A DNA stretch of 64,000 bases from an uncultured bacterium (GTDB taxonomy: Bacteria; Patescibacteriota; Kazan-3B-28), in NCBI GenBank assembly GCA_963695435.1, contig OY968788.1:134330-198329 (forward strand), in the 5' to 3' direction. The notes beneath the pieces were generated by a model. That model made no database searches, had not been told where the DNA came from, and worked only from the letters and a program-made list of their open reading frames with translations. Shown here one piece after another: positions 1 through 64,000 of this stretch. The position numbers and the translations under genes were made by a program. Every line of letters begins with the position of its first letter. Positions within the stretch are counted from its first letter, which is position 1.

Positions 1-901
1 TTGCGACCGCAATCACAATAGTTTTACCAGAACCAACATCACCTTCAAGCAGTCGGTTGGTCGGTTTGGTGTCAGCCAAATCCTGCACGATTTCCCACAA
101 TGCTTTTTTCTGTCCGAGAGTTAACTGGTACGGCAGTTTGGTCAAAACTGATTTGATAAATTCAATGTCTTGAGGGATTGGTTCGGCCGATGATGATTTC
201 AAAAATTGTTTTACGCTTTGGATTGCCAGTTGAGTAAGCAAAAGTTCGTCAAATGCCAAACGGTCTTTGGCGGATTGCAGATATTCCAATGAAGCGGGGA
301 AGTGAAGATGAAGTAACGCTTCGGGGAGAGAGGGGAGGTTATATTCTTTCTTAATAAAGTCGGGGAGGTAGTCTTCGATTTGGCGAATAATTGGGGCAAG
401 GTTAGCGCAAAGTCGGCGGAAGATTTTGGTGGTGAGTTTTCCGCTTTCGGGATATATAGGGACAATGCGAAGACTGTGAACGGGCATGTCGGTAGCTCGT
501 TCGATTTCGGGACTGACTAAAGTGAGTTTGCCCGCTCGGCTTTCGACTTTGCCCGTAAGCAAATATTCCTCTCCATTTTTGAGAGTAGTGCGGAGGTAGG
601 GTTGATTGAACCAAATTACAGGTAGTACACCACTAGCATCATGGGCGACTGCTTGGGTTAGCATTATTCGTTTGACGGGGGAGCGGAAGGTGTTGGTACC
701 GGTCAGAGTGGCTCTGACAGTTCGCCTTTGACCGTCCGCGATGAGCTGGGCAATCGGGGTTAGTTGGGTCAGGTCTTCCCAAGCGCGGGGGAAGTAGTAA
801 ATCAGGTCCTCAACGGTCAAAATGCCCAAAACTGCCAACTGGGAGGTTAGGGCAGGACCTATTCGGGGGAGAGAGTCGAGACGGCTTGAGGGAGTAATCA
901 T
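1..901 (-). CDS. recG: ATP-dependent DNA helicase RecG, N-terminal part (gene continues beyond left edge)
   Basis: Reverse-strand translation from ATG at 899-901 gives MITPSSRLDSLPRIGPALTSQLAVLGI... and reaches the helicase Walker A LLEGDVGSGKTIVIAVA at 1-60; typical RecG wedge/N-terminal region. Absent from the ORF track because truncated at the window edge. Confidence 0.85.
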   Translation of the reverse strand, partial: MITPSSRLDSLPRIGPALTSQLAVLGILTVEDLIYYFPRAWEDLTQLTPIAQLIADGQRRTVRATLTGTNTFRSPVKRIMLTQAVAHDASGVLPVIWFNQPYLRTTLKNGEEYLLTGKVESRAGKLTLVSPEIERATDMPVHSLRIVPIYPESGKLTTKIFRRLCANLAPIIRQIEDYLPDFIKKEYNLPSLPEALLHLHFPASLEYLQSAKDRLAFDELLLTQLAIQSVKQFLKSSSAEPIPQDIEFIKSVLTKLPYQLTLGQKKALWEIVQDLADTKPTNRLLEGDVGSGKTIVIAVA

Positions 902-910
902 AGTTTTTCT

Positions 911-945
911 TTCCGTCATTCCCGCGAAGGCGGGAATCTATTTTT
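911..945. repeat. short palindromic element gtcattcccgcgaaggcgggaatctattttt (family D)
   Basis: Hairpin cccgc-gaag-gcggg. A near-identical copy tgtcattccagcgaaggctggaatctattttt lies at 5422-5452. Confidence 0.6.
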
Positions 946-1334
946 CCTGGATCCTCTGGTCAAGCCAGAGGATGACAGACGGGGGCTATAGGAGGAAATG
1001 TGGCCGGGTTGCCCCCGAAAAGCGCCTTTGGCGCCTCGGGGCTGTATCCCAAGAAATACAGTCTGGGAGCGAGAAAACCCTTGACTGGAAGCCGATTTTA
1101 GAGTATACTTAAGTGAAATGAGCTTGGGGGGTGGCATATTTCTAAATATCCACCTGTCTTATGAAAGTGTACCAAAAGATAATCGACTTTACGGGGATGG
1201 AGTTCAATCGGGAGAACCACCCAAGTTCCAGACTGCGTGAGCGGTCGGCTGATTATAAATCAAGAAAAGCATCAGGTAACAACAATGTTGCCCGCAATGT
1301 TCGAAGCATTTTCCAGAGCTTTTTAGGTTTCTAA

Positions 1335-1428
1335 AAAGGATGTCATTCTGAACGAAGTGAAGAATCTATAAGATTCTTCCTTTTGTTTTAGATCCTTCGC
1401 CCCGATAAATCGGGACTCGAGGATGACA
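1335..1428 (+). repeat. ~95-bp MITE/REP-like element, family E copy 1
   Basis: gtcattctgaacg...gaagaatctat...ttttagatccttcgccccgataaatcgggactcgaggatgaca. Matches the reverse complement of 2669-2750 and partially 34163-34256. Imperfect terminal inverted repeats gtcatyc/gratgac. Confidence 0.7.
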
Positions 1429-1431
1429 TTG

Positions 1432-2622
1432 CTATGTCAGTTTTAGGAAATTCCGTTTGCCGACTTGGAGGACCAAGTCGGTTTTTGGTTTCACGACAAA
1501 GCCGATATCAGTAATGGTGATGTCGCCTAGTTTTACCCCGCCCTGATGAATCAGTCGGCGAGCTTCAGAATTGGAACCTGCCAGTTTGTTTTTGACCAGC
1601 AAGTCTAAAATCGACATTGGTTTGGCAAGTTTTATTGTTTTGATGTCGCTTGGTGCGGAGTGTTTCTGGAAGACGGAGACGAAATCATTTTGAGCTTTAT
1701 CAGCTTCTTTTTTGCCGTGATACATCGAAACAATGGTGTGAGCCAACCGCATTTTCAAATCACGAGGGTTATTCTTTTTGTTCGCCAGTTCCTTTTTGAT
1801 TTTGGCGAGTTCCGCCGTGCTGACATTGGTTGCCAAATCAAAGTAGGTGTAAATGATGCTATCTGGAATAGACATCACTTTTCCGTACTGGCTTTTGGCA
1901 TCTTCGGTAATGCCGATGTAGTTATTCAAAGACTGACTCATTTTTTGGACGCCGTCAGTACCGACAAGGAGCGGAACAGCGATGATAGCTTGCGGAATTT
2001 GTCCAAAATCTTTCTGCAAATCTCTTCCTCGCATTTCATTGAAAAGCTGGTCGGTGCCAATTACGGTGGCATCATCTTTCAACATCACCGAATCGTATCC
2101 TTGCAAGATAGGATAGACCAATTCGTGGAAGCCAATCTCTTCGCCTTTTTTGATTCTCTTTTGGAACATATCTCGTTCAATCATTTGGGAGTGGGTGAAG
2201 TGCGACATTATTTTCAGCAAATCTTCGGCGGACATTTTATCGTGCCATTCGCTGTTGTAACGGATTTCAGTCTTTTTCGGATTTAATATGACCATTACTT
2301 GTTTCAGGTAATTGTTCGCTGACTTCAGTACTTCTGCTTTGGTGCGGAGTTTGCGGGATTGGTCGCGGTCAGTTGGGTCGCCAAAACGGCCGGTGAATCC
2401 GCCGATTAAAAATTGAACAGTGTGGCCGAGGTCCTGAAACTCGCGGAGCTTGTGATAGACCACGCCGTAGCCGATATGCAAATCGGGAGTGGTTGGGTCC
2501 ACGCCGTGTTTGATTTTCAGTTTTTTACCTGAAAGAAGTTTTGCGCGAAGCTCTTTTTCGCCAATCATTTTTTCAACTCGGCGAGAGAGCAGGGAATCGA
2601 TTACTTTTTTGTCTATTGCCAT
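1432..2622 (-). CDS. tyrS: tyrosyl-tRNA synthetase
   Basis: GVDPTTPDLHIGYGV (HIGH-like), GGFTGRFGDPT, KMSQS (KMSKS-like), C-terminal S4-like domain. Confidence 0.9.
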   Translation of the reverse strand: MAIDKKVIDSLLSRRVEKMIGEKELRAKLLSGKKLKIKHGVDPTTPDLHIGYGVVYHKLREFQDLGHTVQFLIGGFTGRFGDPTDRDQSRKLRTKAEVLKSANNYLKQVMVILNPKKTEIRYNSEWHDKMSAEDLLKIMSHFTHSQMIERDMFQKRIKKGEEIGFHELVYPILQGYDSVMLKDDATVIGTDQLFNEMRGRDLQKDFGQIPQAIIAVPLLVGTDGVQKMSQSLNNYIGITEDAKSQYGKVMSIPDSIIYTYFDLATNVSTAELAKIKKELANKKNNPRDLKMRLAHTIVSMYHGKKEADKAQNDFVSVFQKHSAPSDIKTIKLAKPMSILDLLVKNKLAGSNSEARRLIHQGGVKLGDITITDIGFVVKPKTDLVLQVGKRNFLKLT

Positions 2623-2668
2623 AAAGATATTGTATCACCCCAAGATTAGAGAATAGAGAGTAGAGAGT

Positions 2669-2750
2669 GGTGTCATCCTCGAGGTCGCCTAGGCGACCGA
2701 AGGATCTAAAATATCTTTCATAGATTCTTCCTAGCGTCAGAATGACAAAG
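2669..2750 (-). repeat. family E element copy 2, inverted relative to copy 1
   Basis: The reverse complement reads ctttgtcattctgacgctaggaagaatctatgaaagatattttagatccttcggtcgcctaggcgacctcgaggatgaca, which aligns with 1335-1428. Confidence 0.7.
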
Positions 2751-2832
2751 TAAGGGGGCGGGAATGACAAAAAATGAGGTCGGGAGACAGGGCGGGTAAA
2801 TGGTATAATAGGGGTCGTATCAGGTTAGAAAT

Positions 2833-5388
2833 ATGAGTGAACTCATGCCGTTTGGTCCCAGACACGAGATAGATAAGATTCGCCGTCAAATGAAGGCGCG
2901 GTCTTTGGGTAGAAAAGCAAAGAAGAGGGTTTTCACTTTTCTGTCTCGGTATGGCATCAATACTCCGCCAAAGTTGTTTTTGGCGGGGTTTATCGCCGTT
3001 CTTTTTGTATTCAGTTTCACGATGGCGGTGGTTTCAGTTGGACTTCCGAACCCTGCTAGATTGGTAATTTATGCGGCGACTGATTCGACTAAAGTATTCG
3101 ATCGTGACGGTGCCGTACTTTATGACATCTCAAACGGGAAAAACCGCACAACGATTCCTTTTGAGCAAATGCCTGAAGATTTGAAGAATGCAACTATCGC
3201 TATTGAGGATAAAGATTTTTATCATCACAACGGTTTTGATATCAAAGGATTTTTGCGCGGGACAATTTTGAAACCACTTGCGGGGCAAGGTTTTCAGGGT
3301 GGCTCAACAATTACCCAGCAGTTTGTGAAAAATGCGTTGTTAAGTTCGGAGAGAAGTGTCTTACGCAAAGCGCGAGAATTGATTTTGGCATTTGAGTTGG
3401 AAGCGGTTTATTCCAAAGATAAGATTTTGGAATTGTATTTGAATGAGATTCCATACGGCAGCGGGGCATACGGGGCGCAACAGGCGGCTAAAATGTATTT
3501 TGGGAAAGATGCCAAGGATATTAATTTAGCAGAAGCAGCGGTGTTGGCGGCGTTGCCGCAAGCACCGGGGAGATATTCCCCTTACGGACAAAATCCGGAT
3601 TTGCTGATGTTGCGTAAAGATTTGGTTTTGGCGCAGATGGAAAAGCAGGGCTACATCACCAAGGCGGAGGAGGTGGATGCCAAAAAGACGGAAATAAAGT
3701 TTCAACCTCGGAGGGATTCGATTCGCGCTCCTCATTTTGTAATGTATGTAAAAGAATTGTTGGCGGCGAAGTATGGCGAAAAGGTGTTGGAAGAGGGTGG
3801 ACTGCAAATCACCACTACATTAGATATTGATAAACAAAAGGCGGCGGAAGATACAATCGCTAATTTAGCGGAATCCAACAAAACGAAATACAACGCAGGC
3901 AACGCGGCGTTAGTTTCAATCGATCCAAATACGGGAGAGATTTTGGCGATGGTGGGGAGTAAAGATTATTTTGATATGGAGGCGGAAGGAAATGTAAATG
4001 TGGCAATTCGTGAACGGCAACCTGGTTCGTCTATCAAACCGCTTGTTTATGCCACTGCGTTCAAAAAAGATTATGCTCCTGCAACAATGCTGGTGGATGT
4101 GTCCACTGATTTTGGTCAGGGGTATCGGCCACGCAACTATGACGGAGGTTTTCGCGGACCGATTTCTGCTCGGGAGGCGTTGGGCAACTCTATCAACGTT
4201 CCTGCGGTAAAGACATTGGCGTATGCGGGGGTGCAGGACACGATTGATACTGCGCATGATATGGGAATCACTACGCTAAACGGCGGAGCAGACAGATACG
4301 GACTTTCGCTCACATTGGGAGGCGGAGAAGTTACTTTGTTTGATTTGACTCGCGCGTATGGTGTGTTTGCGACGGGCGGAAATCTGACACCGACAATGGC
4401 AGTTTTGAAAGTGACGGACAAATTTGGTCATGTGTTGGAAGAAAACGAACCTGAAAAATCTAAGCAAGTTTTGGATCCGCAGGTGGCGTATTTAATAAAT
4501 AGTATTTTGTCGGATGACAGTGCGCGCGCTCGAGTATTTGGAATGGGCGGGCTACTGACGTTGCCTGGCAGAACAGTTGCGGCGAAGACGGGTACAACAA
4601 ACGATTACAAAGATGGTTGGACAATAGGCTACACTCCTGATTTGGTGACAGGAGTTTGGGCGGGGAATAATCACAACGAAGAAATGACTGCCTCATCAGC
4701 AATGGTGGCGGCGCCAATGTGGAATAGATATATGAAGTTGGCACTGGCTGGTGTACCAAATAAATCTTTCAGCAGACCTGATGGAATTTCGGATGTGATG
4801 GTGGATGCCTTGTCGGGCAAGTTGCCGGTTGAAGGTGTGACGCCAACAACAAAGTCAGAAGTGTTTGCGAGCTGGAGCGTACCGAAAGAAATGGACAATG
4901 TGCATGTGGTGAAAAAAGTAATGAAGAGCGACACCAGCAAATTAGCACCAGCAAATGCACCTGCGGAATTAACTGAAGATAAAGTATTTACTGTAATTCA
5001 TTCGGAACGGCCGAGTAGTTCAAATTGGGAAGGTCCAGTTCTGGCATGGGCGGCGGCAAATGGATATAACAATGTCCCAACGGAAACTTATTCTGGTTCG
5101 ATGGATGGGAGTGCGACGGCGGAAATTACTTTGACGAATCCGATAGAGGGGGCAACGGTTACGGGAGATTTGTTAGTTTCAGCGAGTGTTAGAGCGGGGG
5201 TAGGTGTGAAGAGAGTTGAGTTTTATTATGATAATTCGCTGAAAGGACAGGTGACAGGAGCGCCGTATCAATTTACGATTAAAGCTCCCAAGCAAGACGG
5301 GAAGACACATACCGTTAGGGTTAGATTGCTCAAGGCTGATAATAGTACTGCAGAGGATAGTGTAAGTATTGTTGCTGGTGGAGGATAA
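2833..5388 (+). CDS. class A penicillin-binding protein (transglycosylase + transpeptidase) with a C-terminal Ig-like extension
   Basis: GT51 motifs EDKDFYHHNGFD and GGSTITQQFVKN; transpeptidase SSIKP (SxxK) and KTGTTND (KTG). Confidence 0.9.
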   Translation: MSELMPFGPRHEIDKIRRQMKARSLGRKAKKRVFTFLSRYGINTPPKLFLAGFIAVLFVFSFTMAVVSVGLPNPARLVIYAATDSTKVFDRDGAVLYDISNGKNRTTIPFEQMPEDLKNATIAIEDKDFYHHNGFDIKGFLRGTILKPLAGQGFQGGSTITQQFVKNALLSSERSVLRKARELILAFELEAVYSKDKILELYLNEIPYGSGAYGAQQAAKMYFGKDAKDINLAEAAVLAALPQAPGRYSPYGQNPDLLMLRKDLVLAQMEKQGYITKAEEVDAKKTEIKFQPRRDSIRAPHFVMYVKELLAAKYGEKVLEEGGLQITTTLDIDKQKAAEDTIANLAESNKTKYNAGNAALVSIDPNTGEILAMVGSKDYFDMEAEGNVNVAIRERQPGSSIKPLVYATAFKKDYAPATMLVDVSTDFGQGYRPRNYDGGFRGPISAREALGNSINVPAVKTLAYAGVQDTIDTAHDMGITTLNGGADRYGLSLTLGGGEVTLFDLTRAYGVFATGGNLTPTMAVLKVTDKFGHVLEENEPEKSKQVLDPQVAYLINSILSDDSARARVFGMGGLLTLPGRTVAAKTGTTNDYKDGWTIGYTPDLVTGVWAGNNHNEEMTASSAMVAAPMWNRYMKLALAGVPNKSFSRPDGISDVMVDALSGKLPVEGVTPTTKSEVFASWSVPKEMDNVHVVKKVMKSDTSKLAPANAPAELTEDKVFTVIHSERPSSSNWEGPVLAWAAANGYNNVPTETYSGSMDGSATAEITLTNPIEGATVTGDLLVSASVRAGVGVKRVEFYYDNSLKGQVTGAPYQFTIKAPKQDGKTHTVRVRLLKADNSTAEDSVSIVAGGG

Positions 5389-5419
5389 CGCCGTTTTTTG
5401 TTTTTTATTCTTTTTCTTT

Positions 5420-5535
5420 TTTGTCATTCCAGCGAAGGCTGGAATCTATTTTTATTTAATTGTTTTGAAGCGCCGAATCGCGCTTCAGCGATTGTTACTT
5501 TCCGCTTGAGGAAAGTAACCAAAGTCGCTCGCCAG
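5420..5535. repeat. composite dispersed repeat: family D hairpin followed by family A (two hairpins gaagcgccgaatcgcgcttc and gttactttccgcttgaggaaagtaac)
   Basis: A near-identical ~85-bp copy lies at 43975-44057. Partial copies at 6863-6900 and 36598-36625. Confidence 0.8.
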
Positions 5536-5712
5536 TCGCTTTCACTCTGAATCTCCCAAAATCCTCTCCATCTGCTTATCACCAAACTCGCTACGCTCAG
5601 ACATGGGCACGCTGATTGGAGGGATTTTGGGGATTCAGTACGCTCAAGCTCCAATGGCGGAAATAAAAGAGGATTGATACACTAATGGTGTAATAATTAT
5701 ATTATTGACAAT

Positions 5713-5730
5713 ATAACAATTTTGTTATAC
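5713..5730. promoter_or_regulatory. perfect inverted repeat tataacaa-ttt-ttgttata overlapping a ttgaca/tatact promoter-like region; probable TA operator
   Basis: Seen directly upstream of the HigB-like gene start at 5732. Confidence 0.4.
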
Positions 5731-5731
5731 T

Positions 5732-6034
5732 ATGAAAATAGAGCTGAAAGTTTTAGAATATGTTGCAGATTTTTTGGATGACTTACCAGTGGAGTTATAC
5801 GCTAGATGTGTAAAGAAGTTGAAGCTTTTTGAAGAATTTGGCTTTTTATTGTCAAAGACTGATCTAAAGAAGATCAATAAAAATATTTGGGAGTTGCGTC
5901 CGGGGGACATCAGAATTCTAATAGGTAAAGCGAAGGGCTGTATGTGGGCATTACACGCATTTCCCAAGACAAGTCAGAAAACGCCTATAAAAGAGATTAA
6001 GTTGGCAGACAAACGTTTAAGAGAATTAAGATGA
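5732..6034 (+). CDS. HigB/RelE-family (Gp49-like) type II toxin
   Basis: IWELRPGDIRILIG...HAFPKTSQKTP matches the Gp49/HigB pattern. Stop overlaps the next start (ATGA). Confidence 0.7.
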   Translation: MKIELKVLEYVADFLDDLPVELYARCVKKLKLFEEFGFLLSKTDLKKINKNIWELRPGDIRILIGKAKGCMWALHAFPKTSQKTPIKEIKLADKRLRELR

Positions 6035-6330
6035 GCAAGAAAAAATTCTACACAGTTAGTGAGATAGAAAAGAGAGCGATGAAGAGTCCGAGTTTTCGTC
6101 GGGCTTACGAAGCATTAGAGCCCGAGTATCAAATTGCTAGGGCGGTAATACAGGCGCGTCACAAAAAGGGGATGACGCAAGGAGAATTGGCTCGAAAGGC
6201 GGGAACTAAGCAACCTGTTATTGCGCGTTTGGAGAGCATGAAGAGCCCTGCTTCTTCCAAGAGTATGGGGCGAATTGCTCATGCACTTGATCTTCGCTGG
6301 GAACTAAAGTTAGTGCCGAAGACCAGATAA
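6031..6330 (+). CDS. HigA-like XRE-family HTH antitoxin
   Basis: GMTQGELARKAGTKQPVIARLE is a Cro/C1 HTH. 4-bp overlap with the upstream toxin gene. Confidence 0.7.
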   Translation: MSKKKFYTVSEIEKRAMKSPSFRRAYEALEPEYQIARAVIQARHKKGMTQGELARKAGTKQPVIARLESMKSPASSKSMGRIAHALDLRWELKLVPKTR

Positions 6331-6339
6331 CGGTTCTCT

Positions 6340-6415
6340 TTAGGTCACTAGGTCACTAATGGACTTATGGTCTGTCTATTTGTCTATGAGTCTATTGTCT
6401 ATTATTCTACCCTTG
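6340..6415 (+). repeat. family C repeat with reiterated gtctat/tggtct sub-motifs
   Basis: taggtcactaggtcactaatggacttatggtctgtctatttgtctatgagtctattgtctatt. The reverse complement of 22395-22470 is closely similar. Confidence 0.6.
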
Positions 6416-6512
6416 CTATATCTTATCCAAGCTGTTAGAGTGGGCACACACAATCCTGCTGTCCAGCAGGATTAGTGGATAAATATAATAGACTAATTCA
6501 AGGAGAAATATC

Positions 6513-6716
6513 ATGAATGATGATATGAATACCCCATTGGATCCAATGGCTGATCAGATGAAGTCTGAAGATGCCGATGCAGTAACTCCAGCAACTCCAG
6601 TCAGCGATGATGCTGAAATGGATGCTGAAGTGGTCGCCGAAGATGGCGAAGCCGAGGCTCCAGTAGCTCCAGTAGTGGAGGATAAGGAAGTCTCAGATGA
6701 GGAAGCTGCCGCGTAG
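6513..6716 (+). CDS. small highly acidic hypothetical protein (67 aa)
   Basis: ORF with D/E-rich composition followed by a clean intrinsic terminator. No recognisable domain. Confidence 0.4.
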   Translation: MNDDMNTPLDPMADQMKSEDADAVTPATPVSDDAEMDAEVVAEDGEAEAPVAPVVEDKEVSDEEAAA

Positions 6717-6726
6717 GTTTTAGGTA

Positions 6727-6765
6727 GTTTTAGGGAAAAACCGAGGTGGGAGCCTCGGTTTTTTG
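6727..6765 (+). terminator. rho-independent terminator
   Basis: aaaaccgaggtgggagcctcggtttttt. Confidence 0.75.
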
Positions 6766-6862
6766 TATAGATTTTTTTGTTTTCTTGTCCTCGGGCTTGA
6801 CCCGGGGATCCAAACATTTTTTTATTTAGTTTTTCAAGGGTCTGCGCGACCCTTGTACCGCG

Positions 6863-6900
6863 GTTACTTTCCGCTTGAGGAAAGTAACCAAAGTCGCTTG
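6863..6900. repeat. family A partial copy (gttactttccgcttgaggaaagtaaccaaagtcgct)
   Basis: Identical core hairpin to those at 5497-5535 and 44021-44057. Confidence 0.75.
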
Positions 6901-7098
6901 CCCACGTCGTCGGAACTATCAATTGGCAAAAATCATCTTTCCGCTAATGGTCGAAACTCGGTCGTAGCCACTCCCTCAAACATCTCCCCGCGGCGATGAT
7001 TTTACTCAATTGATTACATTCCTCCTCCTATGGCAGGGGAAGTTGACTGAGGGGAGGATTACTGATATAAGGGATATTATAGTAAACTGAATTAGGAC

Positions 7099-7437
7099 AT
7101 GAATTACTTTAAAGTTCTTCGCGACAAACTGGCTCGGATGCTATCAGAGCTGGTTTCAACGCAGGATATGGTTCCTAGAGAGCTCGCTGATTTACACGAG
7201 TATTTTAGGCTATATGGTCCTCTAGAGTTTGACTACTACAAGAGTGAAGATGGCTGGGTGGCTGTTAGTAAAAACTTTCGATATGGGAGCATTGTTGCAA
7301 ATGGGCGTACTGATAAAGAGCTAGAAAAAAATATTCCTGATGCGATTATGACAATGTTTGATTTGCCGTCTTCGTATGCCAAGGAGGCAAAGCTACATAG
7401 AGTTGGGGATTACAAAAAGGGGTATGCCTTCGCTTAG
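7099..7437 (+). CDS. HicB-like antitoxin (UPF0150/RNase-H-fold type)
   Basis: YKSEDGWVAVSKNF...GRTDKELEKNIPDAIMTMFDL resembles the HicB N-terminal domain. Overlaps the downstream HicA-like gene. Confidence 0.5.
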   Translation: MNYFKVLRDKLARMLSELVSTQDMVPRELADLHEYFRLYGPLEFDYYKSEDGWVAVSKNFRYGSIVANGRTDKELEKNIPDAIMTMFDLPSSYAKEAKLHRVGDYKKGYAFA

Positions 7438-7675
7438 TGAACTGCCGAGTGATATAAAAAGACCTAAACTTATTAGGGCTCTTAGTAGGGTTGGTTTTGA
7501 CATAAGTACACGAGGTGGCAACGGGACACATTATAAGGCTACTTGGCCCGTCACCCAGAAAGCCTTTTCTATCCCTATTAGATTAGATAAACAAACGCTT
7601 TATTACCTGTTGAAAGAGATTCAGATAGTCACAGGCGGTCAGGTTGATTGGGATACCATAAAAAACAATTTGTGA
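7424..7675 (+). CDS. HicA-like toxin (YcfA family)
   Basis: LIRALSRVGFDISTRGGNGTHYKAT matches the HicA motif (G-F...GSHhhf). Internal Met start chosen at 7424. Confidence 0.55.
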   Translation: MPSLSELPSDIKRPKLIRALSRVGFDISTRGGNGTHYKATWPVTQKAFSIPIRLDKQTLYYLLKEIQIVTGGQVDWDTIKNNL

Positions 7676-7701
7676 TACGACTTTACTAGGCGAGTTTTGG
7701 G

Positions 7702-8379
7702 GTGGGGTATAATCTAGACATGAGCCAGCTCCCAGCAATACAAATTGTTTCTAAACAGCGAGTCTCTGATCACGGAGAGGTTTTTACATCCGAGAGGGAG
7801 GTAAACGCGATGCTTGATCTCGTAAAGCAGGAAACGGAGCGTATAGACTCACGTTTTCTTGAGCCGGCCTGCGGGACTGGTAACTTTTTAGTCGAGATTT
7901 TAAAAAGAAAGTTAGAAATAGTTAAAGGACGATATTCAAAGAACCAGATCGAATTCGAGCGTTATTCGGTCATCGCAATCTCGAGTATCTATGGAGTGGA
8001 CATCTTAGAGGACAATGTTATTGCATGTCGAGAGAGACTATATTCTGTTTTCGATGAGCACTATAACTCACTTTATACGGATAGGTGTAAAAAGGAATGC
8101 AAAGTAGCCGTCAGATTTATCTTGTCTCGAAATATATTATGGGGTGATGCCTTGACTTTTAAAGAGCCAAACGAAGAGGCTCGGCCAATTATTTTTTCTG
8201 AATGGAGCGCGGTAAACGGCAATCTGATCAAGAGGCGGGATTATACATTGGCTAATCTTCTTGAGAATCGGTCTCCCGAGGAAGGGACTTTGTTCTCTGA
8301 TATGGGGGACCGAGCTTTTGTTCCTAGACCAATTGCAGATTTCCCTTTGACACACTTTTTAGGCCTTGGAGTAGAATGA
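7702..8379 (+). CDS. Eco57I-type N6-adenine DNA methyltransferase N-terminal module (motifs X and I only; truncated paralogue of the next gene)
   Basis: GEVFTSEREVNAMLDL and FLEPACGTGNFLVEIL (motif I), YGVDILE. No NPPY. 4-bp overlap (ATGA) with the next ORF. Confidence 0.6.
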   Translation: MGYNLDMSQLPAIQIVSKQRVSDHGEVFTSEREVNAMLDLVKQETERIDSRFLEPACGTGNFLVEILKRKLEIVKGRYSKNQIEFERYSVIAISSIYGVDILEDNVIACRERLYSVFDEHYNSLYTDRCKKECKVAVRFILSRNILWGDALTFKEPNEEARPIIFSEWSAVNGNLIKRRDYTLANLLENRSPEEGTLFSDMGDRAFVPRPIADFPLTHFLGLGVE

Positions 8380-9875
8380 TGCAGACAAGTTATAACCCAG
8401 ACGTATTATCCTGTCTTGCCAACCTAAGTAATGATGAAGTTTTCACTTCACCAGCACTAGTAAATCAGATTCTAGACCTGCTGCCGAGTGATTTGTGGCA
8501 GAATAAGGGGGCTAAGTTCCTTGACCCGGTTACTAAATCAGGTGTGTTCCTAAGGGAAATTGCCTCTCGTTTAATTGTTGGTCTGGAAAAAGAAATCCCA
8601 GATCTACAAAAACGCATAAACCACATTTATCAAAATCAGCTTTATGGCGTCTCTATCACCGAACTCACCTCGTTTTTATCTCGCCGAAGCGTTTATTGCT
8701 CAAAGACAGCCAAAGGCAAGTACTCAGTTTGTGATAATTTCAAAAATGAACAAGGTAATATCATCTTTGACCGCATAGAGCACGCATGGATGAATGGAAA
8801 ATGTAAGTACTGTAATGCGAGCCAATCACTACACGATAGAGGTGAACTATTAGAAACTCATGCATATCAATTTATTCATACAAATGAACCAAATAAAATA
8901 TTTAATAATATGAAATTTGATGTAATCGTAGGTAATCCACCCTATCAGTTAAATGATGCTGGTGCACAATCTAGCGCAAGCCCGATTTATCATTATTTTG
9001 TCGAGCAGGCTATTAAGCTGAAACCTCAATATCTTTCAATGATTATTCCTGCTCGCTGGTATTCGGGCGGAAAGGGGCTTGATGATTTTAGAAGTAAAAT
9101 GTTGAATGATGAGAGGATCTCTGAAATTCATGATTATCCAGAGACTTCTGATTGTTTTCCGGGATTGAATATTAGAGGTGGTGTTTGTTATTTTCTTTGG
9201 GATAAGGAGCATACCGGTAAGTGTAAAGTGACTACGCATAAATCTGGAACTGTTGGAAAAACAGTTGAACGATCTTTGTTGGAGAAAGGTAGAGATGTGT
9301 TCATTAGATACAATGAGGCAATAAACATTTTACGGAAAGTTCAAGCATCAGATGAAGATTCTTTTTCAAGCTACGTCAGCGTTCGCAAGCCTTTTGGTTT
9401 ATCAACTGACACTAAGGGTAGGCCAGAACATTTTAAAGATAGCGTAAAGCTCTATCAAAATGGTGGGGTTGGGTATATCAAAAGGTCAGAAGTGGCAAAA
9501 AATGCTGGGTGGATAGATAAAACCAAGGTAATAGTTCCATATTCTAGTCCCGGGGACGATTCGTATCCACATTTGATTTTAAGTAAACCGATTATTGCTG
9601 AGACTAACTCATGCAGTACGGAAACCTATTTAGTTGTGGGTCCTTTTGACTCGAAACTTACATGCGAAAACGTAAGCTCTTACCTTAAAACTAGATTTGT
9701 AAGATTCTTAATACTTCTTCTTAAGCCGACTCAGCACGTTACCCAGAAAACATATGGCTTTGTCCCTGTCCAAAATTTTAAAGAAAAATGGACGGATGAA
9801 AAATTGTATAAGAAGTATGGTATCACGCAAGACGAAGTCAAATTTATAGAGTCGCTGATTCGGCCGATGGATTAA
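8376..9875 (+). CDS. Eco57I/Type IIG-III-like N6-adenine DNA methyltransferase
   Basis: DEVFTSPALVNQILDLL, a degenerate motif I FLDPVTKSGVFLREI, YGVSITE, motif IV VIVGNPPYQ. Confidence 0.7.
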   Translation: MMQTSYNPDVLSCLANLSNDEVFTSPALVNQILDLLPSDLWQNKGAKFLDPVTKSGVFLREIASRLIVGLEKEIPDLQKRINHIYQNQLYGVSITELTSFLSRRSVYCSKTAKGKYSVCDNFKNEQGNIIFDRIEHAWMNGKCKYCNASQSLHDRGELLETHAYQFIHTNEPNKIFNNMKFDVIVGNPPYQLNDAGAQSSASPIYHYFVEQAIKLKPQYLSMIIPARWYSGGKGLDDFRSKMLNDERISEIHDYPETSDCFPGLNIRGGVCYFLWDKEHTGKCKVTTHKSGTVGKTVERSLLEKGRDVFIRYNEAINILRKVQASDEDSFSSYVSVRKPFGLSTDTKGRPEHFKDSVKLYQNGGVGYIKRSEVAKNAGWIDKTKVIVPYSSPGDDSYPHLILSKPIIAETNSCSTETYLVVGPFDSKLTCENVSSYLKTRFVRFLILLLKPTQHVTQKTYGFVPVQNFKEKWTDEKLYKKYGITQDEVKFIESLIRPMD

Positions 9876-9880
9876 TTAAA

Positions 9881-12385
9881 ATGAGTAAATTTTTTCCACA
9901 ACGGCCGGAGGCGAACCCAGCAATTTACGCCTACGAAGACACAAACCCACAATACGAGGGTTTATTAAAAGTTGGTTTTACCACTACGGATGCTCGAGCT
10001 CGAGTGGCACAACAATACCCAACACGACGCCCAGGGGTATTACCTTACAAGATAGTTTTTGAAGAATCGGCTATGCGCAATGATGGCACTATTTTAACTG
10101 ACCATGATGTGCATCGTTATTTGCGCAAAAAAGGTATCGCAAACCCCAAAGGAGAATGGTTTAAGTGCAGTATAAAGGAAATCACTGCAGCTGTATTGGC
10201 TATTAAGAGTGGCGTTAAGAACGAAGATGATCGGACTCTTAGTTTTAGCATGCGGCCAGAGCAAGAAGAAGCAGTAGAGAAAACTATTTCGTATTTTAAG
10301 AGCTTTAGTAAAGAGAACAAGGGTAAAACTCCACACTTTCTTTGGAATGCAAAAATGCGTTTTGGGAAAACATTCGCTACATATCAGTTGGCAAAAAAAA
10401 TGGGATGGAAAAAAATACTAGTACTTACATTTAAGCCGGCAGTGCAGAGTGCTTGGGATGAGGATCTTCAAACACACATCGATTTTAAGGGTTGGCAATT
10501 TATTGCACCAAATGGTTTAACATTTGGGAGAGCTAATAAGAAAAATCCTTTTGTGTGCTTTGGTTCATTTCAGGATTATTTGGGGAAAAATACATCAACA
10601 GGCGGGATTAAAACGAAGAATGAATGGGTGCATGCTACCAATTGGGATTGTGTGGTATTTGATGAATATCATTACGGAGCTTGGCGAGAGAATGCAAAGG
10701 ATTTATTTGAAGCAGAGGGGGAAAGAGAGTTGGAATTTGGAGAGGGGGAGGGTATTGAGTATTTTGATGAAGGTGCAATGCCGATCACTACTAACGCGTA
10801 TCTGTATTTGTCTGGTACGCCATTTAGAGCTATTGCGTCTGGTGAGTTTATTGAAGAACAAATTTTCAACTGGACCTATTCGGATGAGCAGCGGGCAAAA
10901 GAGAATTGGAAGGGTGAGCCAAACCCGTATGCTTCTTTGCCAAGAATGGTGATGCTGACTTATCAACTGCCTGATTCTATCCGTGAAGTTGCCATGAAGG
11001 GGGAATTTAATGAGTTTGATTTAAACCTCTTTTTTAGTGCGGAGGGACTAGGAAGGAATGCAAAATTTAAATATGAAGATGAGGTTCAAAAATGGTTGGA
11101 CTTGATTCGAGGCTCTTTTTCCGAAACAACGATAGATAATTTAAAATTGGGGGCAAAAAAACCACCATTACCTTTCTCACACGCACCTTTACTAAATGTT
11201 CTATCACATACATTTTGGTTCTTGCCAAGTGTTGCTTCTTGCTATGCGATGAGAAATTTACTTGAACAAAGGCAAAATAAGTTTTATCACAACTACAAGG
11301 TGATTGTTGCGGCTGGGACTAGCGCGGGAATTGGTGTAGCGGCGCTCCCGCCAGTACAGCAGGCAATGGAAGATCCTCTAAGCTCAAAAACCATAACTCT
11401 ATCTTGTGGCAAACTTACAACAGGGGTGTCGGTCAAGCCATGGACAGGGATTTTTATGCTACGTAATTCGTCAAGTCCTGAAACTTATTTTCAAGCGGCT
11501 TTTCGTGTACAAACGCCTTGGACCGTGAATAACCCTGATAGTAAATCGCCCAATAAAGAAGAGGTTATCAAACAAGAGTGCTATGTTTTTGACTTTGCGC
11601 CGAACCGAGCTCTCAGACAAATTGCCGACTACGGTTGCCGTCTGAATGTAAATGAGTCTAACCCTGAAAAGAAAATTGATGAATTTATCCATTTTTTACC
11701 TGTGCTTGCTTATGACGGTAGTGCCATGAAGCAAATTGATGCGGCAGGTATCTTGGATATGGCAATGAGCGGCACTACCGCCACCTTGCTTGCAAGAAGG
11801 TGGGAAAGTGCGCTACTGGTCAATGTCGATAACAACACCTTGCAGCGTTTGATGAATAACCAAGACGCGATGGATGCCTTAATGAGTATTGAAGGTTTCC
11901 GTAGTTTAAATAAAGACATTGAGACTATTATTAATAAATCGGAAGCTGTACAAAAAATAAAGAAAGAGGCAAACGATAAAGAGTTAACTCCCAAGAAAGA
12001 GAAAGAGTTGAGCAAAGAGGAGAAAGAGTACAAAAGTATAAGAAAACAGATTCAGGAAAAACTTATAAAATTTGCTACTCGCATTCCGGTATTTATGTAT
12101 CTAACTGATTATCGCGAGAGAAGCTTGAAGGATGTTATTACCAAGCTTGAACCAGGTTTATTTAAAAAAGTAACAGGTCTTTCTGTTAAAGATTTTGAAC
12201 TATTGGTTAGCCTTGGTGTTTTTAATAGCGCACTCATGAATGATGCGGTGTATAAGTTTAAGAGATATGAGGACGCAAGTCTAGCGTATACGGGTATTAA
12301 TAAGCATGAGGGTGAGGATATTGGTCTTTATGACACAGTTATCAGTAACAAAGAATATAGGCAGACATTTGAAAATCATGAATAA
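9881..12385 (+). CDS. T5orf172 (GIY-YIG-like) domain fused to an SF2/ResIII-type helicase; candidate restriction (Res-like) subunit
   Basis: N-terminus IYAYEDT..EGLLKVGFTTTDARARV..GEWFKCSIKEI (T5orf172 pattern). Helicase motif I MRFGKTF, motif II VVFDEYHYG, motif III LSGTPFR, motif VI QAAFRVQTP. K/E-rich C-terminus. Confidence 0.7.
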   Translation: MSKFFPQRPEANPAIYAYEDTNPQYEGLLKVGFTTTDARARVAQQYPTRRPGVLPYKIVFEESAMRNDGTILTDHDVHRYLRKKGIANPKGEWFKCSIKEITAAVLAIKSGVKNEDDRTLSFSMRPEQEEAVEKTISYFKSFSKENKGKTPHFLWNAKMRFGKTFATYQLAKKMGWKKILVLTFKPAVQSAWDEDLQTHIDFKGWQFIAPNGLTFGRANKKNPFVCFGSFQDYLGKNTSTGGIKTKNEWVHATNWDCVVFDEYHYGAWRENAKDLFEAEGERELEFGEGEGIEYFDEGAMPITTNAYLYLSGTPFRAIASGEFIEEQIFNWTYSDEQRAKENWKGEPNPYASLPRMVMLTYQLPDSIREVAMKGEFNEFDLNLFFSAEGLGRNAKFKYEDEVQKWLDLIRGSFSETTIDNLKLGAKKPPLPFSHAPLLNVLSHTFWFLPSVASCYAMRNLLEQRQNKFYHNYKVIVAAGTSAGIGVAALPPVQQAMEDPLSSKTITLSCGKLTTGVSVKPWTGIFMLRNSSSPETYFQAAFRVQTPWTVNNPDSKSPNKEEVIKQECYVFDFAPNRALRQIADYGCRLNVNESNPEKKIDEFIHFLPVLAYDGSAMKQIDAAGILDMAMSGTTATLLARRWESALLVNVDNNTLQRLMNNQDAMDALMSIEGFRSLNKDIETIINKSEAVQKIKKEANDKELTPKKEKELSKEEKEYKSIRKQIQEKLIKFATRIPVFMYLTDYRERSLKDVITKLEPGLFKKVTGLSVKDFELLVSLGVFNSALMNDAVYKFKRYEDASLAYTGINKHEGEDIGLYDTVISNKEYRQTFENHE

Positions 12386-12812
12386 ATTGAGACCGAATTT
12401 GCAGGCAGAGTTATTTAAATATCCTTGGGATGAGGTAGAGGCATGGGGCTGTAGTCGAGACCAGGCCAAATTGTTGTTCGATCAGGGCTTGGCATCATTT
12501 AACCCGGCCGAAAAAGAAGCATTCGAAGGATACGAGGTAAGAGAGTTAGTTTTTCTTAAGACTTTGTATTTCGATTCTGGTTTGCCCAAGGAGAATGTTT
12601 TAGCAATGTTGGCAGGTCTAGAAAAGCCATATAGTTATTCTTTTGATGAAATATATTGGAATTTTTATCGCAAGGAATGGAACTATCTTCCAGCACCAGA
12701 ACAACCAGAGATTGAAGAATTAGTTGATCAGCTTGTAGAGGACGAAGATTTTAGCCGCTTGAAGTCGGTAAAAGAATCCATCGAAGTGATATTAAAAGAA
12801 AATGAATCCTAA
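12378..12812 (+). CDS. hypothetical protein (144 aa), start overlaps helicase stop (ATGAATAA)
   Basis: ORF translationally coupled to the upstream gene. No recognisable motif. Confidence 0.45.
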   Translation: MNKLRPNLQAELFKYPWDEVEAWGCSRDQAKLLFDQGLASFNPAEKEAFEGYEVRELVFLKTLYFDSGLPKENVLAMLAGLEKPYSYSFDEIYWNFYRKEWNYLPAPEQPEIEELVDQLVEDEDFSRLKSVKESIEVILKENES

Positions 12813-12839
12813 ATATGCGGGGAAAATTAGAAGGAAAAT

Positions 12840-13562
12840 ATGGAAGATTTAAGATATATCCAAAGTGAAGAAAAGTTTTTAAACTATTCTTTTGATGTAT
12901 TGAAAAAATATTTCTGCGATGATCGAAAAAAATTTGACTTGTTTTACAACAACATTTTGGGAAAAAAGAAAAATAAATTCCTTAAAATTGCCTCATTTTA
13001 TAAGTTTTTCGTCGTTGATGGTAGATTCATTGTCGAAAATAATAAACCCGATGATTACATAGATTACTTGGATCACACATATAAATATATTGCTATATTT
13101 TCCTTTATCGAAGACTTATATACGACAGAAGAATATGAAGATTTTTATTCATGGTTAAGGAATAAGAAAACAAACATTAAACTTCCTATCAAAAACACGG
13201 ATGCACTAGACGCATTGCACAAACAATATTTAGATATGCACGGTTCAACTCAAAAGGCAGTCAAGTTTTTTGAGTCATTAGATGATGGAACGAAAAAATA
13301 CATAAGCGATAATTTTAAGATCGGGAAAAATGAAATGACGCAACCACTGCTTTTTGCTCAGTTGGCGGGGTTTCTTTATCAAATTAGAAGTGATTTTATT
13401 CACAAATCGAGAATCATCGCTCAATTTAATGAAGGTACTACTATGCACACAGTTAGAAATAAACTAGTTACAAATGATTTAGATTTTGAAAAAATTAAGA
13501 CGATTTTTGAAGAAGGATTTTTATTATTCTTTGGTTACAAAAAAACTAGGGGTTTTTCTTGA
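12840..13562 (+). CDS. hypothetical protein, very AT-rich; possible HEPN-like (Rx4H) Abi-type protein
   Basis: GC content is markedly lower than in flanking genes. C-terminal IRSDFIHKSR contains an R-x4-H motif. Confidence 0.4.
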   Translation: MEDLRYIQSEEKFLNYSFDVLKKYFCDDRKKFDLFYNNILGKKKNKFLKIASFYKFFVVDGRFIVENNKPDDYIDYLDHTYKYIAIFSFIEDLYTTEEYEDFYSWLRNKKTNIKLPIKNTDALDALHKQYLDMHGSTQKAVKFFESLDDGTKKYISDNFKIGKNEMTQPLLFAQLAGFLYQIRSDFIHKSRIIAQFNEGTTMHTVRNKLVTNDLDFEKIKTIFEEGFLLFFGYKKTRGFS

Positions 13563-13595
13563 TAGAGAAGGGGTTTTGTTGTAGGGTAGTGAGGT

Positions 13596-14882
13596 ATGAA
13601 AGTTACGAAATCACAGGGAGAGAAGAATAAGGTTAGATTATCCATTGCGCTGGAGGCGTCTGAATGGAACGCCATTTTGGATAAGGCGAGTGGGAAGGTG
13701 AGTGAGGGGTTGAAGGTGGATGGGTTTAGGGAGGGGAAGGCGCCGAGGGATATTGTGATTGCGAAGGCGGGCGAAGCCCGCGTGATTAGTGAAGCGATTG
13801 AGTTGGCGGTGGAGCAGTATTATCCAATGGCGGTGAAGGAAGAGAATTTGAAGCCCATTGCGTTCCCGAAGATTTCTGTAGAAAAAGGTAATTTGACTGA
13901 GCCGTTGGAGTTTACGGCGGAAGTTGCCATATTGCCGGAAGTTGTTTTGGGAGATTATTCGAAAATCAAATTGACGAAGAAGACAGACGAAGTCGGTGAT
14001 GCGGATGTGGAGGCCGTTTTGAAGAATTTGCAGAAGAAGGCGGTGGAGTTTCAGGAAGTGGAGCGCGTAGCGCAATTGGGAGATTGGGCGGAAATTGATT
14101 TTGAAGGATTTGTTGAAGGTAAGCCATTTGAAGGCGGTGCATCCAAGAAGCATCCGTTGATTTTGGGTGATAAAGTTTTTATCCCCGGTTTTGAAGAAGG
14201 ATTGGTTGGTTTGGGGAAGGGCGAGGAAAAAGAAATCGAAGTGACTTTCCCGAGTGATTATCACAACAAAGATTTAGCGGGGAAGTCAGCGAAATTTAAG
14301 GTGAAGATGAATTTGGTGAAGGCGGTAAATTATCCTGAAATAAATGATGAGTTTGCGAAGAAGCATGCGGGGCAGGAGAGTTTGGAAGTTTTGAAGACGG
14401 ACATCAAAAAATATTTGGAAGAGGAGTCGGCGAAAAAAGCGGAGGAAACTTTGCGGGAAAATGCGTTGCTGGAATTAGTAAAAGTCGCGAAGATTGATTT
14501 GCCTGAAGAGATGATTGAGCAGGAATTGGATAGTATGGTGCATGACCTCAAACATCAGGCGGAACATAGTGGCATGAGTTTTGAAGATTATTTGAAAAAA
14601 GCGGGAGTGAATGAAGCTGGGCTGAAAGCCCAATGGCGGGAACAGGCGGAAAGTCGGGTGCGGATTGGTTTGGCGCTGGAAGCTTTTCGCGATAAAGAAG
14701 GAATTTCGGCTGACGATTCGGATGTTGATGCGGAAATAAAGAAACTGAAAGTGATGTACCCGCAGGACGGGGAGAACATCGATAAAGAATACGGCAAAGG
14801 TTCGAATGGACGCAGTAAGTTGCAGAGAATGTTGGGAAGTCGGAAAGCCATCGACAAATTAGCCGAACTCTTCACGAAATAG
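13596..14882 (+). CDS. tig: trigger factor
   Basis: GFREGKAP, FIPGFEEGLVGLGKGEEKEIEVTFPSDYH (PPIase/FKBP-like segment), overall three-domain layout. Confidence 0.9.
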   Translation: MKVTKSQGEKNKVRLSIALEASEWNAILDKASGKVSEGLKVDGFREGKAPRDIVIAKAGEARVISEAIELAVEQYYPMAVKEENLKPIAFPKISVEKGNLTEPLEFTAEVAILPEVVLGDYSKIKLTKKTDEVGDADVEAVLKNLQKKAVEFQEVERVAQLGDWAEIDFEGFVEGKPFEGGASKKHPLILGDKVFIPGFEEGLVGLGKGEEKEIEVTFPSDYHNKDLAGKSAKFKVKMNLVKAVNYPEINDEFAKKHAGQESLEVLKTDIKKYLEEESAKKAEETLRENALLELVKVAKIDLPEEMIEQELDSMVHDLKHQAEHSGMSFEDYLKKAGVNEAGLKAQWREQAESRVRIGLALEAFRDKEGISADDSDVDAEIKKLKVMYPQDGENIDKEYGKGSNGRSKLQRMLGSRKAIDKLAELFTK

Positions 14883-14936
14883 GGTAGAGGAGCAAGCAAA
14901 AAGGAACTTTTGTTTTTCTATTTGTTTTATCTTTGC

Positions 14937-14975
14937 ACAATTAGCTGAACGGCCGTTCAGCTAATTGTGAGGGTA
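14937..14975. repeat. 35-bp palindromic element caattagctgaacggccgttcagctaattgtg (copy 1)
   Basis: Perfect palindrome ttagctgaacggccgttcagctaa. A second copy lies at 15510-15545. Confidence 0.8.
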
Positions 14976-15045
14976 TTTTTTAAATATTTGTGTGTTTTTT
15001 GATATTTTTCAATATTTTTGAAGTAATTTGGGGGTATGATAAAAG

Positions 15046-15517
15046 GGTGAAGAACAGTCGGGGGGCGTACAGACTGATGAAAGCATTGTTCCGTTTGATG
15101 GACGGCAATGGTGTAGTCCGACTCAATAAACATTGGCAAGAAAAACTTCGCGACCCTCGCCAACATGGCGATGGTCGCTCGTTTAAATATTTGCGTGATG
15201 CGGAATATCTTATTGAGCTGGGGCCGGATAAATATGAAGTGACGGATTTGGCAAAAATTAACTTATTGAAAGAAATTGTTAAGACGCGTAAGAGGGACGG
15301 GAAGTTGAGGCTTGTGATTTTTGATATTCCTGAAAGATTGAAAGCGAATAGAAATTTTTTCCGTCGGCATTTGGTGGATATGGAATTTCAGATGAGACAG
15401 CAAAGTGTATGGGTATCGCCATATCCATGCGAGGACTTAGTTGCTTTGGCTGTGAAATATCACGGTTTGCAGAAATATGTCGAACTAATAGTCGGCAAAG
15501 TAGGCACAATTAGCTAA
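15046..15517 (+). CDS. winged-helix regulator with C-terminal Cas2-like (PaaX-like) domain
   Basis: C-terminal LRLVIFDIPERLKANRNFFRRHLVDMEFQMRQQSVWVS follows the Cas2/PaaX_C pattern (LVxYDI...R..FRR.L...GF...Q.SVW). Start is ambiguous (GTG at 15046 or ATG at 15077). Confidence 0.55.
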
Positions 15518-15545
15518 ACGGCCGTTCAGCTAATTGTGTAGGGGA
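15510..15545. repeat. 35-bp palindromic element copy 2 (overlaps stop codon of the preceding gene)
   Basis: caattagctaaacggccgttcagctaattgtg. Confidence 0.8.
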
Positions 15546-15637
15546 TTTGAGGGGATGGAGCTTTAGTTTTTCTTGACTGGGAGTGGGTTTTTTGGTATAT
15601 AAAGAGTGGCAACTTGCCAATTAGGAGGTGATTAAAG

Positions 15638-16162
15638 GTGCGTCCGATAATCATCATTATTATTGTCTTGCTGACTCTTACTCTCGGCTTTTTATCTGTT
15701 CGGGCTCAAGCCGAAGAGAAGCATGTCGTGAAAGGACCAGTAAAACACATCAAAGGCGACACTATGGTTTTGGGTAACAAAGCGAAGCCGTTTGAAAAAG
15801 TTCCCCCTAAAGAGCAAGCGGCAAACCCCAATACTTCTTTGCCACAGTCTTCGAACAATGGCAGCCATAGCCAGACAAACTCGCCCCCTCGGGAACGCGC
15901 GTGGTTTCCACATCCATGTCGTTTGACCAACTTTATGGGTTGGCTGTTCTGGATAGGGCTTGTCCTGTTAGTTTTAGCCGGAGTGACTGCTTTGGGAATG
16001 GGCGGTGGTTCGGGAGGTGTTTTGGCCGGTATTGGATTGGTTACTCTTATACTTTGGCTAGTGATTCTTTTGCTCCCGATATTAATCGGCATTGTAATCG
16101 TTATTGTCGTCCTTGGCAGTTTGGGGAAACCTGATATTATCTGCTTCTGTTTTCGCAGATAG
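15638..16162 (+). CDS. hypothetical membrane protein (poly-Ile signal/TM, Ser/Pro-rich linker, C-terminal TM helices)
   Basis: aggagg RBS 7 nt upstream of a GTG start. The antisense ORF 15706..16350 is judged spurious. Confidence 0.55.
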   Translation: MRPIIIIIIVLLTLTLGFLSVRAQAEEKHVVKGPVKHIKGDTMVLGNKAKPFEKVPPKEQAANPNTSLPQSSNNGSHSQTNSPPRERAWFPHPCRLTNFMGWLFWIGLVLLVLAGVTALGMGGGSGGVLAGIGLVTLILWLVILLLPILIGIVIVIVVLGSLGKPDIICFCFRR

Positions 16163-16199
16163 CAGGAGGAGGTGCATCGTGAGAGTTGGCTATGTTCTT

Positions 16200-16232
16200 T
16201 GACCGGTCGCGCTTGATGGCGACCGGTTTTTA
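16200..16232 (+). terminator. rho-independent terminator
   Basis: gaccggtcgcgcttgatggcgaccggttttta. Confidence 0.7.
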
Positions 16233-16321
16233 TTTTGTCTGATATAATAGGGGGGCATAACCCTTCTTCGCTCTGACGAGCTACGCAGGGCTTCGCAGAT
16301 ATAAGATTAACTTTTACTGAC

Positions 16322-16921
16322 ATGAGTTTGATTCCGATGGTGATAGACAAGTCCCCGATGGGCGAGCGGGCGTACGATATTTACTCCCGACTTTTGAAAG
16401 ACAGGATTATTTTTATCGGGGGGCCGATTGATGATGAACTGGCGAATTCGGTAATTGCCCAGCTTTTGTTTTTGGAGAGTGAAGATTCGAAGAAAGATAT
16501 TGCGTTGTATATCAACAGCCCCGGTGGTTCGGTAAGTGATGGGATGGCGATTTACGACACGATGCAACACATCAAGCCTGACATCTCAACGATTTGTGTC
16601 GGGATGGCGGCATCAATGGGCGCGATTTTGCTGGCGGGCGGAGCGAAGGGAAAAAGATTTGCTTTGCCGAATTCCCGCGTGATGATTCATCAAGTTTTGG
16701 GTGGAGCGCAGGGACAGGCGAGTGATATCGAAATTCACGCCAAAGAAATTCTGAAATGGAAGAGTAAATTGAATGACCTTTTGGCTCGTCATAGCGGACA
16801 GAAATTGGATAGGATTGAAAAAGATACTGACCGTGACTTCTTTATGGAAGCGCCGGAAGCGAAGGAATACGGGATTATCGACGAGGTATTAGAGAAGAGG
16901 ATTCCTGCGGGAGTTAAATAA
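16322..16921 (+). CDS. clpP: ATP-dependent Clp protease proteolytic subunit
   Basis: [26 protein letters not shown] (catalytic Ser), MIHQ. Extended -10 tgatataat at 16242-16250. Confidence 0.92.
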
Positions 16922-16936
16922 TAATTTTAGAAACTA

Positions 16937-16982
16937 AAAAGAGCTTGGACTGTCTAGGATGACAGCCAAGCTCTTTAGTTCG
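16937..16982. terminator. bidirectional intrinsic terminator
   Basis: aaagagcttggactgtctaggatgacagccaagctcttt lies between convergent genes. Confidence 0.65.
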
Positions 16983-16986
16983 GGGT

Positions 16987-17673
16987 TCACTTGCGCTTGG
17001 GAGAGCGCGGTTTGGGAGATTTCTTGGATGTCTTCTTCTGATGTTTCTTTATCCAAGTCCTTGCCCACTTGATGGTGTCCTTGTCGATGCGTAGATCGTC
17101 ATTGGGTGGGAGTTCTAGAGCCTTGATGATGTCTGGAGCAACGACCCAACCGAAGTTGTCACAGATTGGGCAGACATACTTTTCGGAACTGCATTCGTAT
17201 CCACGGTTGCGGTTGGGGCAAGGGACAATATCGTTGCCATAGGGATTCCCTTCTGCCCAAATGAATTCCTCCATCTTCTTAATGACCCTATTCAGTAGTT
17301 GGTGTTTGTAGAAGCGATAGTACATAGAGTCTACAGAAGAACGGAAATCATAGTGATCCCTTATCCGCTTGGGATCTTTCAGTAACGCTAACACATCCAT
17401 GTAACGCTTGTGGGGGGATTCCATCGAAAAGTTTTCACTTTTCGGATTGAGTTGTTGAAATAAGTAATCTTGGCCGAGATCGTGAATTGCATCTAGAGTG
17501 AAGGATGCTTCAATCAACTTATAGATGTCGGAACAATTGTCGACAGAGGTGTTTCTGCAATACTCACATAAACTCTTTACATAGAGGTATGTTTGACCAC
17601 AGAGCTTTACCCAGTCGATATAGTTCTTGAATCTATCAATAAATTTTTCAAGGTCAGATACCATTTGAATCAC
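16987..17673 (-). CDS. hypothetical protein with C-terminal Cys cluster and Lys-rich tail
   Basis: CPNRNRGYECSSEKYVCPICDN is zinc-ribbon-like. KKHQKKTSKKSPKPRSPKRK tail. Confidence 0.5.
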   Translation of the reverse strand: MIQMVSDLEKFIDRFKNYIDWVKLCGQTYLYVKSLCEYCRNTSVDNCSDIYKLIEASFTLDAIHDLGQDYLFQQLNPKSENFSMESPHKRYMDVLALLKDPKRIRDHYDFRSSVDSMYYRFYKHQLLNRVIKKMEEFIWAEGNPYGNDIVPCPNRNRGYECSSEKYVCPICDNFGWVVAPDIIKALELPPNDDLRIDKDTIKWARTWIKKHQKKTSKKSPKPRSPKRK

Positions 17674-17770
17674 CTCCTTTGGTTTGGTATCCGTGAGAAT
17701 AGCTTAGTCTAGGGGCGGGGGTGGGGAGATGTCAAGGAAGCCCGTTTTTGGTCTGGTGTAAAATGGGTTT

Positions 17771-18673
17771 ATGGAGACTTCAGAGGTATTCGGAGGTTTA
17801 ATTGGGCAGAGTTCGGCAAAGAAAATGTTGTCTGCGTGTTTGGAGTCGGGGAATTTGCCGCAGACGATGATATTTGCGGGACAGAAAGGGGTGGGGAGAA
17901 GGACGGCGGCGAAGTTATTGGCGGGGTATTTACATAGTCAAAATAAAAAAGATGCTTCGGTAGATCCTTCGACTGCGCTCAGGATGTCAGGGCGATTCGA
18001 GAATCACCCTGACACTTTTTGGTTTTCGCAGATTTTAGAAGAAGTAAGTAAAGGCGAGACGCATGAATGGATTGATGCGGTGCGGGAAATGATTCGGAAA
18101 CTGACGATGTCGCCGTTCTCATCAAAATATAAAGTGGCGATTATTGAAGATGCAGATAGGTTGAGCGAAGAAGCGCAGAATGCGTTATTGAAAACTTTGG
18201 AAGAGCCGAGAGAAGATACGGTAATTATTTTGATAGTGCCGAGTGAAGAAACTTTATTACCGACAATTGTGTCACGCTCGCAAGTGGTGAGGTTCGGGCC
18301 TCTTACAAGTGAGGAGATAAAACAAATTGTTCCGAAAGCAAGTGATGAACAAATTATTGCTAGTGGCGGAAGTGCGGGGAAGGTAAAAGATTGGGTGGAG
18401 ATGCCTGTGTGGTGGGAAGACGAAAAAGCAATGCGAGCGTTTTGGAAGAATGTCGGAACGGCTGATGTGAAAACTAAATTTGAATGGGCGGCGAAATATA
18501 AAGAACGAGGTGATGCGATAGAGTTTATTCGAACGGGGATGTTGGTTTGGGAGGGGATGTTGCCGGACGAGAGAGCGGCTAAGGGATTAGCTCGGATGGG
18601 GGTTGCCGTTCAGCAAATTAGAGACAACGTCAATCTGAGAGGAGCAGTAGATACTCTGCTTCTTGCCTTATAG
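17771..18673 (+). CDS. holB: DNA polymerase III delta-prime subunit
   Basis: AGQKGVGRRTAAKLLAGYL and NALLKTLEEP motifs. Confidence 0.8.
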   Translation: METSEVFGGLIGQSSAKKMLSACLESGNLPQTMIFAGQKGVGRRTAAKLLAGYLHSQNKKDASVDPSTALRMSGRFENHPDTFWFSQILEEVSKGETHEWIDAVREMIRKLTMSPFSSKYKVAIIEDADRLSEEAQNALLKTLEEPREDTVIILIVPSEETLLPTIVSRSQVVRFGPLTSEEIKQIVPKASDEQIIASGGSAGKVKDWVEMPVWWEDEKAMRAFWKNVGTADVKTKFEWAAKYKERGDAIEFIRTGMLVWEGMLPDERAAKGLARMGVAVQQIRDNVNLRGAVDTLLLAL

Positions 18674-18725
18674 ATTAGCTGGACTGGGGGCGTCTTTCTG
18701 ATATACTATTTGCGTCTAACTAAGG

Positions 18726-18787
18726 CCCCGGTACCAACCAAACCGGAAATCGCTAAACCGCAATTTCAACGGGTTGGTGGTACGGGG
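18726..18787 (+). other. long imperfect hairpin (ccccggtaccaaccaaaccg ... cgggttggtggtacgggg)
   Basis: ~18-bp arms with a 24-nt loop, in the intergenic region upstream of the TPR gene. Confidence 0.4.
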
Positions 18788-18802
18788 TAAAGTCAATTTA
18801 TT

Positions 18803-19381
18803 ATGTGGGAAGTAATTGTATTTTTGGCGACCGTACTGGTTCTTATCATGATTCTCCGGAAATTGCCGGTGGATTTGGCGATGACGGATAGGAACAAGGA
18901 TGGGGTGATCAATGAGGAGGACAAGGAGAAGACGCCACGAGAAACGGCGGATGAGCATTTTGAAAAAGGAGAGCTGAAGAAGGCGGAGAATATGTATTTG
19001 AAGATTCTTTCCAAAGAGCCAGATGATGCCACGCTGTACAACAAGCTTGGGCTAATTTATCTTCAAGATAAGAATTTCAAAGATGCGAAGTCGGCTCTGA
19101 AACAGGCATTGAAGTTGGAACCGGAAAATGATACTTTTTACAACAACCTCGGACTTTTGTATTACCAGATGGAAGATTATGACGAGGCGATTGAGGCTTA
19201 TGAGAAATCGGCGGCAATCAATGATAAGATCCCGTCAAGATTGGTGAACTTGGGTCTGGCGTACTTTATGACTAAGAAGTATCGTAAAGCGGCGGATAAT
19301 TACGAGAAAGCGATTATCTTGGATCCGAGAGACGAGCAGACGAAAGAACTTTTAAAACAAGCGGAAGAGAAGTTGAAATAA
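18803..19381 (+). CDS. TPR-repeat protein with N-terminal TM helix
   Basis: Several 34-aa TPR-like units (YNKLGLIYLQ..., YNNLGLLYYQ..., LVNLGLAYFM...). Confidence 0.7.
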   Translation: MWEVIVFLATVLVLIMILRKLPVDLAMTDRNKDGVINEEDKEKTPRETADEHFEKGELKKAENMYLKILSKEPDDATLYNKLGLIYLQDKNFKDAKSALKQALKLEPENDTFYNNLGLLYYQMEDYDEAIEAYEKSAAINDKIPSRLVNLGLAYFMTKKYRKAADNYEKAIILDPRDEQTKELLKQAEEKLK

Positions 19382-19397
19382 ACCAGCTGGAAGAGTT

Positions 19398-19472
19398 GCC
19401 GGAGTAGCTCAACGGTAGAGCAGCACTTTTGTAAAGTGAAGGTTGGGGGTTCGATTCCTCTCTCCGGCTCCA
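19398..19472 (+). tRNA. tRNA-Thr (anticodon TGT)
   Basis: Cloverleaf: acceptor gccggag/ctccggc, D-arm gctcaacggtagagc, anticodon loop tttgtaa, encoded CCA. Close to E. coli tRNA-Thr. Confidence 0.85.
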
Positions 19473-19473
19473 C

Positions 19474-19559
19474 GCCAAGGTACCGAAGCGGTCAAACGGG
19501 GCTGACTGTAAATCAGCTGGCTTACGCCTTCCTAGGTTCGAATCCTAGCCTTGGCACCA
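19474..19559 (+). tRNA. tRNA-Tyr (anticodon GTA), long variable arm
   Basis: Acceptor gccaagg/ccttggc, anticodon loop ctgtaaa, long variable arm, T-arm tagg-ttcgaat-ccta, CCA. Confidence 0.85.
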
Positions 19560-19562
19560 GAT

Positions 19563-19638
19563 GCCGACGTAGCTCAGCTGGTAGAGCACCTCCATGGTAA
19601 GGAGGGGGTCACCGGTTCAATCCCGGTCGTCGGCTCCA
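19563..19638 (+). tRNA. tRNA-Thr (anticodon GGT)
   Basis: Acceptor gccgacg/cgtcggc, D-arm tagctcagctggtagagc, anticodon loop atggtaa, T-arm accgg-ttcaatc-ccggt, CCA. Confidence 0.85.
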
Positions 19639-19800
19639 CGTCGAAATGGCTTCGCCCGACGCGCGAACAAGTAAAACTTGTTCGGCTATTGAGGCTCAGC
19701 ATTTCTCCTTTCAAAATCACAAACAGTCGTTTTACTCCTTGGTTTGCGATTTTGGCTTAGGGGAGGACATAGTTGACAGATAGGGCGACCTATTTCATAA
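19639..19800 (+). repeat. post-tRNA conserved element, family B copy 1 (ends in a ttgaca-17-cataat promoter)
   Basis: cgtcgaaatggcttc...cggctattgaggctcagcatttctcc...ccttggtttgcgattttggctt...ttgaca. The homologous copy lies at 54925-55100. Confidence 0.75.
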
Positions 19801-19802
19801 TG
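19773..19802 (+). promoter_or_regulatory. sigma70-like promoter (ttgaca-17 nt-cataat)
   Basis: Seen directly, upstream of rplK. Confidence 0.6.
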
Positions 19803-19814
19803 CCCCTTGTTATG

Positions 19815-19960
19815 CCCCGTAGAGAAATTTAGAACGCCCTTGGGCTAAAGCTATATTCTCTGCGGAAAAGCATGATTCTGATGAGTTATCGTTAGGGCAG
19901 GTTTATTAGGATAATGCCCAAGGCGAGGAGAGAATATAACTTCTAAATTCTTCTACGGGG
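19815..19960 (+). repeat. MITE-like structured element, family F copy 1, forming the 5-prime leader of rplK
   Basis: ccccgtagagaaatttagaa ... agagaatataacttctaaattcttctacgggg (terminal and internal inverted repeats). The second copy lies at 41303-41450. Confidence 0.75.
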
Positions 19961-19961
19961 T

Positions 19962-20384
19962 ATGGCAAAGAAAGTTAAATCAGTTGTGAAGATCCAGCTC
20001 GAGGCTGGTAAAGCAAATCCCGCCCCTCCGGTGGGTACGGCTTTGGGGCCCCATGGCATTGCGATCATGGATTTTTGCAATCAGTACAACGAAGCGACCA
20101 AGTCGATGATGGGGAATGTAATCCCTGCTGTCGTTACGATTTTTGAAGACCGGTCATTCAACTTTATTTTGAAGCAGCCGCCAGCGGCCGAGCTTATCAA
20201 AAAAGCGCTTGGCATTGAAAAGGGCGCTAAAGTTCCGAACAAAGAAAATGTCGGTACATTGACGAAAGCACAACTTAGAGAAATTGCCGAAAAGAAAATG
20301 CCTGACATGAATGCTAATGATATTGAAGCGGCGATGAAGATTATTGCGGGGACCGCCAAAAACATGGGAGTGAAGATAGAATAA
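19962..20384 (+). CDS. rplK: 50S ribosomal protein L11
   Basis: [20 protein letters not shown]. Confidence 0.95.
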
Positions 20385-20463
20385 ATATATTTCTTTGAGG
20401 TGGGACCCATCCCCAGTTTGAAAAACTGGAGATGGGGATAATACCACGTAAAAGGAGAACGAA

Positions 20464-21282
20464 ATGCTAGAGAAGAAAGTTGTCACTAAAAAAGTGACGA
20501 AGAAGGCGGTTAAGAAACCTAGTGCGGGAGATGAATCCTCCTACGCCAAGGCTACGAAGGACATCGGAGCTAAGAAAAAGATAGCTCCTCGTAAGTTTGG
20601 GCGAGGGAAGAAATATCTCGCTGTTTTGCCGAAGGTAGATAAGGAAAAGTTTTATCCGGCAGATGAGGCGATTAAGTTAGCGCAGGAAACTTCCCCGAGC
20701 AAATTTGATGCAACGATAGAGTTGCATGTTTGTATGGGGTTGGATCCAAAGAAGCCTGAGCAAAATATCCGCGGAACTGTTTCGATGCCAGCCGGAACGG
20801 GCAGAACTAAAAAGATCTTGGTTTTGGCGGAGGAAGCAGATGCAAAGAAAGCATTGAGCGCGGGAGCAGATTACGCTGGTCTTGAAGATATGATTAAGAA
20901 AATCCAAGAAGGTTGGATGGATTTTGATTTGGTAATTGCAACACCAACAGCAATGCCTCAAGTTGGAAAACTTGGGCAGACATTGGGGACCAAAGGTTTG
21001 ATGCCAAATCCAAAATCAGGAACTGTTGCGCCTGATGTCGCGAAGGCAGTTGAAGAATTCAAAAAAGGAAAAGTTGAATTTCGTTTAGACAAAGACGCGA
21101 TTATTCATTTGGGGTTTGGGAAAGTTTCATTTAAGACAGAAGATTTGATGACGAACTTCAAAACGATTGTGAGCGCTATTCAATCGGCGAAACCTGCGGC
21201 GTCTAAAGGGTCTTACATCAAACGGATGTCAGTGGCTTCGACGATGGGGCCGGGGATCAAAATCGATCTTCAATCAATCTAA
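20464..21282 (+). CDS. rplA: 50S ribosomal protein L1 with Lys-rich N-terminal extension
   Basis: ELHVCMGLDPKKPEQNIRGTVSMPAGTG. Confidence 0.92.
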   Translation: MLEKKVVTKKVTKKAVKKPSAGDESSYAKATKDIGAKKKIAPRKFGRGKKYLAVLPKVDKEKFYPADEAIKLAQETSPSKFDATIELHVCMGLDPKKPEQNIRGTVSMPAGTGRTKKILVLAEEADAKKALSAGADYAGLEDMIKKIQEGWMDFDLVIATPTAMPQVGKLGQTLGTKGLMPNPKSGTVAPDVAKAVEEFKKGKVEFRLDKDAIIHLGFGKVSFKTEDLMTNFKTIVSAIQSAKPAASKGSYIKRMSVASTMGPGIKIDLQSI

Positions 21283-21284
21283 AG

Positions 21285-21390
21285 CTCTCGAGAGAAGAAC
21301 GAAGGTATGTTCCTCTCTCGACGCTCGTGGGCAAAGCCCATTTCGACAAGTCGAAACAAGCTCACTGCTCTTACCTCCACCTAAAAGATA
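21285..21390 (+). repeat. ~105-bp structured repeat, family G copy 1 (directly after rplA stop)
   Basis: ctcgagagaagaacgaaggtatgttcctctctcgacgctcgtgggcaaagcccatttcgacaagtcgaaacaagctcactgctcttacctccacctaaaaga. Almost identical to 23564-23668. Confidence 0.85.
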
Positions 21391-21520
21391 GAAAAGGAGA
21401 CCGTCCTGCTGTACAGCGGGGCGGTTTTTGTTTGGTGTATAATTTGGGTAAGGAACGACCGACCGATTTTGTAGGGGGCGGGGTTTCGGTATTGTAACTT
21501 ACAAATGAGGAGGTGAGGGG

Positions 21521-22183
21521 ATGCCTCACAGGAAGAAGGATCTGGAAAAGATTCTCAAGAACTTCTTCGTTTTCGAAGGTATAGACGGCTGTGGCAAAGG
21601 AACACAGACGCTGTTGCTAAAAGATCTCCTCGAGCACCATGGGTACGAGGTCTTAGCGACAGAAGAACCAACCAACGGAGAGATAGGCCGTAATATTCGG
21701 CGGGTTCTAGGAGAAGATGAGGGGATTATCAGACCGTCTATGGAGGTGTTGCAGTGTGAATGGTACACACAAGATAGACGGGAGCACCAATTCGAAATTC
21801 GTCGTGCTTTGGGTGGTGCAAAAAGAGTGGTTTTATGTGACAGATATTATCACTCAACCATCGCCTATGGTGCTGCCGCCAAGGACAACGTGCCGTTCGA
21901 TAAGACCTGGACGGTCAACCAAGAGTTCTACAAGCCGGGACTAACGATCTGGCTGAAAATTCCTCCCAAGGATGCGTTCAGAAGGCTCAACTCGCGAAAG
22001 CGCGACCTGTTTGAGAAGGACCCAGACTTTCAGATGAGGGTCCATCAGGAGTATGAGCGGCTGGCGGCGAGACCCGAGTTTTCGGAGATCGTGACAATTG
22101 ACGCCTCTCGATCCGTGGAGTTGGTAGCGCTTGATGTCCAAAAAGTAGTGGCTGCGCATTTAAACCCGCAGCGCGCTGCCTAG
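21521..22183 (+). CDS. tmk: thymidylate kinase
   Basis: FVFEGIDGCGKGTQ P-loop; DRYYHS. Confidence 0.85.
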   Translation: MPHRKKDLEKILKNFFVFEGIDGCGKGTQTLLLKDLLEHHGYEVLATEEPTNGEIGRNIRRVLGEDEGIIRPSMEVLQCEWYTQDRREHQFEIRRALGGAKRVVLCDRYYHSTIAYGAAAKDNVPFDKTWTVNQEFYKPGLTIWLKIPPKDAFRRLNSRKRDLFEKDPDFQMRVHQEYERLAARPEFSEIVTIDASRSVELVALDVQKVVAAHLNPQRAA

Positions 22184-22213
22184 CAGGGTAAAACCTGTCT
22201 GTGTAACTTGATT

Positions 22214-22245
22214 CGAAAAGAGCCCGTGAAAGCGGGCTCTTTGCC
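22214..22245 (+). terminator. rho-independent terminator
   Basis: aaaagagcccgtgaaagcgggctctttgcc. Confidence 0.7.
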
Positions 22246-22394
22246 TATGGGGTTGACAGGGGGTTGGCTGTCAGATAAGATGCTTTTGTCCTTTAGAGAC
22301 AGTAGGTGTTCGCGTCAAAGCGAAGTAAATCCTGCCGAGAGGGAGAAGACAGCTTTTATAGAGCTGTGACTACCTGCTCGGCGAGAGCAGATTT

Positions 22395-22470
22395 TTATAA
22401 CTAGACTAATAGACGATAGACCAATAGACAAATAGCTATAAGTCCATTAGTCCATAGACCATAAGTCCAA
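22395..22470 (-). repeat. family C repeat copy 2 (inverted)
   Basis: ctagactaatagacgatagaccaatagacaaatagctataagtccattagtccatagaccataagtcc is the reverse complement of the 6340-6415 pattern. Confidence 0.6.
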
Positions 22471-22475
22471 TTATT

Positions 22476-22997
22476 ATGCCTAAAACTAAGGTACAAAAAG
22501 GAGTGGTGATTGATGAGCTTACACAGGCGCTGAAGCAAAGCGCGAATAGCGTGGTGACCGATTTCAATAAGCTTACGATGGTAGATTTGGATAGTTTCCG
22601 CAAAGAAGCGCGGGCTAAGGGTTTGAAGTACACAGTAATCAAACCAACCTTGGTGCAGATTGCCGCTAAACAAGCCGGAATTGATGGACTGGCAATTTCC
22701 AAGACAGGGAAAAGCTACGGACTGGTTTGGGGTAATGCGGACGAGGTTAGTGTCTCCAAAGCAGCTTATGAATTTGCAAAAAAGAGTGATGATAGGGTGC
22801 ATATTACTTTGGGCATCATTGACGGAAAGATTGTCGCCGCGGATATGATTATGCAACTTGCAATGCTCCCGTCTTATGAAGAATTAATGGGTCGAGTGGT
22901 GGGAAGTATGAATGCACCGATTGCGAATTTTGTTTACGGATTGAATTACAATTTGCAGTCGTTTTATAACGTGGTCAAAGCGATTGCAAGCAGATAA
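22476..22997 (+). CDS. rplJ: 50S ribosomal protein L10
   Basis: L10 pattern, and position upstream of L7/L12. Confidence 0.9.
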   Translation: MPKTKVQKGVVIDELTQALKQSANSVVTDFNKLTMVDLDSFRKEARAKGLKYTVIKPTLVQIAAKQAGIDGLAISKTGKSYGLVWGNADEVSVSKAAYEFAKKSDDRVHITLGIIDGKIVAADMIMQLAMLPSYEELMGRVVGSMNAPIANFVYGLNYNLQSFYNVVKAIASR

Positions 22998-23017
22998 TTA
23001 TAGAAATTAAATAATTA

Positions 23018-23560
23018 ATGGAGAATATTATGGCAGATGAAAATACAATTCCAGAAGAGCAAGCTCCAGAAGCTTCCACCTCCGCTGAAGCTACGGTGGA
23101 CGTTCCGGTAGAAGCTCCAAAGGAAGATAAGAAAGTAGACAGTATGTCTACTGAAGCCTCGGCGAAGGTAGATGCAAGCAAGTTGTCAGGCAATGCCAAA
23201 AAAGTTTTGGACATGGTTAGTGAGATGACAGTGCTTGAGTTGGCTGAGCTCGTGAAAGTATTGGAAGACAAGTTCGGCGTGAGTGCCGCGCCTGTTGCCG
23301 TTGCCGCCGCTGGTGGTGCTGGTGCTGGAGCTGCAGCCGTCGAAGAGAAGAGCGAATACAACATTAACTTGGTTAATGCTGGTGCCAACAAAATCAACGT
23401 GATTAAGGCAGTTCGCGAAGTGACCGAGTTGGGCTTGAAAGAAGCCAAAGACTTAGTCGAAGGCGCACCAAAAATGGTGAAAGAAAATGTAAAGAAGGCG
23501 GACGCAGAAGAGATTAAGAAGAAATTAGAAGCCGCAGGTGCCAAAGTCGAGTTACAATAA
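23018..23560 (+). CDS. rplL: 50S ribosomal protein L7/L12 (with acidic N-terminal extension; true start may be internal)
   Basis: Ala/Gly-rich hinge and [28 protein letters not shown]. Confidence 0.9.
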
Positions 23561-23563
23561 AAT

Positions 23564-23668
23564 ATCTCGAGAGAAGAACGAAGGTATGTTCCTCTCTCGA
23601 CGCTCGTGGGCAAAGCCCATTTCGACAAGTCGAAACAAGCTCACTGCTCTTACCTCCACCTAAAAGAA
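23564..23668 (+). repeat. family G copy 2 (directly after rplL stop), followed by terminator at 23680-23710
   Basis: ~99% identical to 21285-21390. Terminator is gaagccccgccgaaaggcggggcttttt. Confidence 0.85.
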
Positions 23669-23817
23669 AGAATAAAGAAGCCCCGCCGAAAGGCGGGGCT
23701 TTTTGGTCTCTATTTGACCTTGGGGGCAGATGTGCTATCTTGCGGGTGGCGTGTTTTTGGCTCTAGAAGCCAAAAAGCGACTACTAGCTATTTGACATTT
23801 AGAAGGGGGTGATAACA

Positions 23818-24852
23818 ATGCGAAACGTTATTCTGTTTCTGTTAATAATGGGTCTGGTATCTTGCGTAACATCAAGAGTAACACGATGGACCAAGATGTC
23901 TGATCTAACGCCAAACAATCGAACAGCCTGGGAGAATCAGCTAAAACAATTGGTTCGGTATCCATCTAACCAAATACCCAGCGAGGATGGCGTTTGGGTG
24001 GACAACGGCTATGGCTGGCAAGGGTCATACTCTGACTCGGTGCCAGTACTGTTTTGTTCTCCGGAGTTTAGGGTGGTTCATGTGGGTTCCCACGGAGCAC
24101 CTTGGGTTTTGAAAGAGGGCGGCGTAGAAATCTTTTCAGAAAGTGAGTTCAGTCTCACTTCGGTCGATAGTGCCAATCATCCTGTTGAGAGGAAGGTTTT
24201 CAATCGAACAGTTGTTGGGAAGATTTCTCCGTTAGCGCAACTGACTTCGGATAAAGCGAAGGTGTTTCAGGTAATAATGCAGAAACGTTCAAAGACAGGA
24301 CTCTATTGGGTAGAAGATGGTAGCGGTATTGGTTTCATCTATGTTGATCCCAAGATGTCTTTCAATCTTTTCAATAGGGGGGAGAAACTAGACGGTACGG
24401 TTTCTATCTATGATGGGGACGGAAAGCTTTTGGAACAACATCCCGATATGTTCCAAAAGGAGCTTGGTATTCGGTTGGACAAGAGTATGAAAAAGTTTTC
24501 AGTGGAATGGAAAATGGATGGTTCAACCACCCTTTTCAACCACTGGGCGACTGTGATGGATTATTCTTACCCAATTCTGATAGATGCGCAGGGGGAGGTT
24601 GGGGTACCGACCTCGAGCTGGAACTTAACACAGGCTGATGTAATTTATGGCACTACCCCACCTAGCCCTTGGGCAAATTGCTATCGGGAGGGCTGGGTGC
24701 AAGTTAACATTGCCAGAAGTACTAATCTTAGCGCTTGGGTTGATGTGACGATTGATCTAGACGCTTCCACTCCTACTGGGATTATCCCAGTAGGAATAGC
24801 TTTTGTGACGATTACGGTGCCTTGCGATTCTACATCTACTATAGGAAGGTGA
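23818..24852 (+). CDS. hypothetical lipoprotein/secreted protein
   Basis: Signal peptide with lipobox-like LVSC. No known domain. Confidence 0.55.
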   Translation: MRNVILFLLIMGLVSCVTSRVTRWTKMSDLTPNNRTAWENQLKQLVRYPSNQIPSEDGVWVDNGYGWQGSYSDSVPVLFCSPEFRVVHVGSHGAPWVLKEGGVEIFSESEFSLTSVDSANHPVERKVFNRTVVGKISPLAQLTSDKAKVFQVIMQKRSKTGLYWVEDGSGIGFIYVDPKMSFNLFNRGEKLDGTVSIYDGDGKLLEQHPDMFQKELGIRLDKSMKKFSVEWKMDGSTTLFNHWATVMDYSYPILIDAQGEVGVPTSSWNLTQADVIYGTTPPSPWANCYREGWVQVNIARSTNLSAWVDVTIDLDASTPTGIIPVGIAFVTITVPCDSTSTIGR

Positions 24853-24857
24853 TTACA

Positions 24858-25388
24858 ATGCGAATTATTCTGATGTTTGTCGCGGTAGCGACCGTGATGT
24901 TGATGGCGGGGTGCAAGGCCATCTCGGGTCCGAAAGGGCCGAGCCAGCCCGGGACGTATCTCAATAAGCAGTGGGGACATCCGATTGTGCTGGTAAACCC
25001 GCTAGAGACCAAAGAAGAACAGAAGGCATGGAGCAATGATTTCGGTGCTAGCGGGGTAGACACTTTTCGGGTGGTAGACATTGATAAGACATTTGAAGTC
25101 CACTCGGAAGCTGTCATACACCCCGGTAGCGCGGAGTTTGAGCTCGATGTCTACCCTGGGTCATCGATGTACGGGTTACTGGGGGGGATGACCGCTGCTC
25201 CGGCTGACTATTTTAAGGACTACAAGGGTTCGACGGATAGTATCAAAGTTCTCTACATAGGGGAGTTTGACTTGGGCTCGAAAGACGATCCGAAGCCTAT
25301 ATCAAAATTCAGCGTGTTCCTTATTTCTCGGGGTCGGTATCTTATTGATGCCGTTGAAGGGGAGGGAAGGATACTCGTTGAATGGTAG
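24858..25388 (+). CDS. hypothetical lipoprotein
   Basis: Signal peptide with LMAGC lipobox. Its upstream RBS context resembles that of the preceding gene. Confidence 0.55.
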   Translation: MRIILMFVAVATVMLMAGCKAISGPKGPSQPGTYLNKQWGHPIVLVNPLETKEEQKAWSNDFGASGVDTFRVVDIDKTFEVHSEAVIHPGSAEFELDVYPGSSMYGLLGGMTAAPADYFKDYKGSTDSIKVLYIGEFDLGSKDDPKPISKFSVFLISRGRYLIDAVEGEGRILVEW

Positions 25389-25569
25389 GGAGATGAATGA
25401 ACATTGAAGTGGGCGGTCTGCTATGCAGATCCGCCCACTTTTAATATCCAAATATAACTAGAAAAACAGAAATAAAAAATCGCCAACTCCTTGACGATGA
25501 ATCTATCATAGCACACCCAAAACCAAAAAACTAGATTGTGCGAAAAAATAGACCAAGTAGAATTTAGTT

Positions 25570-27357
25570 GTGAGGGATTTTAAGAGATTACTTATAGAAA
25601 TGAAGCCGATGTATCCGGTTTTGTTTTTGATTACAGTCTTGGCGTTGATTAGTACCAGTGCCATTATGGCGACTCCTTGGTTGTATCGGGAGCTGATTAA
25701 TTTTCTGACCAGCTATAAGCTAAGTAAGCTATTCGCGGAGATTATCTCAACAAGAGATCCGGTAGAGATATTGCTCTGGTTGATAGGGATGTATTTTGTT
25801 CTGCAGATTCTGCTTACGGTGACTAGGGCGATAGAATTGTATTTTCGTAATGTATCTAGCACTCGGGCATATCTTTATTTTTCAGTTAAAGGGTTGCAGA
25901 AGTTGCATACTTTGCCGGTAGAGTATTTTGAGAAACGGTCGGCGGGGGCTTTGCGGGAAAGAGTTCAGAGTGGGGCAAGTGAAATGTTTGGAATTTCCCG
26001 AAATATTGTTTCGGAAGTTTTGCCGACTTTGCTGACTTTTATTGTTGCGGTGGTTGTGTTGATGAGGTTCGATTTTAGATTGTCTTTGGGTTTGGCAATT
26101 GCAGCGCCGATTTATATTGTGATTTCAATTTGGAGAGCGAAGATACTACGCTTTTGGCAAAAGAAATTCCGCAATGTGATGGAGAAGGGCGGAAAGTTGT
26201 TTATGGAGAATTTGTTTCACTATCAGCTGATAAAAGAATTTAGTAGGCAAACTTATGAAGAACAGCGGTTGGGCAAAACCTATGACAAGGGAGTAGAAAT
26301 TTCAAAACGAAAGGAGCGGGCAGTACGGGTGATGGGAATTGTCCGAGAGGTAGTGGCGGATTCTGCGTATATGTGGGTCTATGGGTATGGTGGCTATTTG
26401 GTGTTGAAGGGTCAGCTTTCTCTGGGTGACTTGATTTTATTTGTTGCTTATTTGGATAGGGTGTTTAGCCCTCTGCGTTGGGTGACGGATATTTACGATC
26501 AACTGCAGGTGGGGTTTGTATCGATTGGACGGTTGTTTAAAATTTGGGATATCAAACCGGCGGTGGATGATATTCCGAATGCTAAACCTTTGAAGGTGAC
26601 TAATGGTGAAATAAAGTTTGAGAAAGTTTCATTTACATACAGAAGTAGTAAGAGGCAAAAAGGAGAGCGAACGGTATTTCGCAACTTTAATCTGACGATT
26701 TACCCGCATGAGATGTTGGCGATTATCGGACCATCAGGCGGAGGAAAATCGACGCTGACTAAACTACTACTTCGATTGTATGACCCAGAAAAAGGGAGAA
26801 TTGTAATTGATGGGCAGGACATTAGCCAAGTGAAGCAGAATTCGGTGCGGGATAATATCGGAACTGTGATGCAGGAAGTCGGGGCGGTGAATCATACTTT
26901 GCAATACAATATCAAATATGGAAAACTGCAGGCGTCGATGGACAAAGTAATATTGGCAACGAAGGTCGCGAATTTGTATCAGTTCGTGATGTCTTTGAGA
27001 AACAAATTCAAAACTCGGATTGGGGAGCGGGGAGTGAAGTTGTCGGGCGGAGAGAAACAGCGATTGGCGATTGCGAGAGCGCTTTTGAAGAATGCGCCGA
27101 TTTTGGTTTTGGATGAGGCTACTAGTGCGCTTGATTCGGAGAATGAAAAATTGATTCAGGAAGCGTTGTGGAAATTGATTGAAGGACGGACGACAGTGGT
27201 GATTGCTCATCGGCTTTCGACGGTGAAACGGGCGGATAGGATTATTGTGGTGGAAAAGGGGAAGATTACCGAGCAGGGAACTCACAAGGAGCTGATGAAG
27301 AAGAGCGGATATTACCGCCGGCTGTTCACTTTGCAGGGGGCGATGTTGGAGGAGTAG
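25570..27357 (+). CDS. ABC transporter, fused permease/ATP-binding protein (MsbA-type exporter)
   Basis: N-terminal 6-TM domain; IIGPSGGGKSTL Walker A; LSGGEKQRLAIARAL signature; ILVLDEATSALD Walker B. Confidence 0.9.
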   Translation: MRDFKRLLIEMKPMYPVLFLITVLALISTSAIMATPWLYRELINFLTSYKLSKLFAEIISTRDPVEILLWLIGMYFVLQILLTVTRAIELYFRNVSSTRAYLYFSVKGLQKLHTLPVEYFEKRSAGALRERVQSGASEMFGISRNIVSEVLPTLLTFIVAVVVLMRFDFRLSLGLAIAAPIYIVISIWRAKILRFWQKKFRNVMEKGGKLFMENLFHYQLIKEFSRQTYEEQRLGKTYDKGVEISKRKERAVRVMGIVREVVADSAYMWVYGYGGYLVLKGQLSLGDLILFVAYLDRVFSPLRWVTDIYDQLQVGFVSIGRLFKIWDIKPAVDDIPNAKPLKVTNGEIKFEKVSFTYRSSKRQKGERTVFRNFNLTIYPHEMLAIIGPSGGGKSTLTKLLLRLYDPEKGRIVIDGQDISQVKQNSVRDNIGTVMQEVGAVNHTLQYNIKYGKLQASMDKVILATKVANLYQFVMSLRNKFKTRIGERGVKLSGGEKQRLAIARALLKNAPILVLDEATSALDSENEKLIQEALWKLIEGRTTVVIAHRLSTVKRADRIIVVEKGKITEQGTHKELMKKSGYYRRLFTLQGAMLEE

Positions 27358-27412
27358 GGGGTAGGGGTAGTATCTAGTATCTAGAGGCGAAAAGGATGAA
27401 AAATGAAGAAGG

Positions 27413-27892
27413 ATGATTAATAAGACTTTGGTTACCAGTTTGTCGAAGATGGTTAAGCGTGACCAGCAACTGCGTAAGCGCGCAGTTATTTCTGGTAATT
27501 TAAAAGATGGGCTGGCTATCAAAAAGATAGACGATTCTCACCACAAATGGCTAAAGAGTTTTATTCAAAAATATGGTTATCCCAATGTTCGATTAGTAGG
27601 GAAGAGGGGGATGCATGATTTTTGGTTACTCATTCAACACCAAGATGATAATTTAAAGCTACAAGAGGACTGTTTGGCTCACTGCAATTTTGAACAGAAA
27701 GACAAAGCATTTCTTACTGACAGGGTTTTATTGGCGCAGGGGAAAAAGCAGATTTATGGCACACAGTTCCATCGTGATACAAAAGGACAGTTGGTGCCTC
27801 GTCCAATACGCAATAAGGCTGGTCTAGATGCTAGGAGACGGTCAGTGGGTTTGGGATCTTTCAAGAAATATCAAGAGCATTTTGAGGGGTAG
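27413..27892 (+). CDS. hypothetical protein (159 aa)
   Basis: ORF only. Intrinsic terminator ccgcttctagagcgggtttttt at 27934-27956. Confidence 0.45.
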   Translation: MINKTLVTSLSKMVKRDQQLRKRAVISGNLKDGLAIKKIDDSHHKWLKSFIQKYGYPNVRLVGKRGMHDFWLLIQHQDDNLKLQEDCLAHCNFEQKDKAFLTDRVLLAQGKKQIYGTQFHRDTKGQLVPRPIRNKAGLDARRRSVGLGSFKKYQEHFEG

Positions 27893-27977
27893 GCTGGACG
27901 CTTGACTTTGGGGGGTTCTGTGGTATGATTTATCCGCTTCTAGAGCGGGTTTTTTATACCTAGTATAATCAGGTGTT

Positions 27978-30900
27978 ATGGGTAATGGAGGCAACAATAT
28001 GGAGAAGTTCGAAGTGCCGGATCAAATCTCGGCGGACTTGGTTACTCCAGAAGAGTCGGCTTTGGCTGAATTGATTGGTAAGGCTGAGCAGGCCGATAGA
28101 GAATCTTATGATGGAGCTTTTGTATCCTCTTCGGAGGTTCCTAAGCTGGCAGAAATATCGGATGAATGGGTGATGAGCGAAAGATGCCTTGAAGACCCCG
28201 AATATCTAAAATTTTTAAGTTCGCTAGAACAAGAATATATAGAACCTTCCCTAGAGAAAGGGCCGAAGCTGCTGAAGGATGTGGCTATTTTGTCGATCGA
28301 CTACGAAGGATTTACTCGTTTTGCTCGCCGTCTTACGGAAACAGTAGATTACTCCAAGTATGCCTCTCGCGAGATGGCTAAACACATGAGTTTGGGTTTG
28401 AACGAAGCCAGACGGCTTGTTGGGGCCTACGGGGGAATGATGGATGGTGTATTTGGTGATGGGACATCAGCTATTTTTTATGGCGATAAGGCGGTTGCCA
28501 AGGCAGTCTTGGCTGCTCAGGCGATAGAAGAAAAGATTAAAACATTGCAGGACATTAGTGTTCGTGGTGTTGAAGCTCCTTGGAAGGTACGATTTGGTAT
28601 CTCTTTTGGAGATGCAATGTTGGTTAGTTATGGTGACAACGAAAGAAGGGCAGACCTAACTGGTTCGGTTGTGGCGCAGGCCGAGGACTTGCAAAAAAAG
28701 GCTATCCCAGGCAAGTCCAGTATCGTGCTTTCAGAATCAGCCCAAGGGAAATTGAGCAGTGAGAGCGAGGTGTCATTTAGTGAAGATTTGAACGCCTATG
28801 CAGTGGGCAAGCTGGACAAGAAAGATAAAGAGATTGATCTCACGGAGGGAGGGATGCAGGCACCCCAAGAGCCTGAAGAGATACGCCGTTGGGCGGCTTT
28901 TCGCGAAAAACATTTTAGCCAGACTCGTCGCAAAGAAATAAGAAACCAATACTTCCGCGAACAAGAGCCAGATCCAGACATGCTGCCGATCAGCACTCTT
29001 TTTATACGCTTGAAGGGCTTGGATATGAGCGGAGAAAATTTTGAACAGACCAATTCCTACATGACATCTATTTTTGAAATTGCTAATAATTTTCGCGGTA
29101 AGGTTGATAAAGTACATCACGATTCAGTGATGATCAACTTTGTAGCTGGTGATCATGAGCTTAATAGCGCAATGGCAGCAGTACGAATTAGAGAAGAAAT
29201 AGAAACACTTAGGCAGCAGTTCGATGATTCGAAGCTTGATCCTAAAATGTCATGTACAAAAGGTGATGCCTTTTTGCTGGTCGTTGGCGGGAACAGAACT
29301 GTTTACGGAGAAAGTGTAAACCGAGCCTCACGCTTGCTGTATGCCAATAACCCAGGCGGTGGTTTGGTGGTAGATGAGTCAACCTTTTTGAAAATTAACC
29401 GAGCGCGGGTAGATGCAGAAGCGCTTAGACCGGTAGTGCTGAAAGACTATGAAGATAAACCGATCAACATCTATCTCATAAAGAACATTGAGCAAATAAC
29501 CTTCCGCCATGTTGATGTGGAGAAGGTGGTGGGCTTGGAACGAGAAACAAAATTATTGAATCAGTATTATGACGAGGCTAAGGCCGAAGGACGAGTGGTA
29601 GCGGTCAAAGGTCCTTCTGGTGCTGGTAAAACGCTGTTGGTGGCTCGCTTTATTCACGACAAAGAAGAAAAGGGCGTGAAGGTTATTGAGGGGCGTGCCG
29701 AAAGGTCACGCCAGAACATATCTTTTGCTGTTTGGAGAGATATTTTGGAAAGTGCCTTTGTTGTTCAGAATGTGGCCGACAAGGAAAGAAGGGGGGCAAT
29801 CGTTGAGGAGCATTTTAGGGTCAATGGACTAAGCGATGTCTATGGCGACAAGCTAGCATTGTTCAATGCTGTTTTGGATACAAAATTTAGTGAGACAGAC
29901 GCAACTCGATATCTTTCTACTGATGAGCGGGAAGAAAAAAGAGCCGAACTGATTGCTGAAACATTGAAGAGTTTTGCTAGCTTGAACCAGCCGGCGATTG
30001 TCTTTTTGGAAGATGTTCACTTTTTTGATAAAGACTCGGCTCAACTGGCCGCGAAGGTTATGCCAAAGCTTGAGCAGAATAGTTGTTTGGAAGTTCTGAC
30101 CACTTGGATTGAAGAAGAGGGCGATGAGCGGACAGAGCGATTAATGAACTTCCTAAAAAACCTTTCTCATTTTAGAGAAGTTCCAGTTGAATCTTTGCCG
30201 CTTTATAAAGAAAAGTATTACGATGATATTCCTGCGGCGCGAGAGTGGTGGCATCAAGCCAAAGAGAAATACCTCGCGTTGGCGAGCAATATCGGCATTG
30301 AATTCTTGCCCAGCGATCTTGATGAGAACGATAAAAACTATGAGAAAAAGGACAAGGCCTATGCGAGATTCTTTATTAATGTAGCTAGAACTTCTAAGGG
30401 GGTTCCGCGGCATGTGCTAGAGATATTGGAATATTTCACACTTTACAAGGGACGCGGCAAGGACTATTTCCGAGAGAAAGAACTTTCAGTTGACGGAGAA
30501 TCAAAGGTTTTTTATGCCCTGGGAGAAACTCGTATCGGCGACGAAGACTTGTTTGGCGAAGAGGAAATTAGTGATATTTATAAAATTGAACAACAAAAAC
30601 TGGAGAATCTCGGAGGAGACTCCAAGGCTATCTTGAGGGACGCTTCGGTAGTAGGTATGGTTTTTGACGAGAAGGTCTTGCAACACATATCGGGGTTAAG
30701 CGGAGAGAGAATTCAAAGAGCATTGCGTAACGCAAAAGTGGCTCGCATGGTTCGCTCTTTGGGTGAGGGTGAATGGGAGTTTATCCATGGTGTTACCCAA
30801 CATGCCATCTATGAAAGTATCGGTAAGATTCGTGAACGCCAAGCGAATCACCGGCTGATTGCTGAATATTTAGTAGAGTCCACGCCCGACAGCTTGAGAA

Positions 30901-32351
30901 ATATTGTGCATCACTATCGCCACAGTGATGATTACTTGAATGCGCTGAGATATTTGGATGAATATACTGAACAGCTGAAGAAGGTGCATTTGTGGGGAAC
31001 GGCCTTGGATCAAATTCGGTATGCTACTAATCTAGGTTTCGAGAGCGAAAAAAAGGAAGGTGTCTTTGAAAAAATCCAAGAAAGAGGTTGGCAGGTCTTT
31101 GATGAAACAAAGGGTTTTAGAACCTTGCGGCGTCTGGCCCCAGAGGAGAGGGATTGGCTAGTAGACGGGCAGGCCAAGCGTGCATTTAGGGCGGTATCTA
31201 TTTGGCGAGCTTCAGCAGGTGACAGAAAAAAAGCATTGGCTATTCTTGAATCGGCGAAGAAGGTATTTACAGAAAACCATTCTAGCACCGAAGAAGCTGA
31301 GCCGCATGATCAGATCATTTTGGCTCGTTTCCATAGAGAATTGGGAAAGGATAAAACCTATCTGGCTCTTTATGACGAAGCTCAAGCTGATTTGGATAAG
31401 GCCGGAGAGTTATTGGATGAAGTAGAGGCGGGTTTAGTTAGTAAGGATAGTTTGTTGTCCGACTATCGGGAGATGAGAGCTGATTTGTATGATGCCTTAG
31501 GGTGGCTAAATAAAAGAATGCGTAACTACCCGAAGGCTTTGGAGTGTTATCAAAAAGGGCTTCCATTTTCTGACAATTACGAAACAGAATTCTCTCTTCG
31601 TAACGGACTAGCATTCTCTTATAAAGACTTGGGCAGACCCAAGAAGGCACAAGACACATATGCAAAACTGTTAGAGTTGGCGGAGAGGGAGAATGATAAG
31701 GGGAACTTAGTAGTGATACTGAACAATAGCGCTAGTTTGAATGCTAGAATGGGGCGTCTGGAAGAGGCCGAGGGACTTCATAGAAGAGCAATAGAGCTAG
31801 GGGAACAAATATCTAAGACAACTAGTGTCTATTACTCTAAAGGTGGGCTGGCTTTCATTCTACGAATGAAAGGAGAGTATGAAAAGGCAGCTGATTTGTT
31901 TCGAGAATCTTCAGAATTTTTTGGCGACAGAGGGTCATCATATAATGCGAATGTTTCTAGGGCAGAGCTTGCTTTTTGTTTAATAAAATCGGGTGAGTTG
32001 GCTGAAGCGGAGCAAATTATAGATGGGCTAAGAAATAGTAAAGAAGCTCTTTTCCGGGGTAGGTCATATACCTTGGGAGCGATGATGGATATAGGGAGAG
32101 AGGGCTATCAAGTAGACGAGGAAATTTTGAGGGAATTTAATCGGGGAGTGGAACTTCTGAAAGAAAGCGGCAAAGAAGATGACTTGGCCTTTGATCTTTT
32201 GTACTTTGGTGAGCTTGAGATAGAAAACGGAAGAACAGAGGAAGGGTTGACAAAAGTAAGGGAAGCGAAAGATATTTACGAAAGAATCCAGGATTTGTCA
32301 GAGATGGGGAAGATAGAAAAAATATTGAAACGGTATCCTGCGGGGGAGTAG
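27978..32351 (+). CDS. tandem class III nucleotidyl cyclase (CHD) domains + STAND/AAA P-loop NTPase + TPR repeats
   Basis: CHD1 ILSIDYEGFTRFA and FGDGTSAIFYG (metal-binding Asps). CHD2 YGESVNRASRLL (Asn/Arg transition-state motif). P-loop VVAVKGPSGAGKTLL. Walker B IVFLEDVHFFD. C-terminal TPR units. Confidence 0.8.
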   Translation: MGNGGNNMEKFEVPDQISADLVTPEESALAELIGKAEQADRESYDGAFVSSSEVPKLAEISDEWVMSERCLEDPEYLKFLSSLEQEYIEPSLEKGPKLLKDVAILSIDYEGFTRFARRLTETVDYSKYASREMAKHMSLGLNEARRLVGAYGGMMDGVFGDGTSAIFYGDKAVAKAVLAAQAIEEKIKTLQDISVRGVEAPWKVRFGISFGDAMLVSYGDNERRADLTGSVVAQAEDLQKKAIPGKSSIVLSESAQGKLSSESEVSFSEDLNAYAVGKLDKKDKEIDLTEGGMQAPQEPEEIRRWAAFREKHFSQTRRKEIRNQYFREQEPDPDMLPISTLFIRLKGLDMSGENFEQTNSYMTSIFEIANNFRGKVDKVHHDSVMINFVAGDHELNSAMAAVRIREEIETLRQQFDDSKLDPKMSCTKGDAFLLVVGGNRTVYGESVNRASRLLYANNPGGGLVVDESTFLKINRARVDAEALRPVVLKDYEDKPINIYLIKNIEQITFRHVDVEKVVGLERETKLLNQYYDEAKAEGRVVAVKGPSGAGKTLLVARFIHDKEEKGVKVIEGRAERSRQNISFAVWRDILESAFVVQNVADKERRGAIVEEHFRVNGLSDVYGDKLALFNAVLDTKFSETDATRYLSTDEREEKRAELIAETLKSFASLNQPAIVFLEDVHFFDKDSAQLAAKVMPKLEQNSCLEVLTTWIEEEGDERTERLMNFLKNLSHFREVPVESLPLYKEKYYDDIPAAREWWHQAKEKYLALASNIGIEFLPSDLDENDKNYEKKDKAYARFFINVARTSKGVPRHVLEILEYFTLYKGRGKDYFREKELSVDGESKVFYALGETRIGDEDLFGEEEISDIYKIEQQKLENLGGDSKAILRDASVVGMVFDEKVLQHISGLSGERIQRALRNAKVARMVRSLGEGEWEFIHGVTQHAIYESIGKIRERQANHRLIAEYLVESTPDSLRNIVHHYRHSDDYLNALRYLDEYTEQLKKVHLWGTALDQIRYATNLGFESEKKEGVFEKIQERGWQVFDETKGFRTLRRLAPEERDWLVDGQAKRAFRAVSIWRASAGDRKKALAILESAKKVFTENHSSTEEAEPHDQIILARFHRELGKDKTYLALYDEAQADLDKAGELLDEVEAGLVSKDSLLSDYREMRADLYDALGWLNKRMRNYPKALECYQKGLPFSDNYETEFSLRNGLAFSYKDLGRPKKAQDTYAKLLELAERENDKGNLVVILNNSASLNARMGRLEEAEGLHRRAIELGEQISKTTSVYYSKGGLAFILRMKGEYEKAADLFRESSEFFGDRGSSYNANVSRAELAFCLIKSGELAEAEQIIDGLRNSKEALFRGRSYTLGAMMDIGREGYQVDEEILREFNRGVELLKESGKEDDLAFDLLYFGELEIENGRTEEGLTKVREAKDIYERIQDLSEMGKIEKILKRYPAGE

Positions 32352-32428
32352 AGATCTGGGATTTACTTTAGAAACTAAAACAGCCCCGAATGATATTCGG
32401 AGCCGTTTTGACTGTTTAAAGGTTTTAC

Positions 32429-32626
32429 TTATCTTGTTGCTTCTTCGTCATCAAAACTTGCGCCTATCGTTGAAGAGGGTACAGGTCGTGTTCCTGTTGG
32501 TGTCGGAGTAGTATTTTTGATTGAGGCAGCCAAAGAATAACCAACTATGACTCCCAAGAGTAGGACTATGGCGAGGACGACTATTAGTTCTTTTTCTGCA
32601 AGTTTTAGTAAACTCTTTTTGTTCAT
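32429..32626 (-). CDS. small N-anchored membrane protein (65 aa), paralogous termini to the next gene
   Basis: KELIVVLAIVLLLGVIVGYSLAAS TM helix and acidic C-terminal tail FDDEEATR. Confidence 0.5.
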   Translation of the reverse strand: MNKKSLLKLAEKELIVVLAIVLLLGVIVGYSLAASIKNTTPTPTGTRPVPSSTIGASFDDEEATR

Positions 32627-32629
32627 GAT

Positions 32630-34003
32630 TTATTGCATCGTTTCTTCCTCATCAAGGCTTGAGCCAAGTGGGTTGGCGCTGGAGCCTTTGGCGCCACCCA
32701 AGAGATTGCCAAAGAATGTAATTATGGTTTTGATGGCGCTGGGTTTTTCGACAACAACTTTGCCGGCAGAATCAAAAATCTTTGTACCAACAGCTATTTG
32801 TTTAAAGTCGTTGATTATTTGATTAAATCCGACTTGAAGTTTGGTAATAGCTTTTTGAGTTGCAGTCATGCCAGTAGTGACGGTATTAAGTTCTGCTTGA
32901 GAAACGACGGTAGAGTTTGTGGCTTCTACACGTGCGATAACTGCGGCATCAGAGAACAAAGTCGTGGTAGCGACTGAAGGTGTGATAGTAGTAGGAGCTG
33001 GGGTAGTGGTAGAAGCGCTAGCTGGACCAGCTAGAATGTTGCTGATTGCGTCGAGCAAAGTTTGCTTGGATGTGTCGTCAGTAGTTGTGGTTGGAGTAGT
33101 AGCAGTTGGTGTAGTTGTGCTTGGTGTAGTAGTGGCTGGAGTGACGGCTACAGGTTCTGGAACAACAGTAATACTGGCAGATGCAGATTTGCCATCTGCT
33201 GTAACTTTCACTGTTATGACGCCAGCCTCCGTTGTGGTGACTAACCCATCCTGATTTATCGTTGCAATTCCGTTTGGAATAGTAGCAAGACTCCACTTGA
33301 GGGGCAGTTGGCTGGAAGATATTGAAGAGCCGACTTGGTCCGTAGCTATGACAACGAATCTGCGGCTTTCTCCAGCAAGCATTTTTGTGGTAGAGGGGAG
33401 CACTGCGAGAGTTGCGACTGTATCAGCTGATACTGAAGGAGCAGCGCTTGGAGGGTTGATGCTAAGAGCGCGAATGGAATGAGTACCACCTACAAAATTA
33501 AGAGTCAATTCATTTGCGCCTGTGATAACTACTGGTTGACTTGAGCTAACAATATTAATTCCATTTAAGCTGATGCCACCGACATTACCCCAAGCATAAA
33601 TTGCACCGCTGAATGGGCTACCAAGTTTGATAGAAGCGGTGTATTTTTCACCTACAACGGTACCAGCCATACCTTTATTAGCGAGAGTGGAGACGCTGGA
33701 AGGAGTAAGTGTTAGTCTTCTAACACGATAAGTGTTTGTATCGCTGAGGATTGCGGGGTCAAAGGATAAAGTACTGTATGTAGTAGTACCTATAGTAAAA
33801 GCACTAGTTTCAGCATCTTGGGCGGTTAGGGCGGCGGAAGTAACGGCTTCGGTGCCAGCTAAGGTGTAGCCGACCACGGCCGCGAGCAATATAAGAATAG
33901 CTAGAGTAGCTTCTAGCTCCCGTTCGACCCAACCAATCCCCCGGTGGAGAAAGTTGTGCTTTTTCATATGTGTTTTTATTTTTGTTGGCGCTATTTTTGC
34001 CAA
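32630..34003 (-). CDS. N-anchored surface protein with Big_2 (Ig-like) domain and Thr/Pro-rich linker
   Basis: TM helix ELEATLAILILLAAVVGYTLAG. Big_2-like ATINQDGLVTTTEAGVITVKVTADGKSASASITV. TTTP repeats. Acidic tail SSLDEEETMQ. Confidence 0.7.
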   Translation of the reverse strand: MAKIAPTKIKTHMKKHNFLHRGIGWVERELEATLAILILLAAVVGYTLAGTEAVTSAALTAQDAETSAFTIGTTTYSTLSFDPAILSDTNTYRVRRLTLTPSSVSTLANKGMAGTVVGEKYTASIKLGSPFSGAIYAWGNVGGISLNGINIVSSSQPVVITGANELTLNFVGGTHSIRALSINPPSAAPSVSADTVATLAVLPSTTKMLAGESRRFVVIATDQVGSSISSSQLPLKWSLATIPNGIATINQDGLVTTTEAGVITVKVTADGKSASASITVVPEPVAVTPATTTPSTTTPTATTPTTTTDDTSKQTLLDAISNILAGPASASTTTPAPTTITPSVATTTLFSDAAVIARVEATNSTVVSQAELNTVTTGMTATQKAITKLQVGFNQIINDFKQIAVGTKIFDSAGKVVVEKPSAIKTIITFFGNLLGGAKGSSANPLGSSLDEEETMQ

Positions 34004-34162
34004 CTTATTATTTCATTTTAGCACAAAAGAGAGATTGTGTCAAGATAGGGCGAGGAGAGAGTGTGGAGTGGGAGTTGATTTTTTGGGGGGAACAGGGTAG
34101 ATTGGGGGCTGTGGTAAGCGAGTTATGAGTAATGAGTTACGAGTAATGAGCGAAGCCACGGG

Positions 34163-34256
34163 ATATATAGTATAGATCCTTCCCCCGACAAGTCGGGGTC
34201 GAGGATGACAAATTTTTATGAGATTCTGAAATAAATTCAGAATGACGGGATAATAC
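34163..34256. repeat. family E partial copy 3 plus gattctgaa..ttcagaatgac hairpin
   Basis: tagatccttcccccgacaagtcggggtcgaggatgacaaa matches the 3-prime half of 1335-1428. Confidence 0.6.
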
Positions 34257-34260
34257 ATAT

Positions 34261-35574
34261 ATGTTTAAACGGGTTGCTGTAATTAGTTTGATTGTGATTG
34301 CCCTGATTGGGTCGGCGATTGTCGATTTTCCTTCAGTGGCGAATTTTGTGGGTCTTAAGAGCAATTTCAAAATCCGCGAGGGTTTGGATTTGCAGGGAGG
34401 CACACAGCTTGTTTATCAAACTGATTTGTCGAAAGTAAAACCTGCCGATCAAGCCAATGCGGCGCAAGGTGTGGTGGAAGTCATTGATAAACGAATTAAC
34501 GCGCTTGGTGTGACGGAACCGTCAATTCAGAAGACGCGTGATAATTCGCGAGTGATTGTGGAACTGCCGGGTATTAAAGATATTGATTCCGCTATCAAGC
34601 TGATTGGTCAAACGGCACAACTGGAGTTTCGTGAAGGGATTGAGGGGAAGAGCCTGAAGGACGGTAAATATAGTTCTCCAAATTATGACGATTGGAAAGA
34701 CACAGGACTGACCGGTGCTCATTTTGCAAAGGCGGAAGTTCAATTCCAGCAGGGGCAAAGTACTGTTGTGCCGAAGCCTGAAATCAGTATTCAGTTTGAT
34801 GCAGAAGGCAGAAAGCTTTTTGCGGAAATTACAGGCAGAAATGTAGATAAACCGTTGGCGATTTTCTTGGATAAGAACTTGTTGTCTGCTCCGAATGTGG
34901 AGGAGAAAATCGATAGCGAATCGGCCGTGATATCTGGCAGTTTTGATTTGCAGGAGGCGAAGACTTTGGCGATTCAGCTCAATGCTGGTGCGTTGCCTGT
35001 GCCAATTACGCTGGTGTCGCAGAACAATGTCGGTGCCACGATGGGAACAGAATCGGTGCAGAAAAGCATTGTGGCGGGGCTTCTCGGGCTTCTGCTGGTT
35101 ATTTTATTTATGATAATTTACTATCGCCTGCCAGGATTTTTGGCATCATTGGCGTTGCTTTTCTACGCGATGCTTACCATGGCGATTTTCATTGCGATTC
35201 CAGTGACGATTACTTTGCCTGGTATCGCTGGTTTCATTCTATCTATAGGGATGGCGATTGATGCCAACATTTTGATATTTGAGAGGACAAAAGAAGAATT
35301 GCGGTCTGGTGCGCCGTTGATTTCGGCAATTGATACCGGTTTCAATCGGGCGTGGAGCTCAATTCGTGATTCTAACTTCTCTTCTCTTATTACCGCGGTC
35401 ATTCTTTATTATTTTGGTTCGGGAATGATTAAAGGATTTGCAATGACTTTGGGTCTTGGTATTTTGGTGAGCTTGTTCACTGCACTGACAGTTACGCATA
35501 CTATTTTGCGGGCAGTAGCGGGGACGAGTTTGAAGAATAAAATGAGCTGGTGGATGGCGGGAGTGAAGCAATGA
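34261..35574 (+). CDS. secD: protein translocase subunit SecD
   Basis: LDLQGGTQLVYQ, ELPGIKD, C-terminal 6-TM domain. Confidence 0.9.
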   Translation: MFKRVAVISLIVIALIGSAIVDFPSVANFVGLKSNFKIREGLDLQGGTQLVYQTDLSKVKPADQANAAQGVVEVIDKRINALGVTEPSIQKTRDNSRVIVELPGIKDIDSAIKLIGQTAQLEFREGIEGKSLKDGKYSSPNYDDWKDTGLTGAHFAKAEVQFQQGQSTVVPKPEISIQFDAEGRKLFAEITGRNVDKPLAIFLDKNLLSAPNVEEKIDSESAVISGSFDLQEAKTLAIQLNAGALPVPITLVSQNNVGATMGTESVQKSIVAGLLGLLLVILFMIIYYRLPGFLASLALLFYAMLTMAIFIAIPVTITLPGIAGFILSIGMAIDANILIFERTKEELRSGAPLISAIDTGFNRAWSSIRDSNFSSLITAVILYYFGSGMIKGFAMTLGLGILVSLFTALTVTHTILRAVAGTSLKNKMSWWMAGVKQ

Positions 35575-36503
35575 ATATTGTAAAAGCGACAAGAGTTTGG
35601 TTGGGAATCTCCTCCGTACTGGTGGTGGCGAGTTTGGTTGTTATTTTCACATTCCGCTATCACTTAGGGACTGATTTTGCTGGTGGTACCGCTTTGGAAG
35701 TACAGACTGGTCCAGCTAGTACCTATCAATTGCCAGCAAATACGGGTATCAACCAATATCTGACTACTACATATAAGGAAGCGACGGGGCAAGATGGGAT
35801 TGTACAGAGTGCCGGAAGCGCGGAGCGGTTTATTTTGCGGAGCAAGACAATTACCAATGACCAGAAAAATGCGTGGCTGACTAAAGCCAAAACAGGTATT
35901 CCTGCTCTCACTGAAATGCAGTTTACCAGCGTGAGTCCGACTGTGGGTGCGGATGTTGTGCGTAAGGCTATCTTAGCGGTAATCGTAGCAATGCTGGCGA
36001 TTCTACTTTATTTGGCATATGCCTTCCGCAAAGTTCCAAAGCCGACTAACTCATGGCGATTTGGTGTGACAGCCGTAGCAGCTTTGCTTGCTCATGACGT
36101 TATTATTTTGCTGGGTGTGTATTCCCTCTTGAGTCATTTCTTTGGAGCGGAAGTGGACAGCATGTTTATTACGGCGCTTCTGACTCTGCTTGGTTTTTCG
36201 GTGCATGACACTATCGTTACTTACGACAGACTACGGGAGAATTTGATTCGCAAAGGTGCTTCTAATTTTGAACAAACAGTAAACGACAGTATTGTGGAAA
36301 CTATTACTCGTTCTATCAACACCACATTTACTTTGGTGCTGGTGCTTCTCGCAATGACATTGATGGGCGGACGGAGTACTTTCTTCTTTACGCTGTCACT
36401 TTTGATTGGTGTGATATTGGGGACTTACTCTTCAATTTTTGTAGCATCACCGCTACTTCTTATGTGGCAAAAGGCGGCTGACCGGCAAAAACCAGTACAG
36501 TAG
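35571..36503 (+). CDS. secF: protein translocase subunit SecF
   Basis: Start ATG overlaps the secD stop (ATGA). GTDFAGGTALEV. Confidence 0.88.
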   Translation: MNIVKATRVWLGISSVLVVASLVVIFTFRYHLGTDFAGGTALEVQTGPASTYQLPANTGINQYLTTTYKEATGQDGIVQSAGSAERFILRSKTITNDQKNAWLTKAKTGIPALTEMQFTSVSPTVGADVVRKAILAVIVAMLAILLYLAYAFRKVPKPTNSWRFGVTAVAALLAHDVIILLGVYSLLSHFFGAEVDSMFITALLTLLGFSVHDTIVTYDRLRENLIRKGASNFEQTVNDSIVETITRSINTTFTLVLVLLAMTLMGGRSTFFFTLSLLIGVILGTYSSIFVASPLLLMWQKAADRQKPVQ

Positions 36504-37138
36504 ATTTTTCTTTTTCTTTATTCTTTTTTGTCATTCTGAACTTATTTCAGAATCTTTTTATTTATTTTTTCCAGCACTCACGCCGTGCTGATGGTGGCGG
36601 TTACTTTTCTAGAAAAGTAACACAAAAGTTCCCGCCAGTCGTCGGGATTGTTCGCCCCTGCCTACCGGTAGGCAGGTAACAAAATTAGCTTTCTTCGCTA
36701 TCGGCAAACTCCCCCGATAGCCATCGGGGTCAAACATGCCTTCGCCTGCGCTAATTTTGTCGGCTCAATACATCCCTCCTCCAATGGCGGACTAAAGAAA
36801 GGATGGGGGATAAAAAACAGTCCTGCACTTGGGGCAGGACTGCTTGGTTCGGGTGGAGATGAGCTACAACCGTATCTGGCGAAAGGCGCGGTGGTACTTT
36901 TCCGAACCAACGGACAAAGGTGCGGCTGTTTTTTGCGATGGGAGGAGTTGGAAATTATTTTTTCCAGAAGTCCAGTGTCGGGTGTGTGAATATCAAGGGG
37001 GGATGAGGGGTAGACCGAGTATCCCTAGCAGGAGGGCTGGTCTACATTGAAGCCGACATTGGAATATCTCCGCACCTAATCGCAAAAATGTGCCGCAATG
37101 AATTGTAGCACTTATCTGATAGTAGGCAATAGAGGGTC
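36504..37138. other. 635-bp non-coding region dense in palindromes/hairpins (candidate structured ncRNA or repeat cluster)
   Basis: No ORF above 75 aa. Hairpins gtcattctgaa..ttcagaatc, gttacttttctagaaaagtaac, cctgcctaccggtaggcagg, cagtcctgcacttggggcaggactg. Confidence 0.4.
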
Positions 37139-37909
37139 TTATTTTGGCGAAATGTGTTCTTCGGTGACTTGGTCAACGGCGTAGCGGTATTTGCAATAAT
37201 CACAGTCAGGATCGGGGTCAGGAATCTCGTCTGACATTAGACAATCCTTTATTTTCACCAGAGTCTGGTCAATCCAGTCGGTTTTACCGATGTAGGGGAT
37301 TACCTTGATGTCGAATTCTAATTTGCCATCAAATGCCGCGAGGTCTTTTTTGCCATTGCAGTAAACAAAGTAGGCGGTATCGGAAACTTCAAATCCGTTT
37401 TTGCGGAAAAGCCATTGGTAGATTTCTACCTGCCGTTTGTAGCCATCTTGCCACTCGGCATCCAATGTTACTTCTTTTTCTTTGCTGGTGGCTTTGTAGT
37501 CCACAATCATTATTTCGCCTTTGGGGTTTACCCAAACATCATCGATGCCGCCGTAAATTTTTAGGTTGGTGGCAGGGTCGATGTATTGAATACCAGAACG
37601 CGCGTTACGCCAGACCTCTAAGTCTTCGTGGGAATATGGTACGGCATCAATCCCATAAGCTGACATCAGTGGATGCGGAGTGCCGTTAGCGCGGTGTATA
37701 TCAAATTCTTTTTTGAGAAGATGATCCACGGCCGAGTTCAAAGTAAAGGGATAGCCCGGTGGCTGACCGACGCCCAAACGAATATCAATATAAAAACAAC
37801 GCGGACATTTGATAAAGTTGTCGATTTTGCTTCGGCTAAGTTTTTGAGGGGTTTCCCCGTTTGGATCAAAGAGGTCTCGGGTACGTTTTCCTGTGTAGTA
37901 TTCAGACAT
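37139..37909 (-). CDS. Cas4/RecB-like PD-(D/E)xK nuclease with Cys clusters
   Basis: GIDDVWVNPKGEIMIVDYKATSK (D...DYK nuclease motif). N-terminal CPRC and C-terminal CDYC cysteines. Confidence 0.6.
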   Translation of the reverse strand: MSEYYTGKRTRDLFDPNGETPQKLSRSKIDNFIKCPRCFYIDIRLGVGQPPGYPFTLNSAVDHLLKKEFDIHRANGTPHPLMSAYGIDAVPYSHEDLEVWRNARSGIQYIDPATNLKIYGGIDDVWVNPKGEIMIVDYKATSKEKEVTLDAEWQDGYKRQVEIYQWLFRKNGFEVSDTAYFVYCNGKKDLAAFDGKLEFDIKVIPYIGKTDWIDQTLVKIKDCLMSDEIPDPDPDCDYCKYRYAVDQVTEEHISPK

Positions 37910-37980
37910 GATGACTCCTTAAAATTTACGCTTTCATATCATATCACACCCCTTGAGGCGGTATGATAATATAACAAGGT

Positions 37981-39255
37981 ATGGGAAGGAGTTTTCAAAA
38001 GCCGAGGGGGACACAAGATATTCTGCCGAGCGAGCAGAAGTATTGGATGTTTGTGGAAGATACTTTTCGGGAGATGATGCTCGCGGCGGGTTTTGGGAAA
38101 ATTGCTACTCCAACATTTGAAGATACGGATTTGTTTACTCGCGGTGTTGGTGAAGTGACTGACATTGTGAGCAAAGAAATGTATACCTTTAAGGACAGAG
38201 GCGGTAATTCAGTTACTTTGCGTCCTGAAGGAACAGCGGGTGTGGCGCGGGCGTACATTGAGCACGGTATGCATAAAGAACCGCAGCCAGTGAAATTATT
38301 TTATTTTGGACAGATGTTTCGTTATGATCGCCCGCAGGCGGGAAGATTCAGAGAGTTCTATCAAGCGGGTGCGGAACTATTCGGCGAATTGGACCCAACA
38401 ACCGACGCGCAGATGATTGCGGTGATGATGAAGTTTTATGAAAAGTTGGGACTAAAAGATTTGAAAGTGCGGGTGAACAGTATTGGGGACACGCGAAGTC
38501 GGACAAAAATAAATAAAGCATTGATTGATTTTTTGTCCGCACACAGACGCAGGCTTTGTAATGACTGCAAAATCAGACTCTCGAAAAATCCGCTTCGGGT
38601 GCTGGATTGTAAGGAAAAGGGGTGTCAGGCAATTTTGGATGAGGCGGGGAGTGTCTTGTTGGATAGTCTAACGCCGGATTCGCGTAATTTCTTTACGAAA
38701 GTTTTAGAATATTTGGACGACATGGGTGTGAATTATGAATTGACTCCGCGACTTGTTAGGGGATTGGATTATTACACACACACAGTTTTTGAAGTTATAA
38801 GTAAGGATGACAATAATGCGTTGGGTGGCGGCGGACGGTATGACGGATTATTGAAAATGCTGGGCGGCCCGGATATTCCCGCGGTGGGATTTGCGGTGGG
38901 GATTGAACGCACAATTGAACTACTCAAAAAACAAGCGGTCAAAGTTCCTGAACCTGCAATGAGTGATATTTTTGTGGCACAGCTTGGTGATGAAGCAAAG
39001 AAGAAAGCGATAAAAGTAATTACGCAAGTGCAGGATGCGGGATTCCGAGTAGCGCACGCGTTGGGCAGAGAAAGCATCAAAGGACAATTGCGGGTGGCGG
39101 ACAGACTGGGAACCAAAATTGCTATTATTATTGGGGAGAGAGAAGTCCACGATGGGAGCGTAATAATTAGAGATTTGAAGGATGGGACACAAGAGTCGGT
39201 GCTAGACAGAAATCTGGTGAAAGCCATCCAGCGTAAGTTGAAGGAGAAAAAATGA
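37981..39255 (+). CDS. hisS: histidyl-tRNA synthetase
   Basis: Class II motifs: TLRPEGTAG, FRYDRPQAGRFREFYQ, GGGRYD. Confidence 0.92.
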   Translation: MGRSFQKPRGTQDILPSEQKYWMFVEDTFREMMLAAGFGKIATPTFEDTDLFTRGVGEVTDIVSKEMYTFKDRGGNSVTLRPEGTAGVARAYIEHGMHKEPQPVKLFYFGQMFRYDRPQAGRFREFYQAGAELFGELDPTTDAQMIAVMMKFYEKLGLKDLKVRVNSIGDTRSRTKINKALIDFLSAHRRRLCNDCKIRLSKNPLRVLDCKEKGCQAILDEAGSVLLDSLTPDSRNFFTKVLEYLDDMGVNYELTPRLVRGLDYYTHTVFEVISKDDNNALGGGGRYDGLLKMLGGPDIPAVGFAVGIERTIELLKKQAVKVPEPAMSDIFVAQLGDEAKKKAIKVITQVQDAGFRVAHALGRESIKGQLRVADRLGTKIAIIIGEREVHDGSVIIRDLKDGTQESVLDRNLVKAIQRKLKEKK

Positions 39256-39575
39256 ACGATGACAAGTGGGGAGAATTATTAGACCGAATTAAAGACCAGT
39301 TCGGTATTTTGGAAGAAGGTGATGAGCCTATTCCCGACATGCCAAGCGGGCGAAGAGAGTTTGTTGTTTTTGAAGGACCGATGGGGAAAATGATGTTGGA
39401 ACGGACGACAAAACCAAGAGTGATGGGCGAAAAAAGTTTTGGCGGAAGTAAATATGGGACAGGAAGTGGAGTAGAAAAGATTTATTCGCCAGACGAAACA
39501 GTAAAGATAATGAAAGCGTATAAATTTGTTGGGGAAGATTGGGAAGAAGTAAGAGCGGATAATTTTACGATGTAG
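39252..39575 (+). CDS. hypothetical protein (107 aa)
   Basis: ORF overlapping hisS stop (ATGA). No recognisable domain. Confidence 0.5.
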   Translation: MNDDKWGELLDRIKDQFGILEEGDEPIPDMPSGRREFVVFEGPMGKMMLERTTKPRVMGEKSFGGSKYGTGSGVEKIYSPDETVKIMKAYKFVGEDWEEVRADNFTM

Positions 39576-39580
39576 AAAAT

Positions 39581-39946
39581 ATGGAAGATTGTATTTTTGC
39601 GAAATTTGCACGGGGGGAAATAAAACCGGACAAGATTCGGTATGAGGATGATGAGATTTTAGCTTTTGATGATATTCATCCCAAAGCGCCGACTCATATT
39701 TTGATATTGCCGAAAAAGCCGATTCAAGGGGTCGCTCAGATGGAGGCGGGGGATGAGGTGCTTGTTGGCAAGATGGTTTATCGGGCAAAACTGCTGGCGG
39801 AGGAAATGGGAATAGCCGAAAACGGTTATCGACTGACTATCAATGTCGGGAAGTGGGGAGGGCAGGAAGTTCCCTATCTCCATATTCATCTGTTGGGCGG
39901 AGCGCCCCTGAATCCAGATATAGAGCATTTAAGCTCCGCGAGCTAA
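39581..39946 (+). CDS. HIT-family (histidine triad) protein
   Basis: HLHIHLLGG histidine triad. Confidence 0.85.
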   Translation: MEDCIFAKFARGEIKPDKIRYEDDEILAFDDIHPKAPTHILILPKKPIQGVAQMEAGDEVLVGKMVYRAKLLAEEMGIAENGYRLTINVGKWGGQEVPYLHIHLLGGAPLNPDIEHLSSAS

Positions 39947-39987
39947 AAACTCTTGCCATATCTGATGTAAGGAGGTATTATTTTGGC

Positions 39988-40191
39988 ATGTCAACTTTCG
40001 TAAAAAAGAAGGAACGGGAGAGCTTCGACGCTATGCTGCGGCGGTTCAATCGGATGGTAATGTCCAGTAAGGTGCTGGCGGAATACAAAGAACGCCGGTT
40101 TTTTGCTAAACCAACCTCTAAGAGAGAGCTGAAATCAACGGCTTTGCGGAGAGAGAAAATCCGCGTACAAAAGCAGAAGGAACTGTATTAG
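39988..40191 (+). CDS. rpsU: 30S ribosomal protein S21
   Basis: ESFDAMLRRFNRMVMSSKVLAEYKERRFFAKPTSKRE. aggagg RBS upstream. Confidence 0.85.
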   Translation: MSTFVKKKERESFDAMLRRFNRMVMSSKVLAEYKERRFFAKPTSKRELKSTALRREKIRVQKQKELY

Positions 40192-40298
40192 CTCTTGAGG
40201 AAAGAACGAGGGCGTGTTCTTCCCTCAACGGTCAGTCGGCTAAGCCGAGTTTCGCAAGCGAAACCAAGCTGACCTGCTCTCATCTCCACCCTAAAGAG
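40192..40298 (+). repeat. family G diverged copy 3 (directly after rpsU stop)
   Basis: ctcttgaggaaagaacgagggcgtgttcttccctcaacgg...gagtttcgcaagcgaaac...gctctcatctccaccctaaaga parallels the G1/G2 hairpin layout. Confidence 0.65.
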
Positions 40299-40343
40299 AT
40301 AGATGACGAGTTTACAGCTTCCCCTCCTTTTTAGAAAATAACA

Positions 40344-40790
40344 ATGGGATTGAAGGAACAAATTACGGGAGAGATGAAGGAAGCGATGAAGGCGGGAGAC
40401 GCCTTGAGGCTTTCAACTTTGCGTATGTTAATTGCGGCGTTCAATAATATGGAAATTGAGAAACGGGCGCAGGGAGTTGAACATCCAGAAGAAAAAGATT
40501 ATCAGGCAGTAATAAAGAAAGAAGTGAAGAAGCGCCAAGAAGCAATTGAGGCGTACAAAATGGCGGGACGAATTGAATCGCAAGAACAAGAAGAAAAAGA
40601 ATTGAAAATGCTGTCAGTTTATTTGCCTGAAGAAATGAGTGAAACGGAAGTAAAAGTGGTAGTGGATGCGGTAATTTCCGAAATGGGAGTTGGTAATATG
40701 GGAGCAATTATCGGAGAAGTGAAGAAAAGAACCGATGGTCGCGCAGATGGCGGGATGATAGCCAAACTGGTGAAAGAAAAATTAGGGTAG
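40344..40790 (+). CDS. GatB/YqeY domain protein
   Basis: YqeY pattern EAMKAGD..RLSTLRML, and conserved linkage after rpsU. Confidence 0.8.
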   Translation: MGLKEQITGEMKEAMKAGDALRLSTLRMLIAAFNNMEIEKRAQGVEHPEEKDYQAVIKKEVKKRQEAIEAYKMAGRIESQEQEEKELKMLSVYLPEEMSETEVKVVVDAVISEMGVGNMGAIIGEVKKRTDGRADGGMIAKLVKEKLG

Positions 40791-40792
40791 CA

Positions 40793-41251
40793 ATGGCAAG
40801 AGTTTATGTTGGCTACGAGACTTATGGATTGGAAAGCATTGATGATGAGCTTGTCCAGTTTATTTTTGATGTAGTAATTAGTTTGACCAAGCTTGATTCT
40901 GAAAGTGAAGCAGGATTGATATTGGCGACAGACAAACGGATGTGGGAACTGAATAAAAAATATCGGGACAAGGACACTCTCGCTAATATTTTGACATTTA
41001 CATATGCGGAATCTACTCCGAAAGAAATGAGGAGCACGGAGGATAAAAATTATTTGGGAGATATTTTCATTTCTCGGGCGGAGCTGATTCGTGAAGCAAA
41101 GGCACAAAAAATATCCAACAAAGAGAGATTTGTCCATTTGTTCGCTCATGGACTGCTTCATTTGGCTGGAATCCACCACCCCAACGAGCGTGCTGCGGTG
41201 AAGATGGAAAAACTCGAAGATAAGGTGATAGAGCTGGTTTTATCAGCTTGA
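40793..41251 (+). CDS. ybeY: rRNA maturation RNase YbeY
   Basis: HGLLHLAGIHH metal-binding motif. Confidence 0.85.
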   Translation: MARVYVGYETYGLESIDDELVQFIFDVVISLTKLDSESEAGLILATDKRMWELNKKYRDKDTLANILTFTYAESTPKEMRSTEDKNYLGDIFISRAELIREAKAQKISNKERFVHLFAHGLLHLAGIHHPNERAAVKMEKLEDKVIELVLSA

Positions 41252-41302
41252 ACCGTTGCCAAGCCCGTTCCATAGGATAGAATAGGGACAGGTTTCAGCA
41301 TG

Positions 41303-41450
41303 CCCCGTAGAGAAATTTAGAACGTCTTGGGCGTAGATTATATTCTCTGATGGGGAAATACAACCACAACTGGTTTGTAATGCTATAGTTGAAGGTTCAT
41401 ACATGTCCAAGCCGAGTGAGAGAATATAATTTCTAAATTCTTCTACGGGG
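41303..41450 (+). repeat. family F copy 2, forming the leader of ftsA
   Basis: ccccgtagagaaatttagaacgtcttgggcgtagattatattctct...gagagaatataatttctaaattcttctacgggg. The last g is the first base of the GTG start at 41450. Confidence 0.75.
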
Positions 41451-42670
41451 TGAAAGAGAAAATTGCTGTTGGTATAGACATCGGCGATTCTAAAGTGGTG
41501 ACAGTAATTGGTCACCGTGCCGAAGGTGAAATACACCCCAGTGTTGTGGGAGTGAGTATTCATGAAGGTTCAGGAATGCGGCGTGGTGTGGTGACGGACG
41601 TAGAAGAAGCAGTATCAGCAATTGCAAGTTCGATTGAAGAAGCGGAACGAATGGCGGGATTGCCTGCAGAAGCGGTTTACATCTCACTTGTGGGTGACCA
41701 CATCAATGCAACTAATAATAAAGGATTGGTGACGATTGCGCGGGGTAGAGAAGAAATTACTTACGAAGATGTTGTGCGGGTAAGAGAAGTGGCGCAGTCA
41801 GTGCCAATGTCGGTCAATCGGGAAATTTTGCATGTTATTTCCAAAACCTACACGGTGGACGGGCAGGACGGTATCAAGGACCCGGTGGGGATGTCGGGGG
41901 TGAGGTTGGAGGTGGATGCTCATGTGATTACTGGTTCAACTCCTTTTATCAAGAATATTAGGAAGACGGCAGAGCAGGCGGGGGTGGCAGTTGCTGGTTT
42001 TGTTTTAGGTCCATTGGCCGCCGCTAAGGCGGTACTTTCAAAAAAGCAGAAAGAACTGGGAGTGGCGCTGATCGATATTGGCGCAAGTACAACCGGGATG
42101 GTGGTTTTTGAAGAGGGTGGGATTTATCATTCGGCAGTGCTTCCCATTGGTTCCGATCATTTGACTCATGATATTGCGATTGGTTTGAGAGTTTCGTTAG
42201 ACACGGCGGAGAAAATAAAATTGGAATACGGTGTGGCTAGCCCGGTTATGTTATCGGACAAAGACACAATTGATTTATCTAAAATTGATAAAGATGAAGA
42301 ACAGATAATTTCGCGCAGATATGTTGCCGATATTATTGAAGCAAGATTGGCGGAATTATTTTTGATGATAAAGTCGGAGTTACGGAAAGTCGGTCGCGAC
42401 GGCGTATTACCAGCCGGAGCGGTGTTGGTGGGCGGAGGAGCGAAGTTGGCCGGGATTGTTGAATCAGCCAAAAGTCACCTCGGTCTTCCCACACAACTGG
42501 GTTTTCCAGTCGAATTGAAGGGGATGGTTGACAAACTAGATGACCCCCGGTTCGCGACCGCCATCGGATGCATGCTGTGGGGTATGGATGAGGACAGTAG
42601 CCAGAGCAATTTCCCAACTTTGGATTTTGCGGCGATCGTCTCTCGGATAAAAAACATCTTCACCAAATAA
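41450..42670 (+). CDS. ftsA: cell division protein FtsA
   Basis: Actin-like fold motifs VGIDIGDSKV, LIDIGASTTGMVVFE. Confidence 0.88.
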   Translation: MKEKIAVGIDIGDSKVVTVIGHRAEGEIHPSVVGVSIHEGSGMRRGVVTDVEEAVSAIASSIEEAERMAGLPAEAVYISLVGDHINATNNKGLVTIARGREEITYEDVVRVREVAQSVPMSVNREILHVISKTYTVDGQDGIKDPVGMSGVRLEVDAHVITGSTPFIKNIRKTAEQAGVAVAGFVLGPLAAAKAVLSKKQKELGVALIDIGASTTGMVVFEEGGIYHSAVLPIGSDHLTHDIAIGLRVSLDTAEKIKLEYGVASPVMLSDKDTIDLSKIDKDEEQIISRRYVADIIEARLAELFLMIKSELRKVGRDGVLPAGAVLVGGGAKLAGIVESAKSHLGLPTQLGFPVELKGMVDKLDDPRFATAIGCMLWGMDEDSSQSNFPTLDFAAIVSRIKNIFTK

Positions 42671-42711
42671 ATCCGCGCTAGTCGCGGGTTAGGGGGCAGG
42701 GAGGAAGAGGC

Positions 42712-42735
42712 GTAGTTTGACATTGTCAAACTACG
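42712..42735. promoter_or_regulatory. perfect palindrome gtagtttgac-attg-gtcaaactac containing ttgaca; putative ftsZ promoter/operator
   Basis: Followed by tgtacaat (-10-like). Confidence 0.4.
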
Positions 42736-42815
42736 GTTTGTACAATGCTTGGTTGTAAACTTTTGTTTACCACAGATATATTAGTTTTTGTTAAGGGAGG
42801 TCGAAAGATAGGATA

Positions 42816-43919
42816 ATGGCAACCAAAAAACGGACCATGAGTGCGAACATTGCGTCGGACACCTTTGAAGAGGCGGATGTTTTTGCACGAATTAAGGTTG
42901 TCGGTGTGGGCGGCTCCGGCTGCCACGCGGTGAATCGAATGATTCAATCCAGAATCAAGGGGGTAGAATTCGTCGCGGTAAACACAGACGCGCAGGATCT
43001 GCATCACAATGATGCGCCTGTTAGGGTTCAGATTGGCCAAACCACTACCCGTGGTCTTGGCGCCGGCTCGGACCCTGAGCTGGGACGGAAGTCAGCGGAA
43101 GAGGACAAGGAAGCTATCTACACAGCGCTGAAAGATGCCGACATGGTTTTTGTGACCTGCGGCATGGGTGGCGGCACCGGTACAGGTGCTGCGCCGATCG
43201 TGGCAGAAATCGCCAAAGAGTTGGGTGCGCTGACGGTGGCGGTAGTGACGAAGCCGTTCTCGTTCGAGGGTATGCGGCGTAAGCGGGTAGGTGACGAAGG
43301 TATTCAGGAGCTGCAAAGCAGAGTGGATACTCTAATCACTATTCCAAACGACCGACTGCTCCAAGTTATCGATAAGAAAACATCACTATACGATGCTTTC
43401 TCTGTGGTGGATGACATTCTCCGCCAAGGTGTGCAGGGTATTTCAGATTTGATTACCATGCACGGGATGATCAACGTCGACTTTGCTGATGTGAAGACGA
43501 TTATGCAGAATGCCGGAAGCGCTTTGATGGGAATCGGGCGTGGTACTGGCGATAATCGTGCACTCGAGGCTGCAAAGATGGCGATTGATTCACCTTTGCT
43601 GGAATTGTCCATTGATGGCGCGAAGGGAATTCTGTTCAACATTACCGGTGGCCCGGATATGTCGATGTATGAAATCGACGAGGCTGCTCGGGTGATTACC
43701 GAAGCGTCTGACCCGGATGCTAACATCATCTTTGGTGCGGTAGTAGACGAAGCGATGCAGGGTGAAATTAAAATTACCGTTATCGCAACGGGGTTTGATG
43801 AAGCCTACACCCAAAGACGGAAGATGGAGGTGAAACCGGCGGTGAAGATGGAACATTCTAGAGAAGACGACAGGGATGAGTTAGATGTCCCCGCCTTCAT
43901 TCGTAAAAAAATTAAATAA
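42816..43919 (+). CDS. ftsZ: cell division protein FtsZ
   Basis: [31 protein letters not shown] tubulin signature. Confidence 0.95.
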
Positions 43920-43940
43920 ATATTATAGTGCGATTACATC

Positions 43941-43975
43941 GCGAGAGACGACCGCTAATTGGCGGTCGTTTTCTT
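43941..43975 (+). terminator. rho-independent terminator
   Basis: gagacgaccgctaattggcggtcgttttcttttt. Confidence 0.7.
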
Positions 43976-44057
43976 TTTATTTAATTGTTTTGAAGCGCCG
44001 AATCGCGCTTCAGCGATTGTTACTTTCCGCTTGAGGAAAGTAACCAAAGTCGCTCCC
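43975..44057. repeat. family A copy 2 (two-hairpin element)
   Basis: tttatttaattgttttgaagcgccgaatcgcgcttcagcgattgttactttccgcttgaggaaagtaaccaaagtcgct is near-identical to 5452-5535. Confidence 0.85.
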
Positions 44058-44250
44058 CACTCACAAATTGCTATCCAAAATAGAAAATCAGACCTTTCTG
44101 GACTATACGCTATACTCGCTACGCTCAAACAACGCTATCCATACCGGCTGATTTTCTAATTGGATAACGCAATTTGCTCGATGGGGTTGGGACAAAGGAG
44201 AAAGCCCGGCGCGGAGACGCAGGGCTTTGAGGAATGCAGGTTTGGGCATG

Positions 44251-44448
44251 TTAGCCGGCACCCCAGTGCCAGTGTGGTGATACTGGTGGATTTCCTGTTA
44301 CTACGTCTAGCTGGTAGAGGCCTAGACATATTAGGATGACTGTAGCAAAGAGCCCGATGTTATAAGCCCAATTGACCCACTTTGCCTTGCCGAGTAGGGG
44401 CATCAGCAATAAGAGACCTGCTGACATGGTCAGCGCAACAATGTTCAT
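44251..44448 (-). CDS. small hydrophobic membrane protein (65 aa), hypothetical
   Basis: Two TM helices. Downstream hairpin on this strand (aagcccggcgcggagacgcagggctt). Confidence 0.4.
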   Translation of the reverse strand: MNIVALTMSAGLLLLMPLLGKAKWVNWAYNIGLFATVILICLGLYQLDVVTGNPPVSPHWHWGAG

Positions 44449-44687
44449 GATTGACTCCGATGGTACAAATTCATCAGCAGTGTAAGGGAGGGTGGGGATA
44501 AAAGCAAGGGATAGGTGGTGTGAGAGCTGATTTAGGGTAGTACAAGATATAGGGGTATTATTAGTCTTACATACACAACATACGGTAGAGAGTAGAGTTT
44601 AGAGAGTAGAGTCTGGCTGGTAACTCTTGGAACTTGTTTGTAAATTTTTCTCTATTCTCTCGTCTCTGTTCTCTAATCTCTAATTTT

Positions 44688-45167
44688 ATGAAGTGCCCGC
44701 AGTGTGGTGACTTAAATAGCGCGGTAGTGGATTCCCGCGAGGCAGAAGACAGCGCTACTGTTCGGCGTCGGCGAGAGTGTGTGAAGTGTCAGTTTCGATT
44801 TACAACTTATGAAAGAGCGGAGCAGTCGCGATTGATGGTGGTAAAGCGAGACGGCACACGGGAATTGTTTGAACGGGAAAAAATGGCGGCGGGGATTTAT
44901 AAAGCATTTCATAAACGGCCATTGTCCGCGGCGGACATTGAAAAAGTAATTGATGATATTGAGCGGGAGATTTACGAATTGAATCGGGAGGAAGTCCCAT
45001 CTTCGGATGTTGGAGAAATGGTTATCAAAAAATTGGAACAAGTGGACGGTGTGGCATACATTCGCTTTGCCGCGGTGTATCGAAAATTTACGGACTTAGA
45101 AACTTTTGATAAAGAAATTAAAAAAATGATTGAAAAGCAAAATAAAAAAACTATATCAAATAATTAA
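44688..45167 (+). CDS. nrdR: transcriptional repressor NrdR
   Basis: MKCPQCGD...CVKC zinc ribbon plus ATP-cone (MVVKRDGTRELFEREK). Confidence 0.9.
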   Translation: MKCPQCGDLNSAVVDSREAEDSATVRRRRECVKCQFRFTTYERAEQSRLMVVKRDGTRELFEREKMAAGIYKAFHKRPLSAADIEKVIDDIEREIYELNREEVPSSDVGEMVIKKLEQVDGVAYIRFAAVYRKFTDLETFDKEIKKMIEKQNKKTISNN

Positions 45168-45181
45168 AAACGATTTTCAGA

Positions 45182-48016
45182 ATGGAAGACACTACGACTG
45201 AACGGGGGCTTGTGGGCAGACACTTTACCAAAGAAGGCGAAGATGTTTTCGGTATGACCGAATGGGGGACGCGACAGGTTAGCTTGAAGGATACAGATGG
45301 CACAATGCTTCTCGATCGGGAAGTAGAATCACCGACCAATTGGTCTGAAACGGCGGTGACGATTGCAGCGTACAAATATTTGCGGAAGCGGGGAGTGGGT
45401 TCGCCGGAAGGAATGGAAATCTCCATCAAACAGCTGGTGCATCGGGTAGCGCACACGATTCGGATTGGCGGTGAGCAATTAGGACATTTGATTGAAAAAT
45501 CCGAAGCGGATGCTTTTGAGGAAGAATTAAAATTTATTTTGATGACGCAACGGGCGGCATTCAATTCTCCGGTTTGGTTCAATGTTGGTCTGTTCCACGA
45601 GTATGGTATTACTGGCAATTCGCAGAATTGGCATTGGGATCAAAAGAAAAATGAAGCCGAATCAGCGGTGAACGGATACGAACATCCACAGGCATCGGCA
45701 TGTTTTATCCAGTCGGTGAGAGATGACATGGTAGATATTTTTGATTTATTGAAAAAAGAATCGCAATTGTTCAAGTATGGTAGCGGCTCGGGAACTAATT
45801 TTTCTACATTGCGTTCCAAGTACGAAAGGTTGTCGGGCGGTGGAACTTCGTCAGGAGTGTTATCTTTCCTAAAAGTTTTTGATGCTGGTGCTGGCGCGAC
45901 TAAATCGGGTGGCACTACTCGCCGGGCGGCAAAGATGGTCATTCTGAATGTGGATCACCCGGAAGTCATGGAATTTATTCGCTGGAAGGCTCGGGAGGAA
46001 GATAAGGCCAAGATGCTAATCGAGCATGGCGGGCTCCCATCAGATTTCAACGGAGAGGCTTACCAGACTGTGGGTGGGCAGAATTCAAATAATTCGATAC
46101 GGGTGACGGATGAATTTATGCAAGCTTATCTAGACGGAACCAATTGGGACTTGCGTGCGGTGACAACGGGAGAAATTACTAAAACTTTGCCAGCGCGGCA
46201 GATTATGCGGGAAATTGCTCAAGCGGCGTGGCGATGCGCTGATCCGGGGATGCAATACGATACCACGATCAACAAATGGAACACATGCAAGGTCAGTGGT
46301 CGGATAAATGCCAGTAACCCATGCAGCGAATATATGTTTCTAGACGATTCGGCATGCAATTTGGCATCAATCAACCTGGTGAAATATTTGAAGGATGACG
46401 GAACATTTGATGTTGAGGGATACCGTCATACGGTGGACATTATGGTTACCGCTCAAGAAATTCTGGTTGATTTTTCATCGTATCCGGGGGAAACGATTGC
46501 TGAAAATTCTCATGAGTTTAGACCATTGGGATTGGGGTATGCCAACCTGGGTGCGTATTTGATGCGAGTGGGAATGCCGTACGATTCCGACAAGGGGAGA
46601 GCTTTGGCTTCGGCAATGACAGGGATAATGACGGGCAGAGCGTACGGTCAATCGGCAAGGATTGCCAAGAGACTGGGTGCATTCAATTCATTTGCTCCGA
46701 ATCGTGAATCAATGTTGGGCGTAATCAGGATGCACCAGACGGCGGCTTACGCAGTTGATGCAGGCAGTCTTGTACCGGAGCTTTTTGCGGCGGTCAAACA
46801 AGATTGGGACGAGGCGTACGCGCTAGGCGAACAGGCGGGTTATCGTAACGCGCAGGTGTCGGTGTTGGCGCCAACTGGGACGATCGGTCCCTTGATGGAT
46901 GCGGACACAACTGGCATTGAGCCGGAGTTTGCGTTGGTGAAGTATAAGAAATTGGCCGGTGGTGGCGGATACTCGATCGTGAATCATTCCGTCAGCGCGG
47001 CGCTGGAACATTTGGGTTACAACCAGACGGAAACAAAAGAGATCAATGATTACATTTTGGAAAACGGAACAGCCGAGGGCGCGCCGCATTTAAGAGAAGA
47101 ACACTTGCCGATATTTGATTGTGCCAGCCGAGTTGGAAACGGAGTTCGGTTTATTCGGCCGATGGCGCATGTTGAAATGATGTCGGCGGTTCAGCCATTT
47201 ATCAGCGGAGCAATTAGCAAAACAGTAAATATGCCGGAAGAAACAACGGTAGAAGAAATCGAACAAATTTATGTTGAAGCATGGAAGGCGGGGATAAAAG
47301 CGCTGGCGTTGTATCGTGATAATTGCAAAGCATCACAACCGTTGACGGTGAAGAAAAAAGATGAAGAAAAAGATTCCAAAGAAACGGAATTATTGAAACC
47401 GCAGGAAGCTGATATGCCCAAAACTCGTCGGGGGCTGACGCATAGTTTTGTGGTGGGCAATCACAAAGTTTATATCACCGCCAATCATTACGCTGACGGT
47501 CGGTTGGGAGAGATTTTCCTAAGAACTGCCCGCGAAGGTTCGGCATTCTCTGGGTTGATGGATACATTAGCGCGATTGCTGTCCAAAGCATTGCAGAGAG
47601 GTGAATCGGTGGAGTCGTTGGTGGATTCGCTTTTGAACATGCGGTTTGAGCCATGGGGACCAACTGATGACATGGATGTTCCTTTTGCCAAATCAATCCC
47701 AGACTATATCGCGCGGTGGGTGGGACATCATTATTTGCCAGTCGAGAGACAAGTAATGATGGGGATTATCGGTGAGGATGTAGCAAAGTCCTTGGAACAA
47801 TCCGATATCACTAATGTTAATGTGGCTGCGGTTGCTTCGGAGCAGGAAATGCCGGAGCCAATCCCGATGCAAACTTCGCTGGATATGATCCCAGATAAAA
47901 ATGGTGATGTGCGGGAAAGTAGCGCGCCACCCTGTCCGACTTGCGGGGCACTGATGGTAAGAAATGGCACTTGTTATTCGTGTCGGGAGTGCGGAACAAC
48001 AACAGGTTGCAGTTAG
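45182..48016 (+). CDS. nrdJ: class II (adenosylcobalamin-dependent) ribonucleotide reductase
   Basis: N-terminal FTKEGEDVFGMTEWGTRQVSL...WSETAVTIAAYKYLRK. C-terminal Zn-ribbon CPTCGALMVRNGTCYSCRECG. Confidence 0.85.
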   Translation: MEDTTTERGLVGRHFTKEGEDVFGMTEWGTRQVSLKDTDGTMLLDREVESPTNWSETAVTIAAYKYLRKRGVGSPEGMEISIKQLVHRVAHTIRIGGEQLGHLIEKSEADAFEEELKFILMTQRAAFNSPVWFNVGLFHEYGITGNSQNWHWDQKKNEAESAVNGYEHPQASACFIQSVRDDMVDIFDLLKKESQLFKYGSGSGTNFSTLRSKYERLSGGGTSSGVLSFLKVFDAGAGATKSGGTTRRAAKMVILNVDHPEVMEFIRWKAREEDKAKMLIEHGGLPSDFNGEAYQTVGGQNSNNSIRVTDEFMQAYLDGTNWDLRAVTTGEITKTLPARQIMREIAQAAWRCADPGMQYDTTINKWNTCKVSGRINASNPCSEYMFLDDSACNLASINLVKYLKDDGTFDVEGYRHTVDIMVTAQEILVDFSSYPGETIAENSHEFRPLGLGYANLGAYLMRVGMPYDSDKGRALASAMTGIMTGRAYGQSARIAKRLGAFNSFAPNRESMLGVIRMHQTAAYAVDAGSLVPELFAAVKQDWDEAYALGEQAGYRNAQVSVLAPTGTIGPLMDADTTGIEPEFALVKYKKLAGGGGYSIVNHSVSAALEHLGYNQTETKEINDYILENGTAEGAPHLREEHLPIFDCASRVGNGVRFIRPMAHVEMMSAVQPFISGAISKTVNMPEETTVEEIEQIYVEAWKAGIKALALYRDNCKASQPLTVKKKDEEKDSKETELLKPQEADMPKTRRGLTHSFVVGNHKVYITANHYADGRLGEIFLRTAREGSAFSGLMDTLARLLSKALQRGESVESLVDSLLNMRFEPWGPTDDMDVPFAKSIPDYIARWVGHHYLPVERQVMMGIIGEDVAKSLEQSDITNVNVAAVASEQEMPEPIPMQTSLDMIPDKNGDVRESSAPPCPTCGALMVRNGTCYSCRECGTTTGCS

Positions 48017-48050
48017 AGAAGAATGATGAATTACGAATTATGAATTAAGG

Positions 48051-48659
48051 ATGGAACAAGAAAGATTGGAAACAATTGAGCGGGAGGATTATGAGCAACG
48101 GCTTGAAGAGGCGGAAGCGTTGTGGAGGATTTTGGCTGCCCGTATAAACATACTCGTTCATGAGGGGATTTTTACTTCTCGCGAAGCTCAACTGTGGTTT
48201 GATGAGGAAGAAAATTGCAAGGCTCATCCGGAATGGGTGCAGGGATTGTTGGACCATTTAGGGGATTTCGAGGATTCAGGAGAGGCTGTTTTGGAAAGGG
48301 TTAGAGATATTTTGGAGAGCTCTCTTTTTTCTAGCAAAGAAAGAGCTGTGTATATGCGGTACGCCGAAGAAGCGAGTTATTGGGAGAAGTTAGCTCTGGT
48401 GGGTAAGTTGGAGTTGGTGGTGGAAAAGCGTTTGAAAGAGAAGGAAGAAGCTAAAAAAATAAAGTACAAATCTATTACGGAACTGATGGATAAAATTAAA
48501 GTGGCAATTTCTGGTGGTCGGTTAGATGAAGCGACTGCACTTTTGTCGGGAATGAATCCTGCTGAAAATCCTGTTGGATACGAAAAATTGAGTCGCGACT
48601 TAGAAAGAGAGAAGATTGTCCAAACTCGCAATCAAATCAACGCAATGATGGCGGCGTAA
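48051..48659 (+). CDS. hypothetical protein (202 aa)
   Basis: ORF, no recognised domain. Confidence 0.5.
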   Translation: MEQERLETIEREDYEQRLEEAEALWRILAARINILVHEGIFTSREAQLWFDEEENCKAHPEWVQGLLDHLGDFEDSGEAVLERVRDILESSLFSSKERAVYMRYAEEASYWEKLALVGKLELVVEKRLKEKEEAKKIKYKSITELMDKIKVAISGGRLDEATALLSGMNPAENPVGYEKLSRDLEREKIVQTRNQINAMMAA

Positions 48660-48710
48660 GGAGGGGGATAATCCAACAATTCGTCAATTCAACAATTGGG
48701 GGAGGCAACA

Positions 48711-48929
48711 ATGAGAATTAAAGTAAAAGTTATTACTAGGGCTTCTCGGAATGCAATTGAAAAAATTTCCGATGAAAGTTTTCGGGTTTGGGTGACGGAG
48801 GTGCCGGAGAGGGGAAAGGCGAATGAAAAAGTGCGGGAACTACTAGCGCTTGAATTTGGGGTTACAAAAACTGCTGTTCACCTTACAAGAGGGCAGACCT
48901 CCAGCCAGAAGGTATTTGAGATAGGGTAG
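48711..48929 (+). CDS. DUF167/YggU-family protein
   Basis: IKVKVITRASRNAI...VTEVPERGKANEKVRELLALEFGV..VHLTRGQTSSQKV. Confidence 0.7.
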   Translation: MRIKVKVITRASRNAIEKISDESFRVWVTEVPERGKANEKVRELLALEFGVTKTAVHLTRGQTSSQKVFEIG

Positions 48930-49009
48930 GGGGTATAAGGAGAAAAGTTTGACCTAGAGCGGGTTTTTTGATACAGTGGGGGCATTCTAATTCAGAGAGG
49001 GGGTCTGAT

Positions 49010-49420
49010 ATGGACCTTATTATTGTTTGGGTTGCCATCTTGGTTTTGGGCGGCATAATTGTCGTCACCAAGTGGGCTTTTCCGAAGAAGGTTGCGGCTG
49101 GTCTCTCGCTGGTCTCGGTTTCTGCCGAGGCTTCGCCAGAGGGAAGGGCGGCGACGGTGCAATTGGCTTATAGCGGACTTCCGGCAGAGGGTGAACAAGC
49201 CCTCGAGACAAAAGAGACTGCCAAGCCTGCCTGGTACTTGGTCGCGCTAAAGCCAAGTAGTCGTCGACATCTTCAGCGTCGTCTTCCTAAGAGGCTTCGT
49301 AAGGCAGAACCGATGAGAGTTGTGGCGACTAACCCGTTTGACGCGAAGGAGTCGCTCGCTTGTCGGCATTCCTTAGGAACGAAGCACTTTATGGCGCTTC
49401 GTCTGGAAGAGGTGGCGTAA
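49010..49420 (+). CDS. hypothetical membrane protein
   Basis: N-terminal TM helix. agagaggggg RBS upstream. Confidence 0.5.
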   Translation: MDLIIVWVAILVLGGIIVVTKWAFPKKVAAGLSLVSVSAEASPEGRAATVQLAYSGLPAEGEQALETKETAKPAWYLVALKPSSRRHLQRRLPKRLRKAEPMRVVATNPFDAKESLACRHSLGTKHFMALRLEEVA

Positions 49421-49707
49421 TGGCACACCAGGTCTGGGCGGTATTGTTTGTAGCCGTCGTTGCCGCCATTTTGGTGGCAGCATTCTTTACGCTTGAGATT
49501 CTCATCAACTTTTGGCCTTGGCCGAAGGGCAAAAGTATCAATTTTTCTAAGACTGATAGGTTTCTTTACAGTCTTGGAGAGGAGCTGGTTGATTTGGATT
49601 TCAAAGTCAAAAGTTCATTAGCCAGGCTGGTTTGGTATCGCAAGGCTGATAACCACTACCATGGTCGTCACAAGAAGAGGCCGAAGTATCGGGGGAAGTG
49701 GAAGTGA
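49420..49707 (+). CDS. hypothetical small membrane protein
   Basis: Start overlaps the previous stop (TAATG). TM helix. Basic C-terminus. Confidence 0.5.
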   Translation: MAHQVWAVLFVAVVAAILVAAFFTLEILINFWPWPKGKSINFSKTDRFLYSLGEELVDLDFKVKSSLARLVWYRKADNHYHGRHKKRPKYRGKWK

Positions 49708-49715
49708 TATGTAAT

Positions 49716-49772
49716 CTTTCGCCCAGCTCCCAGTTCGTACCGTTTCGGTACAACTGGAGCTGGGCTTTTTCT
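49716..49772 (+). terminator. rho-independent terminator
   Basis: cccagctcccagttcgtaccgtttcggtacaactggagctgggcttttt. Confidence 0.75.
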
Positions 49773-49833
49773 TTGTCCGTTAGGAGGAGGCAGATGGGGT
49801 ATAATAGGGGGGATATTTTTTAGATATTAGATT

Positions 49834-50376
49834 ATGGCTAGTCAATATACGGAACAACGGGTAGGGGTCTTTGTGGACGTCTCCAATATGTATTACTCCG
49901 CTAAGGCGATGTACCAGAGGAAGGTCAACTTCAAGGCGGTTCTGGAGGCGGCGGTGGGCGATAGGAATCTGATTAGAGCTATTGCTTATGTGATTCAGGC
50001 GGATATTCCTGAAGAGGGCAATTTCTTCGAGGCACTGGAGCACATTGGTTTTGAGGTCAAAGCCAAAGAGTTGCAGATTTTTTATGGTGGCAACAAAAAG
50101 GGCGACTGGGATGTTGGCATCGCAATGGATACGATTAAATTGGCACCCAAGGTGGATGTGGTGGTAATTGTATCGGGAGACGGTGATTTTGTGCCGTTGG
50201 TGGAATATCTGCAAAGTTTGGGTCAAAAAGTAGAAGTCGTGGCGTTTGGGCGGAGCGCGTCCGGGAAATTGCAAGAGAAGGCCGATAGATTTATTGATCT
50301 CGACAAAGACACCAGAAAATATTTGATTGTAGATAGACGCAGAACTGCTAAACCCGAAGAAGGAAATGGCATTTAG
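49834..50376 (+). CDS. NYN-domain (LabA-like) protein
   Basis: VGVFVDVSNMYYSA and VVIVSGDGDF motifs. Confidence 0.75.
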   Translation: MASQYTEQRVGVFVDVSNMYYSAKAMYQRKVNFKAVLEAAVGDRNLIRAIAYVIQADIPEEGNFFEALEHIGFEVKAKELQIFYGGNKKGDWDVGIAMDTIKLAPKVDVVVIVSGDGDFVPLVEYLQSLGQKVEVVAFGRSASGKLQEKADRFIDLDKDTRKYLIVDRRRTAKPEEGNGI

Positions 50377-53263
50377 GAAAGTTGATGCAAAAGCAGATTT
50401 CTCCAAACAGGAGGAAGAAATTCTTTCGTTTTGGGATAAAGAAAAAATCTTTGAAAAAAGTTTGGAATTGCGTAAGGATGCGAAACGGTATGTATTTTTC
50501 GAAGGACCTCCGACTGCAAATGCCAAGCCCGGACTTCATCATGCATTAGCGCGTTATTTCAAAGATTTGTTTCCGCGTTACAAAACAATGCAGGGGTTTT
50601 TGGTAGAACGAAAAGCGGGATGGGACACGCATGGGTTGCCTGTGGAAATCGCGGTGGAAAAAGAATTGGGAATTTCTACCAAACCGGAAATTGAAAAATA
50701 TGGCGTAGAAAAGTTCAACGCTAAAGCTTGCCAGAGTGTGTGGGAATACAAGGAAGACTGGGAGAAATTCACCCGTCGAAGCGGATTTTGGCTGGACTTG
50801 GAACATCCGTATATCACCTATGATGCGGACTATGTTGAGTCGGTCTGGGCGATTTTGAAGAAGGCATGGGACGATAAACTGATTTATCAGGGGTATCGGG
50901 TAGTGCCTCGTTGTCCGCGATGCGGAACAGCATTGTCGAGCCATGAGGTAGCGCAGGGGTATAAAGAAGTTGAAGAGACTTCAGTTTTTCTGAAATTCAA
51001 AGTTAAGGGCAAAGACAATACTTATATTTTGGCGTGGACTACTACGCCGTGGACATTGCCCGGGAATGTTGCGTTGGCGATAAATCCCACGATTCAGTAT
51101 GCGATAATTGAACATACACAGAGCCGAGAAAAGTGGATTGTGTCGATGGCATACGCTAACGCGTTGATGGCTAGCGGTGGGTTTGGTGTTCCGACACTTA
51201 TAGAAACCAAAGATTTGGTTGGTTTGGAATATGAGCCGTTATTTGATGGGGCAGTTCCGAGGAATGTAGAGAATTACAAAAACGCCTTTAAAGTATACTC
51301 GGCAGAGTTTGTGAATACGATGGAGGGTACTGGGGTGGTACATGTCGCGCCTATGTATGGCGAGGACGACTATAATCTTGGTGAAAAAGTCGGTTTGCCT
51401 AAATTCCATACGGTTTTGCCGGACGGGACTTTTGGTTCAACGGTAAAACAATGGGCGGGTCATCCCATCATGAGGCAGGGAGGGAAAAATCAAGAATTGA
51501 GTCAGGCAATCATTGATTATCTGCGAAATAATCAGTCATTGTTTAGGGAGGAGAAAATTACTCACGATTACCCGTTCTGTTGGAGGTGTGAAACTCCGCT
51601 TTTGTATTACGCATCTGAATCGTGGTTTATCGCGATGACTAAGTTGCGCGACAAGATGATTAAGAGTAACCAGAAAATAAACTGGGTGCCCGATTATTTC
51701 AAAGAGGGACGATTTGGCGAGTGGCTCCGAGAAATAAAAGATTGGGGGATTTCTCGCGAACGGTATTGGGGAACACCGTTGCCGTTTTGGATGAATACTG
51801 ATGGCGATAGCTTCTGTGTTGGTTCATTTGAAGAATTGAAGAAGTTAGCGAAAGATTCTAAAAAAGTCGGTGACAATTTTGATCCGCACAAACCGTTTGT
51901 TGATGACATTGTTTTAGTGAAAGACGGTAGGGAATATAAGCGAGTTCCCGAAGTTTTGGATGTTTGGTTCGATAGCGGTTCAATGCCTTTTGCGCAGTGG
52001 CATTATCCATTTGAAAATAAGGAAAGAATTGATAAAGGACTCGCCTATCCTGCAGATTTTATTAGCGAAGCGGTGGATCAGACTCGGGGTTGGTTTTACA
52101 CCTTGTTGGCAGTGGCGACGCTGATGGGCAAAGAAGCGCCGTACAAAAATGTGATTTGTCTCGGACACATAATGGACAAGAACGGAAAGAAGATGAGCAA
52201 GTCCAAGGGAAATGTGGTGGACCCGTGGAAGATTTTTGATAATTACGGTTCGGATTCATTGCGGTGGTATCTTTACACAATCAATCAGCCCGGTTTGCCG
52301 AAGAACTTTGATGAAGAAGGCGTGAAACAAGTTGTGCGCAGATTTATGTTGACGCTTTGGAATACCTATTCGTTTTTTGTGACTTACGCGAATATCGATA
52401 AGTTCGAAGCTAGCCGAGACCCAAAAATAGTGCCAAAGAATATTTTGGATCAGTGGATTTGGGCGAGGCGAAATCGATTGGTTGAGCAAGTTTCGAAAGA
52501 GTTGGACGATTACAACCCGATGCAGGCATGTCTTGCTATTGAAGCGTTTGTAGATGATTTATCCAATTGGTATGTCAGGAGAAGTCGACGCAGATTTTGG
52601 AAAGGCGAAAATGATGCCGACAAACAGATGGCTTATATTGTGTTGTATTCGGTCTTGAAGGATATGACAAAATTGTTGGCGCCGTTTATGCCGTTCTTGG
52701 CAGAAACTATGTATTCCAATCTGAAATCAGACGAGGAACCAATCTCGGTTCATCTGGCTGATTGGCCAAAAGCAGGAAAGGTGGACGAAAAGATTTTGGA
52801 GCAGATGAAGCTACTTAGGGAGTTAGTTGAAGATGGGCTCAATCAGAGGGAGCAGGCGGGTGTCAAAGTCCGCCAGCCGTTGGCGAAGTTTACGGTAAGT
52901 GCGTCGTCGGCTGATTTGCCCGAAGCGATGGAGGAGATTTTGAAAGATGAATTGAATGTAAAAACGATAGAGCGTGGCAAAGAAAATAAATTGGATACCA
53001 AACTAACCCCGCAGTTACGGTCGGAAGGACTTGCTAGGGAAATTGTGCGGACGATTCAAATATTACGAAAAGAAGGGGGACTCAATATTACTGACAGAAT
53101 AAAACTTTCATGGAATTCTGACGCAAAAGAAGTCAAGCAAGCGATGGAAGAATTCGGTGATTACATCAAAGCGGAAGTATTGGCAGATGAAATACTGGGA
53201 GGAGACGGGCAGGAGTACGCGATCAATGGCTTTATGGTAAAGTTGAGAGTGGAGAAAAAATGA
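50366..53263 (+). CDS. ileS: isoleucyl-tRNA synthetase
   Basis: PPTANAKPGLHH (HIGH region), CWRCETPLLYYASESWFI, KMSKSKGNVVDP. Confidence 0.85.
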   Translation: MAFRKVDAKADFSKQEEEILSFWDKEKIFEKSLELRKDAKRYVFFEGPPTANAKPGLHHALARYFKDLFPRYKTMQGFLVERKAGWDTHGLPVEIAVEKELGISTKPEIEKYGVEKFNAKACQSVWEYKEDWEKFTRRSGFWLDLEHPYITYDADYVESVWAILKKAWDDKLIYQGYRVVPRCPRCGTALSSHEVAQGYKEVEETSVFLKFKVKGKDNTYILAWTTTPWTLPGNVALAINPTIQYAIIEHTQSREKWIVSMAYANALMASGGFGVPTLIETKDLVGLEYEPLFDGAVPRNVENYKNAFKVYSAEFVNTMEGTGVVHVAPMYGEDDYNLGEKVGLPKFHTVLPDGTFGSTVKQWAGHPIMRQGGKNQELSQAIIDYLRNNQSLFREEKITHDYPFCWRCETPLLYYASESWFIAMTKLRDKMIKSNQKINWVPDYFKEGRFGEWLREIKDWGISRERYWGTPLPFWMNTDGDSFCVGSFEELKKLAKDSKKVGDNFDPHKPFVDDIVLVKDGREYKRVPEVLDVWFDSGSMPFAQWHYPFENKERIDKGLAYPADFISEAVDQTRGWFYTLLAVATLMGKEAPYKNVICLGHIMDKNGKKMSKSKGNVVDPWKIFDNYGSDSLRWYLYTINQPGLPKNFDEEGVKQVVRRFMLTLWNTYSFFVTYANIDKFEASRDPKIVPKNILDQWIWARRNRLVEQVSKELDDYNPMQACLAIEAFVDDLSNWYVRRSRRRFWKGENDADKQMAYIVLYSVLKDMTKLLAPFMPFLAETMYSNLKSDEEPISVHLADWPKAGKVDEKILEQMKLLRELVEDGLNQREQAGVKVRQPLAKFTVSASSADLPEAMEEILKDELNVKTIERGKENKLDTKLTPQLRSEGLAREIVRTIQILRKEGGLNITDRIKLSWNSDAKEVKQAMEEFGDYIKAEVLADEILGGDGQEYAINGFMVKLRVEKK

Positions 53264-53763
53264 ACAGGTTTCTATCAAACTTAATTTTAGGATTTTTTGT
53301 GCTGGCGCTAATGGCGGTGTATGGCTTTGCCAAGCAGCCGACAGTCTACAGCACGCTGATGGGTAAAAGTCAGGTGGCAACACAAGCGGAAGATACTCGG
53401 CGCGTAATTTTGCCGAATGGTACGACCATTGCTGTCGAGGTTGCTGCTACCGAAGCGCAGCAGAGCCAAGGCTTGGCAGGAGTAGAGCAATTAGAAAATA
53501 ACACCGGTATGCTGTTCACATTTGCTCAAGCGGGGGCTCATTCGATGTGGATGCAGGGGATGAAAACCTCAATTGATATGGTTTGGCTGAATGATGAAGG
53601 ACAGGTGGTGTATCTGGCAAGCAAGGTGCCTGTGCCAACAGAAGGGCAGACCGAGCTCCCGACTTACACAAATGTTGAGCCGGCGAGATATGTGTTGGAG
53701 CTGGCGGCGGGGACGGTGGAGTCTACGGATATAAAGGAAGGTTCGAAGCTGATTTTGTCCTAG
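53260..53763 (+). CDS. DUF192-family protein
   Basis: GLAGVEQLENNTGMLFTF...SMWMQGMKTSIDMVWLNDEGQVV...PARYVLELAAG. Confidence 0.75.
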   Translation: MNRFLSNLILGFFVLALMAVYGFAKQPTVYSTLMGKSQVATQAEDTRRVILPNGTTIAVEVAATEAQQSQGLAGVEQLENNTGMLFTFAQAGAHSMWMQGMKTSIDMVWLNDEGQVVYLASKVPVPTEGQTELPTYTNVEPARYVLELAAGTVESTDIKEGSKLILS

Positions 53764-53802
53764 TTCTTGCCAGAGTTGCCCAGAGGTGTTAGCCTGTAAG
53801 CT

Positions 53803-54114
53803 ATGACTTTAGCAGTGATAAAAACAGGTGGGAAACAGTATCTCGTTACCGAGGGCGATACTTTAGATATCGAGACAATAGAGGGAGCGAAAACTCCTTT
53901 GAAGTTGGAAGAAGTATTGCTGGTGGATGACGGTAAAACCACGCAGATCGGTACTCCTTTTATAGAGAAAGCATCAGTTGAAGCCGAGGTGGTTACTGAA
54001 CTCCGCGACAAAAAAGTGATCGTCTTCAAAATGAAACGGCGCAAGCGGTATCGCCGGACTCAAGGACATCGGCAGAACAAACTCCGAATCAAAATAACAA
54101 AAATCACCGCTTAG
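53803..54114 (+). CDS. rplU: 50S ribosomal protein L21
   Basis: AVIKTGGKQYLVTEGD. Confidence 0.9.
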   Translation: MTLAVIKTGGKQYLVTEGDTLDIETIEGAKTPLKLEEVLLVDDGKTTQIGTPFIEKASVEAEVVTELRDKKVIVFKMKRRKRYRRTQGHRQNKLRIKITKITA

Positions 54115-54125
54115 TAGCGGTGATT

Positions 54126-54776
54126 TTATAGATTCTTGCTGTATGCCGGATGAGGGATGGTGTGGAAGTCCTCGAACGGATAAATTACCACCCAAACCTT
54201 CCCGGTAATAAGATGGCGGGCAACTGGTCCCCACATCCGTGAATCAGAACTGTTGTTGCGGTTGTCGCCCATTACAAAATATTCGTCTTTTCCAAGAGTC
54301 CGTTTGACATTAGTAGAAGTGGGTACATTGATGTAGGGTTCATTCAAGAGAACTCCATTGGGGAACTTTGGGTTGTAGATAAATACTTGACCGTCTCGGA
54401 CTTCCACTGTTTCACCAGGGGTAGCGATGATTCGTTTGATGAAGGAAACAGCAATATTCTGCGGCCATTTGAAAACTATTACGTCGCCGCGGTGAGGCGA
54501 GCGGAAGCGGTAAGTAACCTGATCGACAATGATATATTCGTTGTTGTGGAAGTTTGGTTCCATCGAGGGACCGGAAACATAAAACGGCTGGATCAGGAAG
54601 AAACGAATCATAAACGCCACACCAAGAACAGTCGCGACTGTTTTGAAAACATCATAAATAAACAGCGCAGTTGCGACTACGACCGTTAGCCAAGCACTGC
54701 GACGAGGAACTCGCTGGTGTTGGTGAGACGACTTGTGCCCTCCGTCATCGACGGATTCGAACATATCTTCGACCAT
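54126..54776 (-). CDS. lepB: signal peptidase I
   Basis: GPSMEPNF (catalytic Ser box), GDNRNNSSDSRMWG. Confidence 0.9.
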   Translation of the reverse strand: MVEDMFESVDDGGHKSSHQHQRVPRRSAWLTVVVATALFIYDVFKTVATVLGVAFMIRFFLIQPFYVSGPSMEPNFHNNEYIIVDQVTYRFRSPHRGDVIVFKWPQNIAVSFIKRIIATPGETVEVRDGQVFIYNPKFPNGVLLNEPYINVPTSTNVKRTLGKDEYFVMGDNRNNSSDSRMWGPVARHLITGKVWVVIYPFEDFHTIPHPAYSKNL

Positions 54777-54847
54777 AAGTTTTCACAAATTCCTTTTCAT
54801 TATATAGTACAACTTACTTTTGTGGTTATAATTTAGATGTTTCGTTT

Positions 54848-54924
54848 GGGCTTGTAGCTCAGTTGGTTAGAGCGTTCGGTTCACATCCGAAAGGTCACTG
54901 GTTCGAGTCCAGTCAGGCCCACCA
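54848..54924 (+). tRNA. tRNA-Val (anticodon CAC)
   Basis: Acceptor gggcttg/caggccc, D-arm gctcagttggttagagc, anticodon loop ttcacat, T-arm actgg-ttcgagt-ccagt, CCA. Confidence 0.85.
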
Positions 54925-55100
54925 CGTCGTCGAAATGGCTTCACGCTACGCACGAGCTCGACAAGTTTGCTCGGCTATTGGCGTTCAGCATTTCTCCTCT
55001 CCCCAAAATGTTCGCTACGCTGGAACATTTCGGGGACCCCATTTTAGGGCTCCTTGGTTTGCGATTTTGGCTTTGGGACTGGGGAAGGTTGACTTATGGG
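54925..55100 (+). repeat. post-tRNA conserved element, family B copy 2 (ends in ttgact-17-taagat promoter-like region)
   Basis: cgtcgaaatggcttc...cggctattggcgttcagcatttctcct...ccttggtttgcgattttggctt...gttgac parallels 19639-19800. Confidence 0.75.
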
Positions 55101-55262
55101 GGAGAGTCGGATAAGATGCCGACTGTATATTAACGCACCCCGCCATTTTTACTTATCGGTAAAACGACAGAGTAAAATCGTCCACTCCTGCTGATTACTA
55201 GATAATTAGCTCAGGACGAAACACTAAAATGGCGAGGGGAGGTATAAAAAGGAGAATTAGGT

Positions 55263-56036
55263 ATGAAGCAGAATATTTCAGTTGAGGCGATGATGGAGGC
55301 GGGGATGCATTTTGGGCACCAAACGCATAGGCGTAACCCGAAGATGGACCCGTATATTTTTGATGCCCGCTCGGGTATTCACATTATTGATCTGACCAAA
55401 TCCATGCCAATGTTGGAAAGAGCGTTGGAGTTTGCGCGGGAAACTGTTTCAGAGGGCAAGCAAGTTTTGTTTGTCGGCACTAAGAAGCAAGCTGGAGGCA
55501 TTATCAAAGCACACGCAACAGAATGCGGAATGCCGTATGTAGATGAGAGATGGATGGGTGGGCTTTTGACCAACTTCGACACATTGAAGAAAAGATTAAA
55601 GTATCTGCGCGAATTGGACGAGAAATATGCCAAAAATGATTTTGGCGATATGACCAAGAAGGAACGGGTGGAATTGGATCGTGTGTACAAATCTTTGAAC
55701 ATCACGATGGGAGGGCTCCGGGATTTGAAGGCTTTGCCGGCTGCAGTGTTTGTGGTTAGTGTTTTGCAGGACGCAATTGCGGTGCGGGAAGCTAAGAAGC
55801 TAAAACTCCCTGTCGTTGCTATGGTGGACACCAACGGCGATCCAACATCGGTTACTTATCCGATTCCTTCTAATGATGATGCCAAGAAAGCGATCGATTA
55901 TGTGGTTAGTCTAATGGCGGAAGCGTGTTCTATTAGCAAGGCTCCGGAAAAGACAGTTGAGAAGAAAAAGGAAGAAACGACTAGCACAGAACCAGAATTA
56001 GTCGCTAATATAGAAGAGGGGAATGATGGAAATTAA
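55263..56036 (+). CDS. rpsB: 30S ribosomal protein S2
   Basis: MHFGHQTHRRNPKMDPYIF. Confidence 0.95.
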   Translation: MKQNISVEAMMEAGMHFGHQTHRRNPKMDPYIFDARSGIHIIDLTKSMPMLERALEFARETVSEGKQVLFVGTKKQAGGIIKAHATECGMPYVDERWMGGLLTNFDTLKKRLKYLRELDEKYAKNDFGDMTKKERVELDRVYKSLNITMGGLRDLKALPAAVFVVSVLQDAIAVREAKKLKLPVVAMVDTNGDPTSVTYPIPSNDDAKKAIDYVVSLMAEACSISKAPEKTVEKKKEETTSTEPELVANIEEGNDGN

Positions 56037-56496
56037 AGCAGAATTAGTAAAAAAATTAAGAGATTTGACTTCTGCCGGAATGATGGAAGCCAAGCAGGCT
56101 TTGATGGAAGCAGGCGGTGATTTTGATAAAGCGGTAGAACTTCTAAAGGCGCGCGGTGCAGCCATTGCCGCTAAAAAGGCAGAACGGATAGCCGCTAACG
56201 GTATCGTTGCTTCATATGTTCATATCGGTAGCAAAATTGGCGTGCTGGTGGAAGTAATGGTGGAAACAGATTTTGTCGCTCGCGATGAAAAGTTTGTCAC
56301 TTTTGCTAAAGATTTAGCAATACACATTGCGGGAATGAATCCAGCCAATCTAGAGGAGCTGATGAGCCAACCTTTTGTCAAAGACCCTAGTATAACGGTG
56401 GCTGATTTGCTAAACGAGCAAGTTGCTCACTTCAAGGAAAATATTAAAATTGGCCGATTTGTACGGATGGAATTAGGGGTAGTACCAACATGTTAG
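56023..56496 (+). CDS. tsf: elongation factor Ts (short form)
   Basis: TSAGMMEAKQALMEAGGDFDKAVELLKARG. Confidence 0.88.
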   Translation: MMEIKAELVKKLRDLTSAGMMEAKQALMEAGGDFDKAVELLKARGAAIAAKKAERIAANGIVASYVHIGSKIGVLVEVMVETDFVARDEKFVTFAKDLAIHIAGMNPANLEELMSQPFVKDPSITVADLLNEQVAHFKENIKIGRFVRMELGVVPTC

Positions 56497-57035
56497 ATGA
56501 ACTTAAATCCAAGTTGGATCAGAGTTTGGCAGTGTTTCGCGAAGATTTGAATGGTGTACGCACGGGCAGAGCCGGTGCGGGTTTGGTAGAAAATCTGGTG
56601 GCGGATGTTTACGGCAGTAAGATGCCGTTGAAGCAGATTGCGAGTGTGATGGTACCAGACTCCCGCTCTATCGCTATTCAACCGTGGGACAAGGCAAATC
56701 TGGCATCAATTGAGAAAGCGATTCGGGAATCTGATTTGGGATTTAATCCTGTAAACGATGGAACGATGGTGCGAATCAATGTCCCTCCGCTTTCAGAAGA
56801 GCGCAGAGCTGAGTTGGCAAAGATTGCATCCAGTAAGGCGGAAAATGCTAAGGTGGTTATTCGCAATGTGCGGCGAGAAGTGATGGATAAGATTACCGGG
56901 CAAGTAAGAGATAAGCAGATCGGTGAGGACGAACAGAATCGCTTAGAAAAACAGGTGCAGGAAAAAGTTGACGGAGCAATCGCTTCCATTGACGAATTAT
57001 TCAAACAAAAAGAAGCCGAGATCAAAACAGTCTAA
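56490..57035 (+). CDS. frr: ribosome recycling factor
   Basis: RTGRAGAGLVENLVADVYGSKMPLKQIA. Confidence 0.92.
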   Translation: MLDELKSKLDQSLAVFREDLNGVRTGRAGAGLVENLVADVYGSKMPLKQIASVMVPDSRSIAIQPWDKANLASIEKAIRESDLGFNPVNDGTMVRINVPPLSEERRAELAKIASSKAENAKVVIRNVRREVMDKITGQVRDKQIGEDEQNRLEKQVQEKVDGAIASIDELFKQKEAEIKTV

Positions 57036-57057
57036 GTTGCTCGGAGTGAAAACCCAG

Positions 57058-57140
57058 AAATAGGGTTTTCCCTTCCGACGCTCGCTAACGCTCACTGCCT
57101 CCCTTTCCAAGAGGAGTTCGCAGTCCGAAGTGAATTCGAG
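57058..57140 (+). repeat. possible diverged family G copy after frr
   Basis: cgacgctcgctaacgctcactgcctcc resembles cgacgctcgtgggc...gctcactgctcttacctcc. Weak. Confidence 0.3.
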
Positions 57141-57194
57141 ACTGCTCACGGGCAGAATCTAGAATATAGAATTGATGATTCAGAGGGATTTGGG

Positions 57195-57887
57195 TTGAAT
57201 CAGATAACTCCGCAACATATTTCGTTTGTGCTGGACGGTAATCGGCGCTGGGCTAAGGCGCAGGGGTTGCCAACATTAGAGGGGCATCTGCGAGGAACGG
57301 ATGCGGTGTTTAATATTATTCAGTGGTGCAGTGAGGTGGGCGTGAAATATCTGACCACTTATGCTTTTTCGACAGAAAACTGGGATCGGCCGCAGGAGGA
57401 ATTGAATTATTTGTTTGGGATTGTGTTTGAGCAGGGCATCAAAAAATATTTGCCACAGTTGCTGAAAGATAATGTAAAAGTAAATTTGTTTGGGCGTCTT
57501 GATAGATTTCCGGCAAAAATGCAGGCCGTTATTAATGATCTGTTAGCAAAGACGGCGGGGGGCACGGGTTTGATATGGAATGTTTGCATGGATTATGGCG
57601 GGCGAGCAGAGATTATCCAGGCGGTAAAGAAAATCGTGGAGGCAGGGGTAGTACCAGAGGAGATTACTGACCAGGCTATTACCAACCAGATGTATTCTGC
57701 GGGGGTGCCAGACCCGGATTTGATGATTCGTACTGGCGGGGAACACCGGTTGAGCAACTTCTTGCTATGGCAGCACGCCTATACGGAACTGTATTTCGCC
57801 GAGATTTATTTGCCTGCTTTTTCTAAAAAAGATTTTGATGAGGCGTTGGAGTGGTACGCTAATAGGGAACGGAGATACGGGAAATAG
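57195..57887 (+). CDS. uppS: undecaprenyl diphosphate synthase
   Basis: VLDGNRRWA, YLTTYAFSTENW. Confidence 0.9.
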   Translation: MNQITPQHISFVLDGNRRWAKAQGLPTLEGHLRGTDAVFNIIQWCSEVGVKYLTTYAFSTENWDRPQEELNYLFGIVFEQGIKKYLPQLLKDNVKVNLFGRLDRFPAKMQAVINDLLAKTAGGTGLIWNVCMDYGGRAEIIQAVKKIVEAGVVPEEITDQAITNQMYSAGVPDPDLMIRTGGEHRLSNFLLWQHAYTELYFAEIYLPAFSKKDFDEALEWYANRERRYGK

Positions 57888-57934
57888 AGAATAGAGAATA
57901 GAGAATAGAGAATAGAGAATAGAGAATAGAGAAT
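57883..57934. repeat. tandem heptamer (agagaat) x7 filling the uppS-rseP gap
   Basis: atagagaatagagaatagagaatagagaatagagaatagagaatg runs from the uppS stop to the rseP ATG. Confidence 0.9.
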
Positions 57935-59015
57935 GACTTTTGTTACAGTAATAGTTTTCATTTTGATTTTCAGCCTGCTGGTGCTGGTGCACGAGGCGGG
58001 TCATTTTATGGCCGCCAAAAGAGCGGGAGTGAAGGTGGAAGAATTCGGGCTTGGATTGCCACCGCGAATTTGGGGCAAAAGAAAACACGGGACAATTTGG
58101 TCATTCAACTGGATTCCATTTGGCGGGTTTGTTCGGCTGAAGGGCGAGGATGGTGAACACGCGCACGATAAAGATTCGATGGCGCACAAAAAAGCCGGTC
58201 CAAGACTTTGGATCATTGTCGCGGGAGTGTTGATGAACTTTTTATTGGCGTATGTTTTGTTGATGCTTGGTTTTTGGTTTGGGATGGCGCCACTGGCACT
58301 TGATTTAAAAGCATTGGGCGAAGGAGAATATCAATCAAAGGTGATAGTGCTGGATGTGGTAAAGGGTTCCCCGGCAGAAACTGCTGGTATCAAGTCGGGA
58401 GATACAATTGTTTCTGTAGGGGGAACACAGATTACTTTAGTTAGCCAGTTACAGAGTATTTTGGCCGCAAAGACTAGTGCCAAAATAATCGTGGAACGGG
58501 ACGAGAAACCTGTGGCGCTGACAGTCGCAACTAAGGCGGAAGATGGAAAACGAATTATTGGGGTGTTGATAGATGAGGTGGTGGCATCGGTGAAATACAC
58601 TTGGTGGAAGGTGCCGTATTACGCGCTGTTAGATTTTATTTTGTTAGTGAAGCAAATTGCTGCCGCGTTGGTAGCGTTTGTGGTGCATTTATTTACAACT
58701 GCTTCAATTCAGGAATCAGTATCGGGGCCGGTGGGGATTGCTAAAGTTACTAGTGAGGCGGTGAAACTGGGATGGCTCTATACATTACAGTTGGTGGCAT
58801 TTTTGAGCGTGAACTTGGGGTTGATCAATATTGTTCCGTTCCCGGCACTGGATGGCGGGAGGTTGATATTTATTCTGCTTGAAATGGGAAGGGGCGGGAA
58901 GAAGGTCAGCAAAAAAGTTGAGAATGCGATTCACAGTCTCGGATTTATTTTATTGTTAGCACTAATTTTTGCAGTTACTTACCGAGACATCATTCATCTA
59001 TTCAATCCGGCCTAA
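57933..59015 (+). CDS. rseP: RIP zinc metalloprotease RseP (M50, with PDZ)
   Basis: LVHEAGHFMAAK (HExxH), PDZ segment, NIVPFPALDGG. Confidence 0.88.
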   Translation: MTFVTVIVFILIFSLLVLVHEAGHFMAAKRAGVKVEEFGLGLPPRIWGKRKHGTIWSFNWIPFGGFVRLKGEDGEHAHDKDSMAHKKAGPRLWIIVAGVLMNFLLAYVLLMLGFWFGMAPLALDLKALGEGEYQSKVIVLDVVKGSPAETAGIKSGDTIVSVGGTQITLVSQLQSILAAKTSAKIIVERDEKPVALTVATKAEDGKRIIGVLIDEVVASVKYTWWKVPYYALLDFILLVKQIAAALVAFVVHLFTTASIQESVSGPVGIAKVTSEAVKLGWLYTLQLVAFLSVNLGLINIVPFPALDGGRLIFILLEMGRGGKKVSKKVENAIHSLGFILLLALIFAVTYRDIIHLFNPA

Positions 59016-59018
59016 TTC

Positions 59019-59816
59019 ATGAGATTACTTGAGGGGAAGAAGTTGGCGGATAAAATGACTCGCAGTTTAGCGGGGAAGTTTAGGGGTGTAGGGACACTTG
59101 CAGGGGTACTGGTGGGCGATAATTCTGCCTCTATCCTGTATTTAAAGAAGAAGAAGGAGTTGGCGGAGACGCTTGGGGTAAAGTTTGTTTTGCACAAATT
59201 GCCCTCTAAGGCGACGCTTAAACAAGTAGTCGGTCTAATTGAGAAATTGAATTGCGACAAAAAGACAGCGGGGATTATTGTTCAACTTCCATTACCGAAA
59301 CATTTAGATACAGACGCGATTGTGAATATGGTTGAGCCAAAAAAAGATGTTGATGGATTGACGGATGCGAATAATATTTCAGGGGAAGTGTTGCCAGCAA
59401 CGGCAACGGGAATTTTGAAACTGCTTGCGGAATATAAAATATCGTTAGCGAATAAAAAGATTGTATTGGTTGGATGGACTAGGCTTTTGAATATTCCATT
59501 GAGTTTGTATTTTGCAAGAAAAGGGAATCAAGTGGTGGTAATTCAAGAAGGAACGAAGAATTTTGGCGAACTTAAACAAGCCGACATTATTATTACCGCA
59601 GTTGGAAAAGCGAATTTAATTAAGGGCAAAGATATCAAAGAAGGAGCAGTAGTGGTGGATGCAGGGATAAGTCGGGCAGGGGGCAAGTTAGTGGGGGACT
59701 GCGAGTTTGCTTCGGTCAGTAAAAAGGCGAGTTTTATAACGCCGGTGCCGGGTGGGGTAGGACCGATGACGGTGGTGAGTCTGTTGATAAACCTGAAAAC
59801 ACTGTCTAAAAAGTAG
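59019..59816 (+). CDS. folD: bifunctional methylenetetrahydrofolate dehydrogenase/cyclohydrolase
   Basis: GIIVQLPLP, DVDG, PVPGGVGPMT. Confidence 0.85.
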   Translation: MRLLEGKKLADKMTRSLAGKFRGVGTLAGVLVGDNSASILYLKKKKELAETLGVKFVLHKLPSKATLKQVVGLIEKLNCDKKTAGIIVQLPLPKHLDTDAIVNMVEPKKDVDGLTDANNISGEVLPATATGILKLLAEYKISLANKKIVLVGWTRLLNIPLSLYFARKGNQVVVIQEGTKNFGELKQADIIITAVGKANLIKGKDIKEGAVVVDAGISRAGGKLVGDCEFASVSKKASFITPVPGGVGPMTVVSLLINLKTLSKK

Positions 59817-59916
59817 CTCTGGGAGTGGATTTTAGACGGGGTTGACAGGAGAAAGCGTTTCCTTATAATTCATTTGTGCTAGGTCTAGATAGACCTAGTG
59901 GGGAGAAGTTTTTATT

Positions 59917-60393
59917 ATGATGGACGTTCAAGAATTGTATTTGTCAAAAGAGGGTTGGACCAAGCTGAAAGAGGAGCTGGCCGATCTTCAACTTCAAAGA
60001 GTCGAAGTAACGCAAAAAATCCGCGAAGCGCGGGAGTTTGGTGATTTGTCAGAAAACGCAGAATATCAGGAAGCAAAAACTCGCCAAGCGTTTATTGAAG
60101 GACGAATTGAAGAAATTGAAACAACGCTGAAGACAGCGAAGATTATCAATGGCAACGGTAACGGCGGGATCAATGGCGGTGAAGTGACAGTTGGTTCACA
60201 AGTGACAGTGAAGTTCAATGGTAAAGAAATTACTTACGACATTACCGGCTCCAATGAAGCTAGTCCTGAAGAAGGGAAGATCTCTAACGAATCGCCGTTG
60301 GGCAGAACTCTTATTGGCAGAAGAATTGGTGAAAAAGTGAAACTTGCGACTGGTGAAGGGGAGAGAGAATACCAGATCGTCAAAGTCAGCTAA
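59917..60393 (+). CDS. greA: transcription elongation factor GreA
   Basis: GDLSENAEYQEAK. Confidence 0.9.
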   Translation: MMDVQELYLSKEGWTKLKEELADLQLQRVEVTQKIREAREFGDLSENAEYQEAKTRQAFIEGRIEEIETTLKTAKIINGNGNGGINGGEVTVGSQVTVKFNGKEITYDITGSNEASPEEGKISNESPLGRTLIGRRIGEKVKLATGEGEREYQIVKVS

Positions 60394-60473
60394 ATTGGGT
60401 TGTTTGCGGAGAGGCGGTTCTGCCGTTCGGCAGAGCTGTTTTTGTGTATCCGACCTGATATAATAGTCAGGTT

Positions 60474-61943
60474 ATGGATAGTATCGACCAGATTATTTCA
60501 TTTAGATTAGAGAAGCTTCGGAAGCTACGGGAGAAGGGTGTTGACCCTTATCCTGCGAAATCTAACCGTACTTTGCGGGTGGATGAATTTGTAGAGAAGT
60601 TTGCTACTCTCAAGCGCGGTGGTAAAGCAGTGACGCTGGTAGGCAGGGTGATGGCGTTCCGAGAATTTGGCGGGCTTTCTTTTGGAAGAATAAAAGACGG
60701 ACACGGGGAAACGCAGATTTTGTTCAAGAAAGATGAAATAGGAGAGAAGGCTTACAAAGATTTAGGGTTGCTGGATATCGGTGACATTGTGCAGGTGCGC
60801 GGGAAAGCAATGCTCACTAAAAAAGGCGAAAAAACTTTGCTTGTGAGTACGCTCACAATGTTAGCGAAGAGTTTGCGTCCATTGCCCGAAAAATGGCACG
60901 GATTGACGGATCAAGAATCAAGATTCCGCCAAAGATATTTGGATTTGTTATTTAATTCCGAAATTAAAGAAAGATTTATTGTTCGGCACAAATTGGTGCA
61001 GACTATCCGCGAATTTTTGTTGAAGAGAGATTATGTCGAAGTAGATACTCCTGCGCTTCAGCCAATGCCCGGAGGCGCTCTCGCAACGCCATTTAAAACG
61101 CATTACAACGCGACTAATTCGGATGTGTATCTGCGGATTGCGCCAGAGCTGTATCTGAAGAGATTGATTATCGGGGGATTTGAGCGGGTGTTTGAGTTTG
61201 CCCGAGTATTTAGAAACGAAGGGGTTTCTACCCAGCATTTGCAGGATTTCACGATGCTGGAGTTTTATCAGGCGTATGCGACTTATGAAGATTTGATGAA
61301 GTTGACGGAAGATATGTTCACAGAAGTTTTGAAAAAAGTTTTCAAGACGACAAAGATAAAGTTTGGTGATAAAAATATCGATTTCAAAACGCCGTGGCCG
61401 AGAAAAACTTTTGGCCAACTAATCAAACAATATGCCGATATTGATATCGAAGCGTTCCCGACTGTCGAAAAACTGCAGGCGGAAATAAAGCGCAAGAAAA
61501 TAAAGATGAATTATTCAGGAAAGGCTGGGAGAGGAAAATTGATTGACGAACTATACAAAGAAAAAGTTCGGGCGAATTTGGTGAACCCGATTTTCTTAAT
61601 CGATCATCCGCTGGATTTGTCTCCGCTTTCCAAACAAAAAGATAATGACGAGACGAAAGTTCAGCGATTCCAGCTGGTGGTTTGCGGGATGGAAATCGTG
61701 AATGCGTTTTCGGAGCTGAATGATCCGATTGATCAGAAGGAGCGGTTCAAGGCGCAGGCGAAAATGAAAAAAGAGGGTGATGCGGAAGCTCACTCGATGG
61801 ATGATGATTTTGTGAAAGCATTAGAATATGGAATGCCACCGACAGCAGGTTTTGGGATGGGGATTGATAGGCTGGTGGCTATTCTGACTGATGCCGAGTC
61901 GGTACGGGAAGCGGTGCTATTTCCATTTGTAAAAGACAAATAA
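60474..61943 (+). CDS. lysS: lysyl-tRNA synthetase (class II)
   Basis: Class II motif 2 FRNEG in RVFRNEGVSTQH. OB-fold N-terminus. Extended -10 tgatataat at 60449-60457. Confidence 0.9.
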   Translation: MDSIDQIISFRLEKLRKLREKGVDPYPAKSNRTLRVDEFVEKFATLKRGGKAVTLVGRVMAFREFGGLSFGRIKDGHGETQILFKKDEIGEKAYKDLGLLDIGDIVQVRGKAMLTKKGEKTLLVSTLTMLAKSLRPLPEKWHGLTDQESRFRQRYLDLLFNSEIKERFIVRHKLVQTIREFLLKRDYVEVDTPALQPMPGGALATPFKTHYNATNSDVYLRIAPELYLKRLIIGGFERVFEFARVFRNEGVSTQHLQDFTMLEFYQAYATYEDLMKLTEDMFTEVLKKVFKTTKIKFGDKNIDFKTPWPRKTFGQLIKQYADIDIEAFPTVEKLQAEIKRKKIKMNYSGKAGRGKLIDELYKEKVRANLVNPIFLIDHPLDLSPLSKQKDNDETKVQRFQLVVCGMEIVNAFSELNDPIDQKERFKAQAKMKKEGDAEAHSMDDDFVKALEYGMPPTAGFGMGIDRLVAILTDAESVREAVLFPFVKDK

Positions 61944-61944
61944 T

Positions 61945-63153
61945 ATGTTGGATTTTAAAGCAATCAAAAACAATCAGGACGAATGGGAAGCAGGGCTAAA
62001 GCGCAAGGGCGCTAAAGTTAATTTGGATAATCTGATAGAGCTTTCGGGCAAATACAGCGATTTACTGCAAAAAGTAGAAGCTTCGCGGGCAGACAAAAAT
62101 GCGGCGGCGAAGCATAAGGATGTTGAAGCGGGGAAGAAAATTGGCAAGGAGCTGGAAAAACTGGAAAAAGATTTGGCAAAATTGGAAGCTGAATTGGAGA
62201 AAGAATCTGTCGAGATTCCAAATCTGCCTTTGGCGGATGTGCCCGAAGGTGGGGAAGCGGATGGAAAAGTTTTGGGCAAAAACGGCGAAGTTTCAAAAAT
62301 AAAACATCCCAAAGACCATGTTGAATTAGGCAAGACATTAAACATTATTGATATTGAGCGGGGAGCGAAAGTTTCGGGCGCAAGATTTTACTTTCTGAAG
62401 AATCAAGCGGTGCAGTTAGAATTTGCGTTGGTGAATTATGTTTTGGAAATTTTAGGGAAGAAAGGCTTTGATTTTCTGATGGGTCCGCAGTTGCTTTCTG
62501 AAAAAGTGATGATGGCGGGCGGATATTTGGGGAAGGCGAAAGATGAAGTTTACAAAACGCAGGACGATTTGTATTTGGCGGGGACATCCGAGCAAATTAT
62601 TTTGGGATATCATTTGGACGAAATTATTGAAGTGCCGAAGCGGTACGCCAGTTTTTCAACTTGTTTTAGAAGAGAGGCGGGAAGCTACGGCAAAGATGTG
62701 AAGGGGATTATTCGCACTCATCAATTCGACAAAGTAGAAATGTTTTCATTTGTTATTCCCGAACAGTCAGAAAAGGAACTTGAATTTTTGGTGAGTGTTC
62801 AGGAGGAGATTTTGCAAGGGCTGGAAATCCCGTATCAAAAAATAATGTTGGCGGGAGGGGATTTGAGTATTGCCAGCGCCAAGACGATTGATTTGGAAAG
62901 TTGGATTCCATCCCAAGAGAAATATCGGGAAACTCATTCGTGCAGTAACTGCACCGATTGGCAGGCGAGACGAGGAAATATCCGATACAAGGGCAAGGAT
63001 GGCAAATCGGAATTCGTGCATACACTAAACGGCACAGCTATTGCTATCGGGAGAATCTTGGCAGTATTTTTGGAAAATCATCAGCAGGAAGATGGAAGTG
63101 TCAGTATCCCCAAGGCGCTTCAGCCGTATTTAGGATTCAAGGAAATTAAGTAA
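61945..63153 (+). CDS. serS: seryl-tRNA synthetase
   Basis: N-terminal coiled coil. [27 protein letters not shown]. Confidence 0.9.
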
Positions 63154-64000
63154 TGGTGAAATTTCTCGAGCGGATTTTGGGGGATCCGAACAAACAGGCA
63201 ATCAAGAAACTAAAGCCGATCGTTGATCGGGTTAATTTGCTGGAGCCTTCTATTGAGCCATTGTCAGATGAAGAACTAAAGGCAAAAACGGAATATTTTA
63301 AGGAACTTCTGGCGGGCGGAAAAACTTTGGATGATATTTTGCCTGAAGCTTTTGCCGTGGTGCGCGAATCAGCCAAGAGAGTTTTGGGCGAACGGCATTT
63401 TGATGTTCAGTTGATGGGAGGCGCAGCACTTCACCAAGGAAAAATTGCGGAGATGAGAACGGGTGAAGGAAAAACTTTGGTTGCCACTTTGCCTGTCTAT
63501 TTGAATGCTTTGAGCGGAAAAGGTGTGCATGTTGTTACCGTAAACGATTACCTGGCTAAGCGTGACTCGGAATGGATGGGTAAGGTTTATGAATTTTTGG
63601 GGCTGACCGTGGGTGTGATTACGCACGATACCAGCCCAACGGATAGAAAGATGGCGTATGCGGCTGATATTACTTACGGAACAAACAATGAATTCGGGTT
63701 TGATTATTTGCGGGACAATATGGCGGGGCGGAAAGAGGATCAAGTCCAGCGAGGGCTGAACTTTGCCATCGTGGACGAAGTTGACTCTATTTTGGTTGAT
63801 GAAGCGAGAACTCCTTTGATTATTTCCGCACCCGACGAGGAATCGACCCAGCATTACAAACAATTTGCGGCACTGGTACCGCAACTGCAAAAAGATACCG
63901 ATTATACGACTGACGATAAAACTAAGTCGGCGATTTTGACGGAAGCGGGAATTGAGAAAATCCAAAAGCTTCTTGGCATTGATGATATTTATGAATCGGG
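63154..64000 (+). CDS. secA: preprotein translocase ATPase SecA, N-terminal part (continues beyond right edge)
   Basis: [56 protein letters not shown]. Absent from the ORF track because truncated. Confidence 0.9.

Follow-up and report, generated by a model that had tools for sequence, protein, structure and literature searches.

Genomes of the CPR/Patescibacteria are ~0.6 Mb in size, and very few regulators or non-coding RNAs are known from them. In Enterobacteria, REP/BIME sequences are ~35-nt imperfect palindromes of 3' UTRs, where they stabilise the mRNA upstream of them; RAYT transposases mobilise them. BOX repeats are modular, in the order A-B-C. The xrRNA of flaviviruses stands at the start of the 3' UTR and forms a multi-helix junction with a pseudoknot between a loop and downstream sequence; it is linked to RNA decay and to stable 3' fragments. 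The BOX, RUP and SPRITE repeats of pneumococci are structured and co-transcribed, and were judged to be parasitic by Croucher et al. 2011 (PMC3049150). Precedents for an anti-Shine-Dalgarno (anti-SD) motif in a bacterial 3' UTR, and for pairing between 5' and 3' UTRs, have been described for icaR of S. aureus (PMC3868564) and hbs of B. subtilis (PMC5737220). Here we describe family G, a structured repeat from Kazan-group CPR/Patescibacteria that follows stop codons, and compare it with these systems.

The window, i.e. the whole 64-kb stretch of DNA that was analysed, contained three full copies of family G (G1, G2 and G3), all on the + strand, as judged by sequence reading, repeat finding and BLAST/nhmmer searches with a profile of the copies (Table 1). 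G1 and G2 differed by 1 mismatch over 108 nt (99.07% identity), and G3 was 78-79% identical to both (nhmmer E-values of 1e-33 to 1e-38). There were no further full copies in the 64 kb, the remaining nhmmer matches all having E > 0.4. These results confirm a sequence-only reading of the window, which had described a ~105-bp structured repeat with two ~99% identical copies and a diverged third. The hairpins that it quoted are present, the same layout recurs in the diverged copies and the stems covary; its naming of the upstream genes as rplA, rplL and rpsU was borne out by Pfam, which identified L1, L12 and S21. The L12 protein of the window was 100% identical to database protein P0001 (176 aa), and the ORF of the window starts 4 residues further upstream. 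Because P0001 has 176 aa, rplL probably starts at 23030. The terminator behind G2 scored on both strands and is therefore bidirectional.

Table 1. Copies of family G in the window, with their parts, the genes that precede them, the terminators that follow them and the shortened relative behind frr.
Feature	Position	Strand	Details
rplA (ribosomal protein L1), gene 5' of G1	20464..21282	+	ORF; Pfam Ribosomal_L1, E = 4.7e-62; stop TAA 21280-21282
Copy G1, subtype A	21283..21388	+	Model R1, 108.9 bits
G1 helix P1, 13-bp hairpin with one A.C mismatch	21288..21321	+	Loop GAAGGUAU at 21301-21308; alignment A4
G1 hairpin P3	21328..21340	+	UGGGC AAA GCCCA
G1 hairpin P4	21341..21356	+	UUUCGAC AA GUCGAAA; strongest covariation among the helices
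G1 junction CAAGCUCA, linker CUGCUCU and pyrimidine-rich tail UACCUCCACC	21357..21382	+	Tail complementary to P1 loop
Intrinsic terminator 3' of G1	21396..21434	+	
rplL (L7/L12), gene 5' of G2	23018..23560	+	Pfam Ribosomal_L12; stop TAA 23558-23560
Copy G2, subtype A	23562..23667	+	P1 23567-23600, P3 23607-23619, P4 23620-23635, tail motif 23644-23660
Intrinsic terminator 3' of G2	23675..23709	+	Also scores on - strand
rpsU (S21), gene 5' of G3	39985..40191	+	Pfam Ribosomal_S21; homologues; stop TAG 40189-40191
Copy G3, subtype B	40189..40297	+	P1 40195-40228, P3 40236-40248, P4 40249-40264, tail 40275-40291
G3 helix P2	40230-40235 paired with 40269-40274	+	
frr, gene 5' of shortened relative	56490-57035	+	Stop 57033-57035
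Shortened relative, directly after frr stop	57036..57112	+	P1-like hairpin, CGACGCTCG, CGCTCACTGC and CTCCCTTTCC tail; without P3 and P4

Pattern scans and a covariance model (R1) gave nine copies beyond the window, on other Kazan-like CPR contigs. An exact-pattern scan of species-representative genomes with the conserved 3' part gave two stretches, Kazan CP011216 and a MAG labelled Saccharibacteria, and the metagenome pattern scan gave eight, two of which were chance matches. The single match in a scan of viral contigs (L011, the same contig as L008) was rejected as due to chance; L010 carries the identical chance match, and all three are without the hairpins. The covariance model, which had been proposed as a check, recovered more diverged copies in other Kazan-like loci: L006 yielded a second copy, in inverted orientation, and copies behind rplL came from L029 and from the L012-L015 lineage. 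The resulting alignment (A4) comprised 12 copies, of which 11 represent distinct lineages or sites. Relatives of P0001 carry the name 'candidate division Kazan bacterium', and the L12 proteins of the element-carrying lineages were only 64-80% identical.

A reduced model (R2; P1, P2 and tail only), meant for shortened variants, matched the known copies, the variant behind frr and two tail-only remnants in L001, and nothing else. The P1-like hairpin of the frr variant begins 4 nt past the frr stop. This site had been listed as a possible further copy of the family; it is a shortened relative, and not a full member, since the two central hairpins are missing. Its score of 41 bits under R2 is not independent because its sequence belonged to the training alignment of that model. 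In searches of Rfam, the whole window gave four tRNAs only (Rfam 15, gathering threshold), the G1 region gave only a chance mir-198 match on the opposite strand (E <= 10), and no match overlapped an element at loci L004, L005, L007 and L009 (E <= 1). A search of the literature for a CPR RNA motif of this kind found no description.

RNAalifold and explicit pair counting agreed on a fold with four helices. P1 forms a hairpin of 13 bp, the G-rich loop of which (GAGGUGUG) is conserved. P3 and P4 are enclosed by P2, a 6-bp helix that is degenerate in subtype A but intact in subtype B and in the inverted copy of L006. The two enclosed hairpins have 5 bp and an A-rich loop (P3) and 7 bp and a variable loop (P4). 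The invariant unpaired segments are ACG, a CAAG junction, a CUGCUCU linker and a pyrimidine-rich tail, CA(Y)CUC-CACC, after which an A-rich spacer and an intrinsic terminator usually follow. Standard pairs occupied 93.2% of the A4 cells, compared with 35-47% when the 3' partners were slid by 1-3 columns. Both sides had changed in 19 of the 37 pairs, and the observed covariation, which was also computed on the first nine sequences alone, was reached by 0 of 500 shuffles. Double changes were found in 6 of the 7 pairs of P4, and P2 was wholly compensated in the inverted L006 copy (GAGCCG/CGGCUC versus GGUCAG/CUGACC). P1 to P4 are kept by compensating substitutions.

Protein coding was considered and rejected. 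ORFs 23606..23812 and 21327..21497 both start inside P3, and their frame does not persist, as G3 has a TAA in it and other copies have indels; the former had already been called an artefact, and we agree, since its start lies within P3 and its frame is not kept in other copies. The small ORF of G1 and G2 (MGKAHFDK...) meets a TAA in G3 and a frameshift in L006a. The differences in P4 length between copies are not multiples of three. Coding on either strand, or read-through of the upstream stop, was likewise dismissed, as the frames differ among G1, G2, G3 and L006a. The element itself accounts for spurious ORF calls at gene-end sites.

In the tail, the motifs CAYCUC and CACCYU stand in tandem, and the P1 loop GAGGUG is complementary to either of them. 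Two registers of tail-loop pairing can be drawn, with CAYCUC (A4 columns 101-106) or with CACCY (columns 107-111), and each was ~91% paired compared with 47-64% in slid controls. One G-C to A-U double change was observed per register, both from the single G1/G2 lineage, and register 1 contained eight sense-strand G.U cells. The tail-loop duplexes had no better energies than duplexes made with shuffled tails (no significant difference), since every C/U-rich tail can pair with every G-rich loop. We rejected a pairing of the tail with the bases that directly follow it, as it was inconsistent across copies. A pseudoknot between the P1 loop and the tail is thus a plausible candidate on sequence grounds, and it is graded only as plausible because the double changes come from one lineage, the energies are no better than shuffled and the register is ambiguous. 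The tail quoted in the sequence-only reading (ctcttacctccacc) may thus not be free, but paired to the P1 loop.

The wobble pairs did not point to one strand. Overall, there were 13 G.U cells versus 14 A.C cells on the sense strand, and the helices disagreed: the 9 sense A.C cells of P1 and the 3 of P4 become G.U when the antisense strand is read, whereas the loop-tail pairing and P2 had 8 and 3 sense G.U cells, which would be mismatches there. The functional form might be an antisense (- strand) RNA or an ssDNA structure, such as a recombination- or replication-associated site, to which the sense transcript is a bystander. Such a form would account for the A.C cells of P1 and P4, including a pair at A4 columns 16 and 37 that was retained as A.C in five diverged subtype-B copies, and the antisense fold of G1 has both the lower energy and the better z-score (-46.6 kcal/mol, z = -4.0, versus -32 kcal/mol, z = -2.95, for sense). 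The terminators of G1 and G2 are also U-rich on both sides and could work bidirectionally. It does not account for the 11 sense G.U cells of P2 and the loop-tail pairing, however, and, as the copies have unrelated flanks, no promoter is conserved on the - strand; nor are there core sites of an integron attC (RYYYAAC/GTTRRRY) or a conserved antisense ORF. Sense transcription is favoured because the element sits behind a stop codon and before a terminator, a placement that guarantees it as part of the upstream gene's transcript. We consider a functional antisense or ssDNA form highly improbable.

A same-strand ORF stop preceded 11 of the 12 copies, with P1 starting at -4 to +9 nt relative to the final base of that stop (gaps of -4, 3, 3, 3, 3, 4, 5, 6, 6, 9 and 9 nt); the stop codon of L029 falls within P1. 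The previous estimate that the copies begin 1-3 nt from the stop was slightly generous, as the conserved sequence starts 0-4 nt past the stop and the first helix 5, 6 and 3 nt past it in G1, G2 and G3, respectively. The 3'-UTR placement was upheld in its essentials, with copies in sense orientation, directly after stop codons and ahead of terminators. A clear terminator followed at least seven copies (scored for G1 and G2, and visible at L004, L005, L006, L012 and L001). Three intra-operon copies had none, namely L002, L009 and G3, which lies 55 nt before a yqeY-like gene (start 40345). Copies lying off gene ends elsewhere had been named as the finding that would count against a gene-end element; the one exception to the same-strand gene-end position was the inverted copy L006 5821-5934, which is well folded, has no upstream ORF of its own and has a bidirectional terminator in common with an ftsZ-associated copy.

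According to Pfam, the genes upstream encode L1, L12 (in four lineages: the window, L005, L029 and L012-L015, where the look-up protein was L12), L11, S21, FtsZ and an NHL-repeat protein, in addition to two unknown ORFs. The proposed association with translation genes thus held for L1, L12, L11 and S21, and did not extend to FtsZ, the NHL-repeat protein, the two unknown ORFs or the inverted copy. Nor was the association with ribosomal genes consistent, as many relatives had no element behind the same ribosomal genes. Because FtsZ, NHL-repeat and unknown ORFs are also among the upstream genes, it is gene ends that the element is associated with, most of them in genes for which high expression is expected, rather than translation genes in particular.

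The position of P1 at the stop and the composition of the tail also bear on a regulatory RNA acting as an SD/anti-SD mimic. The tail (UCACCUCC-ACC) resembles what we take to be the 16S rRNA 3' end, as it is in bacteria generally (the host 16S lies outside the window), and the anti-SD-like resemblance is seen as the motif alone (UCACCUCC or CAUCUCC). The tail might pair with the ribosome-binding sites of its own or of other mRNAs, either in cis, by 5'/3'-UTR pairing as in icaR, or in trans, as a small RNA derived from the 3' UTR. The SD-like P1 loop would mask the tail, and a terminating ribosome would melt P1 and unmask it, which would couple regulation to translation flux. Such regulation would make sense of the tandem motifs complementary to the loop and of the start of P1 at -4 to +9 nt from the stop, with the L029 stop inside P1; the genes of the window use GGAGG-type ribosome-binding sites (e.g. 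GAGGAGGTGA ahead of tmk), the icaR and hbs 3' UTRs offer precedents, and a terminator directly downstream would define the 3' end of a processed fragment. However, the loop and tail of G1 and G2 had co-changed (GGUA with UACC), away from the SD/anti-SD consensus, indicating selection for internal pairing and not for pairing with ribosome-binding sites. Moreover, the subtype-B tail CAUCUCC is an imperfect anti-SD, and G3, L002 and L009 are intra-operon copies without a terminator. An anti-SD regulator of this type is therefore judged unlikely.

Related loci showed that the sites can be empty. In L027 (L12 84% identical), the rplA and rplL sites were both empty, with the stop, 24-26 nt and then the terminator. 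In L031 (S21 97% identical), an 18-nt rpsU-yqeY spacer occupied the site of G3, and the 3' flank of the filled G3 site resembled this empty site. The element is an insertion between stop and terminator, as these empty sites indicate; since the spacers between stop and terminator in empty sites are only ~24-26 nt long, an insertion anywhere in them lies near the stop, and much of what looks like site-specificity thereby disappears. No copy was found in the rplKAJL region of L016-L026 and L030, and most sampled relatives lacked the element there. In L001, the closest relative (L10 ~95% identical by eye), the rplL stop was joined directly to the tail module, and P1-P4 have therefore been deleted; the site orthologous to that of G1 had an identical tail and terminator, preceded by a different hairpin module. 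The element is dispensable over short timescales.

The same post-stop positions are also used by an unrelated repeat family, D1, which was observed after rplL and rplA in L020 (a Kazan CP011216-like locus) and behind ftsZ in the window and in L031.

A recent duplication or gene conversion is suggested by G1 and G2, which are 99% identical, 2.3 kb apart and set in unrelated flanks. The family is old, since the window and the Kazan CP011216-like genome each contain both subtypes, A and B, and the keeping of paralogues over long divergence in ~0.6 Mb genomes argues for selection on the fold. Spread and decay would have proceeded by local duplication or gene conversion together with deletion, with no classical transposase signature. 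TA was found at both junctions of G1, G2, G3, L002, L005, L009 and L029, and not at those of L004, L006a, L006b, L007 and L012; as evidence this is weak, the flanks being AT-rich and the 5' TA belonging to the stop codon.

This pattern of turnover raises the question of a selfish, non-autonomous interspersed repeat of the BOX/RUP/SPRITE or REP/ERIC type, harmless between stop and terminator. Its folding would either help the repeat to propagate or be a by-product, and its effects on host mRNAs would be incidental. Patchy presence and absence at the same sites among close relatives is what such a repeat would leave, and so are the near-identity of G1 and G2 despite unrelated flanks, the modular derivatives (the frr mini variant, the tail-only copy and the alternative 5' module of L001), the occupation of the same post-stop positions by D1, and the TA at both junctions of seven copies with the likeness of the G3 3' flank to the empty L031 site. 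Wobble counts that favour neither strand are expected under weak selection at the RNA level, and the pneumococcal repeats judged parasitic in PMC3049150 are of this type. On the other hand, terminal inverted repeats are absent and target duplication is not consistent, copy number is low, with three in the 64 kb of the window and few in the ~0.5 Mb of sequence from relatives, no transposase or RAYT-like partner came to notice, and BLAST with G3 gave no match in phage and plasmid collections. Long-term retention with many compensating changes, among lineages whose L12 proteins are as diverged as noted above, and the fact that 11 of 12 copies strictly keep the orientation of the gene before them also speak against it. 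We regard a purely selfish repeat as possible, though on the doubtful side. If the element is parasitic only, it still documents how repeats of this sort survive, and are exchanged, where genomes are extremely reduced.

Taken together, we tentatively favour family G as a conserved, co-transcribed 3'-UTR RNA module of Kazan-group CPR/Patescibacteria that affects the stability or processing of the upstream mRNA, an effect suggested by its position, and give this reading a probability of roughly 40%. The folded module would be a compact, cis-acting roadblock or processing determinant at the 3' end of the mRNA that it follows, in most cases a highly expressed one, conferring stability against exonucleases or setting a defined stable 3' fragment. 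A ribosome covers ~12-15 nt downstream of its P site. The start of P1 would thus lie inside the footprint of the terminating ribosome, and because of this P1 should be opened transiently by translation. Opening of P1 would free the tail, and the fold may in this way report translation status. Some points go against a stabiliser: close relatives can do without the element, the inverted copy has no upstream ORF, the wobble counts do not favour the sense strand, and an extra stabiliser is not obviously needed because the terminator hairpin already protects most 3' ends.

A bolder form of this mechanism is a sensor of translation termination, in which a ready-made SD/anti-SD-like pseudoknot would stand within reach of the ribosome terminating on ribosomal-protein and cell-division mRNAs, P1 is melted at each termination and the released tail, similar to the 16S 3' end, pairs with ribosome-binding sites or recruits a factor that binds the 16S 3' end. 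We consider such a sensor very unlikely. If it did exist, it would feed ribosome flux back on translation initiation or on the decay of mRNA in cells whose regulatory repertoire is minimal. Family G, family D1 and the tRNA-trailing family would then all supply 3'-end modules, interchangeable with one another, to a single unrecognised CPR regulatory layer. As a 3'-UTR module, family G would rank among the first candidate post-transcriptional elements for the CPR radiation, in the 3' UTRs of ribosomal-protein genes and ftsZ. It would also provide a compact test object linking 3'-end structure, translation termination and mRNA decay in minimal cells, for which natural deletion variants exist.

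Among known classes of element, family G was compared with three kinds of DNA repeat, and none of them fitted. A MITE or Correia-type element was rejected because there are no terminal inverted repeats: the 5' end, (A/T)(G/A)CTCTYGAG, does not match the reverse complement of the 3' end (GGTGGAGRTGAGAGC), and the inverted repeats that are present are internal hairpins only. REP/BIME is a single short palindrome, whereas family G measures ~105 nt, with four helices and a tail, and has three copies per 64 kb. For an integron attC site, the ends do not pair, GTTCCTC and GTTCTTC misfit GTTRRRY, and the neighbours are core housekeeping genes. A generic cis-acting 3'-UTR RNA element agrees with both the placement, found in 11 of 12 copies, and the compensatory substitutions, found in 19 pairs.

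Family G is like the pneumococcal BOX, RUP and SPRITE repeats (PMC3049150) in being a small (~100-200 nt), structured intergenic element that is co-transcribed, often located at gene ends and without a protein; its presence also varies among close relatives, as does that of BOX-type repeats. It is modular, as BOX is, but similarity in sequence between the two is not expected. Compared by description, BOX differs in having >100 copies per genome in both orientations, whereas copies of family G are few and nearly always co-oriented, and the fold of family G has been kept across deep lineages via compensating changes. With REP/BIME it has in common stem-loops in 3'-UTR or intercistronic positions and the same proposed role as a 3'-end stabiliser of the upstream mRNA. 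REP, however, has a GTAG head and hundreds of copies, often in inverted clusters, whereas family G has four helices and a conserved single-stranded tail.

As in icaR and hbs, family G places a C/U-rich 3'-UTR motif complementary to ribosome-binding sites ahead of a terminator; unlike in these, a partner for the motif lies within the element itself, in the P1 loop, and the two co-changed in G1 and G2; the element is also multi-copy and not gene-specific. L17DE of Rfam is likewise a conserved structured motif directly downstream of a ribosomal protein gene, but family G is without an Rfam match and is tied neither to one gene nor to ribosomal genes only. The flavivirus xrRNA is similar in its position at the start of the 3' UTR, its multi-helix junction and its long-range pseudoknot between a loop and downstream sequence, which is only a candidate in family G. 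In family G, however, the topology differs in that it is the loop of the first hairpin that would pair with the tail, and there is no match to the xrRNA families of Rfam. Family G is absent from the catalogued RNA families, and its architecture, host group and distribution are uncatalogued too, whereas the structured interspersed repeat or 3'-UTR motif is, as a kind, already known.

A second structured repeat family, D1, was unrelated to family G, the ~105-nt folded repeat located 3' of stop codons. The D1 core was GTTACTTTC-N8-GAAAGTAAC-CAAAGYCG, and the whole unit extended over ~190 nt with GAAAATC...GATTTTC long-range pairing. In the Kazan CP011216-like locus (L020), D1 lay directly 3' of both the rplL and rplA stop codons, and in the window and in the related locus L031 it followed ftsZ and the ftsZ terminator. 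These site types are those taken by family G in other lineages.

Positions of D1 units and other features in the window and in related loci
Feature	Sequence	Positions	Location
D1	window	5449-5537	
D1	window	6818-6906	
D1	window	43974-~44160	
D1	L020	10532-10720	
D1	L020	7040-7240	
D1	L031	13790-13960	
Shortened family G relative	window	57036-57112	directly 3' of frr
rplKA-rplJL intervening region / 23S_rRNA_IVP observation	window	21521-22183	
rplKA-rplJL intervening region / 23S_rRNA_IVP observation	L012	4807-5160	
rplKA-rplJL intervening region / 23S_rRNA_IVP observation	L016	4713-5066	

The sequence-only reading had listed a possible family G copy after frr. A relative was indeed present there, but it was not a full copy: it consisted of a P1-like hairpin, the linker and the C/U-rich tail, and helices P3 and P4 were absent. 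In the closest relative, L001, the tail module alone (TAAGCTCACTGCTCTCATTTCCACCC, 4131-4160) was joined to the rplL stop codon TAA. At the site orthologous to G1, the copy after rplA (L001 1-125), the tail and terminator were identical to those of G1, but the hairpin on their 5' side was not the one found in G1 (CCCTCCTCC...GGAGGAGG); because this contig begins 87 nt 5' of the tail, the upstream gene is out of view. The two L001 sites indicate that modules have been exchanged or deleted.

Within the ftsZ-nrdR interval of L006, two diverged family G copies (5821-5934, plus strand, and 5960-6069, minus strand) were inverted relative to each other around one bidirectional terminator, the copy at 5821-5934 having no upstream ORF of its own. 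Over G1 and G2 (the copy after rplL), the ORFs at 21327-21497 and 23606-23812 (MGKAHFDKSKQAHCSYLHLK...) began inside hairpin P3 and extended through the terminators. Both are spurious, as the sequence-only reading had said of the latter. Public records likely mis-annotate these ORFs as hypothetical proteins.

Before their Pfam domains, L1 (gene 20464-21282) carried a Lys-rich N-terminal extension of ~70 residues and L7/L12 (gene 23018-23560) an acidic one of ~55 residues; the listed L12 relatives were likewise long (170-200 aa). Nucleotide-metabolism genes lay between the pairs rplKA and rplJL (tmk in the window; dut, thyA, folA or thyX in relatives), and a 23S_rRNA_IVP (PF05635) gene was directly 3' of rplA in several relatives.

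Two further repeats were observed in the window. The hairpin repeat at 904-945 and 5412-5453, GTCATTCC(C/A)GCGAAGGC(G/T)GGAATC (86% identity between copies), was flanked by T-runs and looks like a terminator. A 74-nt repeat (19639-19712 and 54928-55001; 78% identity) began 4-7 nt past the 3' ends of the tRNA genes at 19563-19635 and 54848-54921, and its C/U-rich 3' tail, CATTTCTCCTYTC, is reminiscent of the family G tail.

Follow-up and report, generated by a model that had tools for sequence, protein, structure and literature searches.

The window, that is, the whole 64-kb stretch of DNA analysed here, encodes a large protein of Patescibacteria in which two cyclase-homology domains, modelled with the fold of the catalytic core of human soluble adenylyl cyclase (sAC), precede a STAND-type NTPase and a C-terminal TPR array. 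The catalytic residues are split between the two domains and are largely conserved among relatives, and the gene occupies the same chromosomal position in distant lineages. The protein is probably a sAC-type (class IIIb-like) enzyme forming a C1/C2 pseudo-heterodimer, which would convert ATP to cAMP under the control of the STAND and TPR parts and act as a vertically inherited regulator of these bacteria. The sAC-like design is known already, and the distinctive point here is its fixed chromosomal position in the tiny genomes of Patescibacteria.

Gene and domain layout

A preliminary description of this DNA had proposed a 1457-aa ORF with tandem cyclase, STAND NTPase and TPR parts, which is confirmed as a single ORF on the + strand (1457 aa, stop counted; Table 1). 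Every motif that it quoted occurs in the translation: SIDYEGFT holds D108, FGDGTSAIF D161, VVAQAED V232/E236, ESVNRASRLL N448/R452, GPSGAGKT K551 and LEDVHFFD D679. The true start is probably the ATG at 27999 (M8), giving 1450 aa, as P0002, the public database entry that is 100% identical to this protein, begins at M8; a GGAGG lies at 27987-27991, 7 nt 5' of this ATG. Upstream, the terminator-like hairpin of the DUF6624 gene followed by a TATAAT box suggests that the cyclase gene has its own putative promoter. A chance origin for a 4.4 kb ORF with such features is far beyond expectation.

Table 1. Features of the cyclase gene and of its product, with positions in the window
Feature	Position	Strand	Evidence
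Whole ORF	27978..32351	+	Sequence; start M8 from identical public protein P0002
Terminator-like hairpin of upstream DUF6624 gene (27932-27950 plus T-run), then TATAAT box (27964-27969)	27932..27969	+	Terminator scan; direct sequence reading
N-terminal acidic tail, poorly conserved (residues 1-62)	27978..28163	+	Clade identity; low pLDDT at model start
Cyclase-homology domain 1, C1-like (residues 63-275)	28164..28802	+	Pfam sub-threshold, clade profile, AF2, conservation
Flexible C1-C2 linker (residues 276-298)	28803..28871	+	pLDDT; clade identity
Cyclase-homology domain 2, C2-like (residues 299-505)	28872..29492	+	Profiles, AF2, conservation; without Pfam match
STAND-type P-loop NTPase, AAA_16 (residues 516-700), Walker A GPSGAGKT (K551), Walker B FLEDVH (D679)	29523..30077	+	Pfam, motifs, conservation, AF2/Foldseek
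Helical domain, winged-helix and helical arm of STAND module (residues 701-1127)	30078..31358	+	AF2 secondary structure; Foldseek
C-terminal TPR sensor array (residues 1128-1440)	31359..32297	+	Pfam; AF2; Foldseek

Within the clade, the N-terminal tail has a mean pairwise identity of 20%, and the C1-C2 linker, where pLDDT drops below 50 at model residues 219-233, is 13% identical.

Identity of the cyclase domains

Both domains are cyclase domains, despite Pfam. The PF00211 model scored 18.4 bits on domain 1, below its gathering cut-off of 21.9, and had no match on domain 2 in the Pfam scan, which indicates an extreme divergence of these domains. The two PF00211 matches anticipated in the preliminary description were thus not obtained, but sensitive profiles and the fold place both domains where it had put them. 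A profile built from two sequences of domain 2 retrieved CyaB (PDB 3r5g) with an E-value of 9e-6, spanning the K-x3-D and TxxGxxVNxASRL motifs, and the clade profile matched P. aeruginosa CyaB at 5e-10, human sAC at 4e-9 and, via domain 2, photoactivated cyclases at 1e-5. In the clade-profile alignment, D108, D161 and R205 correspond to D47, D99 and K144 of sAC, and the TV.G..V.A.R motif to its T405...R416. The AF2 model of residues 60-519 (pLDDT 83.9, pTM 0.84) superposes on the entire two-domain sAC core, as expected from the C1/C2-like pairing proposed earlier, and the top 24 Foldseek matches of this model in the PDB are all the human sAC catalytic core (TM 0.69-0.73 over both domains, E ~1e-23). 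P0037, a remoter relative, bridges the clade and sAC: it aligns with the window protein over both domains, and with sAC C1 and C2 at 7e-29.

Failure of the CHD HMM on domain 2, named in the preliminary description as grounds for abandoning its reading, did occur with Pfam and was overturned by the more sensitive tests. As a practical warning, standard Pfam annotation gives 'AAA ATPase / TPR' only and overlooks both cyclase domains.

Active site and predicted product

Domain 1 has two metal-binding aspartates, D108 and D161, and in R205 an arginine for phosphate binding, with V232 and E236 at the positions of the Asn/Arg pair. In domain 2, K378 is the base-recognition residue and T441 the class IIIb Thr; N448 and R452 are also present, and R344 stands in place of the first metal Asp. 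The catalytic set is complete as a composite, with D108 and D161 from domain 1 and K378, T441, N448 and R452 from domain 2; the roles of the corresponding sAC residues have been described (PMC12867704, PMC12250328). Conservation was scored over nine full-length clade members with a mean identity of 29-30%. D108, D161, R205, T441 and R452 are invariant (9/9) and the K378 position is Lys in 8/9, while the pseudo-site positions drift across the nine. N448 is retained in the window protein but the Asn is found in only four of the nine, and catalysis in the clade may for this reason be weak or altered. The complementary split noticed at the outset, Asp/Asp in domain 1 versus Asn/Arg in domain 2, is therefore real and mostly invariant at ~30% identity, and profile searches, modelling and residue conservation all agree with the single intramolecular C1/C2-type site predicted from it. 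We infer that the window protein is catalytically active.

Alternatively, the tandem module could bind ATP or another nucleotide without cyclising it and serve as a nucleotide-sensing input to a STAND-TPR scaffold. We regard such a pseudo-cyclase as unlikely. It would fit the failure of the Pfam cyclase model on the window protein, the loss of the catalytic Asn in 5/9 clade members and the lack of a cNMP receptor among the scanned genes of the window, but the metal Asp pair, R205, K378, T441 and R452 are conserved at ~30% identity, a pattern expected for catalysis and not for binding alone, and the window protein has the full residue set, N448 included. Such a role was reportedly described for a class III adenylyl cyclase-like ATP-binding protein of P. 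aeruginosa (6yii, deposited as 'Transcriptional regulator'), which is reportedly non-catalytic; it is a poorer structural match than sAC or AC9, and the window protein keeps all canonical catalytic residues.

Turning to the product of an active enzyme, T441 is the counterpart of sAC T405, and the motifs aligned with it are TVIG in sAC and TIIG in CyaB. T441 provides the Thr that, in the scheme of Linder & Schultz, reportedly replaces Asp at the second substrate-specifying position in class IIIb. Since K378/T441 match the adenine-recognising pair K334/T405 of sAC, cAMP is the product predicted from ATP, in place of the earlier opinion that the product could not be predicted. An active cyclase with another product, be it cGMP, cCMP/cUMP or another nucleotide, is quite improbable. 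High divergence, the variable Asn and weak PADLOC matches to PycC (E 4e-10 at residues 128-268, 1.5e-3 at residues 360-399) would speak for it, but these matches are no stronger than generic cyclase-domain similarity, and K378/T441 fit the adenine-specific Lys/Thr of sAC and align with the TIIGREVN motif of CyaB. Guanylyl cyclases, by comparison, usually have Glu/Cys at the base-specifying positions.

STAND-TPR module

Pfam assigns AAA_16 to residues 516-700 (E 3e-15) and TPR_12 with related models to residues ~1168-1353 (E 5e-19), TPR_MalT being also matched. Both Walker motifs are conserved in 8/9 clade members. The AF2 model of residues 505-1457 (pLDDT 86) has as best Foldseek match in the PDB 6mfv, which pairs a STAND module with a TPR sensor (E 7e-12), followed at lower ranks by Apaf-1, Avs3 and MalT. 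It presents the series of parts typical of STAND proteins, namely Walker A/B, an NBD, a helical domain and a winged-helix core, then repeat sensors. No HTH family, GerE included, was matched by Pfam in the window protein, and the model consists of TPR helices up to the C-terminus; the initial assignment of a STAND NTPase with TPRs and without HTH thus holds.

Genomic context

In five distant Patescibacteria (P0003, P0005, P0009, P0011 and P0018), the gene lies between rplJ-rplL(-tgt) and (manC-)secD-secF, like the window gene, and the six lineages are 25-38% identical. This fixed place among ribosomal-protein, tgt and secDF genes points to vertical inheritance and not to defence-island turnover, so that the gene is best explained as a regulator passed on vertically and fixed in the chromosome of a Patescibacteria (CPR) lineage, not as a mobile defence gene. 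A closely related copy of the gene in another MAG is decayed, indicating that it is dispensable at least there.

Nearly all window ORFs of 120 aa or longer that were treated as genes were scanned, and in none of them was a cNMP_binding domain, a CRP-like receptor or a phosphodiesterase detected. No six-frame ORF of the window gave a CRP-like or phosphate-binding-cassette match. These results agree with the earlier remark that no cNMP-binding effector gene is adjacent. Likewise, no cAMP receptor or phosphodiesterase appeared among the genes listed for the loci of the relatives. P0037 differs in this respect from the window gene, as a cNMP_binding-histidine kinase gene ends 10 nt upstream of it. 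Our literature search did not find a paper on an adenylate cyclase of Patescibacteria.

An anti-phage role, Avs-like or Pycsar-type, in which the TPRs would sense a phage protein and raise a cyclic nucleotide alarm, is very improbable: it has in its favour a STAND and TPR sensor joined to an N-terminal enzymatic domain, the weak PycC matches and the presence of Avs3 in the Foldseek list, but Avs3 ranks 29 with a TM of 0.16, the housekeeping block is conserved in the five distant relatives, no effector or cNMP-binding gene was found among the scanned ORFs of the 64 kb and the sole restriction-modification-like genes lie 16-20 kb off. The Avs/Pycsar framing of the preliminary description is consequently not supported, the PADLOC matches reflecting only generic cyclase-domain and TPR similarity. 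As for family membership, Avs was rejected on the absence of an Avs HMM match in PADLOC, the synteny and an effector that is a cyclase, and Pycsar on PycC matches that are weak and partial and on the absence of cNMP_binding among the scanned window ORFs.

Relation to known systems

Mammalian full-length sAC (ADCY10) comprises C1, a linker, C2 and a STAND P-loop NTPase region (PMC12802110). The window protein has the same order of parts and the same split of residues, with Asp/Asp(/Lys-Arg) in C1 and Lys, Thr, Asn and Arg in C2, at ~16% identity. Since ADCY10 and its bacterial relatives share the C1-C2-STAND(-TPR) layout (PMC12802110), the architecture is not new, and the window protein joins the known sAC-like family as a new and divergent member. 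The precedents first invoked were tmAC C1/C2 and 'Avs-like' proteins, but the exact ones are ADCY10 and the bacterial sAC-like proteins. In its C-terminal region sAC also has an autoinhibitory motif and a haem domain that has been proposed. A clear TPR array forms the end of the window protein, which is prokaryotic. Residues K95 and R176 of the sAC bicarbonate site correspond to G157 and E236 in the clade-profile alignment, so that sAC-style regulation is not simply transferable. These residues vary among animal sACs (PMC12867704), and their absence thus makes 'bicarbonate-regulated' less probable, not 'sAC-like'.

Bacterial sAC-like proteins (such as P0037, P0046 and P0087, named 'adenylate cyclase' in IMG) have the identical CHD-CHD-AAA_16-TPR architecture, which was present in all relatives tested, and their alignment with the window protein covers both cyclase domains, the complementary residues being the same. 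Unlike the window clade, which is ~25% identical to them and fails PF00211, P0037-type proteins pass this model on both domains and retain the motifs typical of sAC, 'K..GDA' (C1) and 'INK...DKG' (C2).

P. horikoshii PH0952 (6mfv), MalT and Apaf-1 have in common with the window protein a P-loop NBD, a helical domain, a winged helix and a TPR sensor, but the effector is here an N-terminal tandem cyclase, versus an HTH in MalT and a CARD in Apaf-1. Mycobacterial Rv0386-type proteins and the TOMM kinase/cyclase (TIGR03903, a kinase/cyclase fusion by its NCBIfam name) also have a cyclase domain directly N-terminal to AAA_16, then TPR, and TIGR03903 aligns with residues 359-709 (E 1e-21), at 76 bits versus a family cut-off of 706 bits. 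Their single cyclase domain needs homodimerisation, whereas the window protein has two, and Rv0386-type proteins carry a LuxR HTH. Membership in the Rv0386 type was rejected given the two cyclase domains, the lack of an HTH/GerE match and the TPR helices to the C-terminus.

Proposed mechanism and significance

We propose that the two cyclase-homology domains of one chain fold together as a C1/C2 pseudo-heterodimer forming one active site, to which domain 1 gives D108 and D161 (metal) and R205 (phosphate), and domain 2 K378 and T441 (adenine) and N448 and R452 (transition state), the symmetry-related second site being degenerate. The reaction would yield 3',5'-cAMP and PPi from ATP. The TPR array would bind a ligand or a protein, and the AAA_16 NTPase would toggle between an ADP-closed and an ATP-open or oligomeric state, a switch by which the N-terminal cyclase would be either released from autoinhibition or placed under it.

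Patescibacteria (CPR) genomes are expected to be smaller than 1 Mb. A 1450-aa sensor enzyme fixed in position across such divergent lineages suggests that signalling by cyclic nucleotides is important to bacteria as reduced as these. More speculatively, and with considerable doubt, a small lineage of Patescibacteria might keep an ancient, highly diverged sAC-type sensor as a core gene at a fixed locus, turning a host-derived or metabolic cue, sensed by the TPR/STAND module, into cAMP, or into a signal of altered chemistry in the Asn-less members, for a non-CAP-type receptor. If true, the protein would be among the very few large signalling proteins of such genomes, these episymbionts would have here their first defined second-messenger pathway, and the STAND region of human sAC would gain a prokaryotic model. 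What role the long C-terminal part of sAC with its STAND region plays is a standing question, and a 2025 study of the purified full-length enzyme did not find an isoform-specific regulator (PMC12802110). Prokaryotic C1-C2-STAND-TPR proteins, easier to express, could make this question testable, the less divergent bacterial relatives of the P0037 type being closer models of sAC than the window protein.

Two divergent cyclase domains

The gene encodes two N-terminal cyclase domains followed by an AAA_16/STAND NTPase and a TPR array, a composition that the preliminary description had proposed and that is confirmed here on a single reading frame, the NTPase and repeats by Pfam and both cyclase domains by profiles and structure modeling. 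In the whole protein, Pfam places AAA_16 at residues 516-700 (E = 3e-15) and several TPR families at about 1168-1353, and its cyclase match on residues 102-267 is sub-threshold (18.4 bits vs. a cut-off of 21.9). When domain 2 was scanned alone, no match to the Pfam cyclase model was obtained and the sole match was a spurious ALS_ss_C. The preliminary description had considered that such a miss would speak against its reading; the miss is real, yet as an argument against a cyclase fold in domain 2 it is overruled by the profile and structure data.

Indeed, domains 1 and 2 can be aligned with each other in register (25% identity, E = 6e-4), and a domain 2 profile made of the window protein and its one close relative matches the Pseudomonas aeruginosa cyclase CyaB (E = 9e-6) across the K-x3-D and T-x2-G-x2-V-N-x-A-S-R-L motifs. 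A profile of 10 sequences from the close clade matches CyaB (5e-10) and human soluble adenylyl cyclase (sAC, ADCY10; 4e-9), domain 1 aligning on the catalytic half C1 and domain 2, weakly, on C2, and it also reaches photoactivated cyclases through domain 2 (1e-5). Similarly, in P0037, a remoter and canonical bacterial sAC-like relative, both domains pass the Pfam cyclase threshold, and sAC C1 and C2 are matched at 7e-29. The confident AlphaFold2 (AF2) model of residues 60-519 (pLDDT 83.9, pTM 0.84) has the human sAC catalytic core as all 24 of its best PDB matches in Foldseek, with both domains aligned (TM 0.69-0.73, E about 1e-23), followed in the list by the C1-C2 unit of AC9. Profiles, relatives and predicted structure thus identify both N-terminal domains as cyclase domains.

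Homologue searches with a word-index prefilter, run with residues 1-520 or the clade alignment, retrieved nothing but the decayed fragment P0001; since this prefilter misses the family, an exhaustive search of representative proteins was needed. With residues 1-520 as query, HMMER retrieved only 12 proteins at E <= 1e-10 among 1.84 billion representative proteins, most of them 1380-1550 aa long and aligned over both domains. Ordinary single-domain cyclases form the tail of the matches, to either domain 1 or domain 2.

Probable composite active site and predicted product

The catalytic residues of sAC are divided between C1 (D47 and D99, which bind metals, and K144) and C2 (K334, T405, N412, and R416; PMC12867704, PMC12250328). 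In our alignments, domain 1 has D108, D161, and R205 and domain 2 has K378, T441, N448, and R452 (residues counted from the ORF start), and the reciprocal positions are degenerate: domain 1 has V232 and E236, and in domain 2 R344 takes the place of the first Asp. Among nine full-length clade members, which share 29-30% identity in the cyclase domains, D108, D161, R205, T441, and R452 are invariant, K378 is a Lys in eight, and the pseudo-site positions drift, as expected for a composite site under selection. The residue split, its conservation and the global superposition of the AF2 model on sAC support the earlier proposal of complementary domains, from which we infer one intramolecular C1/C2 site assembled from both. 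N448 is kept in the window protein and is V, I, or S in five of the nine members, and this loss of the catalytic Asn may point to weaker or changed chemistry in some clade members. The main rival explanation, a non-catalytic pseudo-cyclase that binds nucleotides, is favored by this substitution but opposed by the conserved catalytic positions, and we consider it unlikely.

The preliminary description held that the product could not be predicted. However, K378 and T441 form the Lys/Thr pair that recognizes adenine in sAC-type (class IIIb) cyclases, so that cAMP is the product predicted from these residues, and a different nucleotide product seems improbable. At the positions of K95 and R176, which belong to the bicarbonate site of sAC, the window protein has G157 and E236; canonical bicarbonate activation is therefore not expected, and bicarbonate regulation was set aside.

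STAND-TPR region and proposed mechanism

The STAND motifs GPSGAGKT and LEDVHFFD and the TPR array reported earlier are present. The Walker motifs A (GPSGAGKT, K551) and B (FLEDVH, D679) are kept in eight of nine clade members; the P-loop of P0008, a member of the clade, is degenerate (GNGRS). The AF2 model of residues 505-1457 (pLDDT 86, pTM 0.78) shows a STAND fold, in which P-loop and helical domains, a winged-helix region and an extended TPR solenoid can be recognized. Its closest PDB structure is a P. horikoshii STAND protein with a TPR sensor (6mfv, E = 7e-12), and Apaf-1, Avs3, and MalT appear lower in the match list. Neither Pfam nor this model revealed an HTH in the window protein, which upholds the claim that it has no HTH output.

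Papers of 2004 reportedly described sAC-like proteins from bacteria and their STAND classification. Full-length mammalian sAC has the same succession of C1, C2, and STAND P-loop (PMC12802110); the window protein resembles it in architecture and active-site logic but differs from it by the absence of the bicarbonate site. Rv0386-type regulators combine a single cyclase domain with an HTH, whereas the window protein has two cyclase domains and no HTH. It represents a very divergent Patescibacteria branch of the sAC-like family; the tandem-cyclase/STAND architecture was already known, and this branch has a fixed genomic position. We regard the protein as probably an intramolecular C1/C2 adenylyl cyclase, with the STAND-TPR part as a switch that would gate it in response to ligand and nucleotide. 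Although not new in architecture, it offers a plausible way into cAMP signaling in CPR bacteria and into the still unexplained STAND region of sAC.

Gene start and genomic context

Features around the cyclase gene (window positions)
Feature	Position	Strand	Remark
Upstream housekeeping genes			holB, tRNAs, L11, L1, Tmk, L10, L7/L12
tRNA-Thr/Tyr/Thr	19398-19638
ABC transporter/exporter gene	25570-27357	+	upstream of cyclase gene
DUF6624 gene	27413-27892	+	upstream of cyclase gene
Terminator-like hairpin	27932-27950		3' of DUF6624 gene; TATAAT box also present before cyclase gene
Cyclase gene ORF	27978-32351	+	single open frame without interruption, 1457 codons
Surface-protein gene	32630-34003	-	convergent, downstream; about 445-450 aa; probable start M13
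Downstream housekeeping genes			SecD, SecF, HisRS, HIT, YqeY, FtsA
tRNA-Val	54848-54924

The likelier start is ATG 27999, the eighth codon, since the identical public protein P0002 (1450 aa) begins there and a GGAGG lies upstream at a spacing of 7 nt. The end of the DUF6624 gene, the hairpin and the TATAAT box, all ahead of the start, suggest that the cyclase gene probably has its own promoter.

Five relatives (P0003, P0005, P0009, P0011, and P0018; 25-38% identity) are all encoded in the same block as the window gene, of the order rplJ-rplL-tgt-cyclase gene-(surface protein)-...-manC-secD-secF. In relatives, the cyclase gene is immediately preceded by tgt and a small gene without assigned function (186 or 231 aa). 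At 23809-27892 (+), the window carries two lipoprotein-like ORFs, the ABC exporter and the DUF6624 gene, without tgt, apparently through a local insertion or rearrangement within an otherwise conserved block. The named relatives, from which the lineage of the window was deduced, are labeled "candidate division Kazan" and "Patescibacteria group bacterium", and four close sequences used as query found only two loci in GTDB representative genomes. Given this block shared by distant relatives, the cyclase gene is a vertically inherited chromosomal gene, unlike the behavior of defense islands. The Avs-like or Pycsar framing of the preliminary description is not supported: PADLOC gave only weak PycC and TPR matches and no Avs match, and with vertical inheritance in housekeeping synteny such a role is very improbable.

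Across 1-64000, GC skew is strongly positive throughout, cumulative skew rises monotonically and nearly all genes lie on the + strand, consistent with a single replichore in a small, streamlined genome.

Neighboring genes and related loci

As stated earlier, no cNMP-binding effector gene is adjacent: nearly all of the about 55 window ORFs of at least 120 aa taken as genes were scanned and none had a cNMP-binding domain, and a crude search of all six-frame window ORFs for CRP and phosphate-binding-cassette gave no match. At the P0037 locus, a histidine kinase gene (cNMP_binding-HisKA-HATPase_c) ends 10 nt upstream of the P0037 start. The two likely form a cyclase-receptor operon, which is consistent with true cyclase function in the wider family and makes this locus useful as a positive control for family function.

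The convergent surface protein has an N-terminal TM segment and a Thr/Pro-rich linker; the window copy has no Pfam match, and Big_2 matches weakly in relatives. Its gene is orthologous in relatives (36% identity to the ortholog at locus L002), where it also adjoins the cyclase gene. The whole region being syntenic, this was rejected as evidence of partnership and the proximity is probably plain synteny, a functional link being possible.

The substrates of 2H-type enzymes are cyclic phosphates, usually 2',3'. Two relatives' loci (L006, 14553-15110, -; L007, 14343-14924, -) have a gene for a LigT/2',5'-RNA-ligase-type 2H phosphoesterase placed between the cyclase gene and manC-secDF, with no match among the window genes scanned; this enzyme is a possible nucleotide-turnover partner of the cyclase.

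A copy of the cyclase gene, 65% identical, occupies the very start (1-2981; L001/L004) of the 158 kb contig JBBIRS010000005.1, from a MAG labeled Planctomycetales. It is decayed, with a 16-aa deletion in cyclase domain 1, the loss of about 310 aa including the STAND arm, and at least three ORFs, and its surroundings, with PilB/PilT-type ATPases and UbiD, are different. A pseudogene, a mis-binned Patescibacteria contig or an assembly chimera could each account for it.

Finally, a low-GC stretch of the window (7702-12385, +; GC 0.39-0.41), 16-20 kb upstream, carries MmeI/Eco57I-type methylase fragments and a T5orf172-ResIII helicase protein, and is a restriction-modification or defense-like islet unrelated to the cyclase gene.
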